Shown: in pieces, positions 1-64,000 of the stretch
How positions within the stretch are numbered: the first letter of the stretch is position 1
Layout: each line of letters starts with the position of its first letter
From: Candidatus Eiseniibacteriota bacterium
GTDB lineage: Bacteria; Eisenbacteria; RBG-16-71-46
Direction of reading: 5' to 3'
NCBI GenBank assembly: GCA_963717935.1
Contig: CAVQXP010000001.1
Coordinates: forward strand, 32,001 to 96,000
Length of the DNA: 64,000 bases
Translations under genes and position numbers: made by a program
Notes under the pieces: generated by a model
Told to the model about the DNA's origin: nothing
Database searches by the model: none
The model's input: the letters and a program-made list of their open reading frames with translations, nothing else

Positions 1-1
1 C

Positions 2-1804
2 ATCCAGACGGTGGCGCGCCGCGCCGGTCACCTGGCGCCGAACCTCGGCGTCGTCGAGTTGACGCTCGCGCTCCACCGGGTGTTCGACTCGCCCCGGGAC
101 AAGATCATCTGGGACGTGGGGCACCAGTGCTACCCGCACAAGCTGCTCACGGGCCGCTACGAGCGCTTCGACACACTCCGCACCGCGGGCGGCATCGCCG
201 GCTACCCCCGGCGCGCCGAGAGCGAGCACGACCCCTTCGGCGCCTCGCACGGGAGCACCTCGATCTCGGCCGCGCTGGGCTTCGCCGTGGCCCGCGATCT
301 GCGCGGCGGCAACGAGCACGTCGTGGCGGTGATCGGCGACGGCGCGCTCACCGGCGGTCTGGCCTACGAGGGGCTCAACAACGCGGGCGAGCTGCAGAAG
401 CGGCTCATCGTGGTCCTCAACGACAACGACATGAGCATCGCCCCCAACGTCGGGGCGATCGCACACTACCTGACCAAGCTCACGACCAGCCGCATCTACC
501 GGCGCTTCGAGCGCGACGTCTGGGAGTTGCTGGGCAAGCTGCCACCCGGCTGGCGGGCGCGCGAGGGCGCGCGGCGCATCAAGGAGGGGCTGCAGAACCT
601 GGTCGTGCCGACCGTCCTCTTCGAGGAGCTGGGCTTCAAGTACTTCGGACCGATCGACGGCCACGATCTCGACACGCTCCTGGAGACCCTGGACGACCTC
701 AAGCGCTTCGAGGGCCCCACGCTGCTGCACGTGGTGACGACCAAGGGCAAGGGCTACGGCCCGGCCGAGCTGGACAAGACCACCTTCCACGGGGTGGGCG
801 TCTTCGACCCCGAGACCGGGGAGGCCTCGAAGGGCGCGCGCCAGACCTACACCGGCGTCTACGGCCAGGCCGTGACCGAGATCGGCAAGCAGGTGCCCGA
901 GGTGGTCGCGGTGACCGCGGCGATGACCGACAACACCGGCCTCAAGTGCTTCTCGAAGGAGTTCCCGGAGCGCTTCTTCGACGTCGGCATGGCCGAGGAG
1001 CACGCGGTCACCTTCTCGGCCGCGCTCGCCGCGAACGGCCTCATCCCGCTCACCACCATCTATTCGACCTTTCTGCAGCGCGCCATCGACCAGATCCTGC
1101 ACGACGCTGCGGTCCAGGACCTCTCCATCATCCTGGTTGTCGACCGCGCGGGGCTGGTGGGGGAGGACGGCGCCCCGCAGCACGGCGCCTTCGACGTCAC
1201 CTACCTGCGCATGGTCCCCGGCATGACGCTGATGGCGCCCGCCAACGGCGAGGAGCTGCGCGACATGATCTGGACGGCGGTGAAGCTGCAGCCCACCGCG
1301 AAGGGACCGATCGCCGTGCGCTTCCCGCGCGCCCCGATCCCCGAGGCGGCCCTGCCCCAGCGCCCACCGGCGCTGATCGCGCCGGGCACGGCCCAGCAGC
1401 TGCGCGCCGGGGGCGACGTCGCGCTCATCGCGCTCGGCACCATGGTGCTGCCCGCGCTGGCGGCCGCCGAGTTGCTCGCCGCCGAGGGCGTCTCCGCCAC
1501 GGTCGTCAACGCCCGCTTCGTCTGCCCGCTCGACGAGCGCGTCATCACCGGGCTGGCCCGCTCGGTCGGCCGCATCGTCACGGTCGAGGAGAACGTCCCC
1601 ATGGGCGGCTTCGGCAGCGCGGTGAGCGAATGCCTCGATCGCAACGACCTCTCGGCGACGCCGCTGATGCGCATCGCGCTGCCCGAAGGGTTCGTGTCAC
1701 ACGGCAAGCGGGACGCGCTCCTGCAGCAGGTCGGGCTCGACGGGGCCGGCATCGCCCGCCGGACCCGCGAGTGGGTCCGCGCCCAGCAGCTCCACTTCTC
1801 ATGA
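2..1804 (+). CDS. dxs: 1-deoxy-D-xylulose-5-phosphate synthase (5' truncated by window edge)
   Basis: GHLAPNLGVVELT, WDVGHQCYPHK, the TPP motif GDGALTGG..LNDN, MAEEHAVT and DRAGLVGEDG. Frame is open from base 2. Confidence 0.97.
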   Translation: MQTVARRAGHLAPNLGVVELTLALHRVFDSPRDKIIWDVGHQCYPHKLLTGRYERFDTLRTAGGIAGYPRRAESEHDPFGASHGSTSISAALGFAVARDLRGGNEHVVAVIGDGALTGGLAYEGLNNAGELQKRLIVVLNDNDMSIAPNVGAIAHYLTKLTTSRIYRRFERDVWELLGKLPPGWRAREGARRIKEGLQNLVVPTVLFEELGFKYFGPIDGHDLDTLLETLDDLKRFEGPTLLHVVTTKGKGYGPAELDKTTFHGVGVFDPETGEASKGARQTYTGVYGQAVTEIGKQVPEVVAVTAAMTDNTGLKCFSKEFPERFFDVGMAEEHAVTFSAALAANGLIPLTTIYSTFLQRAIDQILHDAAVQDLSIILVVDRAGLVGEDGAPQHGAFDVTYLRMVPGMTLMAPANGEELRDMIWTAVKLQPTAKGPIAVRFPRAPIPEAALPQRPPALIAPGTAQQLRAGGDVALIALGTMVLPALAAAELLAAEGVSATVVNARFVCPLDERVITGLARSVGRIVTVEENVPMGGFGSAVSECLDRNDLSATPLMRIALPEGFVSHGKRDALLQQVGLDGAGIARRTREWVRAQQLHFS

Positions 1805-2679
1805 GCGCCCGCCTGCGCCGGATCGCGATCTCGGGCCACATCGGCCGGCCCGGCGTGCGCCGCGCCACCGCGCTCCTGTGCACGAGCCTCGCCCGCCGCG
1901 GCTGCGACGTCCGGATCGAGCAGGCCCTGGCCACCGCCCTGGGACGCGAGGGCCGGCCGCTCTCGCAGCTCGCCGCCTGGTGCCAGCTCCTGATCTCGCT
2001 GGGCGGCGACGGCAGCGTGCTCACCGGCGGGCGCGCGCTCGCCGGCCGGCGGGGAGCCCTGCTCGGGGTCAACTTCGGCGGCCTGGGCTTCCTCGCCGCC
2101 GCCGAGCAGGCCGAACTCATGCCGGCGGTGGACGCCGCGCTCGCGAGCGCCTGGCCCGTCTCCCCGCGGCGGCTGCTGCGCGCACGCGTGCTGCGCCACG
2201 GCCGCAGCCTGGCGCGCGCGCTCGCCATGAACGACGCGGTGGTGAAGGGAGCGGGCGGCTACGCCGCCATCCACCTGCAGATGCGCGCGCGCGGCCAGGA
2301 CCTCGGCCATCTCGTGGCCGACGGCCTCATCACCGCGACCGCCGCCGGCTCGACCGCCTACTCGCTCTCGGCCGGCGGCCCCGTGCTCTCGCCCGAGGTC
2401 GAAGCCATCGTGGTCACGCCGGTCTGCGCCCACTCGCTCGGCAGCCGCTCGCTCGTGCTCTCGCCGAACGAGGAGATCGCGCTGCGGCTCATCGGCTCGC
2501 TCGACCAGACCGTGCTCATGCTCGATGGCCAGGAGCACGTGCCGCTCGAGCCGGAGGATGAGATCCGCATCCGGCTCGACCGCGCGGCCGTGCGCGTCGT
2601 GCGCAACCCCGCCCGCCCCTTCGCGCACTCGCTCCAGGTCAAGCTCGGCTGGCAGGGGAGTACGCGGCGGAGCATGTAA
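1801..2679 (+). CDS. nadK: NAD(+) kinase
   Basis: ATGA overlap with dxs stop. LGGDG, NDAVV and DGLITATAAGSTAYSLSAGGP motifs; dxs-nadK-recN order. Confidence 0.95.
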   Translation: MSARLRRIAISGHIGRPGVRRATALLCTSLARRGCDVRIEQALATALGREGRPLSQLAAWCQLLISLGGDGSVLTGGRALAGRRGALLGVNFGGLGFLAAAEQAELMPAVDAALASAWPVSPRRLLRARVLRHGRSLARALAMNDAVVKGAGGYAAIHLQMRARGQDLGHLVADGLITATAAGSTAYSLSAGGPVLSPEVEAIVVTPVCAHSLGSRSLVLSPNEEIALRLIGSLDQTVLMLDGQEHVPLEPEDEIRIRLDRAAVRVVRNPARPFAHSLQVKLGWQGSTRRSM

Positions 2680-2681
2680 TC

Positions 2682-4364
2682 GTGCTCGAACGCCTGGTCA
2701 TCCGCGACCTCGTGCTGGTGGAGCGGGCCGAGGTGGAATTCGGCCCGGGCCTCAACGTGGTGACCGGGGAGACCGGCGCGGGCAAGTCCCTGCTGGTGCA
2801 GGCCGTGGACCTGCTCACCGGCGGCCGCGCCGACCCGGGCGTCGTGCGCGTGGGCGCGAAGGCCGCGGTGGTCGAGGGCGAGTTCCGCCCTTCGCCGCGC
2901 GCCGCCCTGCGGGTCGGGCCGCTGCTCGCATCGTGGGGCATCGAGTGCGACGGTGAGAGCCTCATCCTCCGGCGCGAGGTCCAGACCGGCGGCAAGAGCC
3001 GTGCCCTGGTGAACCAGTCGGCGGTGACGCGAGGCGCGCTGCGGGAGCTGTGCGAGGCGCTCGCGGACCTCCATGGCCAGCACGAGCACCAGAGTCTGCT
3101 GCGCGCCGACGCGGGCCTCGAGACCCTCGATCGGCTCGCGGCGTTCGAGGGTGAGAGCGCCCGCTACGCGCAGGCGCTGTCCGCCTGGCGCGCTGCCGCC
3201 TCCCAACTCGAGGCGCTCGAGCGCTCGCTGGCGACGTACGCCGAGCGGCGCGAGTGGATGGAGCAGGCGGCGCTCGAGCTGGACGAGGCACGCCTGCGCG
3301 AGGGCGAGGACGACGAGCTCCGGCTCGAGGCCGCGCGCCGGGCCCACGCCGACCGCCTGCGCGAGCTGGTGGAGCAGGCGCTCGGGCGGCTCTCGGATGG
3401 CGAAGCGCCGGCCGTGGACGCCATCGCCCAGGCCGGGCGCGCGCTCGAGCAGGCGGCCGCGCTCGACCCGAGCCTCGCGGAGTCCCTGCCTGCGCTCGAC
3501 GAGGCGCGCATCGCCGCGACCGAGGTCGCGCGCGCTCTCGGCGAGTATGCCTCGCGCCTCGAGGCCGACCCGGCCGCGCTGGAGCAGATCGAGTCCCGGC
3601 GCGAGACGATCGCCCGGCTCGTGCGGAAGCACCGCCGCGACGTGCCCGCGCTGATCGCCTGGCGCGTGGAGCTGGGCCGTGAGCTCGCCACGGGGGAGGA
3701 CGCCGAGGCCGCGCTGTCGCGCGCGCGCGCCGCCGCGCAGGAGACGCACGCGGCCTGCCACGCCGCGGCGCGCGCCCTCTCGCGCAGACGTCAGGCGGCC
3801 GCGAAGGAGTGGGGGATGAGGCTCACGAAGGAGATGAAGCCGCTCGGGATGCAGCATGCGAGCCTCGGCTTCCGGGTCGAGCCGGACGACGGCCCGGAGC
3901 CCGCCTTCGCTGCGCACGGGCTCGACCAGGTCGAGATCATGTTCAGCGCCAACCCGGGCGAGCCTGCCCGGCCGCTGCAGCGGATCGTCTCGGGCGGCGA
4001 GCTTTCCAGGGTGATGCTGGCTCTGAAGGTAGCGCTGGAAGCCCAAGACCCCGTTGACCTTCTGCTGTTCGATGAAGTGGATTCCGGGATCGGCGGCGCG
4101 GTCGCCCAGGCGGTCGGGGAACGCCTCAAGCGCCTGGCGCGGCACCGCCAGGTCATCTGCGTGACCCACCTGCCGATGATCGCCGCCCTCGCCACCCATC
4201 ACCTGCGGGTGGACAAGTCCGTGGCGGCGGGCCGCACGGTGGCGCGCATCGTGGTGGTCGAGGACGGAGCGCGCGTCGAGGAACTCGCCCGGATGCTGGC
4301 CGGCGACCGCGTCACCGACACCACACGGCGTCAGGCCCGCGAGTTGCTGGGGGCGGGCGCGTGA
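2682..4364 (+). CDS. recN: DNA repair protein RecN
   Basis: TGETGAGKS Walker A, LHGQHEHQ, SGGELSRVMLAL, FDEVDSG and VTHLP. Confidence 0.97.
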   Translation: MLERLVIRDLVLVERAEVEFGPGLNVVTGETGAGKSLLVQAVDLLTGGRADPGVVRVGAKAAVVEGEFRPSPRAALRVGPLLASWGIECDGESLILRREVQTGGKSRALVNQSAVTRGALRELCEALADLHGQHEHQSLLRADAGLETLDRLAAFEGESARYAQALSAWRAAASQLEALERSLATYAERREWMEQAALELDEARLREGEDDELRLEAARRAHADRLRELVEQALGRLSDGEAPAVDAIAQAGRALEQAAALDPSLAESLPALDEARIAATEVARALGEYASRLEADPAALEQIESRRETIARLVRKHRRDVPALIAWRVELGRELATGEDAEAALSRARAAAQETHAACHAAARALSRRRQAAAKEWGMRLTKEMKPLGMQHASLGFRVEPDDGPEPAFAAHGLDQVEIMFSANPGEPARPLQRIVSGGELSRVMLALKVALEAQDPVDLLLFDEVDSGIGGAVAQAVGERLKRLARHRQVICVTHLPMIAALATHHLRVDKSVAAGRTVARIVVVEDGARVEELARMLAGDRVTDTTRRQARELLGAGA

Positions 4365-5848
4365 CGGCCGCGCACGACCGTCCCGTGACTCCCGGGCGCG
4401 ACGAGTTCCGCGCGCTCGCGGCGGGCGGCAGACATGTCCCGGTCTACCGCGACGTCCCCGCCGACCACGAGACGCCCGTCTCCGCCTTCCGCAAGCTCGA
4501 CGACGGTGCCCACGCCTTCCTGATCGAGAGTCTCGAGGGTGGCGAGAAGTGGGGGCGGTTCTCCGCGCTGGGGAGCAGGCCCACGCTGGTCTTCACGGCC
4601 CGCGGCGAGCGCTGCGAGATCCTCGAGGACGGTGTCACGCGCCCCTGCGCCGGCCCGCCCCTCGATGAGTTGCGGGACCTGCTCGCGGGACGCCACGCCG
4701 TCGCCCTGCCGGGACTGCCGCGCTTCTGCGGGGGCGCGGTGGGCTACCTCGGCTGCGGCGCCGCGCGCTGGTTCGGGCGACGGACCGCGAAGGCGCCCGC
4801 CGGGCCCGGGCCGCCCGATGCCGTGTTCCTCGTCACCGGCGTCGTCACCGTCTTCGACCACGTCGCGCACACCGTCAAGGTCGTGACCCACGCGCGCGGA
4901 GGGGACGACCCCGACGCGGCGTGGGCAGCGGCGGTCGGGCGCCTCGACGCGGAGATCGCGCGGCTCGAGGCCCCGCTGGCCTGGCCTGCGACGGCGGCCG
5001 GGACCCCGCTCGGGCAGCCCGCCTCGTCGTCCACGCCCGAGCGGTTCCGGTCCGCCGTCGAACGCGCCCGGGCGCACATCCGCGCGGGGGACGTGCTGCA
5101 GCTGACGCTCGCGCGGCGCCTGAGCGTGCCCGTCCAGGTGCCCGCCTTCGAGACCTACCGAGCGCTGCGCCTGACCGCCCCGTCGCCCTACAGCCACTTT
5201 CTCAGGCTCGGCGGCCTCTGTCTCGCGGGCTCCGCGCCCGGCTCGCTGGTGCGCCGCGCGGATGACGTGGTCGAGGCGCACATCCTCTCGGGGACGCGGC
5301 CGCGCGGCCGCACACCGGAGGAGGAGCGCAGGCTGGAGGAGGAGCTGCGCGCCGGGGAGCGGGAGCGCGCGGCCCACGCTCTGCGCGTGGACCTGAGCCG
5401 CAGCGACGTGGGCTGCGTGGCCGAGCCCGGCACCGTCGACACCAGCGAGTGGATGGAGGTGGAGCGCCATTCGCAGGCCATGCACCTGGGGTCCACCGTC
5501 CGTGGCCGGCCGCGGCAGGACGCCGGCCCGCTGGACCTGCTGGGGGCCTGCTTCCCCGCCGGCGGCGACTGCGGCGTGCCCCGGCCCCGGGCCCTGGAAC
5601 TCATCGAGGAGCTGGAGCCGGCGTCGCGCGGGGTCCACGCCGGGGCGGTCGGATACTTCGACCTTCGAGGCGGCCTGGACCTGTGCAGCGCCGCGCACAC
5701 GCTGGTCCTCGCCGACGGGCGCGCCGACTGGAGCGCGGGGGCCGTGATCGCCGCGGACACCGACCCCGAGGCGGCGTGGCGCGAGACCCAGGACCAGGCC
5801 CGCGGGCCGTGGCTCGCCCTTCAGCGCGCCACGGGAGCCTCGCGATGA
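4361..5848 (+). CDS. trpE: Anthranilate synthase component I homolog, catalytically degenerate (TrpE*)
   Basis: ETPVSAFRKL, LIES, GRFS, PRFCGGAVGY, PSPY, GTRPRG, FPAG and GAVGYF scaffold motifs are present. Active-site residues are substituted (see findings). GTGA overlap with recN. Confidence 0.9.
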   Translation: MTAAHDRPVTPGRDEFRALAAGGRHVPVYRDVPADHETPVSAFRKLDDGAHAFLIESLEGGEKWGRFSALGSRPTLVFTARGERCEILEDGVTRPCAGPPLDELRDLLAGRHAVALPGLPRFCGGAVGYLGCGAARWFGRRTAKAPAGPGPPDAVFLVTGVVTVFDHVAHTVKVVTHARGGDDPDAAWAAAVGRLDAEIARLEAPLAWPATAAGTPLGQPASSSTPERFRSAVERARAHIRAGDVLQLTLARRLSVPVQVPAFETYRALRLTAPSPYSHFLRLGGLCLAGSAPGSLVRRADDVVEAHILSGTRPRGRTPEEERRLEEELRAGERERAAHALRVDLSRSDVGCVAEPGTVDTSEWMEVERHSQAMHLGSTVRGRPRQDAGPLDLLGACFPAGGDCGVPRPRALELIEELEPASRGVHAGAVGYFDLRGGLDLCSAAHTLVLADGRADWSAGAVIAADTDPEAAWRETQDQARGPWLALQRATGASR

Positions 5849-6437
5849 TCGGGGTCATCGACAACCACGGCGCCTTCATCGGCAGCCTGCTGCAGTACCT
5901 GGCCACGCTCGGTGCACGCTTCGAGGTCCACGCGAACGACGCCATCACGGCCGAAGCGCTGGGCGCGCGTCCGATCGAGGGCCTGGTGCTGTCGTCCGGG
6001 CCGGGGGATCCGACGGCTGCCGGCGTGACGCCCGAAGCGATCCGCCGGTTCGCCGGCCGCGTGCCCATCCTGGGCATCGGCCTCGCTCACCAGGCTCTGG
6101 CCCAGGTCTACGGCGCGAAGCTCGCACCGGCCCCGGACCTCCTGCACGGCACGACGAGCCCCGTGCTGCACCGGGGCCGGGGCCTCTTCGCCGGTCTCGA
6201 GAACCCCTTCGCGGCAGCGCGCTATCATGCGCAGGTCGTGGAGCGCGAGTCCCTGCCCCGCACCCTCGAGATCACGGCCTGGACCCCCCAGGGGGAGATC
6301 ATGGGGCTGCGACATCGCGATCACGAGTGCTGGGGTGTACAGTTCCCGCCCCAGTCCATCCTGACCTGCCCGGGCCTCAGGCTCGTGGAGAACTTCCTTG
6401 TCGCTGTGCCGCCATCACAAGGGAGGTACCCCAGTGA
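5845..6437 (+). CDS. trpG: Anthranilate synthase component II (class I glutamine amidotransferase) homolog lacking the catalytic triad (TrpG*); 3' end ambiguous
   Basis: MIGVIDN.., SGPGDP, PILGIGLAHQ, ARYH, GVQFPPQSILT, LVENFL. ATGA overlap with trpE. An indel near 6395-6435 leaves either a GTGA-coupled stop or a TrpG-TrpD fusion. Confidence 0.85.
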
Positions 6438-7442
6438 TCCGCATGGCCATCGCACGCGCGGTGCTCCGCGAGGACCTGCCGCGGGAGCTGGCGCGCGCCA
6501 GCATGGAGCAGATCCTCGACGGCGACGCCACGCCGGCGCAGATCGGCGCCCTCGCCGTGGCCCTGCGCATGAAGGGCGAGACTCCCGACGGAGATCGCCA
6601 GCATGGCCGAGGCGATGCGCGAGCGCGTGCCACCCATCCGCACCAAGCGCGCGCCGCTGCTCGACACCTGCGGCACCGGCGGCGACAACGCCGGCACGTT
6701 CAACATCTCGACCACCTCGGCCATCGTGGTGGCGTCGTGCGGCGTGGCGGTGGCCAAGCACGGCAACCGCGCGGTCTCGAGCCGCACCGGGAGCGCCGAC
6801 GTGCTCGAGGCCCTGGGCGTGGGCCTCGATCTGACCCCGGAGAGCGCCGCGCGCTCGCTCGACCTGCTGGGCATCACGTTCCTGTTCGCGCCCAACTACC
6901 ACGCCGCGCTGCGCCACGCCGCGGGGCCGCGTCGCGAGGTCGGCATCCGCACGATCCTCGACCTGCTCGGCCCGCTCACCAACCCGGCCGGCGCGCGGCG
7001 GCAGCTGATCGGCGTCTTCTCCGACCGTCTGGTGCGCCGCATCGCCGAGGTCCTGAAGATCCTCGGCAGCGAGCGGGCCTGGGTCGTGCACGGCCTCGAC
7101 GGACTGGACGAGCTGACGGTGCGGGGACGCTCTCACGTCGCCGAGCTGGACCGCGGCCAGATCCGCGAATTCGAGGTGGACCCCGGGCCCCTGGGTCTCG
7201 CGCACGCCGAGCGCAGTGGCCTCGAGGGCGGGGACGCGGCCGCCAACGCCGTGCGGATCCGCGCCGTGCTGGCGGGGGAGAAGGGGCCGGCGCGCGACAT
7301 CGTCGCGCTCAACGCGGGTGGCGCGCTGGTCGTGGCCGGCGTGGTGGGGGATCTCGCCGGGGGCGTGGCGCAGGCCCAGGAGGCGATCGACAGCGGGCGT
7401 GCCGCGCGCAAGCTCGACGACCTCACGGCCTTCCGGGACTGA
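6434..7442 (+). CDS. trpD: Anthranilate phosphoribosyltransferase (one apparent +1 indel near 6590)
   Basis: GGAGG SD before GTG 6434. QIGALAVALRMKGET, DTCGTGGD, FNIST, KHGNRAVSSRTGSADVLEALG and GLDE motifs. Confidence 0.93.
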
Positions 7443-7466
7443 CCTTCATCCGAGAGGGGGCCGGAC

Positions 7467-8105
7467 ATGTTCTGCATCCGCTGCGGCGCCAACCTGCCCG
7501 AAGACGCGGCATTCTGTGCATCCTGCGGAGCCCCCGTCACCAGCGGCACGGCCGCGGCCGCGGCGGCCTCACCGCCGCCCGGCGCGGTCTCCGGGCCCTG
7601 GGCGGCCGTTCCGGCCGAACTGCCCGCGGTCCGCGCGACACGGGACTACAGCGGTTTCTGGCGCCGCTTCTGGGGCCATGTGATCGACCGCTTCATCCTC
7701 GGCGTGGTGTTCGTGCCCGTGAGCTTCATGGTCCTCGTGCCGATGATGGCCACCGAATCGGCCGGATGGACGGACACCGATCTGCCGGCCGAGGCGATCA
7801 CCGCGCTCCTGGGGGCCATCCTCGCCGTGGCATTCTTCGAGCTGTTGGGCAGCTGGCTCTACAGCGCGCTCCTGCAGAGTTCGTCGAGGCAGGCCACGCT
7901 CGGCCAGCTCGCGCTCGGCATCCACGTCACGGATCTCGAGGGACGGCGTGTCTCCTTCGCCCGCGCGAGCGGGCGCCACTTCGCGACCGTGCTCACCGGC
8001 CTCACCTTCGGCATCGGCTACCTCATCATGCTCTTCACGACGAGGAAGCAGACCCTGCACGACCTGATCGGCGGCACCGTCGTCGTGCGAACCGATCCCG
8101 CGTGA
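7467..8105 (+). CDS. Zinc-ribbon plus RDD family membrane protein
   Basis: MFCIRCG..FCASCG N-terminus, then GFWRRFWGHVID, QATLGQ..G.HV and KQTLHDLIGGTVVV. Confidence 0.88.
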   Translation: MFCIRCGANLPEDAAFCASCGAPVTSGTAAAAAASPPPGAVSGPWAAVPAELPAVRATRDYSGFWRRFWGHVIDRFILGVVFVPVSFMVLVPMMATESAGWTDTDLPAEAITALLGAILAVAFFELLGSWLYSALLQSSSRQATLGQLALGIHVTDLEGRRVSFARASGRHFATVLTGLTFGIGYLIMLFTTRKQTLHDLIGGTVVVRTDPA

Positions 8106-9712
8106 GCCGCGGGCGCCTCCCTGTTGGTGCTCCCGCCCGCGAACCCCGCCTGAGCGCGGCAGGCGGCACGGCGCGGCGCGAGGTCCTCGTGGACCTGGTC
8201 GCGATCCTCGGCGCGTGGGTCGTCTTCGCCTTCGCCCTCGGACGCGGCTCCCTGGTCACCGCCTACGACGTCTTCCGCGACATGTCCTATGCGCAGGCCA
8301 TCCTCCAGGGGCACCTCTCGCAGGACCCCTCGATCCCGGGCTTTCGCGCGTGGTATCCGCCGGGGAACCCGCTCACCTTCGCGGGGCTGGCGACCCTGAC
8401 GCGGATCTCACCGGTGGATCTCTACGCGACCAGCCTCTACTGGCTCGGCTGGATCAATCCGGTTGCCCTCTATCTTCTGGTGCGCTCCCGTTGGGGCCGC
8501 GCCACGGCGCTTGTGTCCCTGGCCACCGTCCTCCTCGGTTCGTTCTGGTGGTTCACCCACATGGCCATGCCGATGGCGAGCATCCAGGGCGTCGCGCTGG
8601 GCCTGCTCGCCCTGCTCGCCTGGACGACCGATCGCGGCCGCGGGTTCCGCCGCGCGGCCCTCACGGGCGTGCTCCTGGCGCTGGCGATCTGGCACCATCC
8701 GATCTGCGGAGCGCTGGCGATGGGCAGCATCGTCGTACACGGAGCGGTCGCCGCGTTGCTCCCGGCGAACCGTGGCGACCCGGTCGCGTCCCGCTTCGAA
8801 CTCGCGAAGAGGGCCGCGCTGGCCAGCGCCGTGGGCCTCCTGCTCGCCGCACCGCTGCTCCTGGGCCAACTCGGCCTGTCCCGGACGAACGCGGCGCCGC
8901 ACCACTGGTTCGCGCCCGAACTCCACGACCCGCGCTTCGCGTTCCACCTGCATGCGCCGCTGATCGTGCCGCTCGGCCTCGTCGGGCTGTGGCTCGCTGC
9001 GCGCCGCTGGCGCGAGGAGGGCTGGCTCGTGGCCTATTTCGGCATCGGGCTCGCCGGGCAGATCGCCGGATACCTCGGCCATGACGCCGGATGGGGGATC
9101 CCCTGGGCGCTGCCGCACGAGTTCCAGTGGCACGAGCAACTCGCCCTGATGGTCGCAGCGGCCATCGCCACCGTCCGGCTTGCCACCTGGCTCGCCGCCG
9201 GCGTGCGGGGCGCACGGCGGGACCTGGCGCGTCGAGCCGGCATCGCCACGCTCCTCGCGCTGAGCACGGGACCCGCCCTGTTCAACCTGCCGCTCGCGAG
9301 TTCCTATCTGATGCGGCTCGACGAGCGTTGGCAGGCCTCGCTGGCGACGGCCCGCTGGATCCGCGCGAACACGCCCCTCGAGGCCGTGTTCGCGTGCCCG
9401 CCGGAGACGGGCTACTTCCTCTCCGGGCTCACCGGGCGCCGCTGCCTCGCACTGCCTCCCGGGCACATGAATCCCGCACTCGACGCGGAGGCACGTTACG
9501 CCGACGTGGCCGAGCTGTTGAACACGCCCGACGAGGAAGTCTTCCGGCGCCTGGCGGCGCGGTACGGTGCCACGCATCTTCTCGTCACGCCCGCGCCGCG
9601 CTTCCTGGCCCGCGCCCGGGAGACCTACGCCCGCTGGCGGTGTCTCGAGCCCGCCGGTCTCGCGGACAGCACGGTGCTCCTCTATCGCATCCGGCGGCCC
9701 ACGGGCCGCTGA
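8102..9712 (+). CDS. Polytopic membrane protein, probable GT-C-fold glycosyltransferase
   Basis: GTGA overlap with the RDD gene. About 10-12 hydrophobic helices, an acidic first loop (AYDVFRD..DP..WYPPG) and a soluble C-terminus with WIRANTP..GYFLSGLTGR. Confidence 0.6.
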   Translation: MSRGRLPVGAPAREPRLSAAGGTARREVLVDLVAILGAWVVFAFALGRGSLVTAYDVFRDMSYAQAILQGHLSQDPSIPGFRAWYPPGNPLTFAGLATLTRISPVDLYATSLYWLGWINPVALYLLVRSRWGRATALVSLATVLLGSFWWFTHMAMPMASIQGVALGLLALLAWTTDRGRGFRRAALTGVLLALAIWHHPICGALAMGSIVVHGAVAALLPANRGDPVASRFELAKRAALASAVGLLLAAPLLLGQLGLSRTNAAPHHWFAPELHDPRFAFHLHAPLIVPLGLVGLWLAARRWREEGWLVAYFGIGLAGQIAGYLGHDAGWGIPWALPHEFQWHEQLALMVAAAIATVRLATWLAAGVRGARRDLARRAGIATLLALSTGPALFNLPLASSYLMRLDERWQASLATARWIRANTPLEAVFACPPETGYFLSGLTGRRCLALPPGHMNPALDAEARYADVAELLNTPDEEVFRRLAARYGATHLLVTPAPRFLARARETYARWRCLEPAGLADSTVLLYRIRRPTGR

Positions 9713-9814
9713 GCGACGCCGGGTGGGCCGGGCGGGCGCAGAGGGCACGCCACCTGGCCGCCTGCGCGCGCGTTCAGGGCCCGCCGCCCGGACCCGTTCC
9801 GACGCGCCCTCCGC

Positions 9815-9843
9815 GTGACGGAGCCTGCCCGCTGTGCTATAAA
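9815..9843 (+). promoter_or_regulatory. Sigma70-type promoter for tRNA-Arg
   Basis: GTGACG (9815-20), 17 nt, TATAAA (9838-43), with an extended -10 TG; 10 nt before the tRNA. Confidence 0.7.
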
Positions 9844-9853
9844 AGCTCGTTGC

Positions 9854-9930
<77 letters not shown>

Positions 9931-9945
9931 CCTCTTCCGCCCCCC

Positions 9946-11012
9946 ATGCCAGACGTCCCGCCCGTGACCCCCGAACCCGATCCGGAAGCTCCCGGCCTGC
10001 GCGTCTTCCCGGCCGCCCGCGATCACGCCGTCCGCGAGCTGGCGGGCATGTTCGACGACGTCTCCGGCCGCTACGACCTGCTGAACTCGATGATGACGCT
10101 CGGGCAGGACCGCGCCTGGCGCGCGGCCATGTGGCGCGCCGTGCCGGAGACCGCGGGCGTCGTGCTCGACCTGTGCACCGGCACCGGCGTCTCGCTCGAC
10201 GGACTGCGGCGCCCCGGCCGCGTCCTGCTGGGCGTGGACGCGAGCCTCCGCATGCTGGAACTCGCCGCGGACGAACATGGGCCGTGGGGCTGGGCCCCGC
10301 GCCTCGCCTGCGCCGATGCCTTCCGGCTGCCGTTCCGCGACGGCGCGCTCGACGCGGTCACGATCGCCTTCGGCATGCGCAACCTGCGCCCGCGGGCCGG
10401 GGCCCTGGCGGAGCTGGCCCGCGTGCTCGCACCCGGCGGCACGCTCGTGGTGCTCGAGGCCACGGCGCCCCGGCCGGGCCCGCTCGCGCCCCTGCACCGA
10501 TTCTACGCGCGCCGCGTCATCCCGCTCCTGGGCCGGCTCTCGCCGGACCCCGTGGCCTACCGCTACCTGAGCGAGTCCATCTTCGACTTCGGCGCGGGGG
10601 AGGAGTTCGAGCACGATCTCACCGCGGGCGGCTTCGAAATCGTCGAACGTCAGGCGTATCATGTTCGGTGCAGCCCGCTTGTGGGCCGCCCAGAGGCTGG
10701 CCGGGGGGGACGGCGGGACGTTGCGAAACGCCCGGTCCAGGGCCGCTGGTCGGGGCAATTTCACGCAGGGTGGCCGTCCCTGGGAACAGGAGTGGCGCTG
10801 GTGGACGTTCGCTCACGCGATCGTCTCCGCGATCCTGACCGGGAGCCTGGTCTGGGCCCTGGTCACCTGGGTCAAATGGCGGTCCGCCATCCACTTGGAA
10901 CCCTGGCAGGATCGCATTCTCTGGCTTCTCATCCTCGTCGGCCTGGCCGGATTCGCCCTCCGGACCCTTGCCCTGCTCCTGCGATTGCTCGGCCCGCCTC
11001 CCCGCCGCCTGA
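9946..11012 (+). CDS. ubiE: UbiE/MenG-family methyltransferase, apparently with a C-terminal two-TM extension (indel near 10655; end uncertain)
   Basis: MFDDVSGRYDLLN, VLDLCTGTG, IAFGMRN, RVLAPGG and AYRYLSESI. The typical final strand (MFGAARLW) continues in another frame from 10661. Confidence 0.8.
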
Positions 11013-11026
11013 CCCGATGGGCATGG

Positions 11027-11041
11027 TGGCACACGCGTTGC
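11027..11041 (+). promoter_or_regulatory. Sigma54 (-24/-12) promoter
   Basis: Exact TGGCAC-N5-TTGC (TGGCACACGCGTTGC) about 150 nt upstream of the GGDEF gene. Confidence 0.75.
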
Positions 11042-11187
11042 GTGTTCCCAGCGGATTCTGACCCAATCGCCGAGGCCGGGGACGTCCTGGCCTCGCGGAC
11101 CTGTGTGCGGGGCAAGCCGCCCCGTCGCAGGCGCCCGGACACCGCGGGCGGGGGTCAGCAGATCGGCCCATGCTCCGGGAGCCTCCG

Positions 11188-12216
11188 ATGCTGTCGCGAG
11201 AGAAAGCCCTCGACGAACTGATCGACCTCACAGGCAGCCCGGAGGTGAACACGCGCGCCGGGCTGCTCCAGCGCGTGCTCCAGACCGCACTGAGCCTGGT
11301 GGAGGCCGACGGCACGACGCTCGTGGCACCGCACCAGGGCCGTCTCGACCGCCTGGCGGTCACCCTGGACCACTACGAAGCGCCGCTCCAGGAGACGCCC
11401 CGGCGCAGCAGCGAGTTCACTCGCCTGCTCGTGCACGTGAGCCGGCCACTGAGCATCCCGGATCTCGCCGCCGACTCGCGCGTGGAGGTCGACGACGCCT
11501 GCCCGGGCGTGGACGCGGGCCCCGCACTGTTCGTGCCGATGCGCCGCCGCGAGCACACCTCCGGCTACCTGGCCGCCTTCCGGTCACGCGGCGCCGCGGT
11601 CTTCTCGCCCACGGACGCGCGCCAGCTCTCGCTGCTCGCCGCCTGGACGGCGATGGCGCTCGAGAACCTGCGCCTCTCCGAGAGCGTCGAGAAGCTCGCA
11701 GTCACCGACGACCTGACCCAGGTCTACAACTACCGCTTCCTCAAGATGGCGCTGAAGCGCGAGCTGAAGCGCGCGATGCGGTTCGGGCAGGAACTGGGAC
11801 TCGTCATGCTCGACGTCGACAACCTGAAGGGCTACAACGACCGCAACGGGCACCTGCGCGGCTCCTACCTGCTGCGGGAGATGGCCGCGCTGCTCGCGCG
11901 GCAGGTGCGCTCCTTCGATCTCATCGCCAAGTACGGCGGGGACGAGTTCACGCTCATCCTGCCGCAGACCGGGATCGAGGGGTCGGTGGCGGTGGCCGAA
12001 CGCATGCGCCGAGCGGTGGAGGAGCACGCGTTCCCGCTGGAGGACGCCGGCGTCATCACCATCAGCCTGGGCGTGGCGATCTGCCCGCAGGACGCCGAGG
12101 ACGGCCAGACGCTCATCCGGACGGCCGACCAGGCCCTCTACGTGGCGAAGCGCCAGGGCAGGAACCGGGTACTGACGTACCGGGACGTGGCGAACCAGGC
12201 AGGCGCGCTGCGTTGA
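11188..12216 (+). CDS. GAF-GGDEF diguanylate cyclase
   Basis: GAF region, then TDDLTQVYNYR, DVDNLKGYNDRNGH, an RSFD I-site and an intact GGDEF. GGGAG SD before ATG 11188. Confidence 0.93.
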   Translation: MLSREKALDELIDLTGSPEVNTRAGLLQRVLQTALSLVEADGTTLVAPHQGRLDRLAVTLDHYEAPLQETPRRSSEFTRLLVHVSRPLSIPDLAADSRVEVDDACPGVDAGPALFVPMRRREHTSGYLAAFRSRGAAVFSPTDARQLSLLAAWTAMALENLRLSESVEKLAVTDDLTQVYNYRFLKMALKRELKRAMRFGQELGLVMLDVDNLKGYNDRNGHLRGSYLLREMAALLARQVRSFDLIAKYGGDEFTLILPQTGIEGSVAVAERMRRAVEEHAFPLEDAGVITISLGVAICPQDAEDGQTLIRTADQALYVAKRQGRNRVLTYRDVANQAGALR

Positions 12217-12321
12217 CCCTCACGAGCGGAGAGTAAGTAGACTGGCCGACCGCGTCGTGATGGCAGGGGCGCACGCGGGCGCAACGAACCCGGTTCCATG
12301 ACATCGAGAGGAAGGAACCCG

Positions 12322-13360
12322 ATGGCGGACAGTGTCGGCATCGCGGTGGTGGGCACCGGCGATTGGGGCGCCAATCTCGTGCGCAACTTCGCCAGCCTGC
12401 CGGGCAGCCGGCTCGGCGGCCCTGCACGACAACGATGCCCAGCGCCTGAGGAAGTCCGCGGCCCAGTACCCCGAGGCCCGCGCCGTGGCCTCGCTGGAGG
12501 AGCTGGCCGCGCGGCCGGACGTGCAGGGGGTGGTCGTGGCCGCCTCGGCCGTGAGCCACTACACCCTGGCCAGGACCCTGCTCGAGGCCGGTAAGGACGT
12601 GTTCGTCGAGAAGCCCCTGGCCCTGAGCGTGGCCCACGCCGAGGAACTGGTGCGGATCGCCCGCGAGCGCGGGCGCATCCTCATGGTCGGCCACCTGCTG
12701 CTGTACCACCCGGCCGTCCGCTACCTCAAGGACATGGTCGAGCGCGGGGAGCTCGGCGACCTGTTCTACATCTACTCCCAGCGCGTCAACCTGGGGAAGG
12801 TGCGGCGCGACGAGAACGCGCTCTGGAGCTTCGCCCCCCACGATCTGTCGGTGGTCCTGCACCTGCTGGGCATGGAGCCCATCGACGTCGTGGCGCGCGG
12901 CTCGGCCTTCCTGCAGGGCGCGGTCGAGGACGTGGTGTTCGTGGACCTGCGCTTCCCGGACGGCAAGCTGGCCCACGTCCACGTGTCCTGGCTCGACCCC
13001 CACAAGCTGCGCAAGTTCACCGTCGTCGGCAGCCGGAAGATGGTGGTCTTCGACGACATGGAAGCCAGCGAGAAGGTCAGGATCTACGACAAGGGCGTGG
13101 ACCGCGCGGGCGAGGTCGTGTCGTACGGCGACGCGCTCACCGTCCGCAGCGGCGACATCCTCATCCCCAGGATCTCGCTGCAGGAGCCGCTGCGGCTGGA
13201 GTGCCAGCATTTCGTCGACTGCGTGCGCGACCACAGGCGCCGCTCACCGACGGGACGGGCGGCCTGCAGGTGGTGCGCGTGCTCGCCGCCGCACAGGCCT
13301 CGCTCGAGCAGGGCGGCATACCCGTACGCCTGGCGCCCGGCCGGGCAGGAGGCATCATGA
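12322..13360 (+). CDS. Gfo/Idh/MocA oxidoreductase, WbpB/WlbA-like (indels near 12415, 13240 and probably 13335)
   Basis: IAVVGTGDWGANLVRNF, VFVEKPLA, MVGHLLLYHPAV, APHDLS and HVSWLDP. Confidence 0.85.
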
Positions 13361-14116
13361 CCAGCGTCGTCCATCCAAGCGCCGTGCTCGGCGCCGGCAC
13401 CACGATGGGAGAGGGCTGCATCATCGGGGCGAACGTTCGACTCGGGACCGGCTGCCGGCTCGGGCATCACGTCGTGATCCACGAGGGCACGGTGATCGGC
13501 AACGACGTGCGCGTGGACGACCACGCCTCGCTGGGCAAGCTGCCGATGAAGGCGGCCAACTCGGCGACCACCACGGAGCAGGAGCTGCCGCCGCTCACGC
13601 TGGGCGACACCTGCATCGTCGGCACCGGGGTGGTGCTCTACCGCGGTGCCACGATCGACGCCGCGCGTGCTGATCGCCGACCTGGCCACCGTGCGCGAGA
13701 ACGTCACCGTCGGACGCGGCACCATCGTCGGGCGCGGCGTGACGGTCGAGAACGTCTGCACCATCGGCCGCTACTGCAAGCTCGAGAGCGAGTCCTACAT
13801 CACCGCCTACTCGACGCTCGAGGACCGCGTGTTCGTCGCCCCCGGCGTGATGTGCTCGAACGACAACTACGTCGGGCGCACGGCCGAGCGCTTCAAGCAC
13901 TTCAAGGGCCTGACCGTGAAGAAGGGCGCGCGCCTGGGCGTCGGGACGGTGTACCTGCCCGGCGTGACCATCGGCGAGGATGCGCTGGTGGCGGCCGGTT
14001 CGGTCGTCTCGCGCGATATCCCGCCCCGCATGATCGCGATGGGCCGGCCGGCCAAGCCGTGGCGGCCGGTGCCGGTCGAACAGTTGCTCGAGAACCAGGG
14101 CTGGGTGGACTCCTAG
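13357..14116 (+). CDS. Hexapeptide-repeat N-acetyltransferase, WbpD/WlbB-like (indel near 13660)
   Basis: Left-handed beta-helix repeats, ending in SNDNY..VKKGARLG..PGVTIGEDALVAAGSVVSRDIP..GRPAK. Confidence 0.85.
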
Positions 14117-14171
14117 TCGGACGGACGGAAGAAAGGACGGAGGAATGGGCGGGGAACTCACGAAGGGCACG

Positions 14172-15275
14172 ATGACCGTGCCGTTGCTGGACCTCAAGGC
14201 ACAGTACGAGACCATCCGCTCGGACGTGGATGCCGCGGTGCGTGGTGTCATGGAGACCGCCCGCTTCATCGGCGGCCCCGAGGTGAGCGGCCTGGAGCAG
14301 GAGGTGGCGCGCTACTCGCAGTGCGCCCACGCCGTGGGCTGCGCGTCGGGCACCGACGCCCTGCTGCTGTCGCTCTGGGCGCTCGGCGTCGGTCCGGGCG
14401 ACGAGGTCATCACCAGCGCGTACTCGTTCTTCGCCAGCGCCGGGGTCATCGCCAACAATGGCGCCACGCCGGTGTTCGTGGACATCGACCCGCGCACCTA
14501 CAACCTGGACCCCCTCAAGCTCGAGGCCGCCTTCACGCCCCGCACCAAGGCCGTGATCGCGGTCTCGCTCTACGGCCAGTGCTGTGACGTCCCGGCCATC
14601 AAGGCGGTCTGCGACCGGCACCAGGCCTTCCTCGTCGAGGACGCCGCCCAGTCCATCGGCTCGGAATGGGAGGGGAAGCGCTCGGGCTCGATGAGCGACT
14701 TCGGCGGCTTCTCGTTCTTCCCCTCGAAGAACCTCGGCGGGGCAGGCGACGGCGGCATGGTGGTCGCGCAGAGCCAGGAGTTCGCCGACCGCGTCAGGTT
14801 GCTGCGCGAGCACGGCTCCAAGCCCAAGTACTACCACTCGCTGGTGGGCACCAACTCGCGGCTCGACGCGCTGCAGGCGGCGATCCTGCGGGTCAAGCTC
14901 AGGCATCTGGACCGCTGGAGCGAGGGCCGGGCGCGCAACGCGGCGCTCTACAACGGCCTCTTCGAGGGCTCGCGCGTGGTGCGGCCCCATCACGACCCGC
15001 GCACCCGCCACATCTACAACCAGTACGTGATCCGCGTCCCGAAGCGGGACGAACTGCGGAAGTTCCTGAGCGAGCGGACGATCGGCAACGAGGTCTACTA
15101 CCCCGTGCCGCTCCATCTGCAGAAGTGCTTCGACTCCCTCGGCTACAAGGAGGGCGACATGCCCAACGCGGAAGCGGCCGCGACGGAGACCATCGCCCTG
15201 CCGATCTATCCGGAACTGACGGAAGAGCAGATCCGCTACGTGGCCGCCACGGTCCGGGAGTTCGTGGACTCGTAA
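14172..15275 (+). CDS. DegT/DnrJ/EryC1/StrS aminotransferase, WbpE/WlbC-like
   Basis: VPLLDLKAQY, SGTDALLL, EDAAQ, PLP lysine in SFFPSKNLGGAGDGG, and NSRLDALQAA. Confidence 0.93.
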   Translation: MTVPLLDLKAQYETIRSDVDAAVRGVMETARFIGGPEVSGLEQEVARYSQCAHAVGCASGTDALLLSLWALGVGPGDEVITSAYSFFASAGVIANNGATPVFVDIDPRTYNLDPLKLEAAFTPRTKAVIAVSLYGQCCDVPAIKAVCDRHQAFLVEDAAQSIGSEWEGKRSGSMSDFGGFSFFPSKNLGGAGDGGMVVAQSQEFADRVRLLREHGSKPKYYHSLVGTNSRLDALQAAILRVKLRHLDRWSEGRARNAALYNGLFEGSRVVRPHHDPRTRHIYNQYVIRVPKRDELRKFLSERTIGNEVYYPVPLHLQKCFDSLGYKEGDMPNAEAAATETIALPIYPELTEEQIRYVAATVREFVDS

Positions 15276-15458
15276 CGACCTTCGCTTTCCCGGCGCGTCC
15301 CGGCTCCCCGCCCTGAGCCAACGCGACCGGCCAGAGACCACCAGCCGCACCGGCCGAGCCTCGAGGCCGGGGCGGAGCGCCGGCACGCGGGCGTTCACCG
15401 CGCACCCACCCCAGGTGGGTCGCGGGCCGCCCGCCGGCCGGCCGGTGCGGCCCATCTC

Positions 15459-17438
15459 ATGTCCGAAGACCAGCGCGAGTCCCTGCGCGAGTTGATGCGC
15501 CGGGTGGACGAGGTTCGTGGCCTCTCGGGGCACCCCGAGAGCCGGCTCGCCCTTGATCCCGGCGACGCCGACGCCCTGCGGGCGACCCTCGGCGAACTCG
15601 TCGAGGAGCTCGAGCTCAGCCAGCGCCGCCTGATCGAGACCAACGTGCAGCTCGTCTCGCTGCGCGAGGTCGCGAGCAGCGTGGTGAACACGGTGGACGC
15701 GGGGGAGACCACGCGCACCGTGACCCGCTACCTCGCCCGCGCCTTCGGCTTCGAAGAGGTCTTCCTGCTGCTCCTCGATCGCGAGAAAGAGCGGCTCGAA
15801 GGCACCTGGATGCACGGCGGCCACGACCACGGCGTGGCCCTCGAGTTGCCCGTGCTGGGGGAGCAGGGCGCCATCGTCCGCGCGCTGTGGCTCAACCGCA
15901 CGGTCGCGCTCCACGCCGCGCAGCGCCATCCCGCGGCCCTGCTGCCCGACGGGCACCCGCTGCAGGAGATCCTCGCGGACCTCGGGGCCGTGGTGAGCAT
16001 ACCCCTGCAGCGCACCCACACGCTTCTGCCGGCAGTCGACACGCACGAACTGTGCGGTGCGCGCTGCATCCTCGGCGATGCCTCGGTGCTGGCCCCGCCC
16101 CCCGGCCCCGCGGCCGCGACCTGGGCCACCGACCGGGAGCAGCGTCAGCGCCACTGCCTGCACTGTGAGTTCATGCCACTGCTGGGCGTCCTCGGTGTGG
16201 CACGCGCCGGCCACGGGCGACGCGACGGGGCCCCGCGCCCGTTCGCCGTCTCCGAGATCACCATGCTCGAGTCCATCGCGCTCTCCATCGCGCCGATGGT
16301 CGAGAACGCCAGCCTCACCCAGGAGCTGCGCCGCAGCGAGCGCTTCCGCGAGCACGTGCTGGACAGCATGGCCGGCGCGCTGGTCGCTGTGGATCTGCGC
16401 GGCGCCGTGCTCACCTTCAACCGCGCGGCCGCGGACCTGCTCGGCTTCCGCGAGGACGAGGTGCTCGGCCACCCCTTCGGCGAGCTGGTGGGAGTGGACG
16501 GCGAAGCGGCCCTCCACGCCACGCTCGAGCACGGCCACGAGGCGGTCCGCGAGGAGGTCCTGCTGCGCGCGCGCGAGGGCTCGCCCGTGCCGGTGAGCCT
16601 CACGACCTCCCTGCTGCGCGATGAGAAGCGCGCCGTGTACGGCGCCATCGCGACCTTCGTGGACCTGACGCCGCTCAAGCGCGCCGAGGAGCACGCCCGC
16701 CAGCTCGACCGGCTGGCCGCGCTCGGGCGCTTCACGTCGAGCGTCGCGCACGAGATCCGCAACCCGCTCACCGGGATCGCGGCGGGCGTGCAGTACCTGT
16801 CGCGGGGGATCCCGCCCGCGGACCCGCAGCGCGAGAATCTCGAGTTCATCCTGAACGAGATCCGACGCCTCGACCGCATCGTGCAGGATCTCTTCGACAT
16901 CACGCATCCGCGGCGCCTCCAGTTGCTGGTGCGCCCCATCGAGGAGACGGTGCAGCGCGCCGTACAGTGCCTCGAGGCGCTCTCCGGCGCCCGCGGCGTC
17001 ACCGTGACCCTCGAGCTGCCGCCGCGCACGCCGCCGGTGCCGCACGATCCCGACCAGCTCGAGCAGGTGCTCATCAACCTCCTCAAGAACGCGGTCGAGG
17101 CTTCGGCGGCGGGCACCACGGTCCGCGTGCGGATCTCGTCCCTGCCGGCCCCCGCCGCACGGCGCGGACGCGCCACCACCCGCCCCGGTCCCGCTCCGGG
17201 CCCGCCGGGCGTGCAGATCCAGGTGGAGGACGAAGGCTGCGGCATCGCCCCCGAGGCGCAGCAGACCCTGTTCGAGCCGTTCTTCACCACCAAGCCGGGT
17301 GGGACCGGGCTCGGACTCTACATCAGCCACGACATCGTCAAACGCCACGGCGGACGCCTGGCGGTCAGCAGCGACCCGGGGCGGGGCACCACCTTCGCGG
17401 TGGAACTGCCCCTGGAGAACCACGGAGGGACCCCATGA
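15459..17438 (+). CDS. Cytoplasmic GAF-PAS sensor histidine kinase (NtrB-like)
   Basis: H-box VAHEIRNPL, N-box QVLINLLKNA, DEGCGI, FEPFFTTK and GTGLGL. No TM segments seen. Confidence 0.93.
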   Translation: MSEDQRESLRELMRRVDEVRGLSGHPESRLALDPGDADALRATLGELVEELELSQRRLIETNVQLVSLREVASSVVNTVDAGETTRTVTRYLARAFGFEEVFLLLLDREKERLEGTWMHGGHDHGVALELPVLGEQGAIVRALWLNRTVALHAAQRHPAALLPDGHPLQEILADLGAVVSIPLQRTHTLLPAVDTHELCGARCILGDASVLAPPPGPAAATWATDREQRQRHCLHCEFMPLLGVLGVARAGHGRRDGAPRPFAVSEITMLESIALSIAPMVENASLTQELRRSERFREHVLDSMAGALVAVDLRGAVLTFNRAAADLLGFREDEVLGHPFGELVGVDGEAALHATLEHGHEAVREEVLLRAREGSPVPVSLTTSLLRDEKRAVYGAIATFVDLTPLKRAEEHARQLDRLAALGRFTSSVAHEIRNPLTGIAAGVQYLSRGIPPADPQRENLEFILNEIRRLDRIVQDLFDITHPRRLQLLVRPIEETVQRAVQCLEALSGARGVTVTLELPPRTPPVPHDPDQLEQVLINLLKNAVEASAAGTTVRVRISSLPAPAARRGRATTRPGPAPGPPGVQIQVEDEGCGIAPEAQQTLFEPFFTTKPGGTGLGLYISHDIVKRHGGRLAVSSDPGRGTTFAVELPLENHGGTP

Positions 17439-18862
17439 GCAAGGCCAACATCCTCGTGGTGGACGACCAGGAGTCGATCCGCCACTTCGTCAGCAAGGCG
17501 CTCGGCGACGAGGGCTACACGGTGCAGACCACCGGCTCGCTGCGCGAGGCCCGCCAGGTGCTCGAACACGACGCGCCGGACCTCGGCATCTTCGATCTCA
17601 AGCTCCCGGACGGGACCGGCATCGACCTGCTGCGCGAGGTCAAGCGGGCGCACCCGGAGATCCCGATCATCCTGATGACCGCCTTCGGCGAGATCGAAAC
17701 CGCGGTCGAGGCCATGAGTGCGGGGGCCTACTGGTTCGTGAAGAAGCCCTTCCAGAACGAGGAGCTGCTGGCGCTGGTGGGCCGCGCGCTGGAGTCGCAG
17801 AAGCTGTGGCTCGAGCTGCGGCGCCTGCGCAATGCCGCCTTCACGGACGAGGACTACCTGCACTCCTCGAGCCCGCGCATGCAGGAGTGCTACGCCATCG
17901 CCGAGCAGGTCGCGCGCGGTGACACCACCAGCGTGCTGATCGAGGGCGAGAGCGGCACCGGCAAGGAGTACTTCGCCAATCTCATCCACCGCATGAGCGG
18001 CCGCCACGACAAGCCCTTCGTCGAGATCAACTGCGCGGCCATCCCCAGCGAGCTGCTCGAGAGCGAGCTGTTCGGGCACGAGAAGGGCGCCTTCACCGAC
18101 GCCCGCTCCCAGAAACAGGGGCTGCTCGAGCTGGCGAACAACGGCACGCTCTTCCTGGACGAGATCGGGGAGATGAGCGCCATGCTCCAGGTGAAACTGC
18201 TGCGCGTCCTCGAGCGGCGCATCTTCAAGCGGGTCGGCGGGATGAAGGACATCTCGGTCAACGTGCGCGTCATCTCGGCCACGAACCAGGACCTCGACCG
18301 CTCGGTGCAGGACGGCAGGTTCCGCGAGGACCTCTACTACCGGCTCAAGGTCGTGCCCCTCTTCGTGCCGCCCCTGCGCGAACGCAAGGAGGACATCCTG
18401 CCGCTCTCGCGCCTGTTCATGGACCGCTTCGCGCGTCAGTTCAAGAAGCCCTTCCACGAGATCGGGGCCCCGGCCGAGCGTCTCCTGCTGGACTACCCCT
18501 GGCCAGGGAACATCCGCGAGCTCAAGAACCTCTTCGAGCGCACCGTCCTGCTGGAGACCGGCGAGCGGCTCGAGCCGCACCACCTCAAACTCAGCGCGCG
18601 CTCTCACGCGGACGCCGAGCTCACCGTCGGACAGAAGCTGGACGAGTTCCTCAACGGCTCGATGATGCCGGGGAGCATCCCCTTCGAGGCCCTGATCGAG
18701 CAGGCGGAGCGCGCCTTGATTCTGCGTGCCTCGTGTGCTACGAACTGGAACCAGTCGAAGACGGCGGAGCTTCTCCAGCTCAAGCGTGACAAACTGCGCT
18801 ATCGCATGAAGCTCTACCAGATCAACGGTCGGAAGGAAGGAGCCCTGGCTCCAGCGGAGTAG
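17435..18862 (+). CDS. Sigma54-dependent response regulator (NtrC family)
   Basis: Receiver (VVDDQ, FDLKLPD, KP), GESGTGKE, ESELFGHEKGAFTDA, FLDEIGE, WPGNIREL and a C-terminal HTH. ATGA overlap. Confidence 0.95.
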   Translation: MSKANILVVDDQESIRHFVSKALGDEGYTVQTTGSLREARQVLEHDAPDLGIFDLKLPDGTGIDLLREVKRAHPEIPIILMTAFGEIETAVEAMSAGAYWFVKKPFQNEELLALVGRALESQKLWLELRRLRNAAFTDEDYLHSSSPRMQECYAIAEQVARGDTTSVLIEGESGTGKEYFANLIHRMSGRHDKPFVEINCAAIPSELLESELFGHEKGAFTDARSQKQGLLELANNGTLFLDEIGEMSAMLQVKLLRVLERRIFKRVGGMKDISVNVRVISATNQDLDRSVQDGRFREDLYYRLKVVPLFVPPLRERKEDILPLSRLFMDRFARQFKKPFHEIGAPAERLLLDYPWPGNIRELKNLFERTVLLETGERLEPHHLKLSARSHADAELTVGQKLDEFLNGSMMPGSIPFEALIEQAERALILRASCATNWNQSKTAELLQLKRDKLRYRMKLYQINGRKEGALAPAE

Positions 18863-18868
18863 ACCTCC

Positions 18869-19393
18869 ACGTCGGTTTCCCTGCGTTCCCGGGCGGGCCT
18901 GCTCGCCCTGGCAGCCTCGCTGCTCGGCGCTGGCTCGTGTGGCTACACCACGAGCCCGGCCTTGCTGCCCGCGCACCTGAAGACCGTGGCCATACCGGTC
19001 TTCGAGAACTCCACGACGGAGTACACGCTCGAGCAGGACGTCACGAACGCGGTCATCGAGCGCTTCGTGAAGGACAACCACCTGCGGGTGGTGGACGAGC
19101 GCTCGGCGAACGCCGTCATCCGCGGCAAGCTCACCGGCTACAAGAACGCGGTCTTCGGCTTCTCCGCCGCCAACCGGGCGCAGGAGTACCGCGTCACGCT
19201 CACCTGCTCCGTGGTGTTCAAGGACCTCGTGAAGAACCGCGAGATCTGGAACGAGTCCGACCTGGTCAAGACGGCCAACTATTTCGTGGTGGACGTGCCG
19301 GGGCAGCCGGCGCGCACGGAGCTCGATGGACGCAAGGAAGCCATCACCAAGATCGCCGACGAGATCCTCACCCGCTCGGTCGAAGGCTGGTAG
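18869..19393 (+). CDS. lptE: LptE-family lipoprotein (start codon non-canonical as assembled)
   Basis: Signal peptide with lipobox LGAGS-C-GY (Cys at 18938), LPAHLKTVAIPVFEN and a C-terminal EGW; adjacent to holA and leuS. Confidence 0.8.
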   Translation, partial: TSVSLRSRAGLLALAASLLGAGSCGYTTSPALLPAHLKTVAIPVFENSTTEYTLEQDVTNAVIERFVKDNHLRVVDERSANAVIRGKLTGYKNAVFGFSAANRAQEYRVTLTCSVVFKDLVKNREIWNESDLVKTANYFVVDVPGQPARTELDGRKEAITKIADEILTRSVEGW

Positions 19394-19439
19394 CCCGCCC
19401 GCAGCCGGGGCGGAGCGCCCCGGCCCCGTCCGGCCCGCC

Positions 19440-20457
19440 GTGCCCGCGCTGAAGCGCTCCGCCGCGGTCCGCGGGAGCGCTCCACCGTCGGCGCGCCGTG
19501 CGCCCGCGGATGGGCTCGAGCTGATCGAGCGCTTCCGCCGCGGCGACTTCCCGGCCATGCTCTACCTCGAGGGGCCGAGCGAGTCCCTGAAGGCCGCGCT
19601 GCTCGCCGAGTTGCGCCGCGCCTGGGCCCGGGCCTGCCCCGAAGCCCCCCTGGCGCGCGTCTTCCGCGCGGCCGAGGCCGGCATCGAGGAGATCCTCGCC
19701 GCCTTCCAGGGGGCCTCGCTCTTCAGCCCGCGCGACCTCATCCTGGTGCTCGAGGTCGAGGACCTGGGCCGCAGCGAGAAGCGCGTGGCGGCCCTGGCCG
19801 CCGGGCTCGCGACTCCGGGCGGCGGCTCGTGCCTGGTGCTTCACGAGTCCGAGGCCGACGCGCCCCGCAAGTCGCTCGAGCCGCTGCGCGCCGCCTCGTC
19901 GCTGCGCTGGGTCGCCGAGGTGCCCGCGCGGCCGGAGTTGCTGCGCTGGGGCCATTGCCGGCTGGCCGACGACGATCTCGACCTCGAGCCGGGCGTGGTC
20001 GAGGCCGTGGCCGACGCCTGCGAGGGCGACCCGCTCACGTTCTTCAACGAACTCGAGAAGCTCGACGTGATCGCCCCGCTCGTGGACGGCCGCCGCCGCA
20101 TCACGCGCCAGGCCGCGGACACGATGCTCAAGCCCGTGCTCGGCGCGGACCTGCCCGAATACCTCTCCGCCGTGGCGCTGGGGCGTTCGCGAGTTCGCCG
20201 GCCGGGCGCTCGCACGCCTGCTCACGGCCGGCGTGGGGGAGGGCACCGTGCTCTTCGCCCTGTCGAACCTGGTGGGTGGCGCACTGGGGGGCTGGGCGCG
20301 GAACAAGGAGCTGAGCGCGGCGCTCGCACGCCGTCGCACGCCACGCGAGCTGGCTCGCTCGCTCGACGCCATCTATCGCGCCGAGGCCGCCTGGAAGGGC
20401 GGCCGCGCCGACGTGGTCGCGGTGCTCGAGCAGGCCACCCGGGCGGTGTGCGGGTAG
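19440..20457 (+). CDS. holA: DNA polymerase III delta subunit-like protein (indel near 20190; start approximate)
   Basis: [22 protein letters not shown] and RIT; lptE-holA-leuS neighbourhood. Confidence 0.75.
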
Positions 20458-20644
20458 GAGTGGTCAGGCGGCACGGCGGGAAGCTCGCAGCGAGGGTCCG
20501 GGCCCCGGCCGGCGCAGGATGCGACGGCCGGGGAATTGCCCGGGAGCGAGCACGGCCAGGATGGCCGCGCGCAGCGTCCTCGCGCAGGGCTTCCCGCCGT
20601 GCCGCCTGACCACTCGCGCGCTTGCGGGCGCCCCGCGGTCCGGC

Positions 20645-20673
20645 GTGACTCCGCCCGCCCCATGCCGTAATCT
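20645..20673 (+). promoter_or_regulatory. Probable sigma70 promoter for leuS
   Basis: GTGACT, 17 nt, TAATCT. Confidence 0.5.
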
Positions 20674-20719
20674 TCGCCGTCCCGAGTCGCACCGAACCCC
20701 TCACCCCTTCCAAGAGGCC

Positions 20720-23186
<2,467 letters not shown>

Positions 23187-23208
23187 GCGCGCCCTCTTCG
23201 CCTCTGAC

Positions 23209-23244
23209 GCTGAAGCCCGCGGGGGAGACCCTGCGGGCTTCAGC
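23209..23244. repeat. 16-bp stem hairpin with GAGA tetraloop after leuS (REP-like or terminator-like)
   Basis: GCTGAAGCCCGCGGGG-GAGA-CCCTGCGGGCTTCAGC. No U-tract. Confidence 0.7.
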
Positions 23245-23300
23245 CCGTCGGGGGCCGGCGGCGGCGGGCGGTTTCGCGGTGGCGACGGGCCAGGGCTGTA

Positions 23301-23328
23301 GGTTGACATAATAGGTCTTATGCGCCAT
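23301..23328 (-). other. dif site (XerC/XerD chromosome dimer resolution)
   Basis: Minus strand reads ATGGCGCATAA-GACCTA-TTATGTCAACC, an 11-6-11 match to E. coli GGTGCGCATAA-TGTATA-TTATGTTAAAT. It is intergenic, at the gene-orientation switch. Confidence 0.88.
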
Positions 23329-23450
23329 ACGGCCCATTTGCCCCTCCGGCCCCGATCCACCCGGCCGGAGGCCTGCTCCGGGCCCCTCCACACCCCGACT
23401 CCCGCCGCCCGCAGTCGGCACCTCGGCAGCGAGCGGCGCCGCTCTTGCCC

Positions 23451-24131
23451 CTAGTCCCGGAACCGGTACTTCAACAGCGTCCACAGCGCCGACACGCCGT
23501 CCGTCCAGCGGATCTTCTTGCCCTCCGCCGCACTCCGTCCCGCGTAACGGATCGGCACCTCGTGGATGCGCACGCCCCGTTTGCGGACCCTGGCCGTGAC
23601 CTCGGGGCAGAACTCGAAGCGGTTGCACCGGAGCGGCAGGCTGCGGATGAGATCCGTGCGGAACGCCTTGTAGCACGTGGCCTCGTCGGTGATCCGGGCC
23701 GTGTAGAGCAGATTCGCCGCCCAGGTCAGCAGGTAGTTCGCGAGCCGGTTCGCCGGTTGCATGCCCGTGATGGTCCCGCGGAAGCGCGAGCCGTACACCG
23801 CCTGCGCCTCGCCCCGGACGATGGGTCCGATCAGCTCGTGGAACTGCTCGGGATCGTACTCGAGGTCGGCATCCTGGATGATGACGATGTCACCGGTCAC
23901 GAGCTCGAGCCCGCTCCGGATGGCGGCGCCCTTGCCCTCGTTGACGGGCTTGTAGAAGGTCACGAGCGGGTGCAGCTTCTTCTGCTCCTCGAGGAGCTCG
24001 CGGGTCCGATCCGTGGAGGCGTCGTCCACCACGATGATCTCCTTCTCGATGTCCACGTGCCGGACCGCATCCAGGACCTGCACGATGTGCCGGGCCTCGT
24101 TGAAGCAGGGGATGATGATGGAGAGCTTCAA
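23451..24131 (-). CDS. GT2 glycosyltransferase (DPM1-like, polyprenol-phosphate)
   Basis: LSIIIPCFNE, VDDASTD, NEGKGAA, QDADLEYDP, GSRF and EVPIRY..R..GKKI. TTG start. Confidence 0.9.
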   Translation of the reverse strand: MKLSIIIPCFNEARHIVQVLDAVRHVDIEKEIIVVDDASTDRTRELLEEQKKLHPLVTFYKPVNEGKGAAIRSGLELVTGDIVIIQDADLEYDPEQFHELIGPIVRGEAQAVYGSRFRGTITGMQPANRLANYLLTWAANLLYTARITDEATCYKAFRTDLIRSLPLRCNRFEFCPEVTARVRKRGVRIHEVPIRYAGRSAAEGKKIRWTDGVSALWTLLKYRFRD

Positions 24132-24399
24132 ATGAGCCTCAGGGATGGCATCCGTGGACTGCTGCGCTCGATTCGTCCAGGCGGGCACGGGAGTCGTCCG
24201 TCGGCCCGAGATTACCCTCCACCCGCCGGGGCCGCAACGCGCGCTCCCCCTGGCGGACTCCGCCCCCCGGCTGCGGTTCACCTGCGGCGCCCACCCCCGC
24301 GCCTGGATCCCCCCCGCCCGGGTCGCGCGGGCTGCGCGCGACCGCGATGCGTGGTAATGCTCTCCTGCGACCCCAACCACCGCAGGAGGTGACTGACCG

Positions 24400-25758
24400 A
24401 TGAGAGCCGTCGACCCCGCGACCGGGAAGCTCATCCGCGACTATCCGGAGCACACCGGGAACGAGGTCACCGCCCGGCTCGAGCGCGCGGGCGCGGCCTT
24501 CCACGCGTGGAGCCTGCGCCCCGCGGGCGAACGGGCCGCCTTGCTGCGTTCCCTGGCGGGCGTCCTGCGCGCCGGCCTTCCCTCCCACGCCGCGCTCATG
24601 ACCCTCGAGATGGGCAAGCCCATCGCCCAGGCCGAGGCCGAGGTCGAGAAGTGCGCGATGACCTGCGACTGGTTCGCCGACCACGCTCCGGCCCTGCTCG
24701 AGCCCGAACCCGCGGCCACCGAGGCGGCCGCGAGCTACGTGCGCTTCGACCCGCTGGGCGTGGTGCTCGCGGTCATGCCGTGGAACTTCCCCTTCTGGCA
24801 GGTGATCCGCTGCGCCGCGCCCGCGCTGGCCGCGGGGGACACGGTCGTGCTCAAGCACGCCTCGAACGTCCCGGGCTGCGCACTCACCCTCGAGAGCGCC
24901 TTCCGCGCCGCGGGCTTCCCGGAGGGCGCGTTCACCACGCTGCTGGTCCCGTCGCGTGCGGTCGGCGAGATCATCGCGCACCCGGCGGTGCGCGCGATCT
25001 CGCTCACCGGCAGCGAGTCCGCGGGGCGGCAGGTGGCCGCCCTCGCGGGCGCTTCGCTCAAGAAGACGGTGCTCGAGCTGGGCGGCTCGGACGCCTTCGT
25101 CGTGCTGGCGGACACCGACGTCGTCCACGCAGCGGCGCAGGCGGCGCTCGCCCGCACCCTCAACAACGGGCAGAGCTGCATCGCCGCCAAGCGCTTCATC
25201 GTCGAGGAACCGGTCGCCGCGCGCTTCGAGGACGCCCTGGTCGAGCACCTGGCGGCACTGCGGGTGGGCGACCCGCGGGACCGCGCGACCCAGCTGGGCC
25301 CGCTCGCGCGCCCGGACCTGGTGGACGAGCTGGAGGACCAGGTACGGCGCACCGTGGCCGCGGGCGCCACACTGCGCCTGGGCGGCACGCGGCGGAAGGG
25401 CCCCGGCTGCTTCTTCCCTCCCGCCGTCCTCACCGGCGTCCAGCCGGGCATGGCGGCCTTCGACGAGGAGACCTTCGGTCCGGTCGCGCCCGTGACGCGC
25501 GCGCGCGACGCGGAGCACGCGCTCGAGCTGGCGAACCGTTCGCGCTACGGACTCGGGGCGAGCGTCTGGAGCGCCGACCTCGAGCGCGGCCGCGCGCTGG
25601 CGGCACGGCTCGAGGCAGGCGCCGTGTTCATCAACGAGACGGTCAAGTCCGACCCCCGGCTGCCCTTTGGCGGCGTCAAGTGTTCGGGCTACGGCCGCGA
25701 GCTCGCGGCCTTCGGCCTGCGGGAGTTCGTGAACGTCAGGACGGTCTGGGTGAGATGA
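24400..25758 (+). CDS. NAD(P)-dependent aldehyde dehydrogenase (succinate-semialdehyde dehydrogenase type)
   Basis: MPWNFPFWQ, LKHA, TGSE, LELGGSD, catalytic Cys in NNGQSCIAAKRF, EETFGP and PFGGVK. Confidence 0.93.
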   Translation: MRAVDPATGKLIRDYPEHTGNEVTARLERAGAAFHAWSLRPAGERAALLRSLAGVLRAGLPSHAALMTLEMGKPIAQAEAEVEKCAMTCDWFADHAPALLEPEPAATEAAASYVRFDPLGVVLAVMPWNFPFWQVIRCAAPALAAGDTVVLKHASNVPGCALTLESAFRAAGFPEGAFTTLLVPSRAVGEIIAHPAVRAISLTGSESAGRQVAALAGASLKKTVLELGGSDAFVVLADTDVVHAAAQAALARTLNNGQSCIAAKRFIVEEPVAARFEDALVEHLAALRVGDPRDRATQLGPLARPDLVDELEDQVRRTVAAGATLRLGGTRRKGPGCFFPPAVLTGVQPGMAAFDEETFGPVAPVTRARDAEHALELANRSRYGLGASVWSADLERGRALAARLEAGAVFINETVKSDPRLPFGGVKCSGYGRELAAFGLREFVNVRTVWVR

Positions 25759-25819
25759 GACCGCACGCCCCCGGGCCGGGCAGCCAGGGGGCGTACGGGA
25801 CCGCGGCTGGGGGAGCCTC

Positions 25820-27961
25820 TCACGCGCTCCACATGTACGCCCCGTACGAGGCATCGGGCACGGAGAAGCGCACCAGGTCCGCGGCGGGCAGGCTCTCGAC
25901 GGGCACGCCGCCCTGCATGAGCTGCACCAGCAGGTCCACGTTGTCCCCCGCCTTCAAGCCCAGGCTGGCGAAGGACAGCCCCAGCTCGAGCACGGTCCCG
26001 ATGTGGCATTCGCCGCCCGGCACGGGCGTGGCCGCGGCGTCCTCCGAGCGGCGCACGACCGGCCGCGCGCCCGTCTCGAGTCCCTGGACCGTGACGCGGA
26101 TGGGGTGCGGCGCGAGGAAGTCGAGCAGCAGGTCGTACTCCGCGCCCGGGGGCGCGTTCGCGAGGAAGTCGAGCCGCACGTAGAAGCGGGCGTCGTCGTA
26201 ACCGAAATACAGGTCGCGCCCGACCCCCGCATCGCGGTGCATCGAGCCGCCACCCGCACCCAGGACGTGACGCCCGGCCGCGTACCACTCGTAGAAATGG
26301 GTCGGCCGGCCGTCGATCGTCGGGTGCACGAAGCCCAGCGGCTGCGTGGCCAGGTCGGGGCGGTGGGTGAAACGCGCCACCGCGACCTGCAGCCAGCTCG
26401 GCGCGGGCAGCCCCGCGCGCTCGTAGACGGCCTGCAGGTGCTCGCGGAAGATGCGGTCGAAGAGCCCCTTGTCCTCGGTGTAATGGTCGTCGCCGAACCA
26501 CCAGAACCAGTCCGAGCCTTCGGCTGCGTAGAGCGATTCCCACGCGGCCGGGCAGTTCTCGGGCGTCTTGCGCGCCTCGACCAGCGCGCGGCGCGCCCGT
26601 GCCAGCAGTTCCCAGGCCCGGTTCTTCTCCGGATGCCCGATCCAGATGTGGAAGTCGGCATCGATCCAGGAGCCGGAGTGGAGGTCGTGCAGCTCGGCCG
26701 AGGGCGGCGTCTTCGCCAGGACCTCGGAAGGCGTCACGGTGCGGATATCGGGCGCCGCCTCGAGCGCGGCATACAGCGCCTCCAGGAACGGTCCACCGTC
26801 GGCCGGGTAGTTCTCCCAGCAGTTCTCGCCATCGAGGATCACCGAGACCAGCGGGCGCCGCCCCGGGATGGCCTGCTCGCGGGCGATGCGGCGCACCCGC
26901 CCGATGAAGTCGGCGACCGCTTCCAGGGTCTCCCAGTGGTAGTAGACGAATCCGATGCGGTCCGAGAGCTCGCGGTCGCGGAAGAAGAAGTCGACCGCCC
27001 CGGCTGCCGTGCGGTAGCGCCACGGCTGGTAGAGCACGGGGTGGTGACGCTCACCCGCCGGCAGCGACTGCCACAGCACGCCCTCGTCGGTGGCGAGCCA
27101 GCGCACCCCCGCGCGCGCCGCCAGCTCCACGGCCTCGGGGCTCACGCCGCCCTCCGGCGGCCACATCCCCGCCGGGCGTGCGCCGAAGGCGAGCGCGTGC
27201 CGGTCGGAGGCGCGCTCGATCTGGCGTTCGGCGTCCTCGGGCACGGCGAACAGCTCGCTCGGCAGCGCGATCTCGGGGCGCGCGCGCCGCGCGACGCGCG
27301 TGTCCACCAGCAGCGGCAGGATCGGATGGTAATAGGCCGACTCGGACAGTTCGACCTGGCCGCGCTCGGCCAGCGCCCGGTAGGCCGGGATCACCCGGGC
27401 GACGATGCGACCGTAGAGCGCCAGCAGGCCGTCGCGGTGCTCCTCGAGGAAATCACCTCCGGTGGCCATGGCCGCGGCTGCCTCGGGCTCCCCGAGCAGC
27501 ACCGGGTCGAGCCAGGCGAGCAGGAACCAGCACTCGATGGCCAGGATCTCCGCGACCGTGGGCTCGTTGACGCCGGAGCCGCGCGCGCGGGCGACCCGCA
27601 GGCCGAGCGCCCGGTAGCGAGGCCAGCGCTCCAGCGCGTGCCGCGGGGCGGCCACGCAGCGTGACAGCACCGCGGCGCGCTCGCCATCGGTCAGGCTCTC
27701 GACGGGTCTCGCGAGCAGGTCGAACAGGGTCTCGTGGCCACCGGCCGCCGCCTCGTCGAGCTGATCCAGCAGCGCGGGAACGAAGTTGAACGTGGCATGC
27801 ACACCCGGGTGGCCCTCGAGGTGCAGAGCCATGTCCAGATAGTCCTTGGCGGCGTGCAGGCGCACCCACGGCAACAGGGCGCGACCCTCGCGGGGGCTGC
27901 GATAGTCCGGCTGGTGGTGATGCCAGAGGAAGAGCAGATCGACCGGGGACTGATCGCTCAA
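25820..27961 (-). CDS. Glycoside hydrolase family 57 (amylopullulanase/glucanotransferase-like)
   Basis: WHHHQP, YYHPILPLL, WPPEG (nucleophile), ILDGEN (acid/base) and AEGSDWFWW. Confidence 0.92.
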   Translation of the reverse strand: MSDQSPVDLLFLWHHHQPDYRSPREGRALLPWVRLHAAKDYLDMALHLEGHPGVHATFNFVPALLDQLDEAAAGGHETLFDLLARPVESLTDGERAAVLSRCVAAPRHALERWPRYRALGLRVARARGSGVNEPTVAEILAIECWFLLAWLDPVLLGEPEAAAAMATGGDFLEEHRDGLLALYGRIVARVIPAYRALAERGQVELSESAYYHPILPLLVDTRVARRARPEIALPSELFAVPEDAERQIERASDRHALAFGARPAGMWPPEGGVSPEAVELAARAGVRWLATDEGVLWQSLPAGERHHPVLYQPWRYRTAAGAVDFFFRDRELSDRIGFVYYHWETLEAVADFIGRVRRIAREQAIPGRRPLVSVILDGENCWENYPADGGPFLEALYAALEAAPDIRTVTPSEVLAKTPPSAELHDLHSGSWIDADFHIWIGHPEKNRAWELLARARRALVEARKTPENCPAAWESLYAAEGSDWFWWFGDDHYTEDKGLFDRIFREHLQAVYERAGLPAPSWLQVAVARFTHRPDLATQPLGFVHPTIDGRPTHFYEWYAAGRHVLGAGGGSMHRDAGVGRDLYFGYDDARFYVRLDFLANAPPGAEYDLLLDFLAPHPIRVTVQGLETGARPVVRRSEDAAATPVPGGECHIGTVLELGLSFASLGLKAGDNVDLLVQLMQGGVPVESLPAADLVRFSVPDASYGAYMWSA

Positions 27962-27988
27962 GGCGTCCTTCTCGAACGGCCGGCCGCG

Positions 27989-28654
27989 TCAGCGCGGCGC
28001 GGCAGCCAGCTCTACCCGCAGGATGCGGGCGCGATTCGCGTACGAGGTCTCCCCATACTCGTCGAGCAGGCGCTTCAGCACCGGATCGGCTTCCTTCGGC
28101 TGGTTCATCTGCCGGTAGCAGCGCGCGGCCGCGTAGAGGAACTCGGCCGACGATTCGCGGTCGAACCTGCCCACCAGGCCCTCGTAGACGGGTGCAGCAT
28201 CCTTGAACTGGTGGTCGCTCTCGAGCGCATAGGCGAGGCTGCGGCGCACGGCGTCGGCGACCAGCCCGGACTTCTTCCTGGCAAGGTAGAGCTGGTACTC
28301 CGCGGCCGACTCCTTGAACTTCCCGAGCCAGAACTGGGCGTCGCCCGCCAGCCGGTGTGCGTCGATGCCGCTCGGGCTGTTGGGCCACTGCTCGGCGACC
28401 TGTCGCGCCACCGGGAGCGAACGGTCGTAGGCGCCCTGCCAGAAGTACAGGTTCGCCTCGGCGAGCTTCCCGGCCGCCTGCTCCTCATCGGCCGCGCGAG
28501 CGCGCAGGATGAAGAACGCGCCCATCGCGATCACCGCGATCACGCCCAGACCGATCAACGACATCCGCCCGTACCGCGCCCAGTGGGCGGAAATCGAGTC
28601 CAGAAGCTTTGCTCCCGGATCTTCCAGTCGAGCCGACTCTCGCTCTAACGTCAA
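27989..28654 (-). CDS. Membrane-anchored TPR protein (YfgM-like)
   Basis: One N-terminal TM followed by TPR helices; GGAGGAG SD before TTG. Confidence 0.8.
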   Translation of the reverse strand: MTLERESARLEDPGAKLLDSISAHWARYGRMSLIGLGVIAVIAMGAFFILRARAADEEQAAGKLAEANLYFWQGAYDRSLPVARQVAEQWPNSPSGIDAHRLAGDAQFWLGKFKESAAEYQLYLARKKSGLVADAVRRSLAYALESDHQFKDAAPVYEGLVGRFDRESSAEFLYAAARCYRQMNQPKEADPVLKRLLDEYGETSYANRARILRVELAAAPR

Positions 28655-28723
28655 GACACTCCTCCGGTTCGAAGGACAGGCTCGACCTCGGTCCGAGGTC
28701 GACTGAACGGCGACAGACGGGGA

Positions 28724-28752
28724 ACCTTATCCCGTGGCCGGGTGACCGTCAA
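28724..28752 (-). promoter_or_regulatory. Sigma70 promoter for the TPR-GH57 genes
   Basis: Minus strand TTGACG, 17 nt, TAAGGT. Confidence 0.7.
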
Positions 28753-28825
28753 GCCACGCCGGGATATCCGTACTTAGCCGGCTTCCGGTCCGTGCGAGCC
28801 CCGCCGCCCACGGCCAAGCTCCGAA

Positions 28826-28895
28826 GGCGTGCCCCGGGGAGTCGGAGGGCGGCTAAGTACGGACACGCTCGCCCTCCGACTCCCCGGGGCACGCC
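28826..28895. repeat. Perfect 26-bp inverted repeat with an 18-nt loop
   Basis: GGCGTGCCCCGGGGAGTCGGAGGGCG (28826-51) and its exact reverse complement (28870-95). Confidence 0.95.
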
Positions 28896-28974
28896 ACGCC
28901 GCAAGGGACGCGGCGGGGACGAGCGCGCGCCGAGCCCGGCAGCAAGCGCGGCGCGGACAGGGGCCGCCCGTCGG

Positions 28975-30120
28975 TCACGGCGCGCAGCGCACGCACGCCA
29001 CCGCCCCGTGCGCGCGAACCAGCATCTCCGCTCGCGTCCCGCACGAGGGGCACCTCGGCAGGTCCGGGCACCCGCGCGCCACGTCCACCAGGCTCTTCAG
29101 CCGCACGTGCACCGCCCCCGAGCGCAGCTCCTGCTCCAGGTCCGCGACCGGCCAGGCCCACTCCGAGAGCCCCCAGACCCGCATCTCCGTCCGGATCGCC
29201 CAGCGCCCGCGCACCTCGGCCGCGCGCCGGTCCCACTCGAGCTTGATCGACGTGCTGTCGCCCTGTTCGAGTTCCACCTCGTCGCCGTTCGACGTGCGGC
29301 GCCGCAGACGCTCCTGCTCCTCCTCGAGCCGGGCCGTGAAGAAGGCGCCCAGACGCTCGAGCTCGGCGTCGCGCAGCCGGCCCATCTGCCGCTCCCACTC
29401 CTGCTCGCGCTCCTCGAGCAGCCGCTCGAAGTGGGCGCGCGTGACCTCCATCCAGCGCGCGCGCTGCTCGGGCTCCAGCTCCTCCTCCATCTGGTAGAGC
29501 CCGTCGCGCGAGCGCACGCCCGGCACCTCGGGGGCGCTGTGCCACTCCAGCAGCTCGCCGGTGGGCCCGATCAGCACCACCCAGGGCTCCTGCCAGGGCA
29601 GCCCGCCCCAGCGCGTCGCCACCGCGTGGAACGAGACGCGGCGCTCGTAGCGCACGGGCCCCAGGCGCGCCGGCCCCCACGACAGGCCCCGCACCTTGCA
29701 GACCGTCGCGAGCCCTTCCTCGCTCACCCCGGGCACGTGCGCCAGCGCCGTGCGCCGCGTGAGCACCGGCTCCTCCATCGCGGCCTCGAGGATGCGCCGC
29801 CCGGCACTGCTGCCGGGTGCCGTGAACCAGGCGCCACGCGGCAGGGTCGCGCGCAGCGGATCGAAGACCAGGCGCACGCGCTGGCGGCGCCAGCGGCGGC
29901 GCAGGGCGGCCGCCAGGTCCACCTCCCAGTCGCCGCGCGCCGCCGGCTTGACCGTGCAGCCATCGGCCTCGAGCCAGCGGCCCACGAACTCGCGCCACGC
30001 GGGCGGCAGGCTGGGGGGCGGCGCGGGCGACATGCCGGTCCCGCCGTCACTGCCCGGCCCCCGCCGCGCGTCAACGCGCCGGGCTGCCGCGCTCTTCGTG
30101 GTCGACCGCGGGGGGCTCAC
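28975..30120 (-). CDS. YqhG-like SNF2-helicase partner protein with a coiled coil and C-terminal Zn ribbon
   Basis: GTGA overlap and AGGAGG SD after the helicase. FVGRWLEADGC..V..PGS..I N-terminus, an E/R-rich helix and CPSCG..CVRC. Confidence 0.6.
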   Translation of the reverse strand: MSPPRSTTKSAAARRVDARRGPGSDGGTGMSPAPPPSLPPAWREFVGRWLEADGCTVKPAARGDWEVDLAAALRRRWRRQRVRLVFDPLRATLPRGAWFTAPGSSAGRRILEAAMEEPVLTRRTALAHVPGVSEEGLATVCKVRGLSWGPARLGPVRYERRVSFHAVATRWGGLPWQEPWVVLIGPTGELLEWHSAPEVPGVRSRDGLYQMEEELEPEQRARWMEVTRAHFERLLEEREQEWERQMGRLRDAELERLGAFFTARLEEEQERLRRRTSNGDEVELEQGDSTSIKLEWDRRAAEVRGRWAIRTEMRVWGLSEWAWPVADLEQELRSGAVHVRLKSLVDVARGCPDLPRCPSCGTRAEMLVRAHGAVACVRCAP

Positions 30121-32060
30121 GCCTCCTCCTTCTCCGTCACCGAGGGGAACAGCCAGTCCTCGGAGTCCTTCTGCTGCTGGTAGAGCCGGCGCGCCACCAC
30201 CAGGTGCTGGGCCAGTTCGGCGAACTTGCGCTTGCGCACACGCGGGTTGGTGGACTCGGTCCAGCGCCGGAAGACCTCGTCCTCGAACGAGCCCGAGATC
30301 TGCCAGGTCCCGAGGATCTCCTCCATCTCGCCCACCACCAGCTCGAACATGCGGATCTTGCGCTCGAGGATCTCGAGCACGTAGGCCTCGATGGTGCCGC
30401 GCGCGACCAGGTTGATGACGCGCACCGGGTGGCGCTGCCCGAGGCGGTGCACGCGCCCGATGCGCTGCTCCACGCGCATCGGGTTCCACGGCAGGTCGTA
30501 GTTGATGACGATCCGCGCGAACTGGAGGTTCCGCCCCTCGCCGCCGGCCTCGGTGCTCACCAGCACCGGCGAGACGGTGCGAAAGTGCTCGAGCGCCTCC
30601 TCCTTCTCGCGCCAGCCCAGCTCCCCGTGGAAGACCGACGGCTCCACGCCCGTGGCCTCCAGGGCGGAGACGATGGCGTCCTGGGTGGAGCGGAACTGCG
30701 TGAAGATGATGGCCTTCTCCCCCGCGAGCCCGCCCAGCACGCGCTGCAACGTGCGCAACTTCGACGGACTCGCCGAGACCGCCTCCGCGCGCGCGGCCAG
30801 CAGCTTCAGGCGCCGCTGGTCGAGCCCGTCCGGGCGATGCGTCAGGCGCTCGAGCGTGGCCCGCGCCGCGGCCCAGGACGAGCCCATCTCCTTCTGCAGA
30901 ACCATGAGGGTGAAGTAGTGCGGGCGACCGGGCCCGCCGTGCTCGCCGTGGACGGCCTCGGCCACGAACTCGCTCACCTGCCGATAGAGACCGCGCTCCG
31001 GCGCGGTCTGCGTCACCCAGCGGGTCTCCACCTTGCGCGGGGCGAAGACCAGGTCGGTGTCGCCGCGCCGCGTGCGGATCATGACCACCTTGAGCAGGTT
31101 GCGCAGCCGGGGCGTGTTGCGCGGCGTGCGCTTGTCGTGCCCCGAGAGGAAGTCACGGCGGAACTGCGAGAAGGTGCCCACCGTCCCGGGGCGCGTCAGC
31201 GTCACCAGGTTGTAGAGCTCGCGCATGTCGTTCTGGACCGGCGTGGCGGTGAGCAACAGCAGGTAGCGGGGGTTCAGGTCGTTCACGAACCTCCAGCCCA
31301 GCGTGAGGTGGTTGCGCAGGCGGTGCGCCTCGTCCACCACCACCATGTCGTAGTTGGCGCCGCGCACCCGACGGCGATGGCGCTCGTGCCGCGCGGTCTC
31401 GAGCGAGGAGATGACCAGCGGATGGCGGCCCCACTGCCCCGCCGGGCCACGGGAGACCACGAAATCGAGCTCGAACTTCTCCCACAGCTCGGCCCGCCAC
31501 TGCTCGCACAGCGAGGCCGGCACCAGCACCAGCACCGTCCGCGTCGCGCCCCGCAGCAGATACTCCTTGATGACGATGCCGGCCTCGATGGTCTTGCCCA
31601 GCCCCACCTCGTCGGCCAGGATGCAGCGCCCGTTCAGGTCGCGCATGACCTTCACGCAGGCCGCGATCTGGTGGGGGAAGCGCTCGACGCCGCGCAGGGA
31701 GTCGAGCGAGATGAGCCGGTCCGTGCCGGCCCAGCCGGACCAGCGCTCGGCCTGCGAGTGCAGCTCGAAGCGCGTGGCCGGCACCGCCCGGCCACGCTGC
31801 CAGGACTCCAGCAGCCGGTCGCCCTGCGCGTGCCAGACCCGTGCGGGCGACACGGCCTCGCCCGCCGCCGGCGCGGGCGCGCCCGCCTCCACGACGACCC
31901 ACTCGCGTTGCGCCGAGAGGCGGCGCAGCCGGCCGTCGAAGACCACCTCCAGCACCTCGCGGCCGCGGTCGGTGTGGACCTCGACCACGAGGCCCTCGCC
32001 GAACTGCGGGTGCCGCAGCCGCTGGCCGACCTGGTAGGCCTGGGCCTTCGTCAACTCCAC
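30117..32060 (-). CDS. SNF2-family helicase (YqhH/RapA-like) with an N-terminal Tudor-like domain
   Basis: PHQ, ILADEVGLGKTIEAG, VDEAHRL, LTATPVQN, STEAGGEGRNLQ and NYDLPWNPMRVEQRIGRVHR. Confidence 0.92.
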   Translation of the reverse strand: MELTKAQAYQVGQRLRHPQFGEGLVVEVHTDRGREVLEVVFDGRLRRLSAQREWVVVEAGAPAPAAGEAVSPARVWHAQGDRLLESWQRGRAVPATRFELHSQAERWSGWAGTDRLISLDSLRGVERFPHQIAACVKVMRDLNGRCILADEVGLGKTIEAGIVIKEYLLRGATRTVLVLVPASLCEQWRAELWEKFELDFVVSRGPAGQWGRHPLVISSLETARHERHRRRVRGANYDMVVVDEAHRLRNHLTLGWRFVNDLNPRYLLLLTATPVQNDMRELYNLVTLTRPGTVGTFSQFRRDFLSGHDKRTPRNTPRLRNLLKVVMIRTRRGDTDLVFAPRKVETRWVTQTAPERGLYRQVSEFVAEAVHGEHGGPGRPHYFTLMVLQKEMGSSWAAARATLERLTHRPDGLDQRRLKLLAARAEAVSASPSKLRTLQRVLGGLAGEKAIIFTQFRSTQDAIVSALEATGVEPSVFHGELGWREKEEALEHFRTVSPVLVSTEAGGEGRNLQFARIVINYDLPWNPMRVEQRIGRVHRLGQRHPVRVINLVARGTIEAYVLEILERKIRMFELVVGEMEEILGTWQISGSFEDEVFRRWTESTNPRVRKRKFAELAQHLVVARRLYQQQKDSEDWLFPSVTEKEEA

Positions 32061-33463
32061 AATGCGGCCTCCTCCCCCGGCGCAGGGACGGTCACCTCGG
32101 CCCCCACCTTCTCGCGCAGCAGGCCGGCCAGGGTCTCCGCGGGCCCGACGTCACCGTGCACCAGGAAGATGCGCCGCGGCGCGGGATCGAGCTGGCCGAC
32201 CCAGTCCAAGATCTCGGCCTGGTCCGCGTGCGCGCTGAAACCATCCAGCGCCGCCACCTCGCAGAGCCGGCGGGCGGGCTCGCCGAAGATGTTCACGAGC
32301 TCGGCGCCGTCCCGCAGGCGGCGGCCCAGCGTGCCCTCGGCCTGGTAGCCCACGAACAGCACGGTGTTCTTCGGGTTGCCGATCCCGTAGCGCAGGTGGT
32401 GCAGGATGCGGCCGCCTTCGCACATCCCCGAGGCGGCGATGATGATGCACGGCTCGTCGCGCTCGTTGAGCGCCTTGGATTCCTCCGCGCTGCTCACGTA
32501 GCGCAGGCGCGCGAAGCCGAAGGGCGCGCCGCCGTGGTTCACGAAGGCGTCGTGCGTCTCGGCGTCGAAGCACTCGGGGTGCTGCCGATAGACGCCCGTG
32601 GCGACCCGCGCCAGCGGGCTGTCCACGAAGATCGGCACGTCCGGCACCGCGCGGCGCTCGAGCAGGTCGTGCAGGGTCGCCACCAGCTCCTGCGTCCGCC
32701 CCACCGCGAACGAGGGCACGATGAGCCGGCCGCCGCGCCCGAGCGTGCGCGTCACCGTCTCCTGCAACGCCCGCACGGTCTCATCCTCGGGCGGGTGCCG
32801 CCGGTCGCCGTAGGTGCTCTCCAGCACCAGCACGTCCACACCCCGCGGGACCTCCGGATCGCGCAGGATGGGCCGCGCGCAACGTCCCAGATCCCCGCTC
32901 ATCCCCAGCCGCAGGGTGCGCCCCCCGTTGCGGAACTCGAAGACCGTGAGCGCCGAGCCGAGGATGTGGCCGGCGTCCAGATACTCGACCTCGATCCCCT
33001 CGGCCAGCGTCCACGGCTCGCGGTAGCCGTGCGTCTCGAAGCGCTCGAGCGTGGGCACCACGTCGGCGGGCCGGTAGAGCGGCTTGCGGGGCGGCTGGTA
33101 CTTCGCCCGCAGGCGGCGGTTCACGTGCTCGAGGTCGCGCTCCATCAGGAACGCGCTGTCCGCCAGCAGCGGGCGCACGAGGTCCGCGGTGGCCGGCGTG
33201 AGGTGGATCGCGCCGCGGAAGCCCTGGCGGACGAGCGTCGGCAGGTTCCCGGTGTGGTCCAGGTGGGCGTGCGAGACCACCACCGCCTCGAGTTCCTCGG
33301 GCGCGAAGCCGAACGCGCGATTCACGCGGTCCGCCTCTTCCCGGTGGCCCTGGTAGATGCCGCAATCGAAGAGCCAGGAGCGCGGGCCGAAGCGCAGCAG
33401 GTGGCGCGACCCGGTCACCGTGCGGGCCGCGCCCTGGAAGGCGATGGCGAGCGGCAGCGTCAT
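32051..33463 (-). CDS. MBL-fold beta-CASP ribonuclease (Ysh1/CPSF-like)
   Basis: GAARTVTGS, SHAHLDHTG, AGHILGS, ESTYG, FAVGRTQE, ASGMCEGGR and FSAHAD. Confidence 0.93.
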   Translation of the reverse strand: MTLPLAIAFQGAARTVTGSRHLLRFGPRSWLFDCGIYQGHREEADRVNRAFGFAPEELEAVVVSHAHLDHTGNLPTLVRQGFRGAIHLTPATADLVRPLLADSAFLMERDLEHVNRRLRAKYQPPRKPLYRPADVVPTLERFETHGYREPWTLAEGIEVEYLDAGHILGSALTVFEFRNGGRTLRLGMSGDLGRCARPILRDPEVPRGVDVLVLESTYGDRRHPPEDETVRALQETVTRTLGRGGRLIVPSFAVGRTQELVATLHDLLERRAVPDVPIFVDSPLARVATGVYRQHPECFDAETHDAFVNHGGAPFGFARLRYVSSAEESKALNERDEPCIIIAASGMCEGGRILHHLRYGIGNPKNTVLFVGYQAEGTLGRRLRDGAELVNIFGEPARRLCEVAALDGFSAHADQAEILDWVGQLDPAPRRIFLVHGDVGPAETLAGLLREKVGAEVTVPAPGEEAALWS

Positions 33464-34128
33464 CACAGGCTCGCGTACATGATCAAGCCGGCGGAGAACT
33501 GGATGTCGTGGTTCACCTTCCCGTCCAGGAAGATCGCGTGGTAGCGCGCCGCGAAATCGAAGGCCACGCTCTGCCAGAAGAAGCGCTCCACGCCCGCCCC
33601 GGCGCTGAGGTAGGCGCCATCGCCGAACGGGTACTCGTTCTCGCCGTCGTTCAGGGCGAAGATCGGGTGCGCGAGACCCGCGCCGACGCTCACCAGCTTC
33701 GTCGTCTTCGTGCGCGTGCCGAACAGCTGGTAGAAGTCCGCGCCGTAGAGGAACAGGTTGAGCCGCTTGTAGGCATACGGATCGTTCGCGTCGAGCGGTG
33801 GTTCGTTCGGGTACATGAGGTCCGGCACCTTGTCCAGCGTGCGCACGTCGAGGCCGTGGCCCTCGAAGGTGAGCCCGAAGCCGCGCTCGTAGCGCATCCG
33901 GTAGCGCACGCGCATCGCCAGCCCCGGGCCACTGCCGAACACGTCGCCCACGTTCCCGCTGTCGAGCAAGGTGCCGTAGAGACCGCTGAGGCCCACGCCC
34001 ACCTGCCCGGGACGCGGGAGCACGACCACCGTCCCGGCGCGCGCCGGGACGACCGCGAGGGCGCCGAGCGTCACGCCGAGGACGAGCACCACCACCGCCA
34101 CGAACCAGCCGCCACAGGTCCTGCCCAT
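33463..34128 (-). CDS. Probable small outer-membrane beta-barrel protein
   Basis: Signal peptide, then amphipathic beta-strand pattern (YLSAGAGVERFF, FAARYH, IQFSAGLIMY). Confidence 0.6.
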   Translation of the reverse strand: MGRTCGGWFVAVVVLVLGVTLGALAVVPARAGTVVVLPRPGQVGVGLSGLYGTLLDSGNVGDVFGSGPGLAMRVRYRMRYERGFGLTFEGHGLDVRTLDKVPDLMYPNEPPLDANDPYAYKRLNLFLYGADFYQLFGTRTKTTKLVSVGAGLAHPIFALNDGENEYPFGDGAYLSAGAGVERFFWQSVAFDFAARYHAIFLDGKVNHDIQFSAGLIMYASL

Positions 34129-34156
34129 TCGAGACTCCTTCCTGAATCGATTTCCC

Positions 34157-35119
34157 TCAGCCGCGAGGGTGGAAGGTGCGATGCACCTCCCGGAGATAGG
34201 CCCGGTCCAGATGAGTGTAGATCGCGGTCGTCGCCACCGAAGCGTGGCCCAGCAACTCCTGCACCACCCGCAGGTCCGCGCCGCCGTGCAGCAGGTGCGT
34301 CGCGAAGGAGTGCCGCAGGGCGTGCGGGTGCACACGTCCGGCGATCCCCGCCGCGCGCGCGTGGCCCCGCAGGATCTTCCAGAACCCCATGCGCGAGAGC
34401 CCCCGGCCGCGCGCGTTGGCGAAGACGAAGTCGTGACGCTCGCGCCGCACGAGGAGCGGGCGGGCACGATCGAGGTACGCGCGCAGCGCGCGCTCCGCCG
34501 CCCGACCGAAGGGCACCGAGCGCTGCTTGTCCCGCTTGCCGATCACGGTGACGAGGCGGTTCGCGAGGTCGAGGTCCGCGCGCTTCAGCCCGCAGAGCTC
34601 CGAGACCCGCAGCCCGCTGCCGTAGGCCAGCTCGAGCATGGCGCGGTCGCGCAATCGGAGAGGCTCCTCCCCCTCGGGCTGCGCGAGCAGCGTCCCCACC
34701 TCCTCGACGGACAGCGCGCGCGGCAGGCGGCGTTCGCGCCGCGGCGCCGGCATCTCGTCCAGTGGACCGATCGCGTCCCCCGCGCCGCGCGCGAGCCAGG
34801 CGTGGAAGCCGCGCAGCGCCGAGCGCCGGCGGGCCACGGTCGCCCCCGAGAGACCGCGCTTCAGCAACAGCGCGAAGTAGCCGTCCACGAACGTGGAAGT
34901 CACTTCGGACCAGGCCCCGAGCCGGTGGCGCAGCGCGAAGCCGCGGTAGTCGGCGAGGTCGCGGGCGTAGGCGTTCACCGTGTTGTCGCTGAGCCTGCGG
35001 CCGGCGCGCAACTCGTCCAGGAAGCCCTCGAGCGGCCCGTCCAGCGCCGGCAGCACCGCGGGCCGCGGGAGCTTCCCGGTCTTCCGGGTGGCCGTGGCGC
35101 TCGCGCTCTTCGGGCTCAT
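34157..35119 (-). CDS. xerD: Tyrosine recombinase XerD
   Basis: LSDNTVNAYARDL, RDRAMLELAYGSGLRVSEL and HALRHSFATHLL..DLRVVQELLGH..TTAIYTH..HPRG. Confidence 0.9.
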   Translation of the reverse strand: MSPKSASATATRKTGKLPRPAVLPALDGPLEGFLDELRAGRRLSDNTVNAYARDLADYRGFALRHRLGAWSEVTSTFVDGYFALLLKRGLSGATVARRRSALRGFHAWLARGAGDAIGPLDEMPAPRRERRLPRALSVEEVGTLLAQPEGEEPLRLRDRAMLELAYGSGLRVSELCGLKRADLDLANRLVTVIGKRDKQRSVPFGRAAERALRAYLDRARPLLVRRERHDFVFANARGRGLSRMGFWKILRGHARAAGIAGRVHPHALRHSFATHLLHGGADLRVVQELLGHASVATTAIYTHLDRAYLREVHRTFHPRG

Positions 35120-37002
35120 GCCGGCCCCCGCACGGACCCGTCCGCCGCCCCGGAAGCCGTCACGCCTCCGGGAATCGCGGGCCCGGCCGCCGCACCACCG
35201 CGCAACCGGGCAGCCACGCGCGCGGCGAGCGCCGGCGGCACGTTCGCGCGCCGCGCGATCTCCTCCGGGGCCGCCTCGGTCAGCGCCGCGACCGAACCGA
35301 ACGCCTTGAGCAGGGCCGCGCGCCGGGCCGGTCCCACGCCCGGCACCTGATCGAGGGCGCTCGTGAGGCGGGCGCGCCCGCGCAGCTTGCGATGATACGT
35401 GAGGCCGAAGCGGTGGGCCTCGTCGCGCAGCCGCTGGAGCGCGCGCAGCGCGCGACTGCGGCGCGGCAGCGTGAGTGGGCCGCCCGACTCGCGCACCACC
35501 GTCTCCTCGCGCTTGGCCAGCCCGATCAACTGCACGGGCCGGGTCGCCACGCGGTCGAGCGCGGCGCGCGCCGCCCCGACCTGGCCCACACCACCGTCCA
35601 CCACCACCAGGTCGGGCCGTGGCTCCTCCCCCGACTCGACCCGCGTCCAGTAACGCACGACGGCCTCGCCGATCATGGCGAAGTCGTCCGGCCCCGGCCG
35701 CCGCACGCGCATGCGCCGGTAGAGCCCGGTGCGCGCCCGGCCGTTCTCCGAGGCCACGACCGCGGCCACCGCACCCTCGGCCCCCAGGTTCGAGATGTCG
35801 AAGCACACCATCCGCCAGGGCGGCTCGGCGAGCGCCAGCGCCTTCTGCAGCTCCAGCATCCCGGGCGAGAAGCGGGAGCGCCGGCCGGCCGAGCGCGCGG
35901 CGAGGTCCTCGAGCGCGTGCGCCGCGTTCCGCTCGGCCGAGAGCAGCAGGGCGCGCGCGCGCCCGCGGCGCGGCACCCGGAACTCCACGCGGCGACCGGC
36001 GCGCGCGGAAAGCGCCTCGAGCGTCACCTCGGCGTCGGCCGGCAGGGCGGCCACGACGAGCCGTTCCGGCAGGGGCGCGCCCGCGAGGTAGTGCTGCGCC
36101 AGGAACTGCTGCAGCAGCGCCTCGTCACCCAGCGTATCCGCCCGGTCGAGCAGGCGCGTCTCCTTCGCCACGACACGGCCGGCGCGCAACAGCAGCGCCG
36201 CCACCGCCGCGTGCCGGCCGTGGCGCGCCAGGCCCAGCACGTCCGTGTCGCGGCCCCCCGGGCTCACGATCCGCTGCGGCACCCGCGCCTTCTCGAGCAT
36301 CGCGATCTGGTCACGCAGTCGCGCGGCCTCCTCGTAACGGCGGCCGCCGGAGGCCTGCCCCATGCGCTCGCGCAGGGTGTGCAGCAGTTCGACGTCGCGC
36401 CCCGTGAGGAAGAGCAGCAGCCCATCCACGATGGCGCGGTACGACTCCGGGGTCATCCCCGCGCGTGTCGCGCACGGTCCCGCGCAGCGCCGGATGTGAT
36501 AGTAGAGGCAGGGCCGGTTCGCGCGGCGGTAGTCCTCGAAGTTGCGGCAGGTCCGCACCGGGAAGATGCGCCGGACCTCGCGCAGCGTGCGGCGCAGGTG
36601 CTTCACGTCGGTGTAGGGCCCGAGATGGCGCGCCCCGTCGCTGCGCACCTGGCGGGTGACCGACAGGCGCGGGTACTCCTCCTGCACGCTCAAGCGGACG
36701 TACGGGAAGGACTTGTCGTCCTTCAGGAGCACGTTGTAGTGCGGCCGGTGCTGCCGCACCAGCGTCGCCTCGAGCAGCAGGGCCTCGGCCTCGGTGTCGG
36801 TGAGGATGCTGTCGAGATCCACGGCTCCGGCCATCAGTTCGCGAAGGCGGGGGTGCGAGTTCTCCCCGTTGAGGTAGGACCGGACCCGGGCGGACAGGCT
36901 CTTGGCCTTGCCGACGTACAGCACCTCGCCGCGGGGGTCCTTGAAGAGGTAAACCCCCGGCAGGGCCGGCAGATTGAGGACTTTCTCGCCCAGAGCGCTC
37001 AA
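35116..37002 (-). CDS. uvrC: Excinuclease ABC subunit C
   Basis: PGVYLFKD..YVGKAKSL..RVRSY, LLKDDKSFPY, FDISN, DGGVGQ, RDEAHRF and HhH. GGAGG SD before TTG 37002. Confidence 0.95.
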   Translation of the reverse strand: MSALGEKVLNLPALPGVYLFKDPRGEVLYVGKAKSLSARVRSYLNGENSHPRLRELMAGAVDLDSILTDTEAEALLLEATLVRQHRPHYNVLLKDDKSFPYVRLSVQEEYPRLSVTRQVRSDGARHLGPYTDVKHLRRTLREVRRIFPVRTCRNFEDYRRANRPCLYYHIRRCAGPCATRAGMTPESYRAIVDGLLLFLTGRDVELLHTLRERMGQASGGRRYEEAARLRDQIAMLEKARVPQRIVSPGGRDTDVLGLARHGRHAAVAALLLRAGRVVAKETRLLDRADTLGDEALLQQFLAQHYLAGAPLPERLVVAALPADAEVTLEALSARAGRRVEFRVPRRGRARALLLSAERNAAHALEDLAARSAGRRSRFSPGMLELQKALALAEPPWRMVCFDISNLGAEGAVAAVVASENGRARTGLYRRMRVRRPGPDDFAMIGEAVVRYWTRVESGEEPRPDLVVVDGGVGQVGAARAALDRVATRPVQLIGLAKREETVVRESGGPLTLPRRSRALRALQRLRDEAHRFGLTYHRKLRGRARLTSALDQVPGVGPARRAALLKAFGSVAALTEAAPEEIARRANVPPALAARVAARLRGGAAAGPAIPGGVTASGAADGSVRGPA

Positions 37003-37113
37003 GAGGGCCTCCGAAGGGACAAGGAGGGTCGCTCGAAGGAAACACGGTACACCTGCCCGCGTCGCCCTCAAAGCGGCTTCTTCACCCCCGGCGCCCCCGC
37101 CGGCCCGATCCGC

Positions 37114-37143
37114 TTGACACCCCCGGAGCGCGGGCCGTAACGT
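37114..37143 (+). promoter_or_regulatory. Sigma70 promoter for rpsT
   Basis: TTGACA, 18 nt, TAACGT. Confidence 0.7.
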
Positions 37144-37186
37144 ACGTGCCTCATTTCCGTTGCAAGCCGTCCCCAAGGAGGAACGA

Positions 37187-37444
37187 ATGCCGCATCACAA
37201 GTCCGCGGCCAAGCGTGTCAAGACGAACGAGAAGGCCCGCCTGAGCAACGTGGCGGTCAAGAGCCGCTTGCGGTCCGCCGTCAAGGCCGTGCGCTCCGCC
37301 AAGAAGAGGGCCGAGGCCGAGACCGCGCTGAAGGCGGCCATCTCGATCCTCGACCGCACCGCCGCCAAGGGCGTCATCAAGAAGGAGACTGCCAGTCGGC
37401 AGAAGTCACGCCTGACCCTGTTCGCGGCCAAGCTGCCGGCCTGA
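37187..37444 (+). CDS. rpsT: 30S ribosomal protein S20
   Basis: MPHHKSAAKRVKTNEKARLSN..KGVIKKETASRQKSRL; AGGAGG SD. Confidence 0.97.
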   Translation: MPHHKSAAKRVKTNEKARLSNVAVKSRLRSAVKAVRSAKKRAEAETALKAAISILDRTAAKGVIKKETASRQKSRLTLFAAKLPA

Positions 37445-37454
37445 CGCCGATGCC

Positions 37455-37883
37455 ATGAAGCGCATCGTGGCCGCATCGTTGGCGGCCAGCTTCCTCTTGG
37501 AGCTTTTCCTTCCGGCCGCCTGTGCCGCCCGCCAGGCGGCCGGTCCGTTCGAGCCCGTGCCCCTCGAGCCGCCCCCGCACGCGCCGCACCGCCTTGCCTA
37601 CGGCTCGCTGCTGGCAGGCGCCGGACTGGTCGGCCTCTCCTTCGCGCTGACCGGCCGCGCCAACCGCAGCTACGACCGCTATCTCGCCGCCACCACGCCT
37701 GCCGAGATCGGTCACCTCTATGACGAGACCGTCCGCCTCGACCGGATCTCGGCGGCGGCCCTGCTCACCGGCGAGGCATTGATCGCGACCGGTGTCTGGT
37801 TGCGCTTCCTGCACCGGCCCGCCTCGCAGCGGGTCGCGCTCACCGTGGACTCCCACCGATGCGCCGTCTCGCTGCGCTTCTGA
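37455..37883 (+). CDS. Hypothetical secreted/membrane protein
   Basis: Signal-like N-terminus, two hydrophobic segments and a C-terminal aromatic residue (VSLRF). Confidence 0.6.
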   Translation: MKRIVAASLAASFLLELFLPAACAARQAAGPFEPVPLEPPPHAPHRLAYGSLLAGAGLVGLSFALTGRANRSYDRYLAATTPAEIGHLYDETVRLDRISAAALLTGEALIATGVWLRFLHRPASQRVALTVDSHRCAVSLRF

Positions 37884-39163
37884 CCCTCGCGCTGCCGCTC
37901 CTCGCGGGCTGCAGCACGCGGGCACACCTCAATCCCTTCGACCCGGCGAACCCCGCGACCGGCGGCCGGCCCGCGAGCTTCCAGGCGCTGGCCGGCGACC
38001 AGTCCGTGCACCTGCGCTGGCAGACCTTCTCCGTCCCGGGGTTGCTCGGCTACCAAGTCTTCCGCCGCGCCCCCGGGGACACGGCCTTCCGCCCGCTCAC
38101 GGTCGTGCTCCCGCCCACGACCTCGAGCCACACGGACTTCGCGCTGTTGAACGGGGCCGAGCACCACTACCGCCTCTACTTCGTGCTCGAGGACGGCCTG
38201 GCCGGCCAGCCCGCCGAAGACGTGGCCACGCCGGGCCCCCTGCGGCCCTGGGTCGCCGACCCCCTGAGCGGCACGCTCGCGCGCCTCAGCGCGGACGGCA
38301 GGCACGTGTCCGAGTCCTTCCCGCCGGCGGGCGGGGCCACCCCGGTCTCGGTGGACGTGAACCCCGCCGATGGACGGGTGTGGGCCGTCGGTCCCGGCGG
38401 CGACGTGCTCGTCTACGAACCCGGCCCGGGGCGCTCCACCGTCATCGGCCAGGGTCTCGGCACGCTCGCGTGCGTCGTCGTTGACCGCCCGGACAGTTCC
38501 GCGTGGGTGGCCGACGCGACCAACGGCCGCGTCCTGCATCTGCTGCCCTCGGGGCAGAGCGCGGACCCGCCGGTGCTGAGCGGGCTCGCGTACCCCGGCA
38601 GCCTCGCGCTCGACCGCTCGAACCGCTCCCTCTGGGTGGTCGAGCAGGACGGCGACCGCGTGCGCCGCTACACCGCCGACGGCGCGCTCGCCGCCACCGC
38701 CGTCGTGTCGAAGCCCTCGCGCGTCGCCGTGGATCCCGTGACGCACGAGGCCTGGGTCACTTCGCTGCTCCTCGGGCGCATCGTGCGGCTCTCGCCCGGC
38801 GGCGCGGCTCTCGACACCATCACGGCCTGTGCGGGGCCCATCGGCATCGCGGTGGACGCCACCCACCGCCGCATCTGGGTCGCCGATGCCGCGGCCGACC
38901 GCGTCGTGGCGCTCTCGCCCGACGGCACGCTCGAGTTCCTGATCGCGGGACAGGCCGAGGCACGCGAGATCGCCATCGACGAGGCCACGGGCGAAGCGTG
39001 GGTGACGCTGGCCGCTGCCGGCGCGGTGGCGCGCCTCTCCCCCACCGGCGTCGAGATCCTGCGCGTGGGCGGGCTCGGCGGCCCGTGGGGCATCGCGCTC
39101 GACGACGTGAACGCACGCGTCCTGCCGCTCGCGCCGGACGCGGCGGCCGCCGCGCTCCGCTGA
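37859..39163 (+). CDS. Lipoprotein with FN3-like domain and NHL/beta-propeller repeats
   Basis: Lipobox LLAG-C, NPFDP, an FN3-like VHLRW..GYQVFR segment and repeated P..I/VAVD..VWVAD units. Confidence 0.75.
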   Translation: MRRLAALLTLALPLLAGCSTRAHLNPFDPANPATGGRPASFQALAGDQSVHLRWQTFSVPGLLGYQVFRRAPGDTAFRPLTVVLPPTTSSHTDFALLNGAEHHYRLYFVLEDGLAGQPAEDVATPGPLRPWVADPLSGTLARLSADGRHVSESFPPAGGATPVSVDVNPADGRVWAVGPGGDVLVYEPGPGRSTVIGQGLGTLACVVVDRPDSSAWVADATNGRVLHLLPSGQSADPPVLSGLAYPGSLALDRSNRSLWVVEQDGDRVRRYTADGALAATAVVSKPSRVAVDPVTHEAWVTSLLLGRIVRLSPGGAALDTITACAGPIGIAVDATHRRIWVADAAADRVVALSPDGTLEFLIAGQAEAREIAIDEATGEAWVTLAAAGAVARLSPTGVEILRVGGLGGPWGIALDDVNARVLPLAPDAAAAALR

Positions 39164-42022
39164 TCAGAAGTTGTAGCCGAGCGTGAACTGGGTGCGCGGG
39201 TGCCGCGAGAAGCGGCGGAAGTCCTCCGTCTGCCAGACGTAGTTCCAGCGCAGCACCGGGTAGGGGCCACCGCCGATGTAGAAGCCCACGCCGGCGCTGC
39301 CCAGGTGGCCCTGGCCCCCCGGCCCCAGGTCGAAGCCGCCCAGGTAGTACGCCGGCACGCTCACGAGCGGCAGACCGCCCCCGCCCCAGGCCCAGCCCGC
39401 GTCCGCGAAGGCGGTGCCGTTCACCGGGGGCAACGTCCACGGCACGGGGAAGACGAAGCGCAACCCGCGCAGCAGCGGAAAGCGCAGCTCCTGCTGGGCG
39501 GCCACGGTGCGCAGTCCGGAGAGCGTGTGATAGTCGTAGCCACGCAGGGTCGTGCGCCCACCCAGGTAGAAGCGCTGCGCATCCCGCCCGAGGCTCGCCT
39601 GGCCCTGCACGCGGGTGGCCGAGACGAACTGCGGGATGGGCATCCAGTAGCGACGCAACTCGCCCAGCAGCGTGCCGTAGTCACCCGCGCCGGAGCCCAG
39701 GTCGCGCGTGTAGCCCGCACCGAGCATCAGCCGCAGGCCGGTGCTGGGCCCGATCCAGCTGTAGGCCGCGTTGTCGTGCACGAACGAGACGAAGTTCGAG
39801 ACCAGGTCCGCGTCCACGGTCTGTCCGTCGCGCAGCAGGTGCCCGAGCGCGCGGCGCACCAGGATCGAGCCCTCGATCCGGTTGAACTTGTCGAAGGGGT
39901 AGCGCGCCAGCAGCGAGACCCCGGCCCGGCGCTCCAGCCGGACGGCGTTCAGATCGGCGTCGTAGACGCTCACCAGGCGGTGGATCCCCGCCCCGTAGTT
40001 GAGCCGGCGCGCCTGGTTGATGTACGTGACGCCGGCCTCGATCCCGTCCCAGAAGTTCCCGAAGAGCTGGGACGCCTCGTTCGAGAGGAAGATGTAGTAC
40101 TGCTCGTCGCCCAGCAGGTCGCTGAGCGCGATCTGGCCGGACCCGCCGGCGCCGAGCACCGGGTCCACCCCCACCATGTTCTGCACCAGGTCGATGCCCA
40201 CGCGGCGCTGGTAGCGCCGCGCCGCGGAGGTGTCGTGGGCCGCAGGCGCGGGCGGGAGCGGGAGCGGCGGCTCGACGCGCTCCACCGCGAGCGTGTCGGG
40301 GTCGAAGCGCACGGCGTAGCTCTGGAACTCGATGGCGCTCTGGCCGGTGAAGAGCAGTCCGCGACCCCCCGGGAGCCAGTCGGGGTCGGATGCGGGACCG
40401 AGCAGGCGCGTGACGCGCCGCACCTCGTCCGACGGCGCCGCCGGGCGAAGGTAGAGGTCGCTGGTGCCCCCCCGGGTCGACCGGAACGCGATCCAGCGGC
40501 CGTCCGGGGCGTAGCGTGGCTGGCGGTCGTCGCCCCGGGGGGGGTCGCCCAGGCGCTCCAGTTCCCCGGTCTCGAGCGAGAGCCGCCACAGCGCATGCCG
40601 CCCCCGCGCCATGTCCCGGTCGGAGGCGAACACGACCCAGCGGCCGTCGGGCGAGATGTCGGGCTCGAGATCGTCCCAGTCGTCGTGGGTCAGCCGCTCG
40701 AGCGCGATCTTCCGGCCGGACCAGCGCGCCCGGTAGAGGTCCGAATTCCCGCCGTAATCCTGGGCCGAGAAGACCACGGCCGTGTCGCCGGGCGCCAGGT
40801 CCGGGTCGGTGATCGCCACCAGCCGCGGGAAGTCGAGGCGGCGCGTGACCCGTCCGCGGGCGGCGTCCACGACGTAGATCGCGTCGCGGCCGCCCCGCTT
40901 CGAGGACAGCGCGATGAGCCCCGAGGGCGTGGCGCTGGGGCGGTTCTGGAACAGGTGGAAGGACTCGAACTGGGGCGAGAGCCCGCCGCGCAGCAGGCGG
41001 CGCTCGTGGCGCCGGCCCGCCGCGCCGGGCCGGCTCAGCATCAGGTCGATGCCATTCTCGCTGGCCGCGAAGTAGCAGAAGCTCAGGTTGCTGTCGGCGG
41101 GGTCGGGGTTCGGCACCACGCACGGGCCCAGGTTGTAGTGCCCGCGCAACGTGAGCTTCTGCGCCACTTGCTTCACGGGCAGCGCCGTGGTGATGGCCGG
41201 GTAGAAGCGGCGCTTGAGCGAGTCGAACCAGGCCTCGTCCGTGCGCTCGACCGGCTCGCCGAAGGTGATGCGGTAGACCGTCTCGAAGTCCTCACCGCGC
41301 CACCAGTCCTCGAGCAGGTCGAAGACCCGGTCCGGACCGAAGCGCTCGGCCAGGTAGAGCAGGAACGACTGCCCCTCCTTGTACATGAGCACCGAGCCGG
41401 TGATGGCCTCGCTCTTCGTCAGGGGCAGGGCCTCGCCGCTGGTCACGGCGTCGCGCAGCAGTCCCTCGGCGTCGGCGTCCCAGCGGGTCCCGCAGTACTC
41501 CGCCAACCCCTCGATGAACCAGAGCGGTGGCAGCGAGTTCAGGCCCCGGCGGTGCGCCTTCATCACGCGCGAGAGCTTCTCCAGCATGTACCAGTGCGCG
41601 AGCTCGTGGCGCGTCACCCAGCGAAGCCGCGCCCAGGAGCCGTTGTGCGGGACCAGCACCCGCCCCTTGATCAGCTCCGTCAGGCCCCCGGTCGCCTCGG
41701 TGAGCAGCTCGGGCGTGGCATTGGTCTGCTGAAAGAGGTGGTGTGTCGAGTAGATCAGCAGCGGGACCTGGGCGCGCGGCTCGAGCCGGAAGCGCCCGTC
41801 GTACTCGACGCAGATGCTCTCGGCCAGGGCCGCCACGCGGCGCGCGAGACTCTCCTCTTCCGCGTAGAAATGCAGCCGGACGTGCGGCGTCTCGAGCACG
41901 GCCCAGTCGAGGGTCCCGTACTGGACCTTGTTCTTGCCGAACATCTGGGCCCGTGCGGCCGGGGCGGGAAGACAGAGAAGCACGGCCAGGACCGGCGCGA
42001 GCGCCGGAAGCCGAAAGCGCAT
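39164..42022 (-). CDS. Omp85/BamA-family barrel fused to a gluzincin-like peptidase and PD40/TolB propeller
   Basis: Signal peptide, FGKNKVQY, HELAH..WFIEGLAEY, PD40 repeats (SPDGRWVVFAS), LRGY motif and C-terminal FTLGYNF. Confidence 0.85.
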   Translation of the reverse strand: MRFRLPALAPVLAVLLCLPAPAARAQMFGKNKVQYGTLDWAVLETPHVRLHFYAEEESLARRVAALAESICVEYDGRFRLEPRAQVPLLIYSTHHLFQQTNATPELLTEATGGLTELIKGRVLVPHNGSWARLRWVTRHELAHWYMLEKLSRVMKAHRRGLNSLPPLWFIEGLAEYCGTRWDADAEGLLRDAVTSGEALPLTKSEAITGSVLMYKEGQSFLLYLAERFGPDRVFDLLEDWWRGEDFETVYRITFGEPVERTDEAWFDSLKRRFYPAITTALPVKQVAQKLTLRGHYNLGPCVVPNPDPADSNLSFCYFAASENGIDLMLSRPGAAGRRHERRLLRGGLSPQFESFHLFQNRPSATPSGLIALSSKRGGRDAIYVVDAARGRVTRRLDFPRLVAITDPDLAPGDTAVVFSAQDYGGNSDLYRARWSGRKIALERLTHDDWDDLEPDISPDGRWVVFASDRDMARGRHALWRLSLETGELERLGDPPRGDDRQPRYAPDGRWIAFRSTRGGTSDLYLRPAAPSDEVRRVTRLLGPASDPDWLPGGRGLLFTGQSAIEFQSYAVRFDPDTLAVERVEPPLPLPPAPAAHDTSAARRYQRRVGIDLVQNMVGVDPVLGAGGSGQIALSDLLGDEQYYIFLSNEASQLFGNFWDGIEAGVTYINQARRLNYGAGIHRLVSVYDADLNAVRLERRAGVSLLARYPFDKFNRIEGSILVRRALGHLLRDGQTVDADLVSNFVSFVHDNAAYSWIGPSTGLRLMLGAGYTRDLGSGAGDYGTLLGELRRYWMPIPQFVSATRVQGQASLGRDAQRFYLGGRTTLRGYDYHTLSGLRTVAAQQELRFPLLRGLRFVFPVPWTLPPVNGTAFADAGWAWGGGGLPLVSVPAYYLGGFDLGPGGQGHLGSAGVGFYIGGGPYPVLRWNYVWQTEDFRRFSRHPRTQFTLGYNF

Positions 42023-42048
42023 TCGAAGGACTCCGGACGACGAACGGA

Positions 42049-42828
42049 CTACTGCGGGCGGCTCCCGGCGGCCAGCACGTCCTCGAGAGCATAGAGGCCC
42101 GGCCCGGCGCCCGCCACGAAGCGCGCCGCGGCCAGCGCCCCGTGCGCGAAGGCCAGACGGTCCTGCGCGACGTGCCGCAATTCGAGCCACTCCCCCTCGC
42201 CGGCGAGCAGGACCGTGTGGTCGCCGACCCAGCTCCCGCCGCGCACGGAGTGCACGCCGATCTCCCCCGCCGGACGGGGGCCCGTGCGTCCCTGCCCGCG
42301 ACCGAAGCGCGGCGCACCGCCTTCCCCACCCGGGCGGACGGCCGCGTCCGCGGCCAGCGCGAGCGCCGTGCCCGAGGGGCTGTCCACCTTCAGGCGATGG
42401 TGCCGCTCGACGATCTCGACATCCCAGCCGGGCGGCAGCGCCGCCAGCGCGGCCCGCAGCGCCCGGCGCAGCACGGCCACGCCGAGACTGAAGTTGGACC
42501 CGCGTACCACGGCCACGCGGCGCGCGGCGGAGCGCACCGCCTCGTCCTGCGCGGGGTCGAGCCCGGTCGTGCCCGAGACCAGGCCCGCCCCGCGCTCCGC
42601 GCACAGCGTGGCCAGCGCCGCGCAGACCGCCGGGTCGCTGAACTCGACCGCCACGTCCCCTGCCCCGAGCACCCCGGCTGCGTCCGCGGCCCAGCCCGCC
42701 ACGCCCGCCGGCTGGCTCGCCGCGCGGTCCACGCGCGCCTTGATGACGAACCCGGAGGTGCCCGCCACGGCCTGCTCGACCGCGCGTCCCATGCGCCCGG
42801 CGGCTCCGACCAGCACGAGCGGGATCAT
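42049..42828 (-). CDS. dapB: 4-hydroxy-tetrahydrodipicolinate reductase
   Basis: GAAGRMG, GTTG, NFSLG, EIVERHHRLKVDSPSGTAL. Confidence 0.96.
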   Translation of the reverse strand: MIPLVLVGAAGRMGRAVEQAVAGTSGFVIKARVDRAASQPAGVAGWAADAAGVLGAGDVAVEFSDPAVCAALATLCAERGAGLVSGTTGLDPAQDEAVRSAARRVAVVRGSNFSLGVAVLRRALRAALAALPPGWDVEIVERHHRLKVDSPSGTALALAADAAVRPGGEGGAPRFGRGQGRTGPRPAGEIGVHSVRGGSWVGDHTVLLAGEGEWLELRHVAQDRLAFAHGALAAARFVAGAGPGLYALEDVLAAGSRPQ

Positions 42829-43733
42829 GGCTGCCGCACCTTCGCCGGGGCGGGGGGAGTCGCCGCAAGCCGGACGGCGGCGGATTCCGCGGCCCCCAGG
42901 ATCGCCGTCCCGCTGGCGGGTTCGACCGGGACGAGCGGCAGCCGCAGCTCGTTCTCGATCAACCCCATGGCCGCGAGCAGGAACTTCACCGGCCCGGGGT
43001 TCGACTCGATGAAGAGCGCCTTGAAGAGCGGCAGCAACCTGCGATGGATCGCCCCGGCCTCCTGCATCCGCCCGGCACGGGCGTGATCGCAGAGCGCGCG
43101 CATCTCGCGCGGCGCCACGTTCCCGACCACCGACACCACGCCCACGGCCCCGACCGCGATCATCGGCAGGGTGAGCGAGTCGTCGCCGCACAGCAGCGTC
43201 AGGCTCGTGCGCGCGCGCACGGCGCTGGCCTGATCGAGCGAGCCCGAAGCCTCCTTGACGGCCACCACGTTGGGCAGGCCCTGCACCCGCTCGAGCGTCT
43301 CGGGCAGGGTGTTCGTCCCGGTCCGGCCGGGCACGTTGTAGAGGATGAGCGGCAGCCGCGTGCTCTTCGCCACCGCCGTGAAGTGCGCCACCTGGCCCCT
43401 GGGCGTGGGCTTGTTGTAGTAGGGGGTCACGATCATCGCCCCGTCGAGCCCGCTCTCCTCGGCGATCCGGGTGAGCGCGATGGTATCGGCGGTCGAGTTC
43501 GTGCCCGTGCCCGCCACGACCGGGATCCGCCCGCGCACGCGCTCCTTCGCGAAGCGCCACAGCGCGCGACGCTCCTCCACCGCACAGGTCGCCGCCTCCC
43601 CGGTCGAGCCCGAGAGCACAAGGCATTCCGTGCCACCTTCGATCAGGAACTCCACCAGCCGCGCGGTCGCCTCGTGGTCGAGGGCCCCGTCCTTGAACGG
43701 CGTCACCATCGCCACCGTGAGTCCTTCGAACAT
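42825..43733 (-). CDS. dapA: 4-hydroxy-tetrahydrodipicolinate synthase
   Basis: GSTGE, PYYNKP, LYNVPGRT, Schiff-base lysine in VKEAS, and ESNPGPVK. Confidence 0.96.
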   Translation of the reverse strand: MFEGLTVAMVTPFKDGALDHEATARLVEFLIEGGTECLVLSGSTGEAATCAVEERRALWRFAKERVRGRIPVVAGTGTNSTADTIALTRIAEESGLDGAMIVTPYYNKPTPRGQVAHFTAVAKSTRLPLILYNVPGRTGTNTLPETLERVQGLPNVVAVKEASGSLDQASAVRARTSLTLLCGDDSLTLPMIAVGAVGVVSVVGNVAPREMRALCDHARAGRMQEAGAIHRRLLPLFKALFIESNPGPVKFLLAAMGLIENELRLPLVPVEPASGTAILGAAESAAVRLAATPPAPAKVRQP

Positions 43734-43773
43734 GATGACCTCCGAAGCCTGCCCTGCCGGCCCGCGGCCAGCG

Positions 43774-44605
43774 CTACGGCTGCTCCCAGACGCCCGTGAA
43801 AGACACCTCGGCCGGGCCGGTGAGCCTCACGTCGTGACCGTCCACGACGGACTCGAACGATACCACCAGCGCGTCGCCTCCCGCGGTCAGGACCTCGACC
43901 GGGGAGCGCGCGCCCTCGCCCGCGACCCACAGGGCCGAAGCGATGGCCCCGCTCCCGCAGGCCAGCGTCTCGGCCTCGACCCCCCGCTCGTACGTGCGCA
44001 TGGCCACGCGCGCGCGGCCCGGCCCGCCCGCGGCGGAGACCCGGGCGACGAAGTCCACGTTGACGCCGGCCGGCGCGAAGCGCGCATGCCGCCGCAGCGC
44101 CGCGCCCCACTCCACGACCGGCACGGGACCGACCTGCGGCGACCTCGATGACGAAGTGCGGGACGCCGACGCGGAAGCCCCGGCCCGTGAACGCGCGCCC
44201 GGCCGCCTCGAGCGTCTCGGGGGCACCGGCGGCAGCCACCCGGCCGAAGTGCAGCTCGATCGCGCCACCCGGCGCGAGGCGGGCCTCCTGCACGCCCGCC
44301 TCGCTGCGGAAGCGCACGGAGCCGGCACGGCCCAGCCCGCGCTCGAGCGCGAAGCGCGCCAGGCAGCGCGCGCCGTTGCCGCAGAACTCGGCCCGGCCGC
44401 CGTCCGCGTTGTGGTAGCGCATGGCGAAATCCAGCTCCGGGTCGCGCTCGAGCAGGAGCACGCCGTCCGCGCCCACGCCGCGCCGGCGGTCGCAGAGCCG
44501 CCGCAGGAGCACGTCGGGCGGCTCGGGCAGGAACGGCTCGCGGTGGTCCACGACCACGAAGTCGTTGGCCGCGCCGTGCATCTTCACGAACGGGATCCCG
44601 GTCAC
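43774..44605 (-). CDS. dapF: Diaminopimelate epimerase (indel near 44140)
   Basis: KMHGAANDF, GVGADG, EFCGNGARC and RTYERGVEAETLACGSG. Confidence 0.93.
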
Positions 44606-45831
44606 AGGCCCTCGATCCAGCGCTTGAGCACCAGGCGCATGTCGTTGATCTCCTGCGCGGGCGTCAACTCGCAGTACATCACCTCGCTCGCGGGCTCGAC
44701 GTCCATCCGCCAGGCGCGGTTGCCGTCCGCGTCCCGCCAGGCGCGCACCCGCCACTTCCCGGGCTCCAGCTTGAGATCGAACGTCCCCTTGTCGTCCGGC
44801 TCCGCGAACACCCGGCGAGTGGAGTCCTCCTCGGAGACCGCGATCACGCGGAACACGCCGAGCGTATCCCCGGTGGGGTCCGTGACGATGCCGCGCACGC
44901 GCCCCGGGGCGCGCGGGTCCACGACGCGCACCATCAGATCCCGCGCGACCGCGTGCGCGGCCGTCAGCTCGAGGATCGTATCCGCCGGCGCGAGCACGTC
45001 CTTGTCGGGCTCGAACGAGCGGTTGCGGTTCAGGTCGGCGAAGGCCCACAGGCGGTAGCTTCCCGGTACCGGCAATCCGGGGATGCAGAAGCGCCCCTGC
45101 GCGTCGGCGAGGCCCAGGGCGTCGAAGTCGCGCGCCGTCGAATCGGGCGCCCGGCCGTCGCGATAGCACCACAGGTACGTGCCCGAGACATCGAAGCCCC
45201 GCGCCTCGATCACCCCCTCCAGCACGCCGGGCGGGAAGCTGTCTGCCGTGCTGAAGACGACGGTGAAACCCGCGGTCATCGCGTTCCCGTGGCGGTCGCG
45301 CGCCGACGGCCCCACGAAGAGCGTGTAGGTCTGGCTCGCGCGCAGCGGTTCCTCCAGCAGCAAGGTGAGCTCGCGGCCGTTCCAGCGGCGCTGGCGGATG
45401 TCCACGCGCGGAGCGAGCGAGACGGCCTCGCCCGTGGACCGCGGCTCCATGCCCTCGCTGAACGTCAGGGAGAGCCGCGCGTCCAGCGGCACGCGCGCCT
45501 TCCCCGAATCCGGCGCGGAGGACACCACCTGCGGCGGCACGAGGTCCGCCGGCCCCCCCGAAGGCGGCCCCTTGCGAGCGCAGCCAGTAAGGACGAGCAG
45601 CAGCGGCAGGACGCCAGCCGCCAAGGCGAGCAGCGGTCGTCCCGCCTCCGGCCTGCCGCGGCCGATGGCCGGAGGGCGACGTCCGCGCCGCCGCACAGCC
45701 AGGGATGGCGGAGCGGCGACAAGCGCGGAGGAGCGAGCGGTGCGCCAGGGACTGGCGCACCCGAGCGCTCGCCCGTGGGCCATCGGCCGCGGCAGGCCCC
45801 CCGCCAACAGCACGGTCTCGTCGCCGCTCAT
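44602..45831 (-). CDS. Ig-like (Big_5) domain lipoprotein (true start may be closer to the lipobox)
   Basis: LTG-C-ARKGPPSGGPAD..PPQV, LTFSEGM and D..GN..F..VFST. Confidence 0.75.
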   Translation of the reverse strand: MSGDETVLLAGGLPRPMAHGRALGCASPWRTARSSALVAAPPSLAVRRRGRRPPAIGRGRPEAGRPLLALAAGVLPLLLVLTGCARKGPPSGGPADLVPPQVVSSAPDSGKARVPLDARLSLTFSEGMEPRSTGEAVSLAPRVDIRQRRWNGRELTLLLEEPLRASQTYTLFVGPSARDRHGNAMTAGFTVVFSTADSFPPGVLEGVIEARGFDVSGTYLWCYRDGRAPDSTARDFDALGLADAQGRFCIPGLPVPGSYRLWAFADLNRNRSFEPDKDVLAPADTILELTAAHAVARDLMVRVVDPRAPGRVRGIVTDPTGDTLGVFRVIAVSEEDSTRRVFAEPDDKGTFDLKLEPGKWRVRAWRDADGNRAWRMDVEPASEVMYCELTPAQEINDMRLVLKRWIEGL

Positions 45832-46715
45832 CGCGCCCTCGGATGCGCCTGCTCGTAGGCCTGCAGGAGCCGGCTCCTCGAGACGTGCGTGTAGACCTGC
45901 GTCGTGGCCAGCGAGCGGTGCCCCAGCATCTCCTGGATCGCCCGCAGGTCGGCGCCCTGGTCCAGCATGTGACTGGCGAACGAGTGGCGCAGCGCGTGCG
46001 GCGTCACGCCAAGCCCACGCGCCACGTCCACCAGCCGGCGGCGCACCACGCGCTGCACCGTGCGGCCCGAGAGCCGCGCGCCCGAGGGACCCACGAAGAC
46101 CGGCTCGTCGCCGCGCACGGCCCGCGGGCGGGCGGCGAGGTAGCCCTCGAGGGCGCGCAGCGCCCCGGCCCCGACCGGCACGATGCGCTCGCGCCGGCCC
46201 TTGCCCCGCACGCGCACCAGCCCCGCTCCGCGGTCCACGTCGCCCCGGTTGAGCCCCACCAGTTCCGAGAGCCGCAGCCCCGAGGAATACGCCAGCTCCA
46301 GCAGGGCGCGGTCGCGCGGGGCCGTCCGGTCGTCCGCCGCGGCCAGCCGGTCGAGCGCCAGCTTCAGATCCGCCGCCGGGAGCGTGCGCGGCAGCCGCTT
46401 CGGCAGGCGCGGGAACGGGATCGCCCGCGCCGGATCCAGCGCGATCAGACCTCGTCGCACGCAGAAGCGCGAGAAGCTGCGCCAGGCGGCCAGCGCGCGC
46501 GCCGCGCTCGCCGCCGAGTGGTGCGTCAGGTAGAGCCCGTGCAGGGCGCGCTCGAGCAACTCGCGCGTCCACAGCCCGGGCGACACCGGGCGGCCAGCGC
46601 CCGCGGCAAGGTCCAGCACGCCCACGATGTCGCGCCGGTACGCCGCCATCGTGTGGCGGGAGGCGCGGCGCTGTGCGCCCAGCTCGCTCAGGAACGCTTC
46701 GAGCGCGTCACGCAC
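45828..46715 (-). CDS. xerC: Tyrosine recombinase XerC
   Basis: SRHTMAAYRRD, RDRALLELAYSSGLRLSEL and HALRHSFASHML..DLRAIQEMLGH..TTQVYTH..AHPRA; follows topA. Confidence 0.9.
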   Translation of the reverse strand: MRDALEAFLSELGAQRRASRHTMAAYRRDIVGVLDLAAGAGRPVSPGLWTRELLERALHGLYLTHHSAASAARALAAWRSFSRFCVRRGLIALDPARAIPFPRLPKRLPRTLPAADLKLALDRLAAADDRTAPRDRALLELAYSSGLRLSELVGLNRGDVDRGAGLVRVRGKGRRERIVPVGAGALRALEGYLAARPRAVRGDEPVFVGPSGARLSGRTVQRVVRRRLVDVARGLGVTPHALRHSFASHMLDQGADLRAIQEMLGHRSLATTQVYTHVSRSRLLQAYEQAHPRAR

Positions 46716-49263
46716 CGACGGGCTCCGGCGCGGACCGATAACCGCAGCCGGGCTTCGCACACCGCAGCGTGCGCCCCTGACGGTTGAGCTTCTCCAGCAG
46801 GAACGGCGTGCCGCAGCTCGGGCAGGGCACGGGAACCGGCCGGTCCCACACCGCATGGTCGCACTTCGGGTAGCGCGAACACCCGTAGAACACCTTGCCG
46901 CGCCGGCTGCGCTTCTCGGCCAGCTCGCCCTCGCCGCACTGGGGACAGGGGATCCCGAGCGTCGGCTTCTTCGTGAAGTCGCACTCCGGCCGGCGCAAGC
47001 AGGAGATGTAGCGGCCGAACGGCCCGGAGCGGGCCACCAGCCCGGCGCCGCACTTCGGACACGCGCCCTCCACCGGCACCGGCGGCTCGGGCGGCTCCAG
47101 CGGCTCCGTGTACTTGCACTTCGGGTAGCCCGAGCAGGCGCGGTACGCGCCGCGCCGGTTGAAGCGCATCCGCAGCGGTTTGCCGCATTCCGGGCAGGTC
47201 TTGTCGGTGAGTTCGCCGCCAGTCGAAGGCGCCTTGCCCGACTTCTCCAGGTCGAGCACGAACGGCTCCCAGAAGTCGCGCACCACCTTGTGCCACTCCT
47301 GGCGGCCCTCCTCGACCTCGTCGAGCTCGTCTTCCATCCTCGAGGTGAAATCCACGTTGAAGATGTCCGGGAAGCTCCCGACCAGGGCCCGGTTCACCGC
47401 CAGCCCCAGGTCGCTGGGCACGAGCCGGCCCTTGTCGCGCGCGACGTACTCCCGCGAGGTGATGGTGCCGACGATGGTGGCATAGGTGCTGGGACGGCCG
47501 ATGCCCTGCTCCTCGAGCGTCTTGACCAGCGAGGCTTCGCTGTAGCGCGGCGGCGGCTGCGTGAAGTGCTGCTCGGGCCGCACGGGTGCGGCGTCCGCGC
47601 GGATGGCCTCGCGCGCGACGGCGACCGGGAGCCCGGCCGTGAGCTCGGGCAGGCTCGAGCCGTTCTCCTCGTCCTCCTCGTCGAGCCCGTAGAGCTTCTG
47701 GAAGCCCGCGAACTTGAGCACGCGTCCGGTGGCCCGCAGCCCCAGCCGGCCCGAGACGACCTCGGCCGTCGTGGCCAGGTACTCGGCCGACGAAGCCTGC
47801 GAGGCCACCGCCCGCTTCCAGATCAGGTCGTAGAGCTTGTACTGCTCCTCGCTCAACTCCCCCCGCAGTGAGTCGGGGGTGCGCTCGACCGCGGTCGGGC
47901 GGATCGCCTCGTGCGCGTCCTGGGCGCTCTTCTTGCCGCGGAACTGCCGCGGGCTCTCCGGCACGTAATCCGGCCCCAGGGCGCGCTTCAGCCACTCGCG
48001 CATCTCGGAGATGGCCTCGCCCGCGAGACGCGGCGAGTCGGTGCGCATGTAGGTGATGAGGCCCACGCCCGCCACGCCCTCGTAGAGTTGCTGCGCGATC
48101 TTCATGGTGCGCTGGGCGGTGAAGCCGAGCCGGTTGAAGGCGGCCTGCTGCAGCGTGCTGGTGATGAAGGGCGCCCGCGGGTGCACCTGGCGCGGCTGGG
48201 TCTCGACCGCGGCCACCCTCGCCGGCGCGCCGGCCAGTTCCGCCGCCAGCGCCTGCATCCGCTCGCCCGCGCCGGGCCCGCGCAGCTGCTGCTGCTCGAG
48301 TTCCTCCTCCCCCACGCGCACCAGGCGCGCGGTGAAGCGGGCTGGGGCGCCGCCGGCCTCGGGTTCCGCCGTCTGGAAGTCGGCCTCGAGCGTCCAGTAC
48401 TCCTCCGGCTGGAAGGCGCGGATCTCCTCCTCGCGCTCGCAGACGAGCCGCAGCGCCACGCTCTGGACGCGCCCGGCACTCAGGCCGAAATAGAAGCGCT
48501 TCCACAGGAACGGGCTCACCTTGTAGCCCACCAGGCGGTCGAGCACGCGCCGCGCCTGCTGCGCATTCACCAGGTTCAAGTCGATCGCGCGCGACTCCTT
48601 CAGGGCCTGCTTCACGGCGCGCTCGGTGATCTCGTTGAACGTGAGCCGCTCGACCGGGCTTTCCACGGACTTGAGCGCGCCGGCGAGGTGCCAGGCGATG
48701 GCCTCGCCCTCGCGGTCCGGGTCGGGTGCCAGATAGATGCGTCCGGCGACCTTCGCCGCGGCGCGGATCCTGGCGAGCACCTTCGCCTTGGCCGGCAGTG
48801 GCACGTAGGTGGGCTCGAAGTCATTCTCGACGTCCACGCCGAGGTCGCGCTTGGGCAGGTCCATGATGTGGCCATTCGACGCCAGCACCGTGAACCCGCG
48901 GCCCAGGAACTTGGTGAGCGTGCGGCTCTTGGTCGGGGACTCGACGATGACCAGCGCCTTGCCGGCGGCCGGCGCCTTCGCCACGGCCACCTTCGCGGTC
49001 GCCCCGGCGGTGGCCTTCGTCCGCGGCTTCCTGGCGGCCGGCGTGGCGGGCGTCTTCGCCCGCGGCTTCCTGGCGGCCGGCGCGGCGGGCGTCTTCGCCC
49101 GCGGCTTCCTGGCGGCCGGCGCGGCATCGCGCGTCTTCGCCAGAGCGCGGGGGCTCGCGCCTGCGGCGCGTGGCCGCTTCGCGGGCGCCGCGGCGCTGCC
49201 CGCCGTACCGCCGGCTTCCGAAACCGTCTTCTTCTTATTAGTGCGCGACGTCGAGGTCACCAT
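46708..49263 (-). CDS. topA: DNA topoisomerase I with an N-terminal Ala/Lys/Pro-rich extension
   Basis: LVIVESPTK, DPDREGEAI, SAGRVQS, catalytic Tyr in ITYMRTDS, GIGRPSTY and C-terminal C4 Zn ribbons. Confidence 0.96.
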   Translation of the reverse strand: MVTSTSRTNKKKTVSEAGGTAGSAAAPAKRPRAAGASPRALAKTRDAAPAARKPRAKTPAAPAARKPRAKTPATPAARKPRTKATAGATAKVAVAKAPAAGKALVIVESPTKSRTLTKFLGRGFTVLASNGHIMDLPKRDLGVDVENDFEPTYVPLPAKAKVLARIRAAAKVAGRIYLAPDPDREGEAIAWHLAGALKSVESPVERLTFNEITERAVKQALKESRAIDLNLVNAQQARRVLDRLVGYKVSPFLWKRFYFGLSAGRVQSVALRLVCEREEEIRAFQPEEYWTLEADFQTAEPEAGGAPARFTARLVRVGEEELEQQQLRGPGAGERMQALAAELAGAPARVAAVETQPRQVHPRAPFITSTLQQAAFNRLGFTAQRTMKIAQQLYEGVAGVGLITYMRTDSPRLAGEAISEMREWLKRALGPDYVPESPRQFRGKKSAQDAHEAIRPTAVERTPDSLRGELSEEQYKLYDLIWKRAVASQASSAEYLATTAEVVSGRLGLRATGRVLKFAGFQKLYGLDEEDEENGSSLPELTAGLPVAVAREAIRADAAPVRPEQHFTQPPPRYSEASLVKTLEEQGIGRPSTYATIVGTITSREYVARDKGRLVPSDLGLAVNRALVGSFPDIFNVDFTSRMEDELDEVEEGRQEWHKVVRDFWEPFVLDLEKSGKAPSTGGELTDKTCPECGKPLRMRFNRRGAYRACSGYPKCKYTEPLEPPEPPVPVEGACPKCGAGLVARSGPFGRYISCLRRPECDFTKKPTLGIPCPQCGEGELAEKRSRRGKVFYGCSRYPKCDHAVWDRPVPVPCPSCGTPFLLEKLNRQGRTLRCAKPGCGYRSAPEPVGA
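49021..49140. repeat. Three tandem 39/39/42-bp repeats inside the topA 5' extension
   Basis: Unit CCGCGGCTTCCTGGCGGCCGGCG(T/C)GGCGGGCGTCTTCGC, encoding AKTPA(A/T)PAARKPR on the minus strand. Confidence 0.92.
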
Positions 49264-49740
49264 ACGGGATCTCACCGGAGGCCTCCGGGTCCAGTTGCAG
49301 CACGACGCTCGCGGCCGCCTCGCGAGCCATCGCCAGGCTCACCGGGTGCATGCCGCTGCCCGCGAGCAGGTCCACCACGCGTTCGAATTGCCCCGCGTCC
49401 AGCGTGCCCCTGCGCCGAAGGTCCAGCAGGTAGCCCCAGGCATCCGGGCCGAGCGACTCGCGCTCCTCGGCGCTCAGCACGCGCTGGACGTGCGTCACCG
49501 GCGCGGCCGCGCCCGCCGCCGACAGCAGGTCCGGCACGGCCGGCACGCCGTTCCACGAGACGTACTCGAGCGAGCGCAGCACCCAGGCCGTGGCGAGCAG
49601 ATCGTCGGCGGTGAGGTCGGGGTCCTGCAGCGCCGCGCCCAGCGCGTCGAGCGCCAGCGCGTCGCCCTCGACGTAGCGCTCCAGACGCTCGGCCAGCAGG
49701 GCCAGCACCTGGCGCACGCGATCCGTCGGGCGCTCGTCGT

Positions 49741-49744
<4 letters not shown>
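49238..49744 (-). CDS. smg: Smg/DUF494-family protein
   Basis: [32 protein letters not shown]; usual position upstream of topA. Confidence 0.8.
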
Positions 49745-52767
<3,023 letters not shown>

Positions 52768-52890
52768 GGATGGCAGAATAGTAGTTCTGTCAAGCGAACG
52801 CGAATCGCCGGGCCAGGGCGCGCCCGCCGTACGACGGCTGCGGCCCGGTGCCAGGGGCACCGGGCCGCGCGGACTTCGAGCACCGCAGAA

Positions 52891-53094
52891 CTAGATCAGC
52901 CTCGTGACGTGAGCGGCCTCGGCACCCCGTTCGCTGGTCCGGACCTCAAACTCCACCTGCTCACCGACCTGGAGTGTCCGAAACCCGTGGCCCTCGATGG
53001 AGGAGTGATGAACGAACACTTCCGCTTCTCCTTCCGCCGCGATGAAACCATACCCCTTGTGGTCGCTGAACCATTTGACGGTACCACGCGCCAT
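52891..53094 (-). CDS. Cold-shock domain protein (CspA family)
   Basis: GTVKWF, KGYGFI (RNP1) and VFVHHS (RNP2). Confidence 0.95.
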   Translation of the reverse strand: MARGTVKWFSDHKGYGFIAAEGEAEVFVHHSSIEGHGFRTLQVGEQVEFEVRTSERGAEAAHVTRLI

Positions 53095-53147
53095 GGGTGG
53101 TGCTCCTCTCTCTGGGAGAGTCCTGCCCCGGCTCGAAGTCGAAGGAC

Positions 53148-53176
53148 ACATTGGCCCCGCGCGCGGGGCCAGTCAA
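53148..53176 (-). promoter_or_regulatory. Probable sigma70 promoter for csp with a palindromic spacer
   Basis: Minus strand TTGACT, 17 nt, CAATGT. Confidence 0.55.
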
Positions 53177-53256
53177 GGGTCATTGTGCGTCGCAATGGCG
53201 CGCCCGTCCGGAGCCGGACGTGGCACGCCACGCAGGAACAGCGAGCGCACGCCGCG

Positions 53257-54198
53257 TCAGGCGTCTTCGCACGCCCGGTCGGCGCTGGCCGATCGGCGCC
53301 CGCGCGATGTCCAGCGTTCGTGAAGCTCGAGCGCCTCGGAGTGCGCGGGGTCGCGCTGCAGCACCAGTGCCACCTGCTCGCCCGCCTGCGCCAGCGCGCC
53401 CACGCAATCGAGCGCGCGCGCGAACTGCAGGCGCGCCGCGTGGAACTCGGGGTTCAGCTCGAGAGCGCGCGCCAGGGCCGAGAGCGCGTCGTCGAAATGC
53501 CCGAGTCGCAACTCGGCCGAGCCCAGCAGGTAGTGCAGGTCCGGCCAGCCCTCCCGCCCCGGCAGGGCCGCCTGCAGCAACCCGACCGCCTGCGCGGCGT
53601 CGCCCGCTTCGAGCAGCGCGCGGGCGCGCTCGAGGGCGCCACCTTCCGCCGGTTCGTCCAGCGCGAGCGCGCCCGCGAAGAGCGGGCCCGCCTCCTCCCA
53701 GTCGGCTCGCTCGAGACTCTCCAGGCCCTGCTGGAACGCCAGGGGCCGCCTGACCTCGGTCTCGCGCGCCAGCGCGCGCAGGGACTCGAGGGCCTCGCCG
53801 ATGAACCCCTCGGCCGCGTCGAGCAACGCTCGCTCGAGCCGGGCCGCCGTGTAGCGCGGATTGAGCGCCAGCGCCCGCTCGAGCTCGCGGCGCGCCTCGG
53901 GCCGGCGCTGGAGCTGGAGCAGCAGCCGCGCCCGCCGGTAGTGGAGGTCCGGGTACTCGGGCCGAAAGCGCAGCGCCCCCTCGAGCGCCGCGGCCGCCTG
54001 CGCGGGGTCGCCCGCGGCCTCGGCCAGGCGTGCGACGTGGGCCAGGGCGTCGGCCGCCGCCACCTGGCGCACCAGCGGCAGCGTCCCCTCGCGCGCCAGG
54101 CGTTCGACCTGCTCGATGGCCTGCGCATGGCGGCCCGCGCGCGCGGCGCGGACCGCGTCGGTGAACTCGGACTCCGGGGCCGGGATGGGACGCGTCAC
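53257..54198 (-). CDS. Tetratricopeptide repeat protein
   Basis: Repeated ..AL.LNP.Y/F..AR and YPDLHY units; GTGA overlap. Confidence 0.85.
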   Translation of the reverse strand: MTRPIPAPESEFTDAVRAARAGRHAQAIEQVERLAREGTLPLVRQVAAADALAHVARLAEAAGDPAQAAAALEGALRFRPEYPDLHYRRARLLLQLQRRPEARRELERALALNPRYTAARLERALLDAAEGFIGEALESLRALARETEVRRPLAFQQGLESLERADWEEAGPLFAGALALDEPAEGGALERARALLEAGDAAQAVGLLQAALPGREGWPDLHYLLGSAELRLGHFDDALSALARALELNPEFHAARLQFARALDCVGALAQAGEQVALVLQRDPAHSEALELHERWTSRGRRSASADRACEDA

Positions 54199-54851
54199 AG
54201 GGGACTCCAGAGCAGGCGCATGGCGTAGCCCGCCATGAGGGTCATGGCGAGGTTGTCGTCCAGAGGTATCGGCAGGAGCTCGGCCAGACTTGCGACCAGT
54301 GCTCCAGCCAGCAGCACGCTCCACGGGAGGTATCCGGTGGCCGCCAGGAACGCCGCCCACACGAGGCACGCCGCAAGCCCGCCCAGCGCACCTTCGAGCG
54401 TCTTGCGGAAGACACGCCTCCGGCCCCAGGCCTTGCCGACGATGGCAGCGAAGGCGTCGCCCAGCACCGTGAACCCCAGCGCCGCGGCGGCCACCGGGCG
54501 CGGAAAGATGTCCACCGCCAGCAACGCCGCGATCAGCAGGTAGGTCGAACCCAGCAGGCCCAGGTCCTCGTGCTCGCGCAGCATGCCGCCGAGGAAGTCG
54601 CGGAACAGCCGCTTCACGCGCTGCTCCTGCAGCCGGAGCACATCGAGCGCCAGCGCCCCGAACGCCAGCACCAGGAGCAGCAGCGTCCACTGGGCGCGCC
54701 CGCGCGGCCACGGCAGGACCTCGAAGAGCAGGTCGAGCGGCAGGACGAGGAAGCACAGGTGGATGGCCTTGCGCCGCAGCTCGGAGAGGAACGACGGCGA
54801 GCGCAGCGCGGCGAGCGGATCGGTCAGAGGCGTGGGGCCCGGTGGCATCAC
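54195..54851 (-). CDS. SEC59/DGK1/VTE5-like CTP-dependent lipid (polyprenol/DAG) kinase
   Basis: ELRRKAIH, LREHE, GDAFAAIVG, KTLEG and DDNL; multi-TM. Confidence 0.85.
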   Translation of the reverse strand: MMPPGPTPLTDPLAALRSPSFLSELRRKAIHLCFLVLPLDLLFEVLPWPRGRAQWTLLLLVLAFGALALDVLRLQEQRVKRLFRDFLGGMLREHEDLGLLGSTYLLIAALLAVDIFPRPVAAAALGFTVLGDAFAAIVGKAWGRRRVFRKTLEGALGGLAACLVWAAFLAATGYLPWSVLLAGALVASLAELLPIPLDDNLAMTLMAGYAMRLLWSPL

Positions 54852-54957
54852 GGGATCGAAACTAGCAGAAGCACGGGGCAAGGTGGCGCGAGAAACCGCG
54901 GCAGCACACGGACCACGGTCAGGGTCCCGGCGGCCGACGACGCCCCCGCGTCCTTCC

Positions 54958-57051
54958 TCACCGGGCGTCGGCCGCGGGTCCGAGCTCCCGATAGCCCTGG
55001 CGCAAGCCGAGGATCCGCTTGGCGTAGTCCTGGGCAAGGGAGTTCGAGGCCAGCTCGCACAGCAGCGCTTCCCCCCCGCGGGCCCGCAGCTCGCGCCAAC
55101 GCGACGAGAGGCTCCCGGGCCCGGCGTTGTAGGCCGAGAGCGCCGCCGCCACGCTGCCGTCGAAGCGCTGCAGCATGCGGGTCAGGTAGCGGGCGCCGTA
55201 GCGCACGTTCGTCTCCGGTTCGAACAGCGCGGCCTCACCCGGCCGCGCCTCGCGAGCCCAGCGCGCGACGTCCCGCGCCGTCGCGAGCTTGAGCTGCATC
55301 AGGCCGAGCGCGTCGCTGCGCGAGCGGGCCAGCGGATCGAAGCGGCTCTCCTGGTACGCGACGGCGAACAGCAGCGCAGGCTCGAGCGAAGCGACCACCG
55401 TGTCGAGCGGGGAGACGAAGAGCGACTCGAAGGCGGGCGGGAAGAGCCACGGGACCCGCGGCCAGGCCGCCGCATCCCACAGGTCCGGATCGTTCACGCG
55501 AACCGCGCGGTCCGCCAGGGCGATGCCGAGCCCCGGCCGCCCCAGCGCGTACGCGAGACCGGCGCCGGTGAGCGCCTCCGCCACCGCGTCGCAGCCGGGC
55601 ACATCCGGACCGGGCCGCACACCACGCGCGCCCACGCGCGCAAGCAGGAGGACGGCCTCGTCCTGCGCGCCGATCGCCACGAGTTCCTCCGCCGCGCGGA
55701 TCGTCGAGCACGAGTCGGCGGCCGGCGCCCCGGCAGACCGGAGCCCGCCGGGCCAGCCCCGGACTCCGAGCGTGTCACGCGCCGCCGCCCGGTAGAACGA
55801 GTAGCCGGGCAACCCCGCGACCAGGCGGAGCAGGGAATCCCCCGCCGCCCGTTCTCCCTGCGCGCGCCGCGCGACGCCATGCCAGAAGCGCGCGCCGTCC
55901 GCGGAGTCGGACGCCCAGCACGCTGCCGCCGAATCCGCCCGGCCCAGGGCGAGGTGCAGCAGGCCGGCGCGAAACGCGGCATCCCCGGCCCGCCGCCCTG
56001 CGTCACGCGTGGTCTGCGCGTACCAGGCGAGCGCTTCGTCCCAGCGGCCGGCGTCCTCCGCCGTGCGGCCCGCCTCCCAGGCCGCGGACTCGCCGAGTGC
56101 CCCGCCCCCGCCCGCGGCGACCCGCGCATACAGCGCGAGGGCCGAGTCCGGCCGTCCCGCCGCGGTCTCGAGCCGGGCGCTCTCGAGCGTCCAGGACAGG
56201 TCGAGGTCGGGCGCGCGGGCTCCCGGACGCAGCTCCCGGACGGCGGCACGCGCCTCCGCGAAGCGCCGCGACCGGCGCAGCCCTTCGCACAGCCTGAGCC
56301 CGGCTTGCCAGCGTTCCTTCCCGGCGCCCGGGTCCGCGCACACCCGCCTCAAGCGCGCGGCCGCCGCGTCGTTCCGGCCGGCCAGCATCTCGACCTCCGC
56401 GCCCGCGCGCTCGTCCCCGATCGTGAGCCGTTCGCCGCGCCCCTGCAGCAGCTCCTCCAGCCGCGCGAGCGCGCGGCCCGCGGCGGACAGCGACGGGTAG
56501 ACGCTCAACGTCTGGCGCGCGAACGCGACCGCCTGCGCGGTGTCGCCCGCCGCCGCGCGCGTGCGCACCCGCAGGGCGAGCCACGCGGCGCGCTCGGCGT
56601 CCGGCCAGCCCGCCCGGTCCGCGCCCTCGAGCAGCGAGTCCGCCGCCCCGGCCGCCCCGCGCGCCAGGGCGAGATCCGCGCGCCCGCGCAGCGCCGGCCA
56701 GGTCCACGGCGTCCACTCCGCGCCGGCCAGCGCCCAGCAGGAATCGGCGCGCACCGTGTCCCCCACCGCCAGGTGGAGCGCGGCGAGTCGATGGCAGGCG
56801 ACCGCGCGCAGATGCGGCTGAGCGGCCGCCGCCTGCCAGAGCGCAAGGCTGTCGGCACGCGTCACGGGCGGCAGCGTCAGCCCGCGGGCCCATGCCGGGG
56901 ACGGGTCGGACCCCGCCACCCACCGCACCACCCCGGTCGAATCCAGCGTCGGAACTCCGAGGCGCATCCGATCGCGTGCCTGCGCGGACGCCGGCAGCAG
57001 GGCGACCGCGACCGCCAGCGCCAGCAGCCACCGCACCCCGCGCCCGCTCAC
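54958..57051 (-). CDS. Soluble lytic transglycosylase (Slt70-like, TPR plus SLT)
   Basis: Signal peptide, helical repeats, QESRF, ALGLMQL and AYNAG. Confidence 0.9.
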   Translation of the reverse strand: MSGRGVRWLLALAVAVALLPASAQARDRMRLGVPTLDSTGVVRWVAGSDPSPAWARGLTLPPVTRADSLALWQAAAAQPHLRAVACHRLAALHLAVGDTVRADSCWALAGAEWTPWTWPALRGRADLALARGAAGAADSLLEGADRAGWPDAERAAWLALRVRTRAAAGDTAQAVAFARQTLSVYPSLSAAGRALARLEELLQGRGERLTIGDERAGAEVEMLAGRNDAAAARLRRVCADPGAGKERWQAGLRLCEGLRRSRRFAEARAAVRELRPGARAPDLDLSWTLESARLETAAGRPDSALALYARVAAGGGGALGESAAWEAGRTAEDAGRWDEALAWYAQTTRDAGRRAGDAAFRAGLLHLALGRADSAAACWASDSADGARFWHGVARRAQGERAAGDSLLRLVAGLPGYSFYRAAARDTLGVRGWPGGLRSAGAPAADSCSTIRAAEELVAIGAQDEAVLLLARVGARGVRPGPDVPGCDAVAEALTGAGLAYALGRPGLGIALADRAVRVNDPDLWDAAAWPRVPWLFPPAFESLFVSPLDTVVASLEPALLFAVAYQESRFDPLARSRSDALGLMQLKLATARDVARWAREARPGEAALFEPETNVRYGARYLTRMLQRFDGSVAAALSAYNAGPGSLSSRWRELRARGGEALLCELASNSLAQDYAKRILGLRQGYRELGPAADAR

Positions 57052-57055
57052 GCCC

Positions 57056-58598
57056 TCACTCCCACTCGATCGTCGCCGGGGGCTTGCTGGTGCAGTCGTA
57101 GACCACTCGGTTGATGCCGCGCACCTCGTTGACGATGCGCGACGAGACGCGCGCCAGCAGGCTCGCGGGCAGGCGCGTCCAGTCGGCGGTCATGCCGTCC
57201 TGGCTGTTCACCGCGCGCAGCGCGATGACCTTCTCGTAGGAGCGCTCGTCGCCCTTCACCCCCACGGTCGAGACCGGCAGCAGGACGGCCAGCGCCTGCC
57301 ACGTCCGCCCGTACCACTTCGCGCGGCGCAACTCCTCGATGAAGATCGCGTCCGCGCGACGCAGCAGCTCGAGGTCGTGCTCGGTGATCGGGCCGAGGAT
57401 GCGCACCGCGAGCCCCGGCCCCGGGAACGGGTGCCGGTCCACCAGGTGGTCCGGCAGCCCCAGCGCCCGGCCCAGCTCGCGCACCTCGTCCTTGAAGAGC
57501 CAGGCGCAGCGGCTCGATGAGCTTGAGCTTCATCCGGTCCGGCAGGCCACCGACGTTGTGGTGGCTCTTGATGACCTGCGAGCCGAAGCCCGCCGAGGCG
57601 CTCTCGATCACGTCCGGGTAGAGCGTGCCCTGCGCGAGCCACTCGACCGGGCCGATCTTCCGGGCCTCGTCCTCGAAGACCCCGATGAACTCCTCGCCGA
57701 TGATCTTGCGCTTGCGCTCCGGATCGCTGACCCCGGCGAGCCGGTCGAGGAAGCGCCGCCGGGCGTCCACGATCTCGAGCCTCAAGCCGCGCTTCACCCC
57801 CAGCTCGCGCGCCACCTCCTCCGCCTCGCCCTCGCGCAGCAGGCCGTGGTTCACCATCACGCAGGTCAGGCGCTTGCCGACCGCGCGGTGACAGAGCGTG
57901 GCGACCACGCTCGAGTCCACGCCGCCCGAGAGCCCGCAGAGGATGTGGCCCTCCGGCCCCACCTGCGCGCGGATCGCGGCGACCGCGCTCTTCAGGAACG
58001 ACTTCATGCTCCAGCCGCCCTCCAGGCGCGCCACCTTGAAAAGGAAGTTCGCGAGCACCTGCCTGCCGTAGGGCGAGTGCACGACCTCCGGGTGGAACTG
58101 GATCAGGTGGAACGGGCGCTTCTCGTGCTCCGCCGCGGCGAAGGCGCAGTTCGCGGTGTGCGCCACGCGGCGCCAGCCCGCGGGGAGCGCGGCCACCTCG
58201 TCACCGTGGCTCATCCACGCGCGGAAGCGCTTCGGCACCTTCTCGAACAGGAGCGAGCGCCCGTCCCGCACGAAGGTCGCCATGCCGTACTCGGCGCGCG
58301 ACGCGCGCTCGAGCTCCCCGCCCATCAGCTGCATCGTGGCCTGGAAGCCGTAGCAGATGCCGAGCAGCGGTTTCTTCAGTTCGTAGATGCCGGGGTCGGG
58401 CATCGGCGCCGCGACCTTGTAACCGCTCGCCGGCGAGCCCGAGAGGATGAGCGCGCTCGGCCGGCGCGCGGCGATCGCCGCCGCGGGCGTGGTGCCCGGC
58501 ACGATCTCCGAGAACACCCCCAGCTCGCGCACCCGCCGAGCGATCAGCTGCGTGTACTGCGAGCCGAAGTCGAGGATGACGACGAGTTCACGGGACAT
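57056..58598 (-). CDS. guaA: GMP synthase, glutamine-hydrolysing (indel near 57500)
   Basis: [41 protein letters not shown] and KPPATIEWE. Confidence 0.96.
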
Positions 58599-58613
58599 GG
58601 TCCGTCTCCTGGC

Positions 58614-60155
58614 TCAGTGCCTGAACACCCTTCGGTCCGTGAACACCATCGCCAGGCCCCGCTCGTCGCAGGCGGCGACGACCTCGGGGTCGCGCACCGA
58701 GCCACCGGGCTGGACGAAGGCGGTGATGCCGGCCCCGGCTGCGTGCTCGATGTTGTCGGCGAAGGGGAAGAACCCGTCGCTCGCGAGCACGGTGCCCTGC
58801 AGCTCGTGCCCGGCGCGGCGCGCCTTCATCAGCGCCACGTCCACCGCGTCCACGCGGCTGGTCTGCCCGGAGCCGAGCCCGACCAGCGTGCCGCCACGCG
58901 CGAGGGCGATGGCGTTGGAGCGCGCGGCAGCCACCACCTCCCAGGCGAAGCGCAGGCCCGCCATCTCCTCCGGCGTGGGCGGCCGTCTCGTCACCACGCG
59001 CCACTCCGGCGGCGCGCCCTCCGGCTCCCGCGACAGCAGCGCCCAGGGTCCCAGGAACCGGACGGCCCAGGAGTCAGGCGACGCAAGCGATTGTGCCTCA
59101 AGCGATACGACCCGCAGGTTCTTCCTGGACTTGAAGGCCTCCGACGCCTCGCGCGTGAACCCGGGCGCCGCCACGCACTCCGCGAACTGCTTCGCCACGA
59201 GGCCCGCCGTCCCGCCGTCCAGCGGACGGTTGAAGGCGACAATCCCGCCGAAGGCCGACTGCTCGTCGGTGTGGAACGCCTCCTCGTAGGCCGCGGCGAG
59301 CGCCGGCGCCACGGCTGCGCCGCAGGGCTGGCCGTGCTTGACGATGACACAGGCGGGCGGCTCGAAGCGGCCCACCAGCGCGACGGCCGCCTCGAGGTCG
59401 AGGAGGTTGTTGTAGGAGAGTTCCTTCCCCTCCTTCCACGCGTCCAGCGCCGCCTTCCCGCCGAGCCGCGCGTAGAGCGCCGCAGGCTGGTGGGGGTTCT
59501 CCCCGTAGCGCAGGTGGCGCGCGCGCTCGAGCGCCAGCACGTGGACGGGCGGCGGCTCGGCCCCGCCCGCGACGTCCGCGCGCCCCGCCAGGTCGCCGGC
59601 GATCGCCGCGTCGTAGCGTGCGGTCCGCGCGAAGGTGCGCAGCGCCCAGGTGCGCCGTCGCTCCAGCGTCACCGTGTCCGACTCGAGTGCCGCGAGCGCC
59701 TCGGCGTACTGGCCGGGATCGTGCAGCACGATGACGTCGGCGAAGTTCTTGGCCGCGGCGCGCAGCAGGGCGACGCCGCCGATGTCGATCTCCTCGACCG
59801 CGCCGGCTTCGTCCAGCGCGCCCGCGCGCTCCTCGAACGGATAGAGCGTCACCGCCACCAGGTCGAGCGGCGTGAGTCCGCGCGCGGCGAGCGCCGCCAG
59901 GTCGGCGGGCTCGCCACGCCGCGCCAGGATGGGTGCGTGCACGTGCGGGTGCAGGGTCTTCACGCGCCCACCCAGCAACTCCCCGAAGCCGGTCCACTCC
60001 TCGACCGGCGTCACGGCCACGCCGGCCGCGGCGAGGTGCCTCGCGGTGCCGCCCGAGGCGACGATCTTCGTCCCACGCTCGGCGAGGGCCCGCGCGAAGT
60101 CGGCGGCCCCGCGCTTCTCCGAGAGCGAGAACAGCGCGGCCCGGGGCCAGCTCAC
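58614..60155 (-). CDS. purH: Bifunctional AICAR transformylase/IMP cyclohydrolase
   Basis: GRVKTLHP, EIDIGG, LRYGENPHQ, LSYNNLLD, SAFGG, ASDGFFPF and QPGGSVRD. Confidence 0.96.
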   Translation of the reverse strand: MSWPRAALFSLSEKRGAADFARALAERGTKIVASGGTARHLAAAGVAVTPVEEWTGFGELLGGRVKTLHPHVHAPILARRGEPADLAALAARGLTPLDLVAVTLYPFEERAGALDEAGAVEEIDIGGVALLRAAAKNFADVIVLHDPGQYAEALAALESDTVTLERRRTWALRTFARTARYDAAIAGDLAGRADVAGGAEPPPVHVLALERARHLRYGENPHQPAALYARLGGKAALDAWKEGKELSYNNLLDLEAAVALVGRFEPPACVIVKHGQPCGAAVAPALAAAYEEAFHTDEQSAFGGIVAFNRPLDGGTAGLVAKQFAECVAAPGFTREASEAFKSRKNLRVVSLEAQSLASPDSWAVRFLGPWALLSREPEGAPPEWRVVTRRPPTPEEMAGLRFAWEVVAAARSNAIALARGGTLVGLGSGQTSRVDAVDVALMKARRAGHELQGTVLASDGFFPFADNIEHAAGAGITAFVQPGGSVRDPEVVAACDERGLAMVFTDRRVFRH

Positions 60156-61087
60156 GCGACCTCCCCGCCGAGGCGACGCACGGCCTCGAGGTAGCGCTCC
60201 TGGGTCCTGGTCACGACCTCCCCGGGCAGCGGCGGCGCGGGCGGCTCGTGGTCCCAGCCGGACTCGTCGAGCCAGTCGCGCACGAACTGCTTGTCGAAGG
60301 AGAGCAGCCGGCCCGCCTCGTAGGCGGCCCGGCCCCAGTAGCGCGACGAGTCGGGGGTGAGCGCCTCGTCGATCAGCGTGAGCGCACCGTCCACGAACCC
60401 GAACTCGAACTTGGTGTCCGCCAGCACCAGGCCCCGCTCCCACGCCCGCGCGCGCGCCTCCTCGTAGATCGCCAGGCTCCGCTCCCGCAGCGCCGCGGCG
60501 GTCTCCCCACCCACCGACCCGACCAAGCACTCGAACGAGATGTTCTCGTCGTGTCCGGTCTCGGACTTGGTGGCGGGAGTGAAGATCGCGGGCTCGATCC
60601 GCGAGCCCTCCTCCAGCCCGGCCGGCAGGGTGATGCCGCAGACCGCGCCGCTCCGCCGGTACTCCTTGAGCCCCGAGCCGGTGAGGTAGCCGCGCACCAC
60701 GCACTCGATGTCCACGCGGGCCGCCCGCCGCACCAGGTGGGCGCGCCCGCGCAGCAGCGCGGCATGCGCGTCGAAGGGCGCGGGGAACGCCGCCGGCTCG
60801 TCGCTCACGAGATGGTGCGGCGCGGCGCTCGCGAGGGTGCGCATCCACCAGGCCGAGAGCAGCGAGAGGATGGCGCCCTTGCCGGGAATGGGCGTGGGGA
60901 GCACCGAGTCGTAGGCCGAGAGCCGGTCGCTGGCGACGATGACCAGGTGCTCCGGCCCGGCCTCGTAGATCGAGCGCACCTTGCCGCGCTTCCAGGGCGC
61001 GAGGCCGGGGAGGGCGACCTCATCGACGGCGTGGGCCGCCTCGAGCAACTCCTTCGGGACCGCGAGACGCGTGCGGGTCACGTCCAT
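60152..61087 (-). CDS. purC: SAICAR synthetase
   Basis: GKVRSIY, SDRLSAYD, ECVVRGYLTGS, DTKFEFG, LTPDSSRYW and FDKQFVRDW. Confidence 0.96.
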   Translation of the reverse strand: MDVTRTRLAVPKELLEAAHAVDEVALPGLAPWKRGKVRSIYEAGPEHLVIVASDRLSAYDSVLPTPIPGKGAILSLLSAWWMRTLASAAPHHLVSDEPAAFPAPFDAHAALLRGRAHLVRRAARVDIECVVRGYLTGSGLKEYRRSGAVCGITLPAGLEEGSRIEPAIFTPATKSETGHDENISFECLVGSVGGETAAALRERSLAIYEEARARAWERGLVLADTKFEFGFVDGALTLIDEALTPDSSRYWGRAAYEAGRLLSFDKQFVRDWLDESGWDHEPPAPPLPGEVVTRTQERYLEAVRRLGGEVA

Positions 61088-61138
61088 GCGCTTCTCCTTC
61101 CCCGCCGCCTCACGGGACGGCGCGGTGTGCCGCGTGAA

Positions 61139-61897
61139 TCAGCGCGCGCCGCGGGGCAGAGCAGCTCCGAGCGCGAAGTTCGCGGCCACCCAGGCGGGCA
61201 GCCGCGCGATGGTGTCGATGGCAGGCTCGCCGTCCACGGCGTAATCGCCATGCGGATCCAGCAGGACGAAGTGGAGCCCCGCCCCGCGCGCGCCCGCGCC
61301 GTCCACCCGGCGCAGGTCCCCGACATAGAGCGTGCGTTCGGCGGGCAGGCCGAGGCGCTCGAGCGCCACGTGGAAGATGCCCGGTTCCGGCTTGGCGATG
61401 CCGACGTGATGCGAGTCCACCACGAACTCGAGCCCGCGGAGCATGTCGCAGGCCGCCAGGAGCTCTTCGGCGCGGCCATCCGAGTTGGAGACGCAGGCCA
61501 GCCTCGGGCCGAGCAGGGCCAGCGCGTCGAGACAGCCCCGAGCGCCCTCGACCGGCCGCGCCCACAGACCGACACCCGCCTGGCGCTCGTAGAAACGCTC
61601 GAGGGCGGGGCCGACGAGCGAGCGCGGCACGCCCGCGGCCTCGAGGATGACGCGGAAGTACAGGCGCGTGTCGCCACGCTCGCCCAGGCGCGGCTCGCCG
61701 GCCACGGCCGGGGGCGGCGGCTGGTCGAAGGCCTGGTCGAAGGCCTTGCGGGCCGCGACCTCCGAACGGCGCAGCGCCTCGGCGCTCACCTCGTGGCCCA
61801 GTCCACGCACGGTCTCGCTCATCCATTCGAAGTCGAGGCGCACGAGCGTGCCACCGGCGTCGAAGAGGACGGCCTCCAGCAGCGGACGCTCAGCCAC
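61139..61897 (-). CDS. HAD-superfamily hydrolase (subfamily IA)
   Basis: FDAGGTL, VSNSD, KPEPGIF and YVGD..VD..GA. Confidence 0.9.
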   Translation of the reverse strand: MAERPLLEAVLFDAGGTLVRLDFEWMSETVRGLGHEVSAEALRRSEVAARKAFDQAFDQPPPPAVAGEPRLGERGDTRLYFRVILEAAGVPRSLVGPALERFYERQAGVGLWARPVEGARGCLDALALLGPRLACVSNSDGRAEELLAACDMLRGLEFVVDSHHVGIAKPEPGIFHVALERLGLPAERTLYVGDLRRVDGAGARGAGLHFVLLDPHGDYAVDGEPAIDTIARLPAWVAANFALGAALPRGAR

Positions 61898-62534
61898 GCG
61901 CGACCTCCGTCGGGCAGCCCCCGAAGACGAGCCGCCGGCCCTCGCGCCGCCACGGCTCACCGAGGAAGCGCCGCACGGCCCCCGGGTAGAGCCGGTGCTC
62001 GGCCTCGTGGATCCGGCGCTCCAGCGTCTCGAGCGTATCGTCCTCGCGGATCTCCACCGCCTCCTGCGCCACGATGGGGCCCGCGTCGACGCCGGCATCC
62101 ACGAGGTGCACGGTGCAGCCCGTGACCTTGACGCCGTGCTCGAACGCCCTGCGCATGGCGTCGAGCCCCGGGAACGCGGGCAGCAGCGAGGGATGGAGGT
62201 TGAGGATACGGTCCGGAAAGGCACCGAGCAGGGGCTCGTGCAGCCGGCGCATGAAGCCCGCGAGCAGCAGCGTGTCCACCTCGTGCGCGCGCAGGAGGTC
62301 GAGCCAGGGCGTCTCGTCCTCGAGCCGCGTGCGAAAGCGCCCGGCGGGCGGACAGGCGCGCGGGACACCCAGGCGCCCGGCGCGGACGAGGACCTGCGCG
62401 TCCGGGACGTCGCAGAGGAGCAGGACGACCTGCCCCCCCAATTCGCCCCGCTTCGAGGCGAGCGTGAGCGCCTCGAAGTTGCTTCCGTCCCCCGAGGCGA
62501 GGACGGCGAGCCGGTACGGCCGGGTGGCGGGCAC
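61890..62534 (-). CDS. purN: Phosphoribosylglycinamide formyltransferase
   Basis: LAVLASGDGSNF, LAGFMR, NLHPSLLPAFPG and GCTVHLVD.GVDAGPI. Confidence 0.96.
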   Translation of the reverse strand: MPATRPYRLAVLASGDGSNFEALTLASKRGELGGQVVLLLCDVPDAQVLVRAGRLGVPRACPPAGRFRTRLEDETPWLDLLRAHEVDTLLLAGFMRRLHEPLLGAFPDRILNLHPSLLPAFPGLDAMRRAFEHGVKVTGCTVHLVDAGVDAGPIVAQEAVEIREDDTLETLERRIHEAEHRLYPGAVRRFLGEPWRREGRRLVFGGCPTEVARG

Positions 62535-62578
62535 GCCGCAATCTACCAACCGCGCGCGCGGCCGGGCAAATGCGCGTC

Positions 62579-64000
62579 TCACCGCCGCCGCGGCAGCCCG
62601 GACGGCGCACGCAGCTCGGATGCCTCGGCGCGCGCGCCGGGCCGCGCGCATCTCCAGTCCAGCTCCCCGATGCCGTCCTCCGACCACTCGAGCCACAGCG
62701 CGCCCGCCGCGTCGGTGCGCAGCACCCGCGCGCCGGCGACCCGCAACCGCTCGAGCAGCGCCGGCGCGGGATGCCCGAAACGGTTCCTCGCCCCCACCGA
62801 GAGCAGCGCGTGCCGCGGCCGCGCCCGCCCCAGGAACCGCACGCCGGTCGAGGATCCCGCACCGTGGTGCGCGACCTTGAGGAGCCCGAGCCCGGGCGGA
62901 ACCCCGATCGAGTCCTCGACCGTGCTGTCCACGTCCGCCATGAAGAGCAGGCGCCCACGTCCGCCGCCGGCCTCGATCACCAGCCCGGCGTTGTTGTCGG
63001 AGCCCGCTCGCGGCTGCCGCGGCGGCCACAGCACGCGCACCGGCGGCGCGGCGCACAGCACGGCGCCGCGCGTCAGGCGCCGCAGCGGCCGGCGGGCCGG
63101 GAGGCTCCCTTGCTCGTGGCGCGGCGACACGCCCACGCGCTCCACGCCCAGACCGCGGAGCACCGCTCCCGCCCCTCCCGCGTGATCGCTGTCGTCGTGC
63201 GTGAGCAGCAGCCACTCGAGCCGCCTGACACCCGCCCAGCGGAAGAAGGGCAGCACGACGCCTTCGCCCGCGTCGTAGCCGGGCGTGCGCGGCCCGGCGT
63301 CCAGCAGCCACCACGAACGGCCGAAGGCGAGCGCGAGCGCATCGCCCTGTCCCACGTCGAGCGCCACGAGCCACGCGCGACCCGGCGGCGGCGCGAGCGG
63401 CTGCACGGTGAGCACGCACAGCAGCGCCGTGCCGAGCAGCGTGACTCCCAGCACTTTCGCCGCTTCGCGCACCGGCGAGTCGGGCCGTTGCCGGCCTTCG
63501 AGCGTGCGCGACCGCGGCAGCGCGAGGGCGAGCAGCGCGACTCCGAGGGCCGCGCACCACGGGACCCCGCGCTCCGCCCCCGCCGCAGCCAGGGCCCCCG
63601 GGGCGCGCGCGGCCGTCATCGTGGTCCAGCGCAGCGCAGCGGCGAGCACCTCTCCGGCCGAGAACCACGGGTGGCCCGCGCCCGGCACGGCGAGGTCCGC
63701 CAGCGCCCCCAGCCAGGCTGCCGCAAGCAGCAGGCCCGCGACCGGCACCGCGACCAGGTTCGAGAACGTGCCCACCCACGAGACCGCGTGGAAGCGCGCG
63801 AGCAACAGGGGCAGCGCACCGGCCTGGGCGCCCAGCGTCGGGATGAACGGGGCGCACCACGCGCGCCGGCGCCCCGCGCGCTCGGCCAGCCACGGAGCGA
63901 GAGTCACGAGCCCGAGCGTGGCAGCGAACGAGAGTTGGAAGCCGAGATCCGCGGCCCAGCCCGGCGCGCAGGCCAGCAGCCCGAGCGCGCTCAGCGCCAG
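62579..64000 (-). CDS. comEC: ComEC/Rec2 competence protein (5' truncated by window edge)
   Basis: GFQLSFAAT, multi-TM region, then MBL domain LDVGQGDA, THDDSDHAGG, KVAHHG and NRFGHP. Confidence 0.93.
   Translation of the reverse strand: MALSALGLLACAPGWAADLGFQLSFAATLGLVTLAPWLAERAGRRRAWCAPFIPTLGAQAGALPLLLARFHAVSWVGTFSNLVAVPVAGLLLAAAWLGALADLAVPGAGHPWFSAGEVLAAALRWTTMTAARAPGALAAAGAERGVPWCAALGVALLALALPRSRTLEGRQRPDSPVREAAKVLGVTLLGTALLCVLTVQPLAPPPGRAWLVALDVGQGDALALAFGRSWWLLDAGPRTPGYDAGEGVVLPFFRWAGVRRLEWLLLTHDDSDHAGGAGAVLRGLGVERVGVSPRHEQGSLPARRPLRRLTRGAVLCAAPPVRVLWPPRQPRAGSDNNAGLVIEAGGGRGRLLFMADVDSTVEDSIGVPPGLGLLKVAHHGAGSSTGVRFLGRARPRHALLSVGARNRFGHPAPALLERLRVAGARVLRTDAAGALWLEWSEDGIGELDWRCARPGARAEASELRAPSGLPRRR

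Follow-up and report, generated by a model that had tools for sequence, protein, structure and literature searches.

What keeps an anthranilate synthase pair that has apparently lost its chemistry directly in front of trpD, in a genome without trpC, trpF or trpA? This question is raised by a block near the start of the window, the whole 64,000-nucleotide stretch of DNA analysed here. The window belongs to a MAG (G000) of five contigs that is 93% complete; the named genomes closest to it are Candidatus Eisenbacteria MAGs, and all genomes compared below are likewise MAGs. The host group consists of uncultured bacteria of soil and sediment. The features of the locus are as follows, with asterisks denoting the genes that have lost their catalytic residues.

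2682 to 4364, forward strand: recN (context), a 560-aa open reading frame named from a reading of its translation, without a family search.
4361 to 5848, forward strand: trpE*, a 495-aa homologue of anthranilate synthase component I (PF00425, PF04715).
5845 to 6437, forward strand: trpG*, a class-I glutamine amidotransferase homologue (PF00117, TIGR00566), with the coordinates of the ancestral frame and stop.
6399 to 6417, forward strand: two single-base insertions, at about 6399-6401 and at 6417, from blastn against the related genomes G005 and G004.
6434 to 7442, forward strand: trpD, anthranilate phosphoribosyltransferase, in two frames, 6434-6589 and 6591-7442 (PF02885, PF00591, TIGR01245).
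7467 to 8105, forward strand: the downstream neighbour (context), a zinc-ribbon and RDD-family membrane protein (PF06271, 1.8e-22; PF13240, 2.5e-07).

The recN-trpE*-trpG*-trpD block is real. The recN stop and the trpE* start share four nucleotides (GTGA), overlaps of four nucleotides recur at the trpE*/trpG* and trpG*/trpD junctions, in the window as in the related locus L138, and recN is found in synteny in every relative whose upstream region is covered. The first-pass annotation had described three overlapping genes; the order trpE-trpG-trpD at 4361-7442 stood, but the genes as written are not three intact ones, as trpD is split and the trpG* stop is lost, which that annotation had missed.

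Matches to PF00425 (2.8e-60) and PF04715 (6.9e-22) indicate that TrpE* retains the chorismate-binding fold and the N-terminal TrpE domain, and the protein aligns over its full length to M. smegmatis 7bvd (E 8e-83). Its scores fall below the curated cut-offs, at 358.7 bits against an equivalog cut-off of 517.7 for TIGR00564 and at 388 against 693 for NF010086. According to PMC8008425, the general acid of MbtI is Glu252 and its Mg2+ ligands are Glu294/297/431/434; the TrpE* equivalents were placed by motif and spacing, without a printed alignment to MbtI. As had been claimed from the window itself, the catalytic residues of TrpE* are gone: SPE is replaced by APG, AEH by AAH, GAPK by GVPR and EW.ETLNK by AWRETQDQ. 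Missing are the general-acid Glu of SPE, two of the four Mg-site Glu residues and the Lys of GAPK. The dead residues are common to G000, G004 and G005; at the other 27 orthologous loci the residues are canonical wherever readable. The dead clade comprises 25 cluster representatives (90% level) of 487-503 aa, 64-100% identical to the window protein, and all 25 lack the catalytic residues, the general-acid Glu being replaced by Gly in 96%, the two Mg-site Glu by Ala in 92% and 100%, and the Lys by Arg in 100%.

TrpG* matches PF00117 (2.7e-41) and scores 162.6 bits in TIGR00566, above the cut-off of 121.05. The catalytic triad of PabA is given as C79/H168/E170 in PMC7617670. All three positions are replaced in TrpG* (Cys by Gly, His by Pro, Glu by Gln), which has GIGLAHQ and FPPQS in place of the GVCLGHQ and FHPES found in 26 of the 27 other relatives; the 27th, G019, carries a frameshift across the Cys region. 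The triad is absent in 9/9 members of the TrpG* clade, which bears out the loss first proposed for this single protein. Judged by these residues, both TrpE* and TrpG* are predicted to be catalytically dead.

The first-pass annotation took the pair to be retained rather than decaying, and the comparison agrees: the dead residues recur in 25 diverged TrpE* and in every TrpG* of the clade instead of being intact in the closest kin, and dN/dS is about 0.3-0.4, not near 1. By NG86 pairwise counting, without a codon model on a tree, the within-clade median dN/dS is 0.38 for TrpE* (45 pairs), 0.31 for TrpG* (36 pairs), 0.16 for TrpD (21 pairs) and 0.22 for RecN (36 pairs), with Fisher p values against equal rates of 1e-5 to 1e-12; intact orthologues lie at 0.15-0.25, against roughly 0.3-0.4 for the dead genes. 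trpD is the most constrained gene of the block. On the branch leading to G000, the ratios of nonsynonymous to synonymous codon changes are alike for TrpE* (8:19), TrpD (6:15) and RecN (16:35), and no real indels separate trpE* from that of G005 over 8,089 aligned bases. Recent decay of trpE and trpG in one genome was ruled out, the dead residues being common to the clade. Because these residues span a diverged clade with dN/dS of this order, no indels and a retained Trp motif (see below), TrpE* and TrpG* appear from sequence to be kept under selection and not freshly decaying.

The absence of the later pathway genes, initially noted for the window, extends to the 93%-complete genome: none of trpC, trpF and trpA was found in the five contigs of G000, nor was a classical trpB, the sole trpB-like match being TrpB2. 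No second trpEG was found in G000. The only other chorismate-binding/GATase pair of the genome, on contig C4, is PabB/PabA-like, and the other GATase in the window is guaA. Two sister species, G004 and G005, carry the dead pair plus a complete second operon, trpE2-G2-D2-C-F-B-A-DAHP synthase. This operon is cleanly missing from G000 within one contig (C2), where its flanks are contiguous, which rules out that a gap in the assembly conceals it. Three further sister species (G003, G006 and G007) have neither the dead pair nor the second operon.

TrpD keeps its family signature. It matches PF02885 in its N part (2.9e-15) and PF00591 in its C part (1.4e-90), and the C part alone reaches 354.9 bits in TIGR01245, passing the cut-off of 199. 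The two frames cover contiguous stretches of that model, positions 5-47 for 6434-6589 and 48-329 for 6591-7439. The gene is uninterrupted in 6/6 relatives with coverage (G004, G005, L135, L136, L138 and L141). The earlier view of TrpD as apparently active thus holds for its signature and strong constraint, but the window as given contains no intact reading frame for it. In G003, G006 and G007, trpD directly follows recN; trpE* and most of trpG* are deleted, and the deletion spared the 3' remnant of trpG* that overlaps the trpD start. These orphan trpD genes are intact, with dN/dS of 0.12-0.22, and the three genomes contain no trpC, trpF, trpA or classical trpB. Since trpD is intact and constrained there without its former neighbours, the persistence of TrpD does not depend on TrpE* and TrpG*, and any regulation of TrpD by the pair, as read from these genomes, would be dispensable and not obligatory. 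The suggestion that TrpD works on scavenged anthranilate for tryptophan found no support, because no trpF or trpC is present to take its product. TrpD can also make phosphoribosylamine and so bypass PurF, as known from Salmonella work. Retention of trpD as such a bypass was ruled out, as purF was found in G000, G003, G006 and G007. Among the literature entries listed for orphan trpD, none was pertinent. A complex prediction for TrpE* (residues 25-495) and TrpG* with TrpD as partner scored 0.00 and gave no verdict, neither for nor against.

The pattern of change within TrpE* is uneven. It still has the allosteric Trp motif LLESX10S known from TrpE of M. tuberculosis (PMC6437058): the window reads LIES-X10-S, and the motif is 88-100% conserved over the 25 clade members. 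Other equivalents of the Trp pocket are partly variable in the clade: the D453 equivalent is only 60% conserved, and the position that follows SPY has changed. Among 297 positions that are invariant in intact TrpE, 172 are still conserved at 90% or above, 106 are now variable, and 19 have switched to a new residue that is itself conserved at 90% or above; the new residues include several in the old active site, such as S>C at 404 and K>R at 408. Constraint is near-normal in the N-terminal allosteric and interface half (dN/dS 0.31 for residues 20-200, against 0.25 in intact relatives) and relaxed at the former active site (0.37 for residues 286-480, against 0.15).

We propose that the block is best explained as a conserved remainder of the trp operon in which the dead pair is a dispensable, ligand-binding accessory likely modulating TrpD, a reading to which we assign a probability of roughly 45%. 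The block is the remainder of the ancestral trp operon of the group (trpE-G-D-C..B). The distribution of intact and dead loci indicates that an ancestor of one subclade lost trpC..trpB at this locus, as well as TrpE and TrpG catalysis, and that trpE* and trpG* have since been kept full-length, translationally coupled and under purifying selection. The two proteins probably serve a non-enzymatic role. TrpE*-TrpG* would survive as a non-catalytic heterodimer still binding tryptophan or a related ligand and, as a dispensable accessory, would most likely modulate TrpD, the product of its coupled gene, whose own role would lie outside classical tryptophan synthesis. A regulatory effect of the pair on TrpD is possible. 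That it acts more specifically as a putative sensor of Trp (or of indole or anthranilate), gating an orphan TrpD with a job outside tryptophan synthesis, strikes us as doubtful.

A somewhat unlikely alternative grants the dead pair no protein function at all. trpE* and trpG* would then be a translated spacer or slow relic, their frames held open for transcription and translational coupling of trpD; polar frameshifts and nonsense mutations would be removed, and the residual amino-acid constraint would merely avoid misfolded or toxic products. The four-nucleotide overlaps at all three junctions, in the window and in L138, fit such coupling, as does the sister lineage that kept the trpG* remnant over the trpD start and lost the rest. 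The relaxed catalytic half fits as well: most active-site replacements in TrpE* are single-base AT>GC changes, GC2 has risen from 0.48 to 0.57, and such GC-ward drift, with 106 of the 297 positions freed, is the pattern expected from relaxed selection under GC pressure. Polarity, however, purges stops and frameshifts, not missense changes, and leaves unaccounted for the 172 positions that stayed conserved and the 19 that switched, one of which, H>Y in the Trp pocket, runs counter to GC pressure.

The block might also be on its way out, with the genome shedding trpD and the trpG* tail after loss of the second operon. This reading, which we consider unlikely, takes three frameshifting insertions at face value. 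A single extra base at about 6588-6590 (about 6589/6590) splits trpD between its two frames, and two more (at about 6400 and 6417) put the final 12 codons of trpG* out of frame, so that its reading frame as written stays in frame 1 and ends at 6834. If the insertions were real, TrpD and the TrpG* tail would be broken in G000. They are present in the assembly, they are not simple long-homopolymer errors, and the rest of the pathway is missing from the genome. Against this, neither G004 nor G005 has them, and four metagenome loci and the contigs of four public runs lack them as well (the trpG* 3' insertions are missing from the X3 contig and one X4 contig, the trpD base from the X1-X4 contigs); none of the runs contains this strain (best share 0.20), and their contigs, being those of relatives, show absence elsewhere only. 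TrpD is unrelaxed on the G000 branch, and sister genomes strongly retain it even though they lack the pathway. Moreover, G000 differs from G005 over 22.6 kb by 14 one-base insertions against three deletions (12 against one among unpaired changes), with pyrG and kdsA, in the region of contig C2 at 409.6-410.7 kb, broken in the same manner. A crude GC3 frame-switch scan, no more than suggestive, gave 265 candidates in the 3.02 Mb of G000 and 10 in 278 kb taken from other loci; the shift in trpD was not among its candidates. As the assembly carries many alike, including those that break pyrG and kdsA, the three insertions are probably assembly errors.

Regulation of the active TrpE2 and TrpG2 of the second operon by dead paralogues, through mixed complexes, is very unlikely. 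G004 and G005 do combine the dead pair with the second operon, and G003, G006 and G007 have neither; yet in G000 the second operon is gone at a clean junction while TrpE* shows few nonsynonymous changes (8:19), and the correlation rests on six informative genomes that are related to one another. Slimmer still is the chance that TrpE*, with or without TrpG*, gained a different catalysis on chorismate or another substrate: the conserved switches in the old active site would suit it, but TrpE* has lost its general acid and half of its Mg site, single-base changes towards GC account for most switches, and neighbouring active-site positions (such as 402, 426, 446 and the one that follows H-A-L) are highly variable within the clade.

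Within one genus, this clade offers a natural series, from an intact operon through a dead pair with TrpD and a second operon, to a dead pair with TrpD, to TrpD alone. This series makes testable both the purpose of a dead TrpE-TrpG pair and the job of a classical TrpD without the other pathway steps. Should the sensor reading prove true, this would be the first known case in which an entire two-subunit biosynthetic enzyme came to sense a ligand on behalf of the next enzyme in a vanished pathway. There is also a practical consequence: standard annotation labels the dead genes "anthranilate synthase", as the source names of the clade sequences reveal, and tryptophan steps will therefore be wrongly scored as present in metabolic reconstructions of these MAGs.

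Eukaryotes offer well-known examples of dead enzymes retained as regulators, which are, to our knowledge, rarely documented in bacterial amino-acid pathways; a full-text literature search turned up no publication describing a catalytically dead anthranilate synthase. Compared with canonical TrpE-TrpG (M. smegmatis 7bvd, M. tuberculosis 5cwa), the pair described here has the same two folds and gene order, aligns over its full length and keeps the N-terminal region and LLESX10S, but lacks the glutaminase triad, the GAPK Lys, the general-acid Glu and two Glu residues of the Mg site, and its TrpE* scores below the equivalog cut-off. Partial or remnant trp operons occur in bacteria that scavenge intermediates. 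Here too the pathway is part-kept, and the host, which has TrpB2, probably relies on an external supply of tryptophan or indole; unlike in those remnants, the kept genes form no working sub-pathway, with TrpD lacking trpF and trpC and the first two genes kept though dead. In the enteric TrpE-TrpG/D complex, Trp feedback reaches the phosphoribosyltransferase. Both systems have adjacent, coupled trpE, trpG and trpD and a Trp-binding TrpE-like subunit (predicted here) beside TrpD, whereas in the present system, known from its genes, TrpG* and TrpD are separate proteins, the synthase is dead and TrpD stands alone in sister species. HisZ is a catalytically dead paralogue that serves as regulatory subunit of the phosphoribosyltransferase HisG and is needed for HisG(S) activity. 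Both systems place a dead homologue under selection beside a PRPP-using transferase, but TrpD is a classical enzyme of full length, and three related genomes retain it on its own.

The window carries homologues of TrpE and TrpG that lack catalytic residues (TrpE* and TrpG*), followed by trpD:

2682-4364, + strand, recN
4361-5848, + strand, TrpE homologue of 495 aa (PF00425, 2.8e-60; PF04715, 6.9e-22)
from 5845, + strand, TrpG homologue (PF00117, 2.7e-41)
6434-6589 and, in the next frame, 6591-7439, + strand, trpD (PF02885 plus PF00591; TIGR01245 positions 5-47 and 48-329)
7467-8105, + strand, zinc-ribbon/RDD-family gene

The first-pass annotation described three overlapping genes in trpE-trpG-trpD order. 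The order stands, and 4-nt overlaps occur at both the recN/trpE and trpE/trpG junctions, but trpD as written is not a single ORF. In the TrpG homologue, two frame shifts affect the final 12 codons, so that the normal stop (6435-6437) falls out of frame and the ORF reaches 6834. G+C in this region is 72-75%, and long spurious ORFs are frequent. Window 8090-9757 and 12352-13311 are missing from the syntenic stretch of the related genome G004; the former lies within a large membrane-protein ORF region, where two ORFs tried gave no Pfam match.

A search of 41 related genomes yielded orthologous trpE-trpG-trpD blocks from 30 loci, the nearest named records being MAGs labelled Candidatus Eisenbacteria. 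Active-site changes were confined to the genome carrying the window (G000) and its relatives G005 (TrpE identity 82%) and G004 (80%). In their TrpG the nucleophile Cys is replaced by Gly, giving GIGL(A/G)H(Q/H), while FHPES has exchanged His for Pro or Ala and Glu for Gln; an excerpt of PMC7617670 gives the catalytic triad of PabA as C79/H168/E170. GVCLGHQ and FHPES were found in 26 of the 27 remaining loci, which include an unpublished genome (G026); the 27th, G019, has a frameshift across the Cys region, with FHPES present. The TrpE changes are GSSPE>GSAPG, EKERAEH>ERERAAH, RND>RSD, GTVSGAPK>GGDCGVPR and EWEETLNK>AWRETQDQ. For MbtI, excerpted text (PMC8008425) names Glu252 as general acid, Glu294, Glu297, Glu431 and Glu434 as the Mg2+ site, and Lys438. 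Mapped by motif and spacing, the replaced sites would be the equivalents of Glu252, Glu297, Glu431 and Lys438, and those of Glu294 and Glu434 appear to be retained.

With clustering at 90%, the dead pattern is represented by 25 sequences among 5.8 billion proteins searched (P0002-P0025 and P0032; 487-503 aa, identity to the window protein 64-100%), and canonical-type TrpE starts at 64% identity or below. Ten dead-type metagenome loci keep the order recN-trpE*-trpG*-trpD wherever the contig extends, and the triad is missing in all nine TrpG* (three genomes and six loci). The dead pair beside TrpD stands more strongly than could be known from the window alone. By this sequence comparison, the losses are real and old.

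Alignment to G005 and G004 shows single extra bases in the window at about 6400, 6417 and 6589. A 7.7-kb contig (~93% identical) from the public sequencing run X3 covers 4300-7598 without any of them, and the extra base at 6589 is also missing from contigs of runs X1, X2 and X4; these runs contain relatives rather than the strain of G000. On the G000 branch TrpD shows 6 nonsynonymous to 15 synonymous codon changes and no relaxation. Non-homopolymer one-base insertions also disrupt pyrG and kdsA in the G000 assembly (three within 325 bp), and over 22.6 kb G000 differs from G005 by 14 one-base insertions and 3 deletions, or 12 and 1 after removal of adjacent compensating pairs. Because the extra bases are missing in relatives, TrpD is unrelaxed and insertions are in excess elsewhere, the window frameshifts are probably assembly artefacts; given this excess, G000 gene calls should be handled with care. 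Insertion sites lie at 408.5-411.1 kb of contig C2 (L006) and at window 6399-6590 and 7461. In the few-contig assembly of G019 (L024), trpG, trpD and trpC are each split across frames, probably reflecting assembly indels too.

Pairwise dN/dS within the dead clade, the sequences sharing the losses (Nei-Gojobori; counting methods, not codon models)
TrpE*: median 0.38 (10 sequences, 45 pairs)
TrpG*: median 0.31 (9 sequences, 36 pairs)
TrpD: median 0.16 (7 sequences, 21 pairs)
RecN: median 0.22 (9 sequences, 36 pairs)

Intact relatives give 0.21-0.25 for TrpE and 0.14-0.20 for TrpG. Nonsynonymous and synonymous proportions differed at Fisher p of 1e-5 to 1e-12 (six pairs tested). Across 8,089 aligned bases G000 and G005 differ by only four indels, none in trpE*. 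The main rival explanation, that both ORFs remain open solely to let expression continue into trpD, accounts for this lack of indels but leaves the missense constraint unexplained. Residues 20-200 of TrpE* have a dN/dS of 0.31 versus 0.25 in intact relatives, and residues 286-480 one of 0.37 versus 0.15. Of 297 positions at least 95% invariant in 43 canonical TrpE, the 25 dead-clade sequences keep the same residue at 172 (at least 90%), have switched to another conserved residue at 19 and vary at 106, with losses clustering at 331-363 and 397-462.

The allosteric Trp motif of M. tuberculosis TrpE is given as 53-LLESX10S-67 in an excerpt of PMC6437058. The dead clade retains its specified residues in 100%, 88%, 100%, 100% and 100% of sequences. 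At the sites corresponding to pocket residues Tyr284 and Tyr445, 84% and 96% of the sequences carry Tyr; some pocket positions vary. The position matching Tyr445, TrpE* residue 432 (window about 5654-5656), is His in 100% of 43 canonical Eisenbacteria TrpE and Tyr in 96% of 25 dead-clade sequences, a fixed change opposing GC pressure. The active-site replacements are mostly single AT>GC changes, and GC2 of trpE* is 0.57, up from 0.48; together with the varying pocket positions and the counting-method dN/dS, these argue against reading too much into the apparent constraint on TrpE*.

In most relatives the operon runs on as trpD-trpC-..-trpB, with trpA elsewhere. trpC, trpF and trpA, first noted as absent from the window, also gave no match in the G000 genome, whose best trpB match is a TrpB2-type enzyme (TIGR01415, 660 bits, cut-off 519) that may make tryptophan from external indole. 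This TrpB-like PLP enzyme lies at C4:~1563244-1564560 (L012 1333-2652). No second intact trpEG was found in G000, the other chorismate-binding/GATase pair being PabB/PabA-like. A second, complete operon (trpE2-G2-D2-C-F-B-A with a DAHP synthase gene) occurs at another locus in G004, assembled as one contig, and in G005:

G004 C1:1756586-1763073 (L051), second trp operon
G005 contigs C38 and C37 (L052), second trp operon

The motifs of TrpE2 are canonical, and its identity to the window TrpE* is 43-44%; full-length TrpG2 and TrpD2 accompany it. The operon may have been acquired by transfer. Its flanking sequences lie ~80 bp apart within contig C2 of G000 (C2:28568-28649), so the operon is truly absent there and an assembly gap is ruled out.

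Three genomes of the same genus (G003, G006 and G007; 81-87% complete) have no match to trpE, trpC, trpA or classical trpB, but all retain trpD at full length (about 403 bits, TIGR01245; L214, L215 and L213, respectively), 130-330 bp after recN. The G006 spacer still encodes TrpG C-terminal residues, with dead-type 'PP.S' versus HPES of active enzymes, and this remnant terminates in GTGA overlapping trpD. The TrpD tree groups the three as sisters of the dead-pair clade at support 100/98 and leaves the intact G001 and G002 outside this group; TrpD dN/dS in the three is 0.12-0.22. It follows that catalytic inactivation preceded deletion of the dead genes by one lineage, and that TrpD stayed strongly selected in genomes with no other pathway step. 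Substitution of TrpD for PurF fails as an explanation, purF being present in G000, G003, G006 and G007. Among the 41 genomes searched, 39 have purF; G004, a single contig, and G005, 96% complete, gave no match above the TIGR01134 cut-off. A trpD (384 bits) with no trpE, trpC or trpA match also occurs in G039, which belongs to another family of the class.

TrpE*G* may act as a subunit that regulates or scaffolds TrpD, as first proposed. The dead pair is accompanied by trpD in all nine loci with cover; this constant company, the translational coupling, the kept Trp site and the constraint in G000, which encodes no active synthase, speak for such a role, and the sister lineage that retains TrpD without the pair speaks against it. 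Full-text literature searches gave no report of an anthranilate synthase that is catalytically dead; the pair belongs to an already known kind, the pseudoenzymes descended from biosynthetic enzymes.

Follow-up and report, generated by a model that had tools for sequence, protein, structure and literature searches.

On the forward strand of the window (the whole stretch of DNA that was analysed, 64,000 nucleotides), recN is followed by remnants of a tryptophan operon in the order recN-trpE-trpG-trpD-RDD, which is common to the clade described below and its relatives. An asterisk marks genes whose products, to judge from their residues, appear to be catalytically dead. The features are:

2682..4364, + strand: recN (TIGR00634, 487.5 bits against a cut-off of 407.85); its stop (TGA) and the trpE* start (GTG) overlap as GTGA
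4361..5848, + strand: trpE*, apparently dead TrpE orthologue of 495 codons (from translation, profiles, alignments, tree, AF2 model and Foldseek)
5845..6420, + strand: trpG*, apparently dead glutamine amidotransferase subunit, with an ATG start that shares bases with the trpE* stop (ATGA)
6398..6417, + strand: two single-base insertions (6398-6402 and 6415-6417) through which the usual trpG* stop is lost
6434..6589, + strand: 5' part of trpD with GTG start (residues ~1-52), interrupted by a +1 insertion at 6589
6585..7442, + strand: remainder of trpD, 285 codons in a different frame, otherwise canonical (GTGGD, KHGN)
7467..8105, + strand: gene for a zinc-ribbon/RDD-type membrane protein, found after trpD in all relatives examined

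The GTGA junction between recN and trpE* is kept in 7/7 clade loci; canonical relatives have 27-50 nt between recN and trpE, with GGAGG and an ATG start in one of them (G001). The Cys-His-Glu triad of an active glutaminase partner is missing from TrpG*, where Gly79 stands for the catalytic Cys (6079-6081) and Pro168 and Gln170 stand for His and Glu (6346-6354). Each of these three residues is found in none of the six clade rows, compared with 44/44 other rows.

The trpG* gene overlaps trpD, and in this assembly the two +1 insertions close to the 3' end let its frame run on to 6834. These insertions are absent from the related genomes G004 and G005 and from every relative's contig in four public sequencing runs. 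Since the relatives have none of the three +1 insertions, the latter are unique to this assembly, which says nothing about whether they are real; none of the public runs holds more than 0.20 of the words sampled from this genome. If the loss of the trpG* stop and the trpD frameshift are both real, the module is falling apart here.

Genes for trpC, trpF and trpB could not be found in this genome, and no clade locus that reaches far enough has retained trpF or trpB. Two relatives retain a dead TrpC, encoded downstream of trpD by a gene (trpC*) that is intact at 270 codons with a dN/dS of 0.39, and that several clade members, this genome among them, have lost. G004 and G005 have a second operon, but this genome lacks it and shows an empty site in its place; the idea that such an operon makes trpE* redundant here was therefore rejected. 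In a complex prediction with TrpE*, TrpG* and TrpD, the latter scored 0.01 as a partner, against a mark of 0.32, which is taken neither for nor against such a complex.

Fold and active-site residues of TrpE*

Translation of positions 4361-5848 (forward strand) gives 495 residues and zero stops. Two Pfam domains could be identified in the product, i.e. Anth_synt_I_N (residues 35-172, 78.7 bits) and Chorismate_bind (residues 227-477, 204.5 bits), and the AF2 model (mean pLDDT 82.8, pTM 0.86) matches M. tuberculosis TrpE (5CWA) in Foldseek with a TM-score of 0.87 and 37% identity. The architecture of TrpE and, according to this model, its fold are kept. Scores against the NCBIfam TrpE equivalog profiles remain far below the cut-offs (NF010086, 388 bits against 693; TIGR00564, 358.7 bits against 517.7). 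Alignment to canonical orthologues shows an N-terminus longer by 7 residues and not a single internal indel. The GC content here is 0.75, and the antisense strand across the region holds an ORF of 455 amino acids. The motifs discussed here are:

4520..4531, + strand: LIES (residues 54-57), start of the tryptophan-site motif LLESX10S, retained
5231..5242, + strand: SAPG (residues 291-294), with the general-acid Glu of canonical SSPE changed to Gly (E294G)
5360..5407, + strand: RERAAHALRVDLSRSD (residues 334-349), with a Mg-ligand Glu changed to Ala (E338A), plus K334R and N348S
5555..5584, + strand: PAGGDCGVPR (residues 399-408), with the PAGT Thr and the GAPK Lys gone and Asp403 and Cys404 new
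5627..5644, + strand: RGVHAG (residues 423-428), with the substrate-carboxylate Tyr replaced (Y426H)
5687..5701, + strand: SAAHT (residues 443-447), with the Arg of canonical IxIRT changed to His in this genome (R446H)
5732..5797, + strand: SAGAVIAADT (residues 458-467) ... AWRETQDQ (residues 472-479), with G462V, E472A (Mg site) and K479Q

Residue roles known from MbtI were carried over to the positions of TrpE* on our assumption that equivalent motifs have equivalent roles. For the Mg ligands and catalytic residues, these roles are as outlined in PMC8008425. The general-acid Glu is changed to Gly in 24/25 clade sequences (E294G) and a Mg-site Glu to Ala in 23/25 (E338A), with Glu at both positions in 44/44 other rows; E472A, also at the Mg site, is found in 25/25. 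The residues that bind the carboxylates of chorismate have changed as well: position 402 is Ala, Gly or Ser in the clade (T402G here), K408R occurs in 25/25, Y426H in 18/25 with other residues in the rest, G462V in 22/25 and K479Q in 20/25 clade sequences, while residue 446 is His in 17 and Arg in 8 of the 25. Among the new residues, V403D is found in 22/25 and Cys404 is recurrent, as part of a DCG motif (alignment A1).

In a 50-row alignment, ten catalytic positions were checked, all of them invariant in the 44/44 non-clade rows. Eight of the ten are replaced in 6/6 clade rows; the Arg of IRT is replaced in 4/6, whereas 5/6 still have the second Glu of ExxET. Among the family's other genomes, 17/17 aligned orthologues have all canonical motifs intact, and the changes in TrpE* go well beyond what chance would give. 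Still present in TrpE* are Gln247, the Gly and Thr that end the PIAGT loop (ILSGT, residues 308-312), His375, and the Mg-site residues Glu335 and Glu475. Given these replacements, TrpE* would be unable to bind Mg2+-chorismate, and neither amination nor pyruvate elimination would be catalysed any more.

At the tryptophan site, residues L54, E56, S57 and S68 of LLESX10S, described as a tryptophan-site motif in PMC6437058, are invariant in alignment A1. A second tryptophan-site motif, canonically NPSPYM, reads APSPYS (residues 273-278) and retains the Tyr of PSPY plus a downstream Tyr and Asp; two residues at its edges are altered (N273A, M278G), and binding of tryptophan by TrpE* may therefore be altered.

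All motif changes listed in an earlier note on this DNA could be found again, and its claims that the fold is kept, that the feedback motifs persist and that the substrate-binding Tyr, Arg and Lys are gone (Y426H, R446H, K408R/K479Q) agree with the present data. Its count of a single lost Mg-binding Glu was too low, since two of the four Mg-site Glu residues are replaced (E338A, E472A), in addition to the general acid.

Clade history and selection

Family tree analysis places the sequences with dead-type substitutions in one monophyletic clade of 25 protein clusters (SH-aLRT 100), which has a long stem branch (0.27) and lies nested next to canonical TrpE sequences from its own genus. By this tree and the common gene order, trpE* descends directly, and with a single origin, from the gene that natively encoded component I of anthranilate synthase in this lineage, and is its orthologue at an unchanged locus. 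The clade probably belongs to the Eisenbacteria. Its members are sediment bacteria.

In a sister lineage (G003, G006 and G007) trpE* and trpG* have been deleted, which implies that the pair is dispensable there. In these genomes trpD is placed right after recN, with ~70-130 bp in between and with its own GGAGG and GTG. A trpG remnant in G006, in which the dead-type Pro stands for the His, is down to 35% identity, with 15% gaps.

All distinct full-length DNA copies of trpE* (8/8) have 1485 nt (495 codons) without a stop or net indel, so the open frame claimed for this genome holds for the others too; the copies differ by 12-18% of their nucleotides. Neutral placement of the observed substitutions gave an expectation of about 2 stops per pairwise path, and a probability of 0.08-0.16 per path that no stop arises. 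Values of dN/dS are by NG86 only, because at a GC3 of 0.94 YN00 often returned nan (and otherwise much lower values, 0.07-0.17). The dN/dS of trpE* is 0.31-0.42, with bootstrap upper bounds of at most 0.57, and that of canonical trpE is about 0.24; for the same genome pairs it is 0.20-0.31 in recN, 0.12-0.22 in trpD and 0.39-0.73 in the RDD gene. The private codons on the terminal branch of this genome's trpE* hold 6 nonsynonymous and 12 synonymous changes. A dN/dS in this range is no guarantee of indispensability, as trpC* has repeatedly been lost in spite of its value of 0.39.

Within the clade, 210 of the 279 columns that are invariant in canonical TrpE are kept or mostly kept, 32 have a new conserved residue (shared by at least 80% of the clade) and 37 are variable. 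Changed columns amount to 9/103 in the N-terminal domain versus 60/176 in the catalytic domain (Fisher p = 1.3e-6). This is in line with the earlier suggestion that losses are concentrated at catalytic positions, and the even divergence that had been named beforehand as speaking against it was not seen. For the N-terminal domain, dN/dS is 0.37 within the clade versus 0.30 in canonical pairs, and for the catalytic domain 0.34 versus 0.16. In TrpE*, catalytic residues are missing while the modelled fold is kept, and purifying selection continues after the loss; these properties make it a probable pseudoenzyme. A broken frame or a dN/dS near 1, as expected for a pseudogene, is not observed.

Possible roles of a dead TrpE/TrpG pair

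We propose, with a probability of roughly 0.55, that TrpE* and TrpG* form a conserved, catalytically dead pair which is kept by purifying selection for a non-catalytic ligand-binding role, i.e. in tryptophan sensing or scaffolding. TrpE* would be expressed as a folded protein, and would most likely still pair with the equally dead TrpG* from the overlapping next gene; its tryptophan site would still bind tryptophan, and such binding may be what is selected. The job of TrpE* is probably non-enzymatic, and a ligand-binding complex appears most likely because constraint on the N-terminal (tryptophan-binding) domain comes close to that in active TrpE. What counts against this is that the two domains have equal dN/dS within the clade, as generic folding constraint would give. 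Selection for a non-catalytic role, as put forward in the earlier note, is thus supported, with the qualification that some of the constraint on trpE* may come from the need to translate the operon and not from what its own protein does.

Operon translation might even be the whole explanation, although we consider this unlikely. Both products would then be functionless and the genes a translated spacer (a "polarity trap"), with frames that stay open since stops or frameshifts would cause polarity on trpD and the RDD gene, with amino-acid changes limited only by the cost of misfolding, and with clean deletion as the sole exit. The tight coupling of the genes (GTGA, ATGA, and the overlap of trpG* with trpD) fits such a scheme, as do the loss in the clade of the RBS spacer and ATG start that canonical trpE has, removal of the pair by deletion in the sister lineage, the equal dN/dS of both domains, and the stepwise loss of genes at the locus (trpF and trpB, and trpC* repeatedly). 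However, it does not lead one to expect a dN/dS of trpE* that, within the same genomes, is close to the recN value and lower than the value of the RDD gene, an N-terminal domain that is barely relaxed relative to active enzymes, or 32 once-invariant positions with a new clade-conserved residue; moreover, trpC* lies downstream of trpD, beyond polarity protection, and is nevertheless intact and constrained in two lineages. The new residues could also reflect a pocket remodelled to bind a new ligand or transition metal, or to catalyse another reaction, considering the lost carboxylates, the gain of Asp403, recurrent Cys404 and His at 279, 307, 370, 426 and 446, the newly conserved columns (32/279, including E294G, E338A, V403D, K408R, G462V and E472A), and the long stem branch. 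We regard this as improbable: Tyr-to-His and Arg-to-His are single transitions favoured by a GC-rich genome, positions 426, 446 and 370 are still variable, no new neighbouring gene that would point to a new pathway could be identified at the loci examined, and TrpG* without its nucleophile should not perform amidotransfer.

Ordinary neutral decay, in which a pseudogene has simply not yet acquired a stop, can be regarded as refuted unless the relatives are misassembled, in agreement with the earlier rejection of random decay. High GC does favour long open frames, such as the antisense ORF, and the neighbouring genes of this assembly contain frameshifts, but dN/dS is well under 1 even at its bootstrap bounds, the frames are intact in the 8 distinct copies and in 25 diverged sequences, the two domains differ in how far they are relaxed relative to active enzymes, and real decay looks like the trpG remnant of G006. 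It is just as hard to believe that TrpE* is still an active anthranilate, ADIC or isochorismate synthase with migrated catalytic residues. The fold and the residues still present at the active site would allow for it, but the general acid, two Mg-site Glu residues and the residues that hold both substrate carboxylates are gone, the partner TrpG* has no triad, and the product would be unusable in a genome without trpC, trpF and trpB. A more far-reaching form of the proposed non-catalytic role is speculative and rather doubtful: TrpE*, TrpG* and in some lineages TrpC* would be a set of dead enzymes turned into a non-catalytic module, in which TrpE* serves as an MST-fold sensor of ligand or metal, with a pocket lined by Asp, Cys and His in place of the Mg-carboxylate site, and reports tryptophan or chorismate status where the locus no longer makes tryptophan.

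Compared with canonical TrpE/TrpG, such as M. tuberculosis TrpE (5CWA), the pair shares architecture, fold, orthologous locus, gene order and LLESX10S; it differs in that TrpE* lacks the general acid, two Mg-site Glu residues and the chorismate-site Thr, Lys, Tyr, Arg and Lys, and in that the Cys, His and Glu of TrpG* are missing. Eukaryotic signalling provides well-documented cases of pseudoenzymes, and to our knowledge only few bacterial metabolic pseudoenzymes have been found. Our literature search for dead tryptophan-pathway proteins returned no more than individual dead subunits with a regulatory effect on a live partner, and nothing relevant on a dead anthranilate synthase or on Eisenbacteria and tryptophan. 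TrpA of Chlamydia trachomatis is described as catalytically impaired but kept as an allosteric activator of TrpB under partly relaxed purifying selection (PMC8376405). It resembles TrpE* as a subunit of the tryptophan pathway that became inactive in the course of pathway reduction and yet remains under partly relaxed purifying selection; according to that account, its partner TrpB is active and the activation has been demonstrated, whereas both subunits are dead here. A plant TSB-like pseudoenzyme is said to activate TSA, leading to indole release (PMC12727527); it, too, derives from an enzyme of the tryptophan pathway, is non-catalytic and acts as a regulator through contacts between subunits, but is presented as a duplicated paralogue with a shown function, whereas TrpE* is the orthologue itself and has a proposed function. 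TrpG* has a counterpart in viral pseudo-glutamine-amidotransferases, reported as catalytically incompetent proteins of GATase fold with non-enzymatic roles (PMC7605207), which as described there belong to another GATase family and host context and act with a cellular GAT.

In the present case both anthranilate synthase subunits, and in some relatives IGP synthase as well, are dead yet conserved over deep divergence. Close relatives show the canonical operon, dead-but-kept genes and deletion side by side, and so provide a natural series on the retention of enzyme shells; it raises the question whether a sensor function, a scaffold or constraint on operon translation keeps the shell after its chemistry is lost. 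Public records label the clade proteins "anthranilate synthase component I", an annotation from which tryptophan prototrophy would be wrongly predicted.

Catalytic losses on a retained TrpE fold

The genes discussed here (the asterisk marks the catalytically dead version of a gene or protein) lie in the GC-rich window (GC content 0.67–0.76):

4361–5848, + strand: trpE*, encoding the 495-residue protein P0001, without a stop
from 5845, + strand: trpG*, overlapping the trpE* stop (ATGA)
7467–8105, + strand: zinc-ribbon/RDD-type membrane protein gene (RDD gene), after trpD
9854–9930, + strand: tRNA-Arg (CCG), between a multi-pass membrane protein gene and the UbiE-type methyltransferase gene
9946–11061: UbiE-type methyltransferase gene

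P0001 contains both TrpE domains (Pfam Anth_synt_I_N and Chorismate_bind). TrpE equivalogs rank highest in the NCBIfam search, with scores far below the curated cut-offs (388 versus 693 bits, and 358.7 versus 517.7). By sequence similarity, mycobacterial TrpE (7BVD and 5CWA, E ~1e-82) is the nearest protein with a solved structure, and an AlphaFold2 model from a 34-row alignment (mean pLDDT 82.8, pTM 0.86) superimposes on 5CWA with a TM of 0.87. On the basis of these domain matches, solved relatives and the model, the predicted TrpE fold is retained.

Every motif substitution listed in an earlier note on this DNA is present in P0001, and the 495-codon frame which it described as free of stops is indeed open. 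The best-matching loci of 20 genomes (the window's own included), taken from 35 with a match among 41 searched, were compared. The canonical motifs SSPE, PIAGT, KERAEHVMLVDLGRND, PAGTVSGAPK, RGVYAG, IAIRT, GAGIVADS and ETLNK are all present in 17 of them, and degenerate versions are common to three, i.e. the window's genome and its relatives G004 and G005. A wider alignment of 50 rows comprised six rows of the dead clade (TrpE sequences with degenerate motifs) and 44 others, with relatives down to only 38–62% identity. All 44 share the same residue at the general-acid position (Glu), at the two Mg-site positions where Glu has been lost, and at the Thr, Lys (two), Tyr, Arg and Gly positions of the substrate site. 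Eight of ten catalytic positions are replaced in all six dead-clade rows; the substrate-site Arg is replaced in four, and one Mg-site Glu is retained in five.

In MbtI, Glu252 acts as the general acid; Mg is contacted directly by Glu297 and Glu434 and through water by Glu294 and Glu431; and the ligand is held by Thr271, Thr361, Tyr385, Arg405, Gly419/421 and Lys438 (PMC8008425). These residues were equated with TrpE positions by motif. On this mapping, P0001 would no longer have the general acid (E294G), a direct Mg ligand (E338A), a water-mediated one (E472A), or T402, Y426, R446, G462 and K479; it keeps Q247, G311-T312, E335, H375 and E475. The loss of Mg-binding Glu proposed earlier stands, albeit for two residues rather than one.

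The changes were located on 279 columns at least 95% conserved among 26 canonical TrpE sequences. In the dead clade 189 of these are kept, 21 mostly kept and 37 variable, and 32 carry a new residue that 80% or more of the clade share, including E294G, K334R, E338A, N348S, V403D, K408R, G462V, E472A and K479Q. Divergence is uneven, with 9 of 103 conserved columns changed in residues 1–230 versus 60 of 176 in residues 231–495 (p = 1.3e-6), and the suggested concentration at catalytic positions is borne out (8 of 15 listed positions versus 61 of 264 others, p = 0.014). The feedback motifs noted earlier persist: the Trp-site motif LLESX10S and the PSPY Tyr are unaltered, but N273 and M278 of NPSPYM are substituted. 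The Tyr and Asp that in Mtb TrpE line the Trp pocket are also retained.

The dead clade, its trp locus and a sister lineage

A search of 5.8 billion proteins yielded 25 clusters with dead motifs, 64–100% identical to P0001 and almost all of 494–495 aa; the next matches were canonical TrpE of 488 aa, some labelled Candidatus Eisenbacteria. In a 53-row tree the 25 sequences are monophyletic (SH-aLRT 100, stem 0.27) and nested beside canonical TrpE of two genomes of the same genus, G001 and G002. Judged from this tree, the dead motifs mark a clade rather than an accident. DNA copies of trpE* came from ten metagenome loci and three genomes, and the eight distinct full-length copies are all exactly 1485 nt and open. 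Three further loci are truncated by contig ends; loci L029 and L030, with a TrpG* identical to that of L031, were left out of this count.

In all dead-clade loci examined, none of the TrpG* triad residues remains: the nucleophile Cys is Gly, the His is Pro and the Glu is Gln. trpG* is an intact 192-aa ORF in eight of the nine loci covering it fully, the exception being the window's assembly. The trpD gene that follows is canonical, highly conserved and ~80% identical to that of G001. In canonical relatives RDD-trpC-trpF-trpB comes next; trpF and trpB are absent at this site from every dead-clade locus extending that far. Two loci, L034 (8393–9205) and L037 (5687–6499), have kept trpC* (270 codons, dN/dS 0.39), in which all conserved IGPS motifs, presumably the catalytic ones, are changed (EIKRASPS to GILRASPT, KDF to DDL, NNRDL to GSREP, ESG to WSV). 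This third dead enzyme survives intact in two lineages; others, the window's genome among them, have deleted it.

G004 and G005 possess a second trp operon elsewhere, which is divergent, fully canonical and 8 kb long (E-G-D-C-F-B). Its site is empty in the window's own genome, the flanks being adjacent, ~80 bp apart (C2:28568–28649, outside the window). Across the whole of this 93%-complete, 5-contig assembly, trpC and trpF gave no match and trpB none above cut-off, and the sole other chorismate-binding gene is PabB-like, beside a PabA-like GATase on contig 4. The empty site and the missing trpC, trpF and trpB suggest a tryptophan auxotroph; the organism appears unable to make tryptophan, though it has kept trpE*. 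The second-operon trpG of G004, a single-contig genome, aligns as two overlapping pieces in different frames (L026, 7967–8519), reflecting either a frameshift or a sequencing error. In a metagenome contig (L038, ~1119–1629) TrpD is wholly divergent past about residue 100, after GTFN, which may be due to a chimeric contig or a frameshift.

In three genomes of the same genus (81–87% complete), recN is followed directly by trpD, at:

L110 (G003): 560–800
L111 (G007): 520–740
L109 (G006): 168–1507

No chorismate-binding enzyme, no IGPS and, above cut-off, no TrpB was found in these three genomes; trpE, trpC and trpB were not found, yet trpD is canonical, and TrpD of this genus may serve some purpose other than tryptophan synthesis. 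The trpD DNA tree places the three genomes beside the dead clade as its sister group (98% SH-aLRT) and leaves G001 and G002 outside this pair. A leftover trpG fragment in G006 (35% identity, 15% gaps), our neutral comparison, has Pro in place of the catalytic His, as in the dead clade, which indicates that TrpG was already dead before the two lineages split. From this tree position and this remnant we order the events as follows: a canonical trp operon; catalytic death of E, G and C with loss of trpF and trpB; and then either long retention of E* and G* (dead clade) or their deletion (sister lineage). TrpD is present at all stages.

Selection on trpE* and its possible role

Table. NG86 dN/dS within the dead clade
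trpE*: 0.31–0.42 (bootstrap upper bounds 0.57 or less)
recN: 0.20–0.31
trpG*: 0.23–0.39
trpD: 0.12–0.22
RDD gene: 0.39–0.73

Canonical trpE has a dN/dS of 0.24 (G001–G010), or 0.16–0.30 in the 15 closest canonical pairs. The N-terminal regulatory half of trpE* has a value of 0.37 versus 0.30 in 36 canonical pairs, and the catalytic half 0.34 versus 0.16; constraint specific to catalysis is therefore gone, while the remaining dN/dS is still well under 1. GC3 stays at 0.94. Random placement of the observed substitutions would give ~2 stops per pairwise path, with a probability of 0.08–0.16 of none. The terminal branch of the window's genome carries 6 nonsynonymous against 12 synonymous private codons, a lower ratio than in any other of the eight copies. 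The earlier view that trpE* is not decaying at random agrees with its dN/dS, with the open frame in all eight copies, and with the contrast to the decayed trpG remnant of G006. Neutral decay of trpE* is excluded, and continued activity as an anthranilate synthase is very unlikely.

We favour a conserved pseudoenzyme pair, with a probability of roughly 0.55. In this reading, a folded non-catalytic complex of E* and G*, probably still associated, would be maintained, and selection would act on the Trp-binding architecture centred on the N-domain, which has been retained. The strongest rival, which we consider unlikely, holds that the frames are kept mainly through translational coupling to trpD and the RDD gene, both of which are needed, with the cost of misfolding restraining amino-acid change. 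Such coupling explains why the sister lineage shows a clean deletion and why both trpE* domains have equal dN/dS, but it does not easily explain a trpE* dN/dS resembling that of recN, the new residues fixed at 32 positions, or an intact trpC* downstream of trpD. More doubtful still is a new ligand or metal function for the Asp/Cys/His-enriched pocket of E*. For the pseudoenzyme pair there are two precedents in the tryptophan pathway, namely Chlamydia TrpA (PMC8376405) and a plant TSB-like protein (PMC12727527); full-text literature searches turned up no description of a dead anthranilate synthase.

Assembly peculiarities and flanking genes

The window carries three single-base insertions (6398–6402, 6415–6417 and 6589) that are lacking in G004, in G005 and in all contigs of relatives from four public runs. 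The first two remove the trpG* stop, extending the frame to 6834, and the third shifts the reading frame of trpD near codon 52. Since trpD otherwise has hardly any nonsynonymous private codons (one, the frameshift site, against 8 synonymous), the insertions are either very recent or assembly errors. A 1104-aa ORF at 6398–9712 is a high-GC artefact merging the trpD 5' end with the frame of the membrane protein gene.

Upstream, an 892-codon open frame (1–2679) matches NAD kinase only over its last ~290 residues; the preceding 600 codons match no Pfam family when read in that frame, and they are probably part of a different gene or frame. The fast-evolving RDD gene lies between trpD and trpC in all relatives examined, canonical or not. 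The multi-pass membrane protein gene between the RDD gene and the tRNA (window ~8100–9712; L034 ~8820–10699) is absent from G004 and apparently split across two frames in L034. In G004 and L037, too, the reduced trp locus is bounded by this tRNA-ubiE junction.

Follow-up and report, generated by a model that had tools for sequence, protein, structure and literature searches.

A genome of Candidatus Eisenbacteria encodes homologs of both subunits of anthranilate synthase, here called TrpE* and TrpG*, in which the catalytic residues are lost while the genes are under strong purifying selection. We consider it likely that the two proteins form a catalytically dead, anthranilate-synthase-like pair that selection keeps for a non-catalytic role. 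The genes lie in a stretch of 64,000 nucleotides (assembly GCA_963717935.1, contig CAVQXP010000001.1, positions 32,001 to 96,000), hereafter the window, in whose numbering all coordinates are given.

Catalytic motifs of TrpG* and TrpE*

The gene trpG* (5845..6437, forward strand) encodes a class I glutamine amidotransferase homolog without the Cys-His-Glu triad. Read from the ATG at 5845, its translation contains MIGVIDNHGAF, ILGIGLAHQ, ARYHAQ and VQFPPQSIL. Codon 79 (GGC, 6079..6081) places Gly where the nucleophile Cys is expected, and codons 168-170 (CCG CCC CAG, 6346..6354) place Pro168 (CCG, 6346-6348) at the triad His and Gln170 (CAG, 6352-6354) at the triad Glu. The nucleophile elbow reads GIGLAHQ compared with GVCLGHQ in normal relatives, and the His/Glu motif reads QFPPQS compared with QFHPES. 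An earlier note on this DNA had reported the same Gly/Pro/Gln replacements together with DNHGAF and RYHAQ, all of which are present in the DNA and its translation. It had also pointed to GuaA in the window as an internal control, and this gene, on the minus strand, indeed retains GICYG at 58361 and QFHPE at 58100. One correction concerns its coordinates, 5845..6400, as the frame of the relatives runs to a TGA at 6435-6437. Its view that the triad changes are true substitutions and not assembly errors is borne out by the same residues in loci of relatives, in DNA of the clade and in database clusters; of the homologs that it proposed to look for, that of genome G005 has the same G/P/Q and that of G004 has G/A/Q.

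Family profiles recognize the class I amidotransferase domain in TrpG* and clearly assign the protein to this class, with 141.9 bits for PF00117 (cut-off 22.8) and 162.7 for TIGR00566 trpG_papA (cut-off 121.05). It falls under the cut-off of all NCBIfam equivalog models, for example 189.8 versus 332. Class I amidotransferases require Cys-His-Glu for glutaminase activity, so TrpG*, which has no triad, is presumably not a glutaminase.

The gene of the partner subunit, trpE* (4361..5848, forward strand), encodes an anthranilate synthase component I homolog whose catalytic motifs are likewise lost. GSSPE has become GSAPG, AEH has become AAH and FPAGTVSGAPK has become FPAGGDCGVPR; in addition, RGVYAG is changed to RGVHAG and IAIRT to SAAHT. 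The E/E/K/R of SPE, AEH, GAPK and IAIRT, which we take to be catalytic from the literature on chorismate-utilizing enzymes, are replaced by G/A/R/H. The lost motif residues are invariant in live relatives; E, E, K and R are retained in 93 of 120 TrpE clusters, and SPG/SPS, AAH and G(V/A/L)PR occur in 25 of the 120 as well as in all three genomes. Profiles detect both the chorismate-binding domain (PF00425, 204.5) and the N-terminal domain (PF04715, 78.7). The TIGR00564 score of 358.7 lies below the equivalog cut-off of 517.7, close to other dead-type proteins (355.3 in G004, 353.0 in G005) and far from live ones (546.9 in G001, 542.1 in G010). Changes at sites invariant in normal TrpE affect 51 of 162 positions in residues 211-495 versus 10 of 89 in residues 1-210, and new residues such as D403, R408 and G294 are themselves conserved at 88-100%.

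Structure prediction of the TrpE*-TrpG* complex gave a score of 0.89 compared with 0.00 for the best of three controls, although solved anthranilate synthase complexes exist and the score may reflect likeness to them; 116 of 157 solved complexes attain the mark used for this score, as do 2 of 215 mismatched pairs. Three runs shared at least 97% of contacts, with a partner pLDDT of at least 91. The two proteins would no longer make anthranilate but may still fold and pair like the subunits of anthranilate synthase.

Distribution, selection and gene context

The loss of the triad is common to two sister species, nine metagenome contigs and 33 of 119 database clusters, the latter being called open reading frames in which broken copies would be under-represented. 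It is found in 2 of 29 loci of relatives and in 10 of 10 DNA copies from the clade, a small set in which L065 and L066 are identical. Dead-type TrpG forms a single monophyletic clade nested inside normal TrpG of Candidatus Eisenbacteria, and TrpG* shares 61-67% identity with the live Eisenbacteria protein. The length is held, with 31 of the 33 dead-type clusters at 196 amino acids, one at 195 and one at 197. At the nucleophile position all 86 normal clusters have Cys, compared with Gly (32) or Asp (1) in the dead type. Gln occupies position 170 in 31 of the 33 dead-type clusters. Position 168 varies in the clade between P, A, T, L and H, a variability that argues against a new active site at this position. 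The triad appears in stages of erosion, from GHE (P0049) through GHQ (P0031, P0092) to GPQ and similar combinations.

A sister clade shows what happens without selection. In G003 and G007, about 130 nt separate recN from trpD, both intervening genes being deleted. G006 retains only a trpG remnant of about 35% identity, of which the last ~25 codons before trpD are well conserved. Some lineages can thus do without the pair, having lost both of its genes, and since trpD remains in them, TrpD is independent of it.

We estimated omega within the clade by maximum likelihood under the GY+F3X4 codon model (iqtree), with recN as control gene; pairwise YN00 estimates were unusable for distant pairs. Omega was 0.146 for trpG* (10 sequences) and 0.137 for trpE* (8 sequences), with 2dlnL versus omega=1 of 241.7 and 446.0, respectively. 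Neutrality is thus rejected and both genes are under strong purifying selection. For comparison, the clade values of recN and trpD are 0.098 and 0.038, and normal trpG from 10 relatives gives 0.039. The constraint on trpG* is therefore relaxed, its omega being about 3.7 times that of the live gene. Along TrpE* the value is uniform, with 0.132 in the N-terminal and 0.137 in the C-terminal half. Over tree lengths of about 2 (trpG*) and 1.5 (trpE*) substitutions per codon, the 10 copies of trpG* (185 codons) and the 8 copies of trpE* (482 codons) are free of indels and stops. Position 79 is encoded by GGC, GGT or GGG in the 10 clade members, always Gly. Sites conserved at 90% or more number 118 of 185 in 31 dead-type TrpG versus 129 of 185 in 86 normal ones.

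The genes sit in the ancestral order recN-trpE-trpG-trpD and overlap stop to start. The stop of recN (2682..4364, forward strand), which is 86-91% identical to that of relatives, overlaps the GTG start of trpE*. In relatives, trpG* encodes 196 amino acids and its terminal TGA overlaps the GTG start of trpD. Between 4200 and 7600 we found no promoter-like or terminator-like site. A contig of 523 nt from RNA library X20, belonging to a relative, covers 6185-6710; such libraries can contain DNA and transcription is unproven. The gene for anthranilate phosphoribosyltransferase, trpD (6434..7442, forward strand), is read in two frames, and in normal and dead-type loci alike it is followed by a gene for an RDD-like membrane protein (7467..8105, forward strand). 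The larger piece of TrpD scores 349.7-357.5 with TIGR01245 (cut-off 199), and the alignment retains GTGGD, KHGNR and HGLDGLDE; by its sequence, the gene has no other defect than a one-base insertion. Every locus that we read has trpG* and trpD as separate genes.

As assembled, the trpG* frame from 5845 stays open until 6834. Real frames were picked by tblastn with proteins of relatives, a GC3 filter being too noisy. Compared with three relatives, one base is inserted near 6401 and another near 6417, and a further extra base near 6589, in trpD, is also absent from relatives. None of the frameshifting bases occurs in covering contigs of relatives, among the matches listed. At most 0.17 of the sampled words were present in any public run, and the covering contigs, from four runs, are those of relatives. 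Across about 52 kb compared with G004 there are 39 net non-3n indel clusters, and the essential leuS of the window (20186-22184) alone carries nine such insertions, which points to insertions of this kind being assembly errors. The three near the trpG*-trpD junction and in trpD are most likely errors as well; in principle they could be real lesions in a genome without the pathway.

That pathway is largely gone. Normal relatives have trpC-trpF-trpB after the RDD-like gene, which are absent here, and we found no trpA, trpB, trpC or trpF in this genome, trpD being the only further tryptophan-pathway gene. The two sister species possess another trp operon, which is intact, gammaproteobacterial in type, working and horizontally acquired. 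Its site is empty in this genome. Two of the three genomes that keep the pair thus have the acquired operon, compared with none of the three in the sister clade that lost it. With this operon missing, synthesis of tryptophan from chorismate is probably beyond the organism. In four species of the genus trpD is kept, and trpC, trpB and a live trpE were not found there. A close relative (L064) has an intact-looking trpC* with replaced catalytic motifs, a gene that is deleted in G000, G004 and two other contigs.

Explanations for the retention of the pair

Retention of TrpE*-TrpG* for a non-catalytic role would account for the loss of catalytic residues in both subunits together with the constraint on both genes. 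The pair may bind a ligand and serve in regulation or as a scaffold, in connection with tryptophan metabolism or with TrpD, a guess guided by the precedent of a dead subunit surviving as an allosteric partner. A more specific version, that the pair is a small-molecule sensor controlling the orphan TrpD or the acquired trp operon, is put forward only tentatively. It would draw on the N-terminal regulatory half of TrpE*, which is well preserved, and on a former active site that is remodeled but conserved, and it would give TrpD a role outside tryptophan synthesis, as suggested by the four species that keep trpD and in which trpC, trpB and live trpE were not found. A dead gene can, however, persist for a while and still be dispensable, as indicated by trpC*, intact-looking in L064 and deleted in others.

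A second explanation, which we regard as possible but doubtful, is that TrpE* and TrpG* are relics without a function of their own, caught between recN and a needed trpD. Selection would then keep the genes open and their products well folded to avoid polarity on trpD and toxic misfolding. The overlapping stop/start junctions from recN to trpD, with no internal promoter-like or terminator-like site, fit such an indirect constraint, as does the constraint on trpD, the strongest in the locus. The genes downstream of trpD (trpC, trpF, trpB) are deleted or dead while those upstream persist, and what G006 conserves of trpG is just its end ahead of trpD. However, the clean deletions in G003 and G007 show that removal is feasible and viable with about 130 nt left upstream of trpD. 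An omega of 0.14, near that of recN, is moreover lower than expected from misfolding avoidance alone, and Gly79 and other replaced residues persist while their codons change synonymously.

Could the pair instead be a new enzyme, for example an ammonia-dependent one or one acting on another substrate in a remodeled pocket? The burst of change in the catalytic half of TrpE*, followed by conservation of the new residues, and the uniform omega along the protein would agree with changed catalysis. On the other hand, SPE and AEH have each lost their Glu and GAPK its Lys, TrpG* varies at the position of the triad His and no new invariant nucleophile-like residue was identified, so that we consider this improbable. 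Even less probable is an ordinary pseudogene pair, drifting neutrally after loss or replacement of the pathway and still open because stops are rare at high G+C. Both subunits lack catalytic residues, the native trpC, trpF, trpB and trpA are gone, and trpG* and trpD are frameshifted in this assembly. But the likelihood-ratio tests reject neutrality, and no copy carries an indel over the tree lengths given above; real decay in the same genus takes the form of deletion or of a remnant of about 35% identity, and the frameshifts are absent from the covering contigs of relatives, among the matches listed, with leuS pointing to assembly error. A sequencing or assembly artefact at the three triad codons, conceivable in an assembly with so many single-base insertions, has a negligible chance, since the differences are substitutions, relatives' contigs show no other letter at 6346-6354 among the matches listed, and the same replacements recur in independent assemblies (two species, nine metagenome contigs, 33 protein clusters), which excludes chance and sequencing error.

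Significance and comparison with known systems

Pseudoenzymes have been charted well in eukaryotes and viruses, much less so in bacterial core metabolism. The present case is unusual in that catalysis was lost jointly in the two subunits of a heteromeric biosynthetic enzyme, which are still held by selection almost as strongly as recN, and in that the pathway was replaced by a horizontally acquired operon. The genus supplies natural controls in its live and deleted copies and in one decayed remnant, making this a concrete and testable case of a redundant enzyme that was repurposed instead of lost, if the preferred reading is correct. The persistence of a lone trpD is a second question raised by the locus. 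There is also a practical side: public records name dead-type proteins 'anthranilate synthase', and tryptophan prototrophy would be wrongly predicted for this genome as a result.

The literature searched held no description on point of a dead TrpG or TrpE or of a bacterial pseudo-anthranilate synthase. With the PabA-TrpG family (TIGR00566, PF00117) TrpG* shares the fold family, the length (196 amino acids in relatives) and the place between trpE and trpD, and like a live TrpG it may pair with the large subunit. Unlike TrpG/PabA it has no triad and stays below every equivalog cut-off, and its glutamine-site motifs are altered from DNYDSF to DNHGAF, SPGPG to SSGPG, HGKTS to HGTTS and RYHSL to RYHAQ.

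Amidotransferase homologs that have lost catalysis are known elsewhere. The ammonia-dependent carbamoyl phosphate synthetase I has an inactive amidotransferase domain. The herpesvirus vGAT proteins are described as pseudo-glutamine-amidotransferases (PMC7605207). Both resemble TrpG* as homologs without glutaminase activity that are kept for non-catalytic roles; they differ in belonging to other subfamilies and hosts, with no TrpG and no dead synthase partner.

The closest parallel concerns a subunit of the same pathway. TrpA of Chlamydia trachomatis is catalytically impaired and is reported to be kept under partly relaxed purifying selection as an allosteric partner (PMC8376405). The setting is apparently shared as well, since in both cases a subunit of the tryptophan pathway has lost its catalytic activity and the pathway of the lineage is incomplete (PMC8376405). 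The catalytic residues, however, appear to be conserved in the chlamydial protein and are replaced here (PMC8376405). In Chlamydia, as described there, one subunit is dead and the live TrpB benefits, whereas in TrpE*-TrpG* both subunits are dead and no beneficiary is identified (PMC8376405).

Catalytic motifs of the TrpG and TrpE homologues

We checked the trpG frame from its ATG at 5845 in both DNA and translation and found all three positions of the catalytic triad substituted, as an earlier note on this DNA had claimed. Codon 79 (6079-6081, + strand) is GGC, giving GIGLAHQ against the amidotransferase motif G-x-C-x-G-H-Q, and codons 168 (6346-6348, +) and 170 (6352-6354, +) are CCG and CAG, giving QFPPQS against QFHPES. 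The motifs DNHGAF and RYHAQ listed in that note are both present, and GuaA on the minus strand, its internal control, retains GICYG (58361) and QFHPE (58100). In profile searches the protein, here TrpG*, is still recognisably a TrpG/PabA-type amidotransferase, scoring 141.9 bits against PF00117 and 162.7 against TIGR00566 (cut-off 121.05); every equivalog cut-off lies above its score. The same genome, G000, encodes a second TrpG/PabA-type protein (L002:1486-2049, minus strand; G000:C4:486405-486947) next to a pabB-like gene, which keeps GICLGHQ and carries QFHPDS, hence Asp at the triad Glu position.

Substitution rather than error at the triad codons is borne out by relatives, as the same loss recurs in their loci, contigs and protein clusters; TrpG* and TrpE* losses common to a clade are not sequencing error. 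The search for homologues with Gly, Pro and Gln at the triad matched the sister species G005 (85% identical). Triad loss was found in two of 29 relatives' loci, this one and G004 (Gly, Ala and Gln, 75% identical), and GVCLGHQ and QFHPES are intact in the other 27. A large collection yielded a list of 120 TrpG protein clusters, of which 119 were analysed after exclusion of P0018 (300 aa, chimera-like). Among those listed, 33 of the 119 lack the triad Cys (Gly in 32, Asp in one); His is substituted by P, T, A or L in 30 of these 33, Gln stands at the Glu position in 31, and the length is 196 aa in 31, 195 in one and 197 in one. On the tree they form a single clade nested within the normal TrpG sequences of Candidatus Eisenbacteria (so named in the source labels), with graded erosion of the triad from GHE (cluster P0049) over GHQ (P0031, P0092) to GPQ and similar. 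In 31 sequences of this dead-type clade 118 of 185 sites are at least 90% conserved, and its DNA copies vary synonymously at the lost triad (Gly79 as GGC, GGT or GGG; Gln170 as CAG or CAA). Close trpG* copies (at least 82% identity) lie on nine metagenome contigs, in the order recN-trpE*-trpG*-trpD-RDD (RDD, an RDD-like membrane protein gene) wherever the contigs reach far enough.

The adjacent TrpE (TrpE*, 4361-5848) scores 358.7 against TIGR00564 (cut-off 517.7), close to its counterparts in G004 (355.3) and G005 (353.0), compared with 546.9 and 542.1 for live TrpE from the relatives G001 and G010. In alignments, motifs invariant in live relatives are replaced in the window: GSSPE by GSAPG, RAEHVM by RAAHAL, FPAGTVSGAPK by FPAGGDCGVPR, RGVYAG by RGVHAG and IAIRT by SAAHT. 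The replaced residues are presumably the catalytic acid, metal ligand and substrate binders of chorismate-utilising enzymes. Of the 120 TrpE clusters listed, 25 are dead-type and 93 retain E, E, K and R at four marker positions. The changes cluster in the catalytic half: 51 of 162 normally invariant sites are altered in residues 211-495 vs 10 of 89 in residues 1-210, where the N-terminal extension alone accounts for five. The adjoining TrpD is intact, retaining GTGGD, KHGNR and HGLDGLDE with the profile score of a true TrpD.

Single-base insertions in the assembly

As assembled, the trpG* frame stays open to 6834. Alignment with three relatives places two surplus single bases in it, near 6401 and 6417, and a third, near 6589, splits trpD. 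Among public sequencing runs the best match contained 0.17 of the sampled words. In contigs of relatives from four runs (X1, X2, X3, X20) the surplus bases at 6398-6402 and 6415-6421 are absent at all covering depth, and at 6589 the depth without the extra base is 24.6/24.6, 37.7/37.7, 34.9/37.6 and 6.2/8.2. The earlier note's single-base indel errors elsewhere in the assembly are likewise evident, with 39 net non-3n indel clusters in ~52 kb against syntenic G004, mostly one extra base in the window. Nine of these, all +1 events, fall in leuS (leucyl-tRNA synthetase, 20186-22184). As nine frameshifts are untenable in an essential gene, these are assembly errors, and the three insertions in trpG* and trpD are best read alike. 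With so many surplus bases, gene calls in G000 can be expected to be falsely split in many places.

Selection, deletion and pathway context

Purifying selection acts on trpE* and trpG* across the clade. Under a GY+F3X4 codon model fitted within the dead-type clade, omega is 0.146 for trpG* (n=10; 2dlnL against omega=1, 241.7) and 0.137 for trpE* (n=8; 446.0), with 0.098 for recN (n=8; 731.8) and 0.038 for trpD (n=6; 413.5); live trpG from 10 relatives gives 0.039, and pairwise estimates follow the same rank order as the codon model. Omega is even along TrpE* (N-terminal half 0.132, C-terminal half 0.137), so the catalytic half changed in a burst and then came under constraint again. In a small DNA set that includes one identical pair, every dead-type copy of either gene is free of indels and stops; the protein clusters are called ORFs, from which broken copies would escape.

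On a trpD tree, three further species of the genus (G003, G006 and G007; 81-87% complete) make up a deletion clade (support 99) that groups as sister (support 79) to the dead-type clade (support 100). In G003 and G007 ~130 nt separate recN from the downstream trpD, and in G006 a trpG remnant (~35% identical) survives, its last ~25 codons adjoining trpD; trpE, trpC and trpB1 were not found in the three genomes. These losses indicate that trpE and trpG vanish when selection is absent, and that the TrpE*-TrpG* pair is dispensable in some lineages. Their 'orphan' trpD (L230 in G007, L231 in G003, L232 in G006), next after recN, is intact at 402-403 bits and may have a role outside tryptophan synthesis. 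The sequence GGTGTACAGT at window 6334-6343, within the G-V-Q-F codons just 5' of the lost His, recurs near-identically in the same three genomes, ~90-100 nt ahead of trpD; it may be a candidate signal for trpD expression, and a sigma-70 consensus scan there gave no match.

Normal relatives have the order trpE-trpG-trpD-RDD-trpC-trpF-trpB. The native trpC, trpF and trpB are missing from the dead-type clade, bar a trpC* on L064, the closest metagenome relative (8264-9073). This open 270-aa frame has substituted IGPS motifs (CEIKRASPS to CGILRASPT, LLKDF to LVDDL, NNRDL to GSREP, AESGI to AWSVD) and an NCBIfam score of 166.6 (cut-off 260); the stretch is cleanly missing from the window. A ~1.7-kb stretch at 8090-9757, which lies between the RDD gene and a tRNA and codes for a large membrane protein, is shared by the window and L064 and missing from G004 and the relatives' loci L065 and L067.

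G004 (L054) and G005 (L057) carry a second, intact ~8-kb operon, trpE-G-D-C-F-B-A, at one common site. Its TrpE is 62-68% identical to that of Steroidobacteraceae and other Gammaproteobacteria and ~48% to native Eisenbacteria TrpE, so the operon was acquired horizontally. The acquired trpG of G004, a single-contig genome, matches as two overlapping pieces, each in a different frame (G004:C1:1757972-1758524), owing to a frameshift or to an assembly error; the G005 copy is whole. In G000 the flanks of the operon site are contiguous (C2:28568-28649, outside the window), so the operon is truly absent rather than lost in an assembly gap. With trpA, trpB, trpC and trpF not found in its 3.02 Mb of sequence (93% complete), the organism is probably a tryptophan auxotroph. 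A TrpB-like (TrpB2-type) pyridoxal-phosphate enzyme (C4 ~1563244-1564560, L048:1333-2649; 741 bits against NF009057) might permit tryptophan formation from indole; weaker TIGR00263 matches like it occur in six of eight other genus or family genomes checked.

A retained pair without its catalytic residues

The triad loss is real and wider than first noticed, with catalytic residues lost in both subunits. TrpE* and TrpG* may still pair, as suggested by a predicted complex scoring 0.89 (best control 0.00). Of solved complexes, 116 of 157 attain this level, as do 2 of 215 mismatched pairs. The prediction may reflect likeness only, as complexes of this kind have been solved; runs agreed on at least 97% of contacts, with partner pLDDT of at least 91. 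We suggest that the pair would be retained for a non-catalytic role, most likely a regulatory or scaffolding one. The main rival holds that it is constrained only indirectly, through its position in the path of trpD expression; the clean loss of both genes from G003 and G007 makes this less likely. A site scan found no promoter-like or terminator-like sites inside the tightly overlapping gene run.

A dead TrpG/TrpE pair was not described in the literature searched; it would count among the pseudoenzymes. The closest parallel within this pathway is the catalytically impaired TrpA of Chlamydia trachomatis, which allosterically activates TrpB and is retained in that capacity under partly relaxed selection (PMC8376405).
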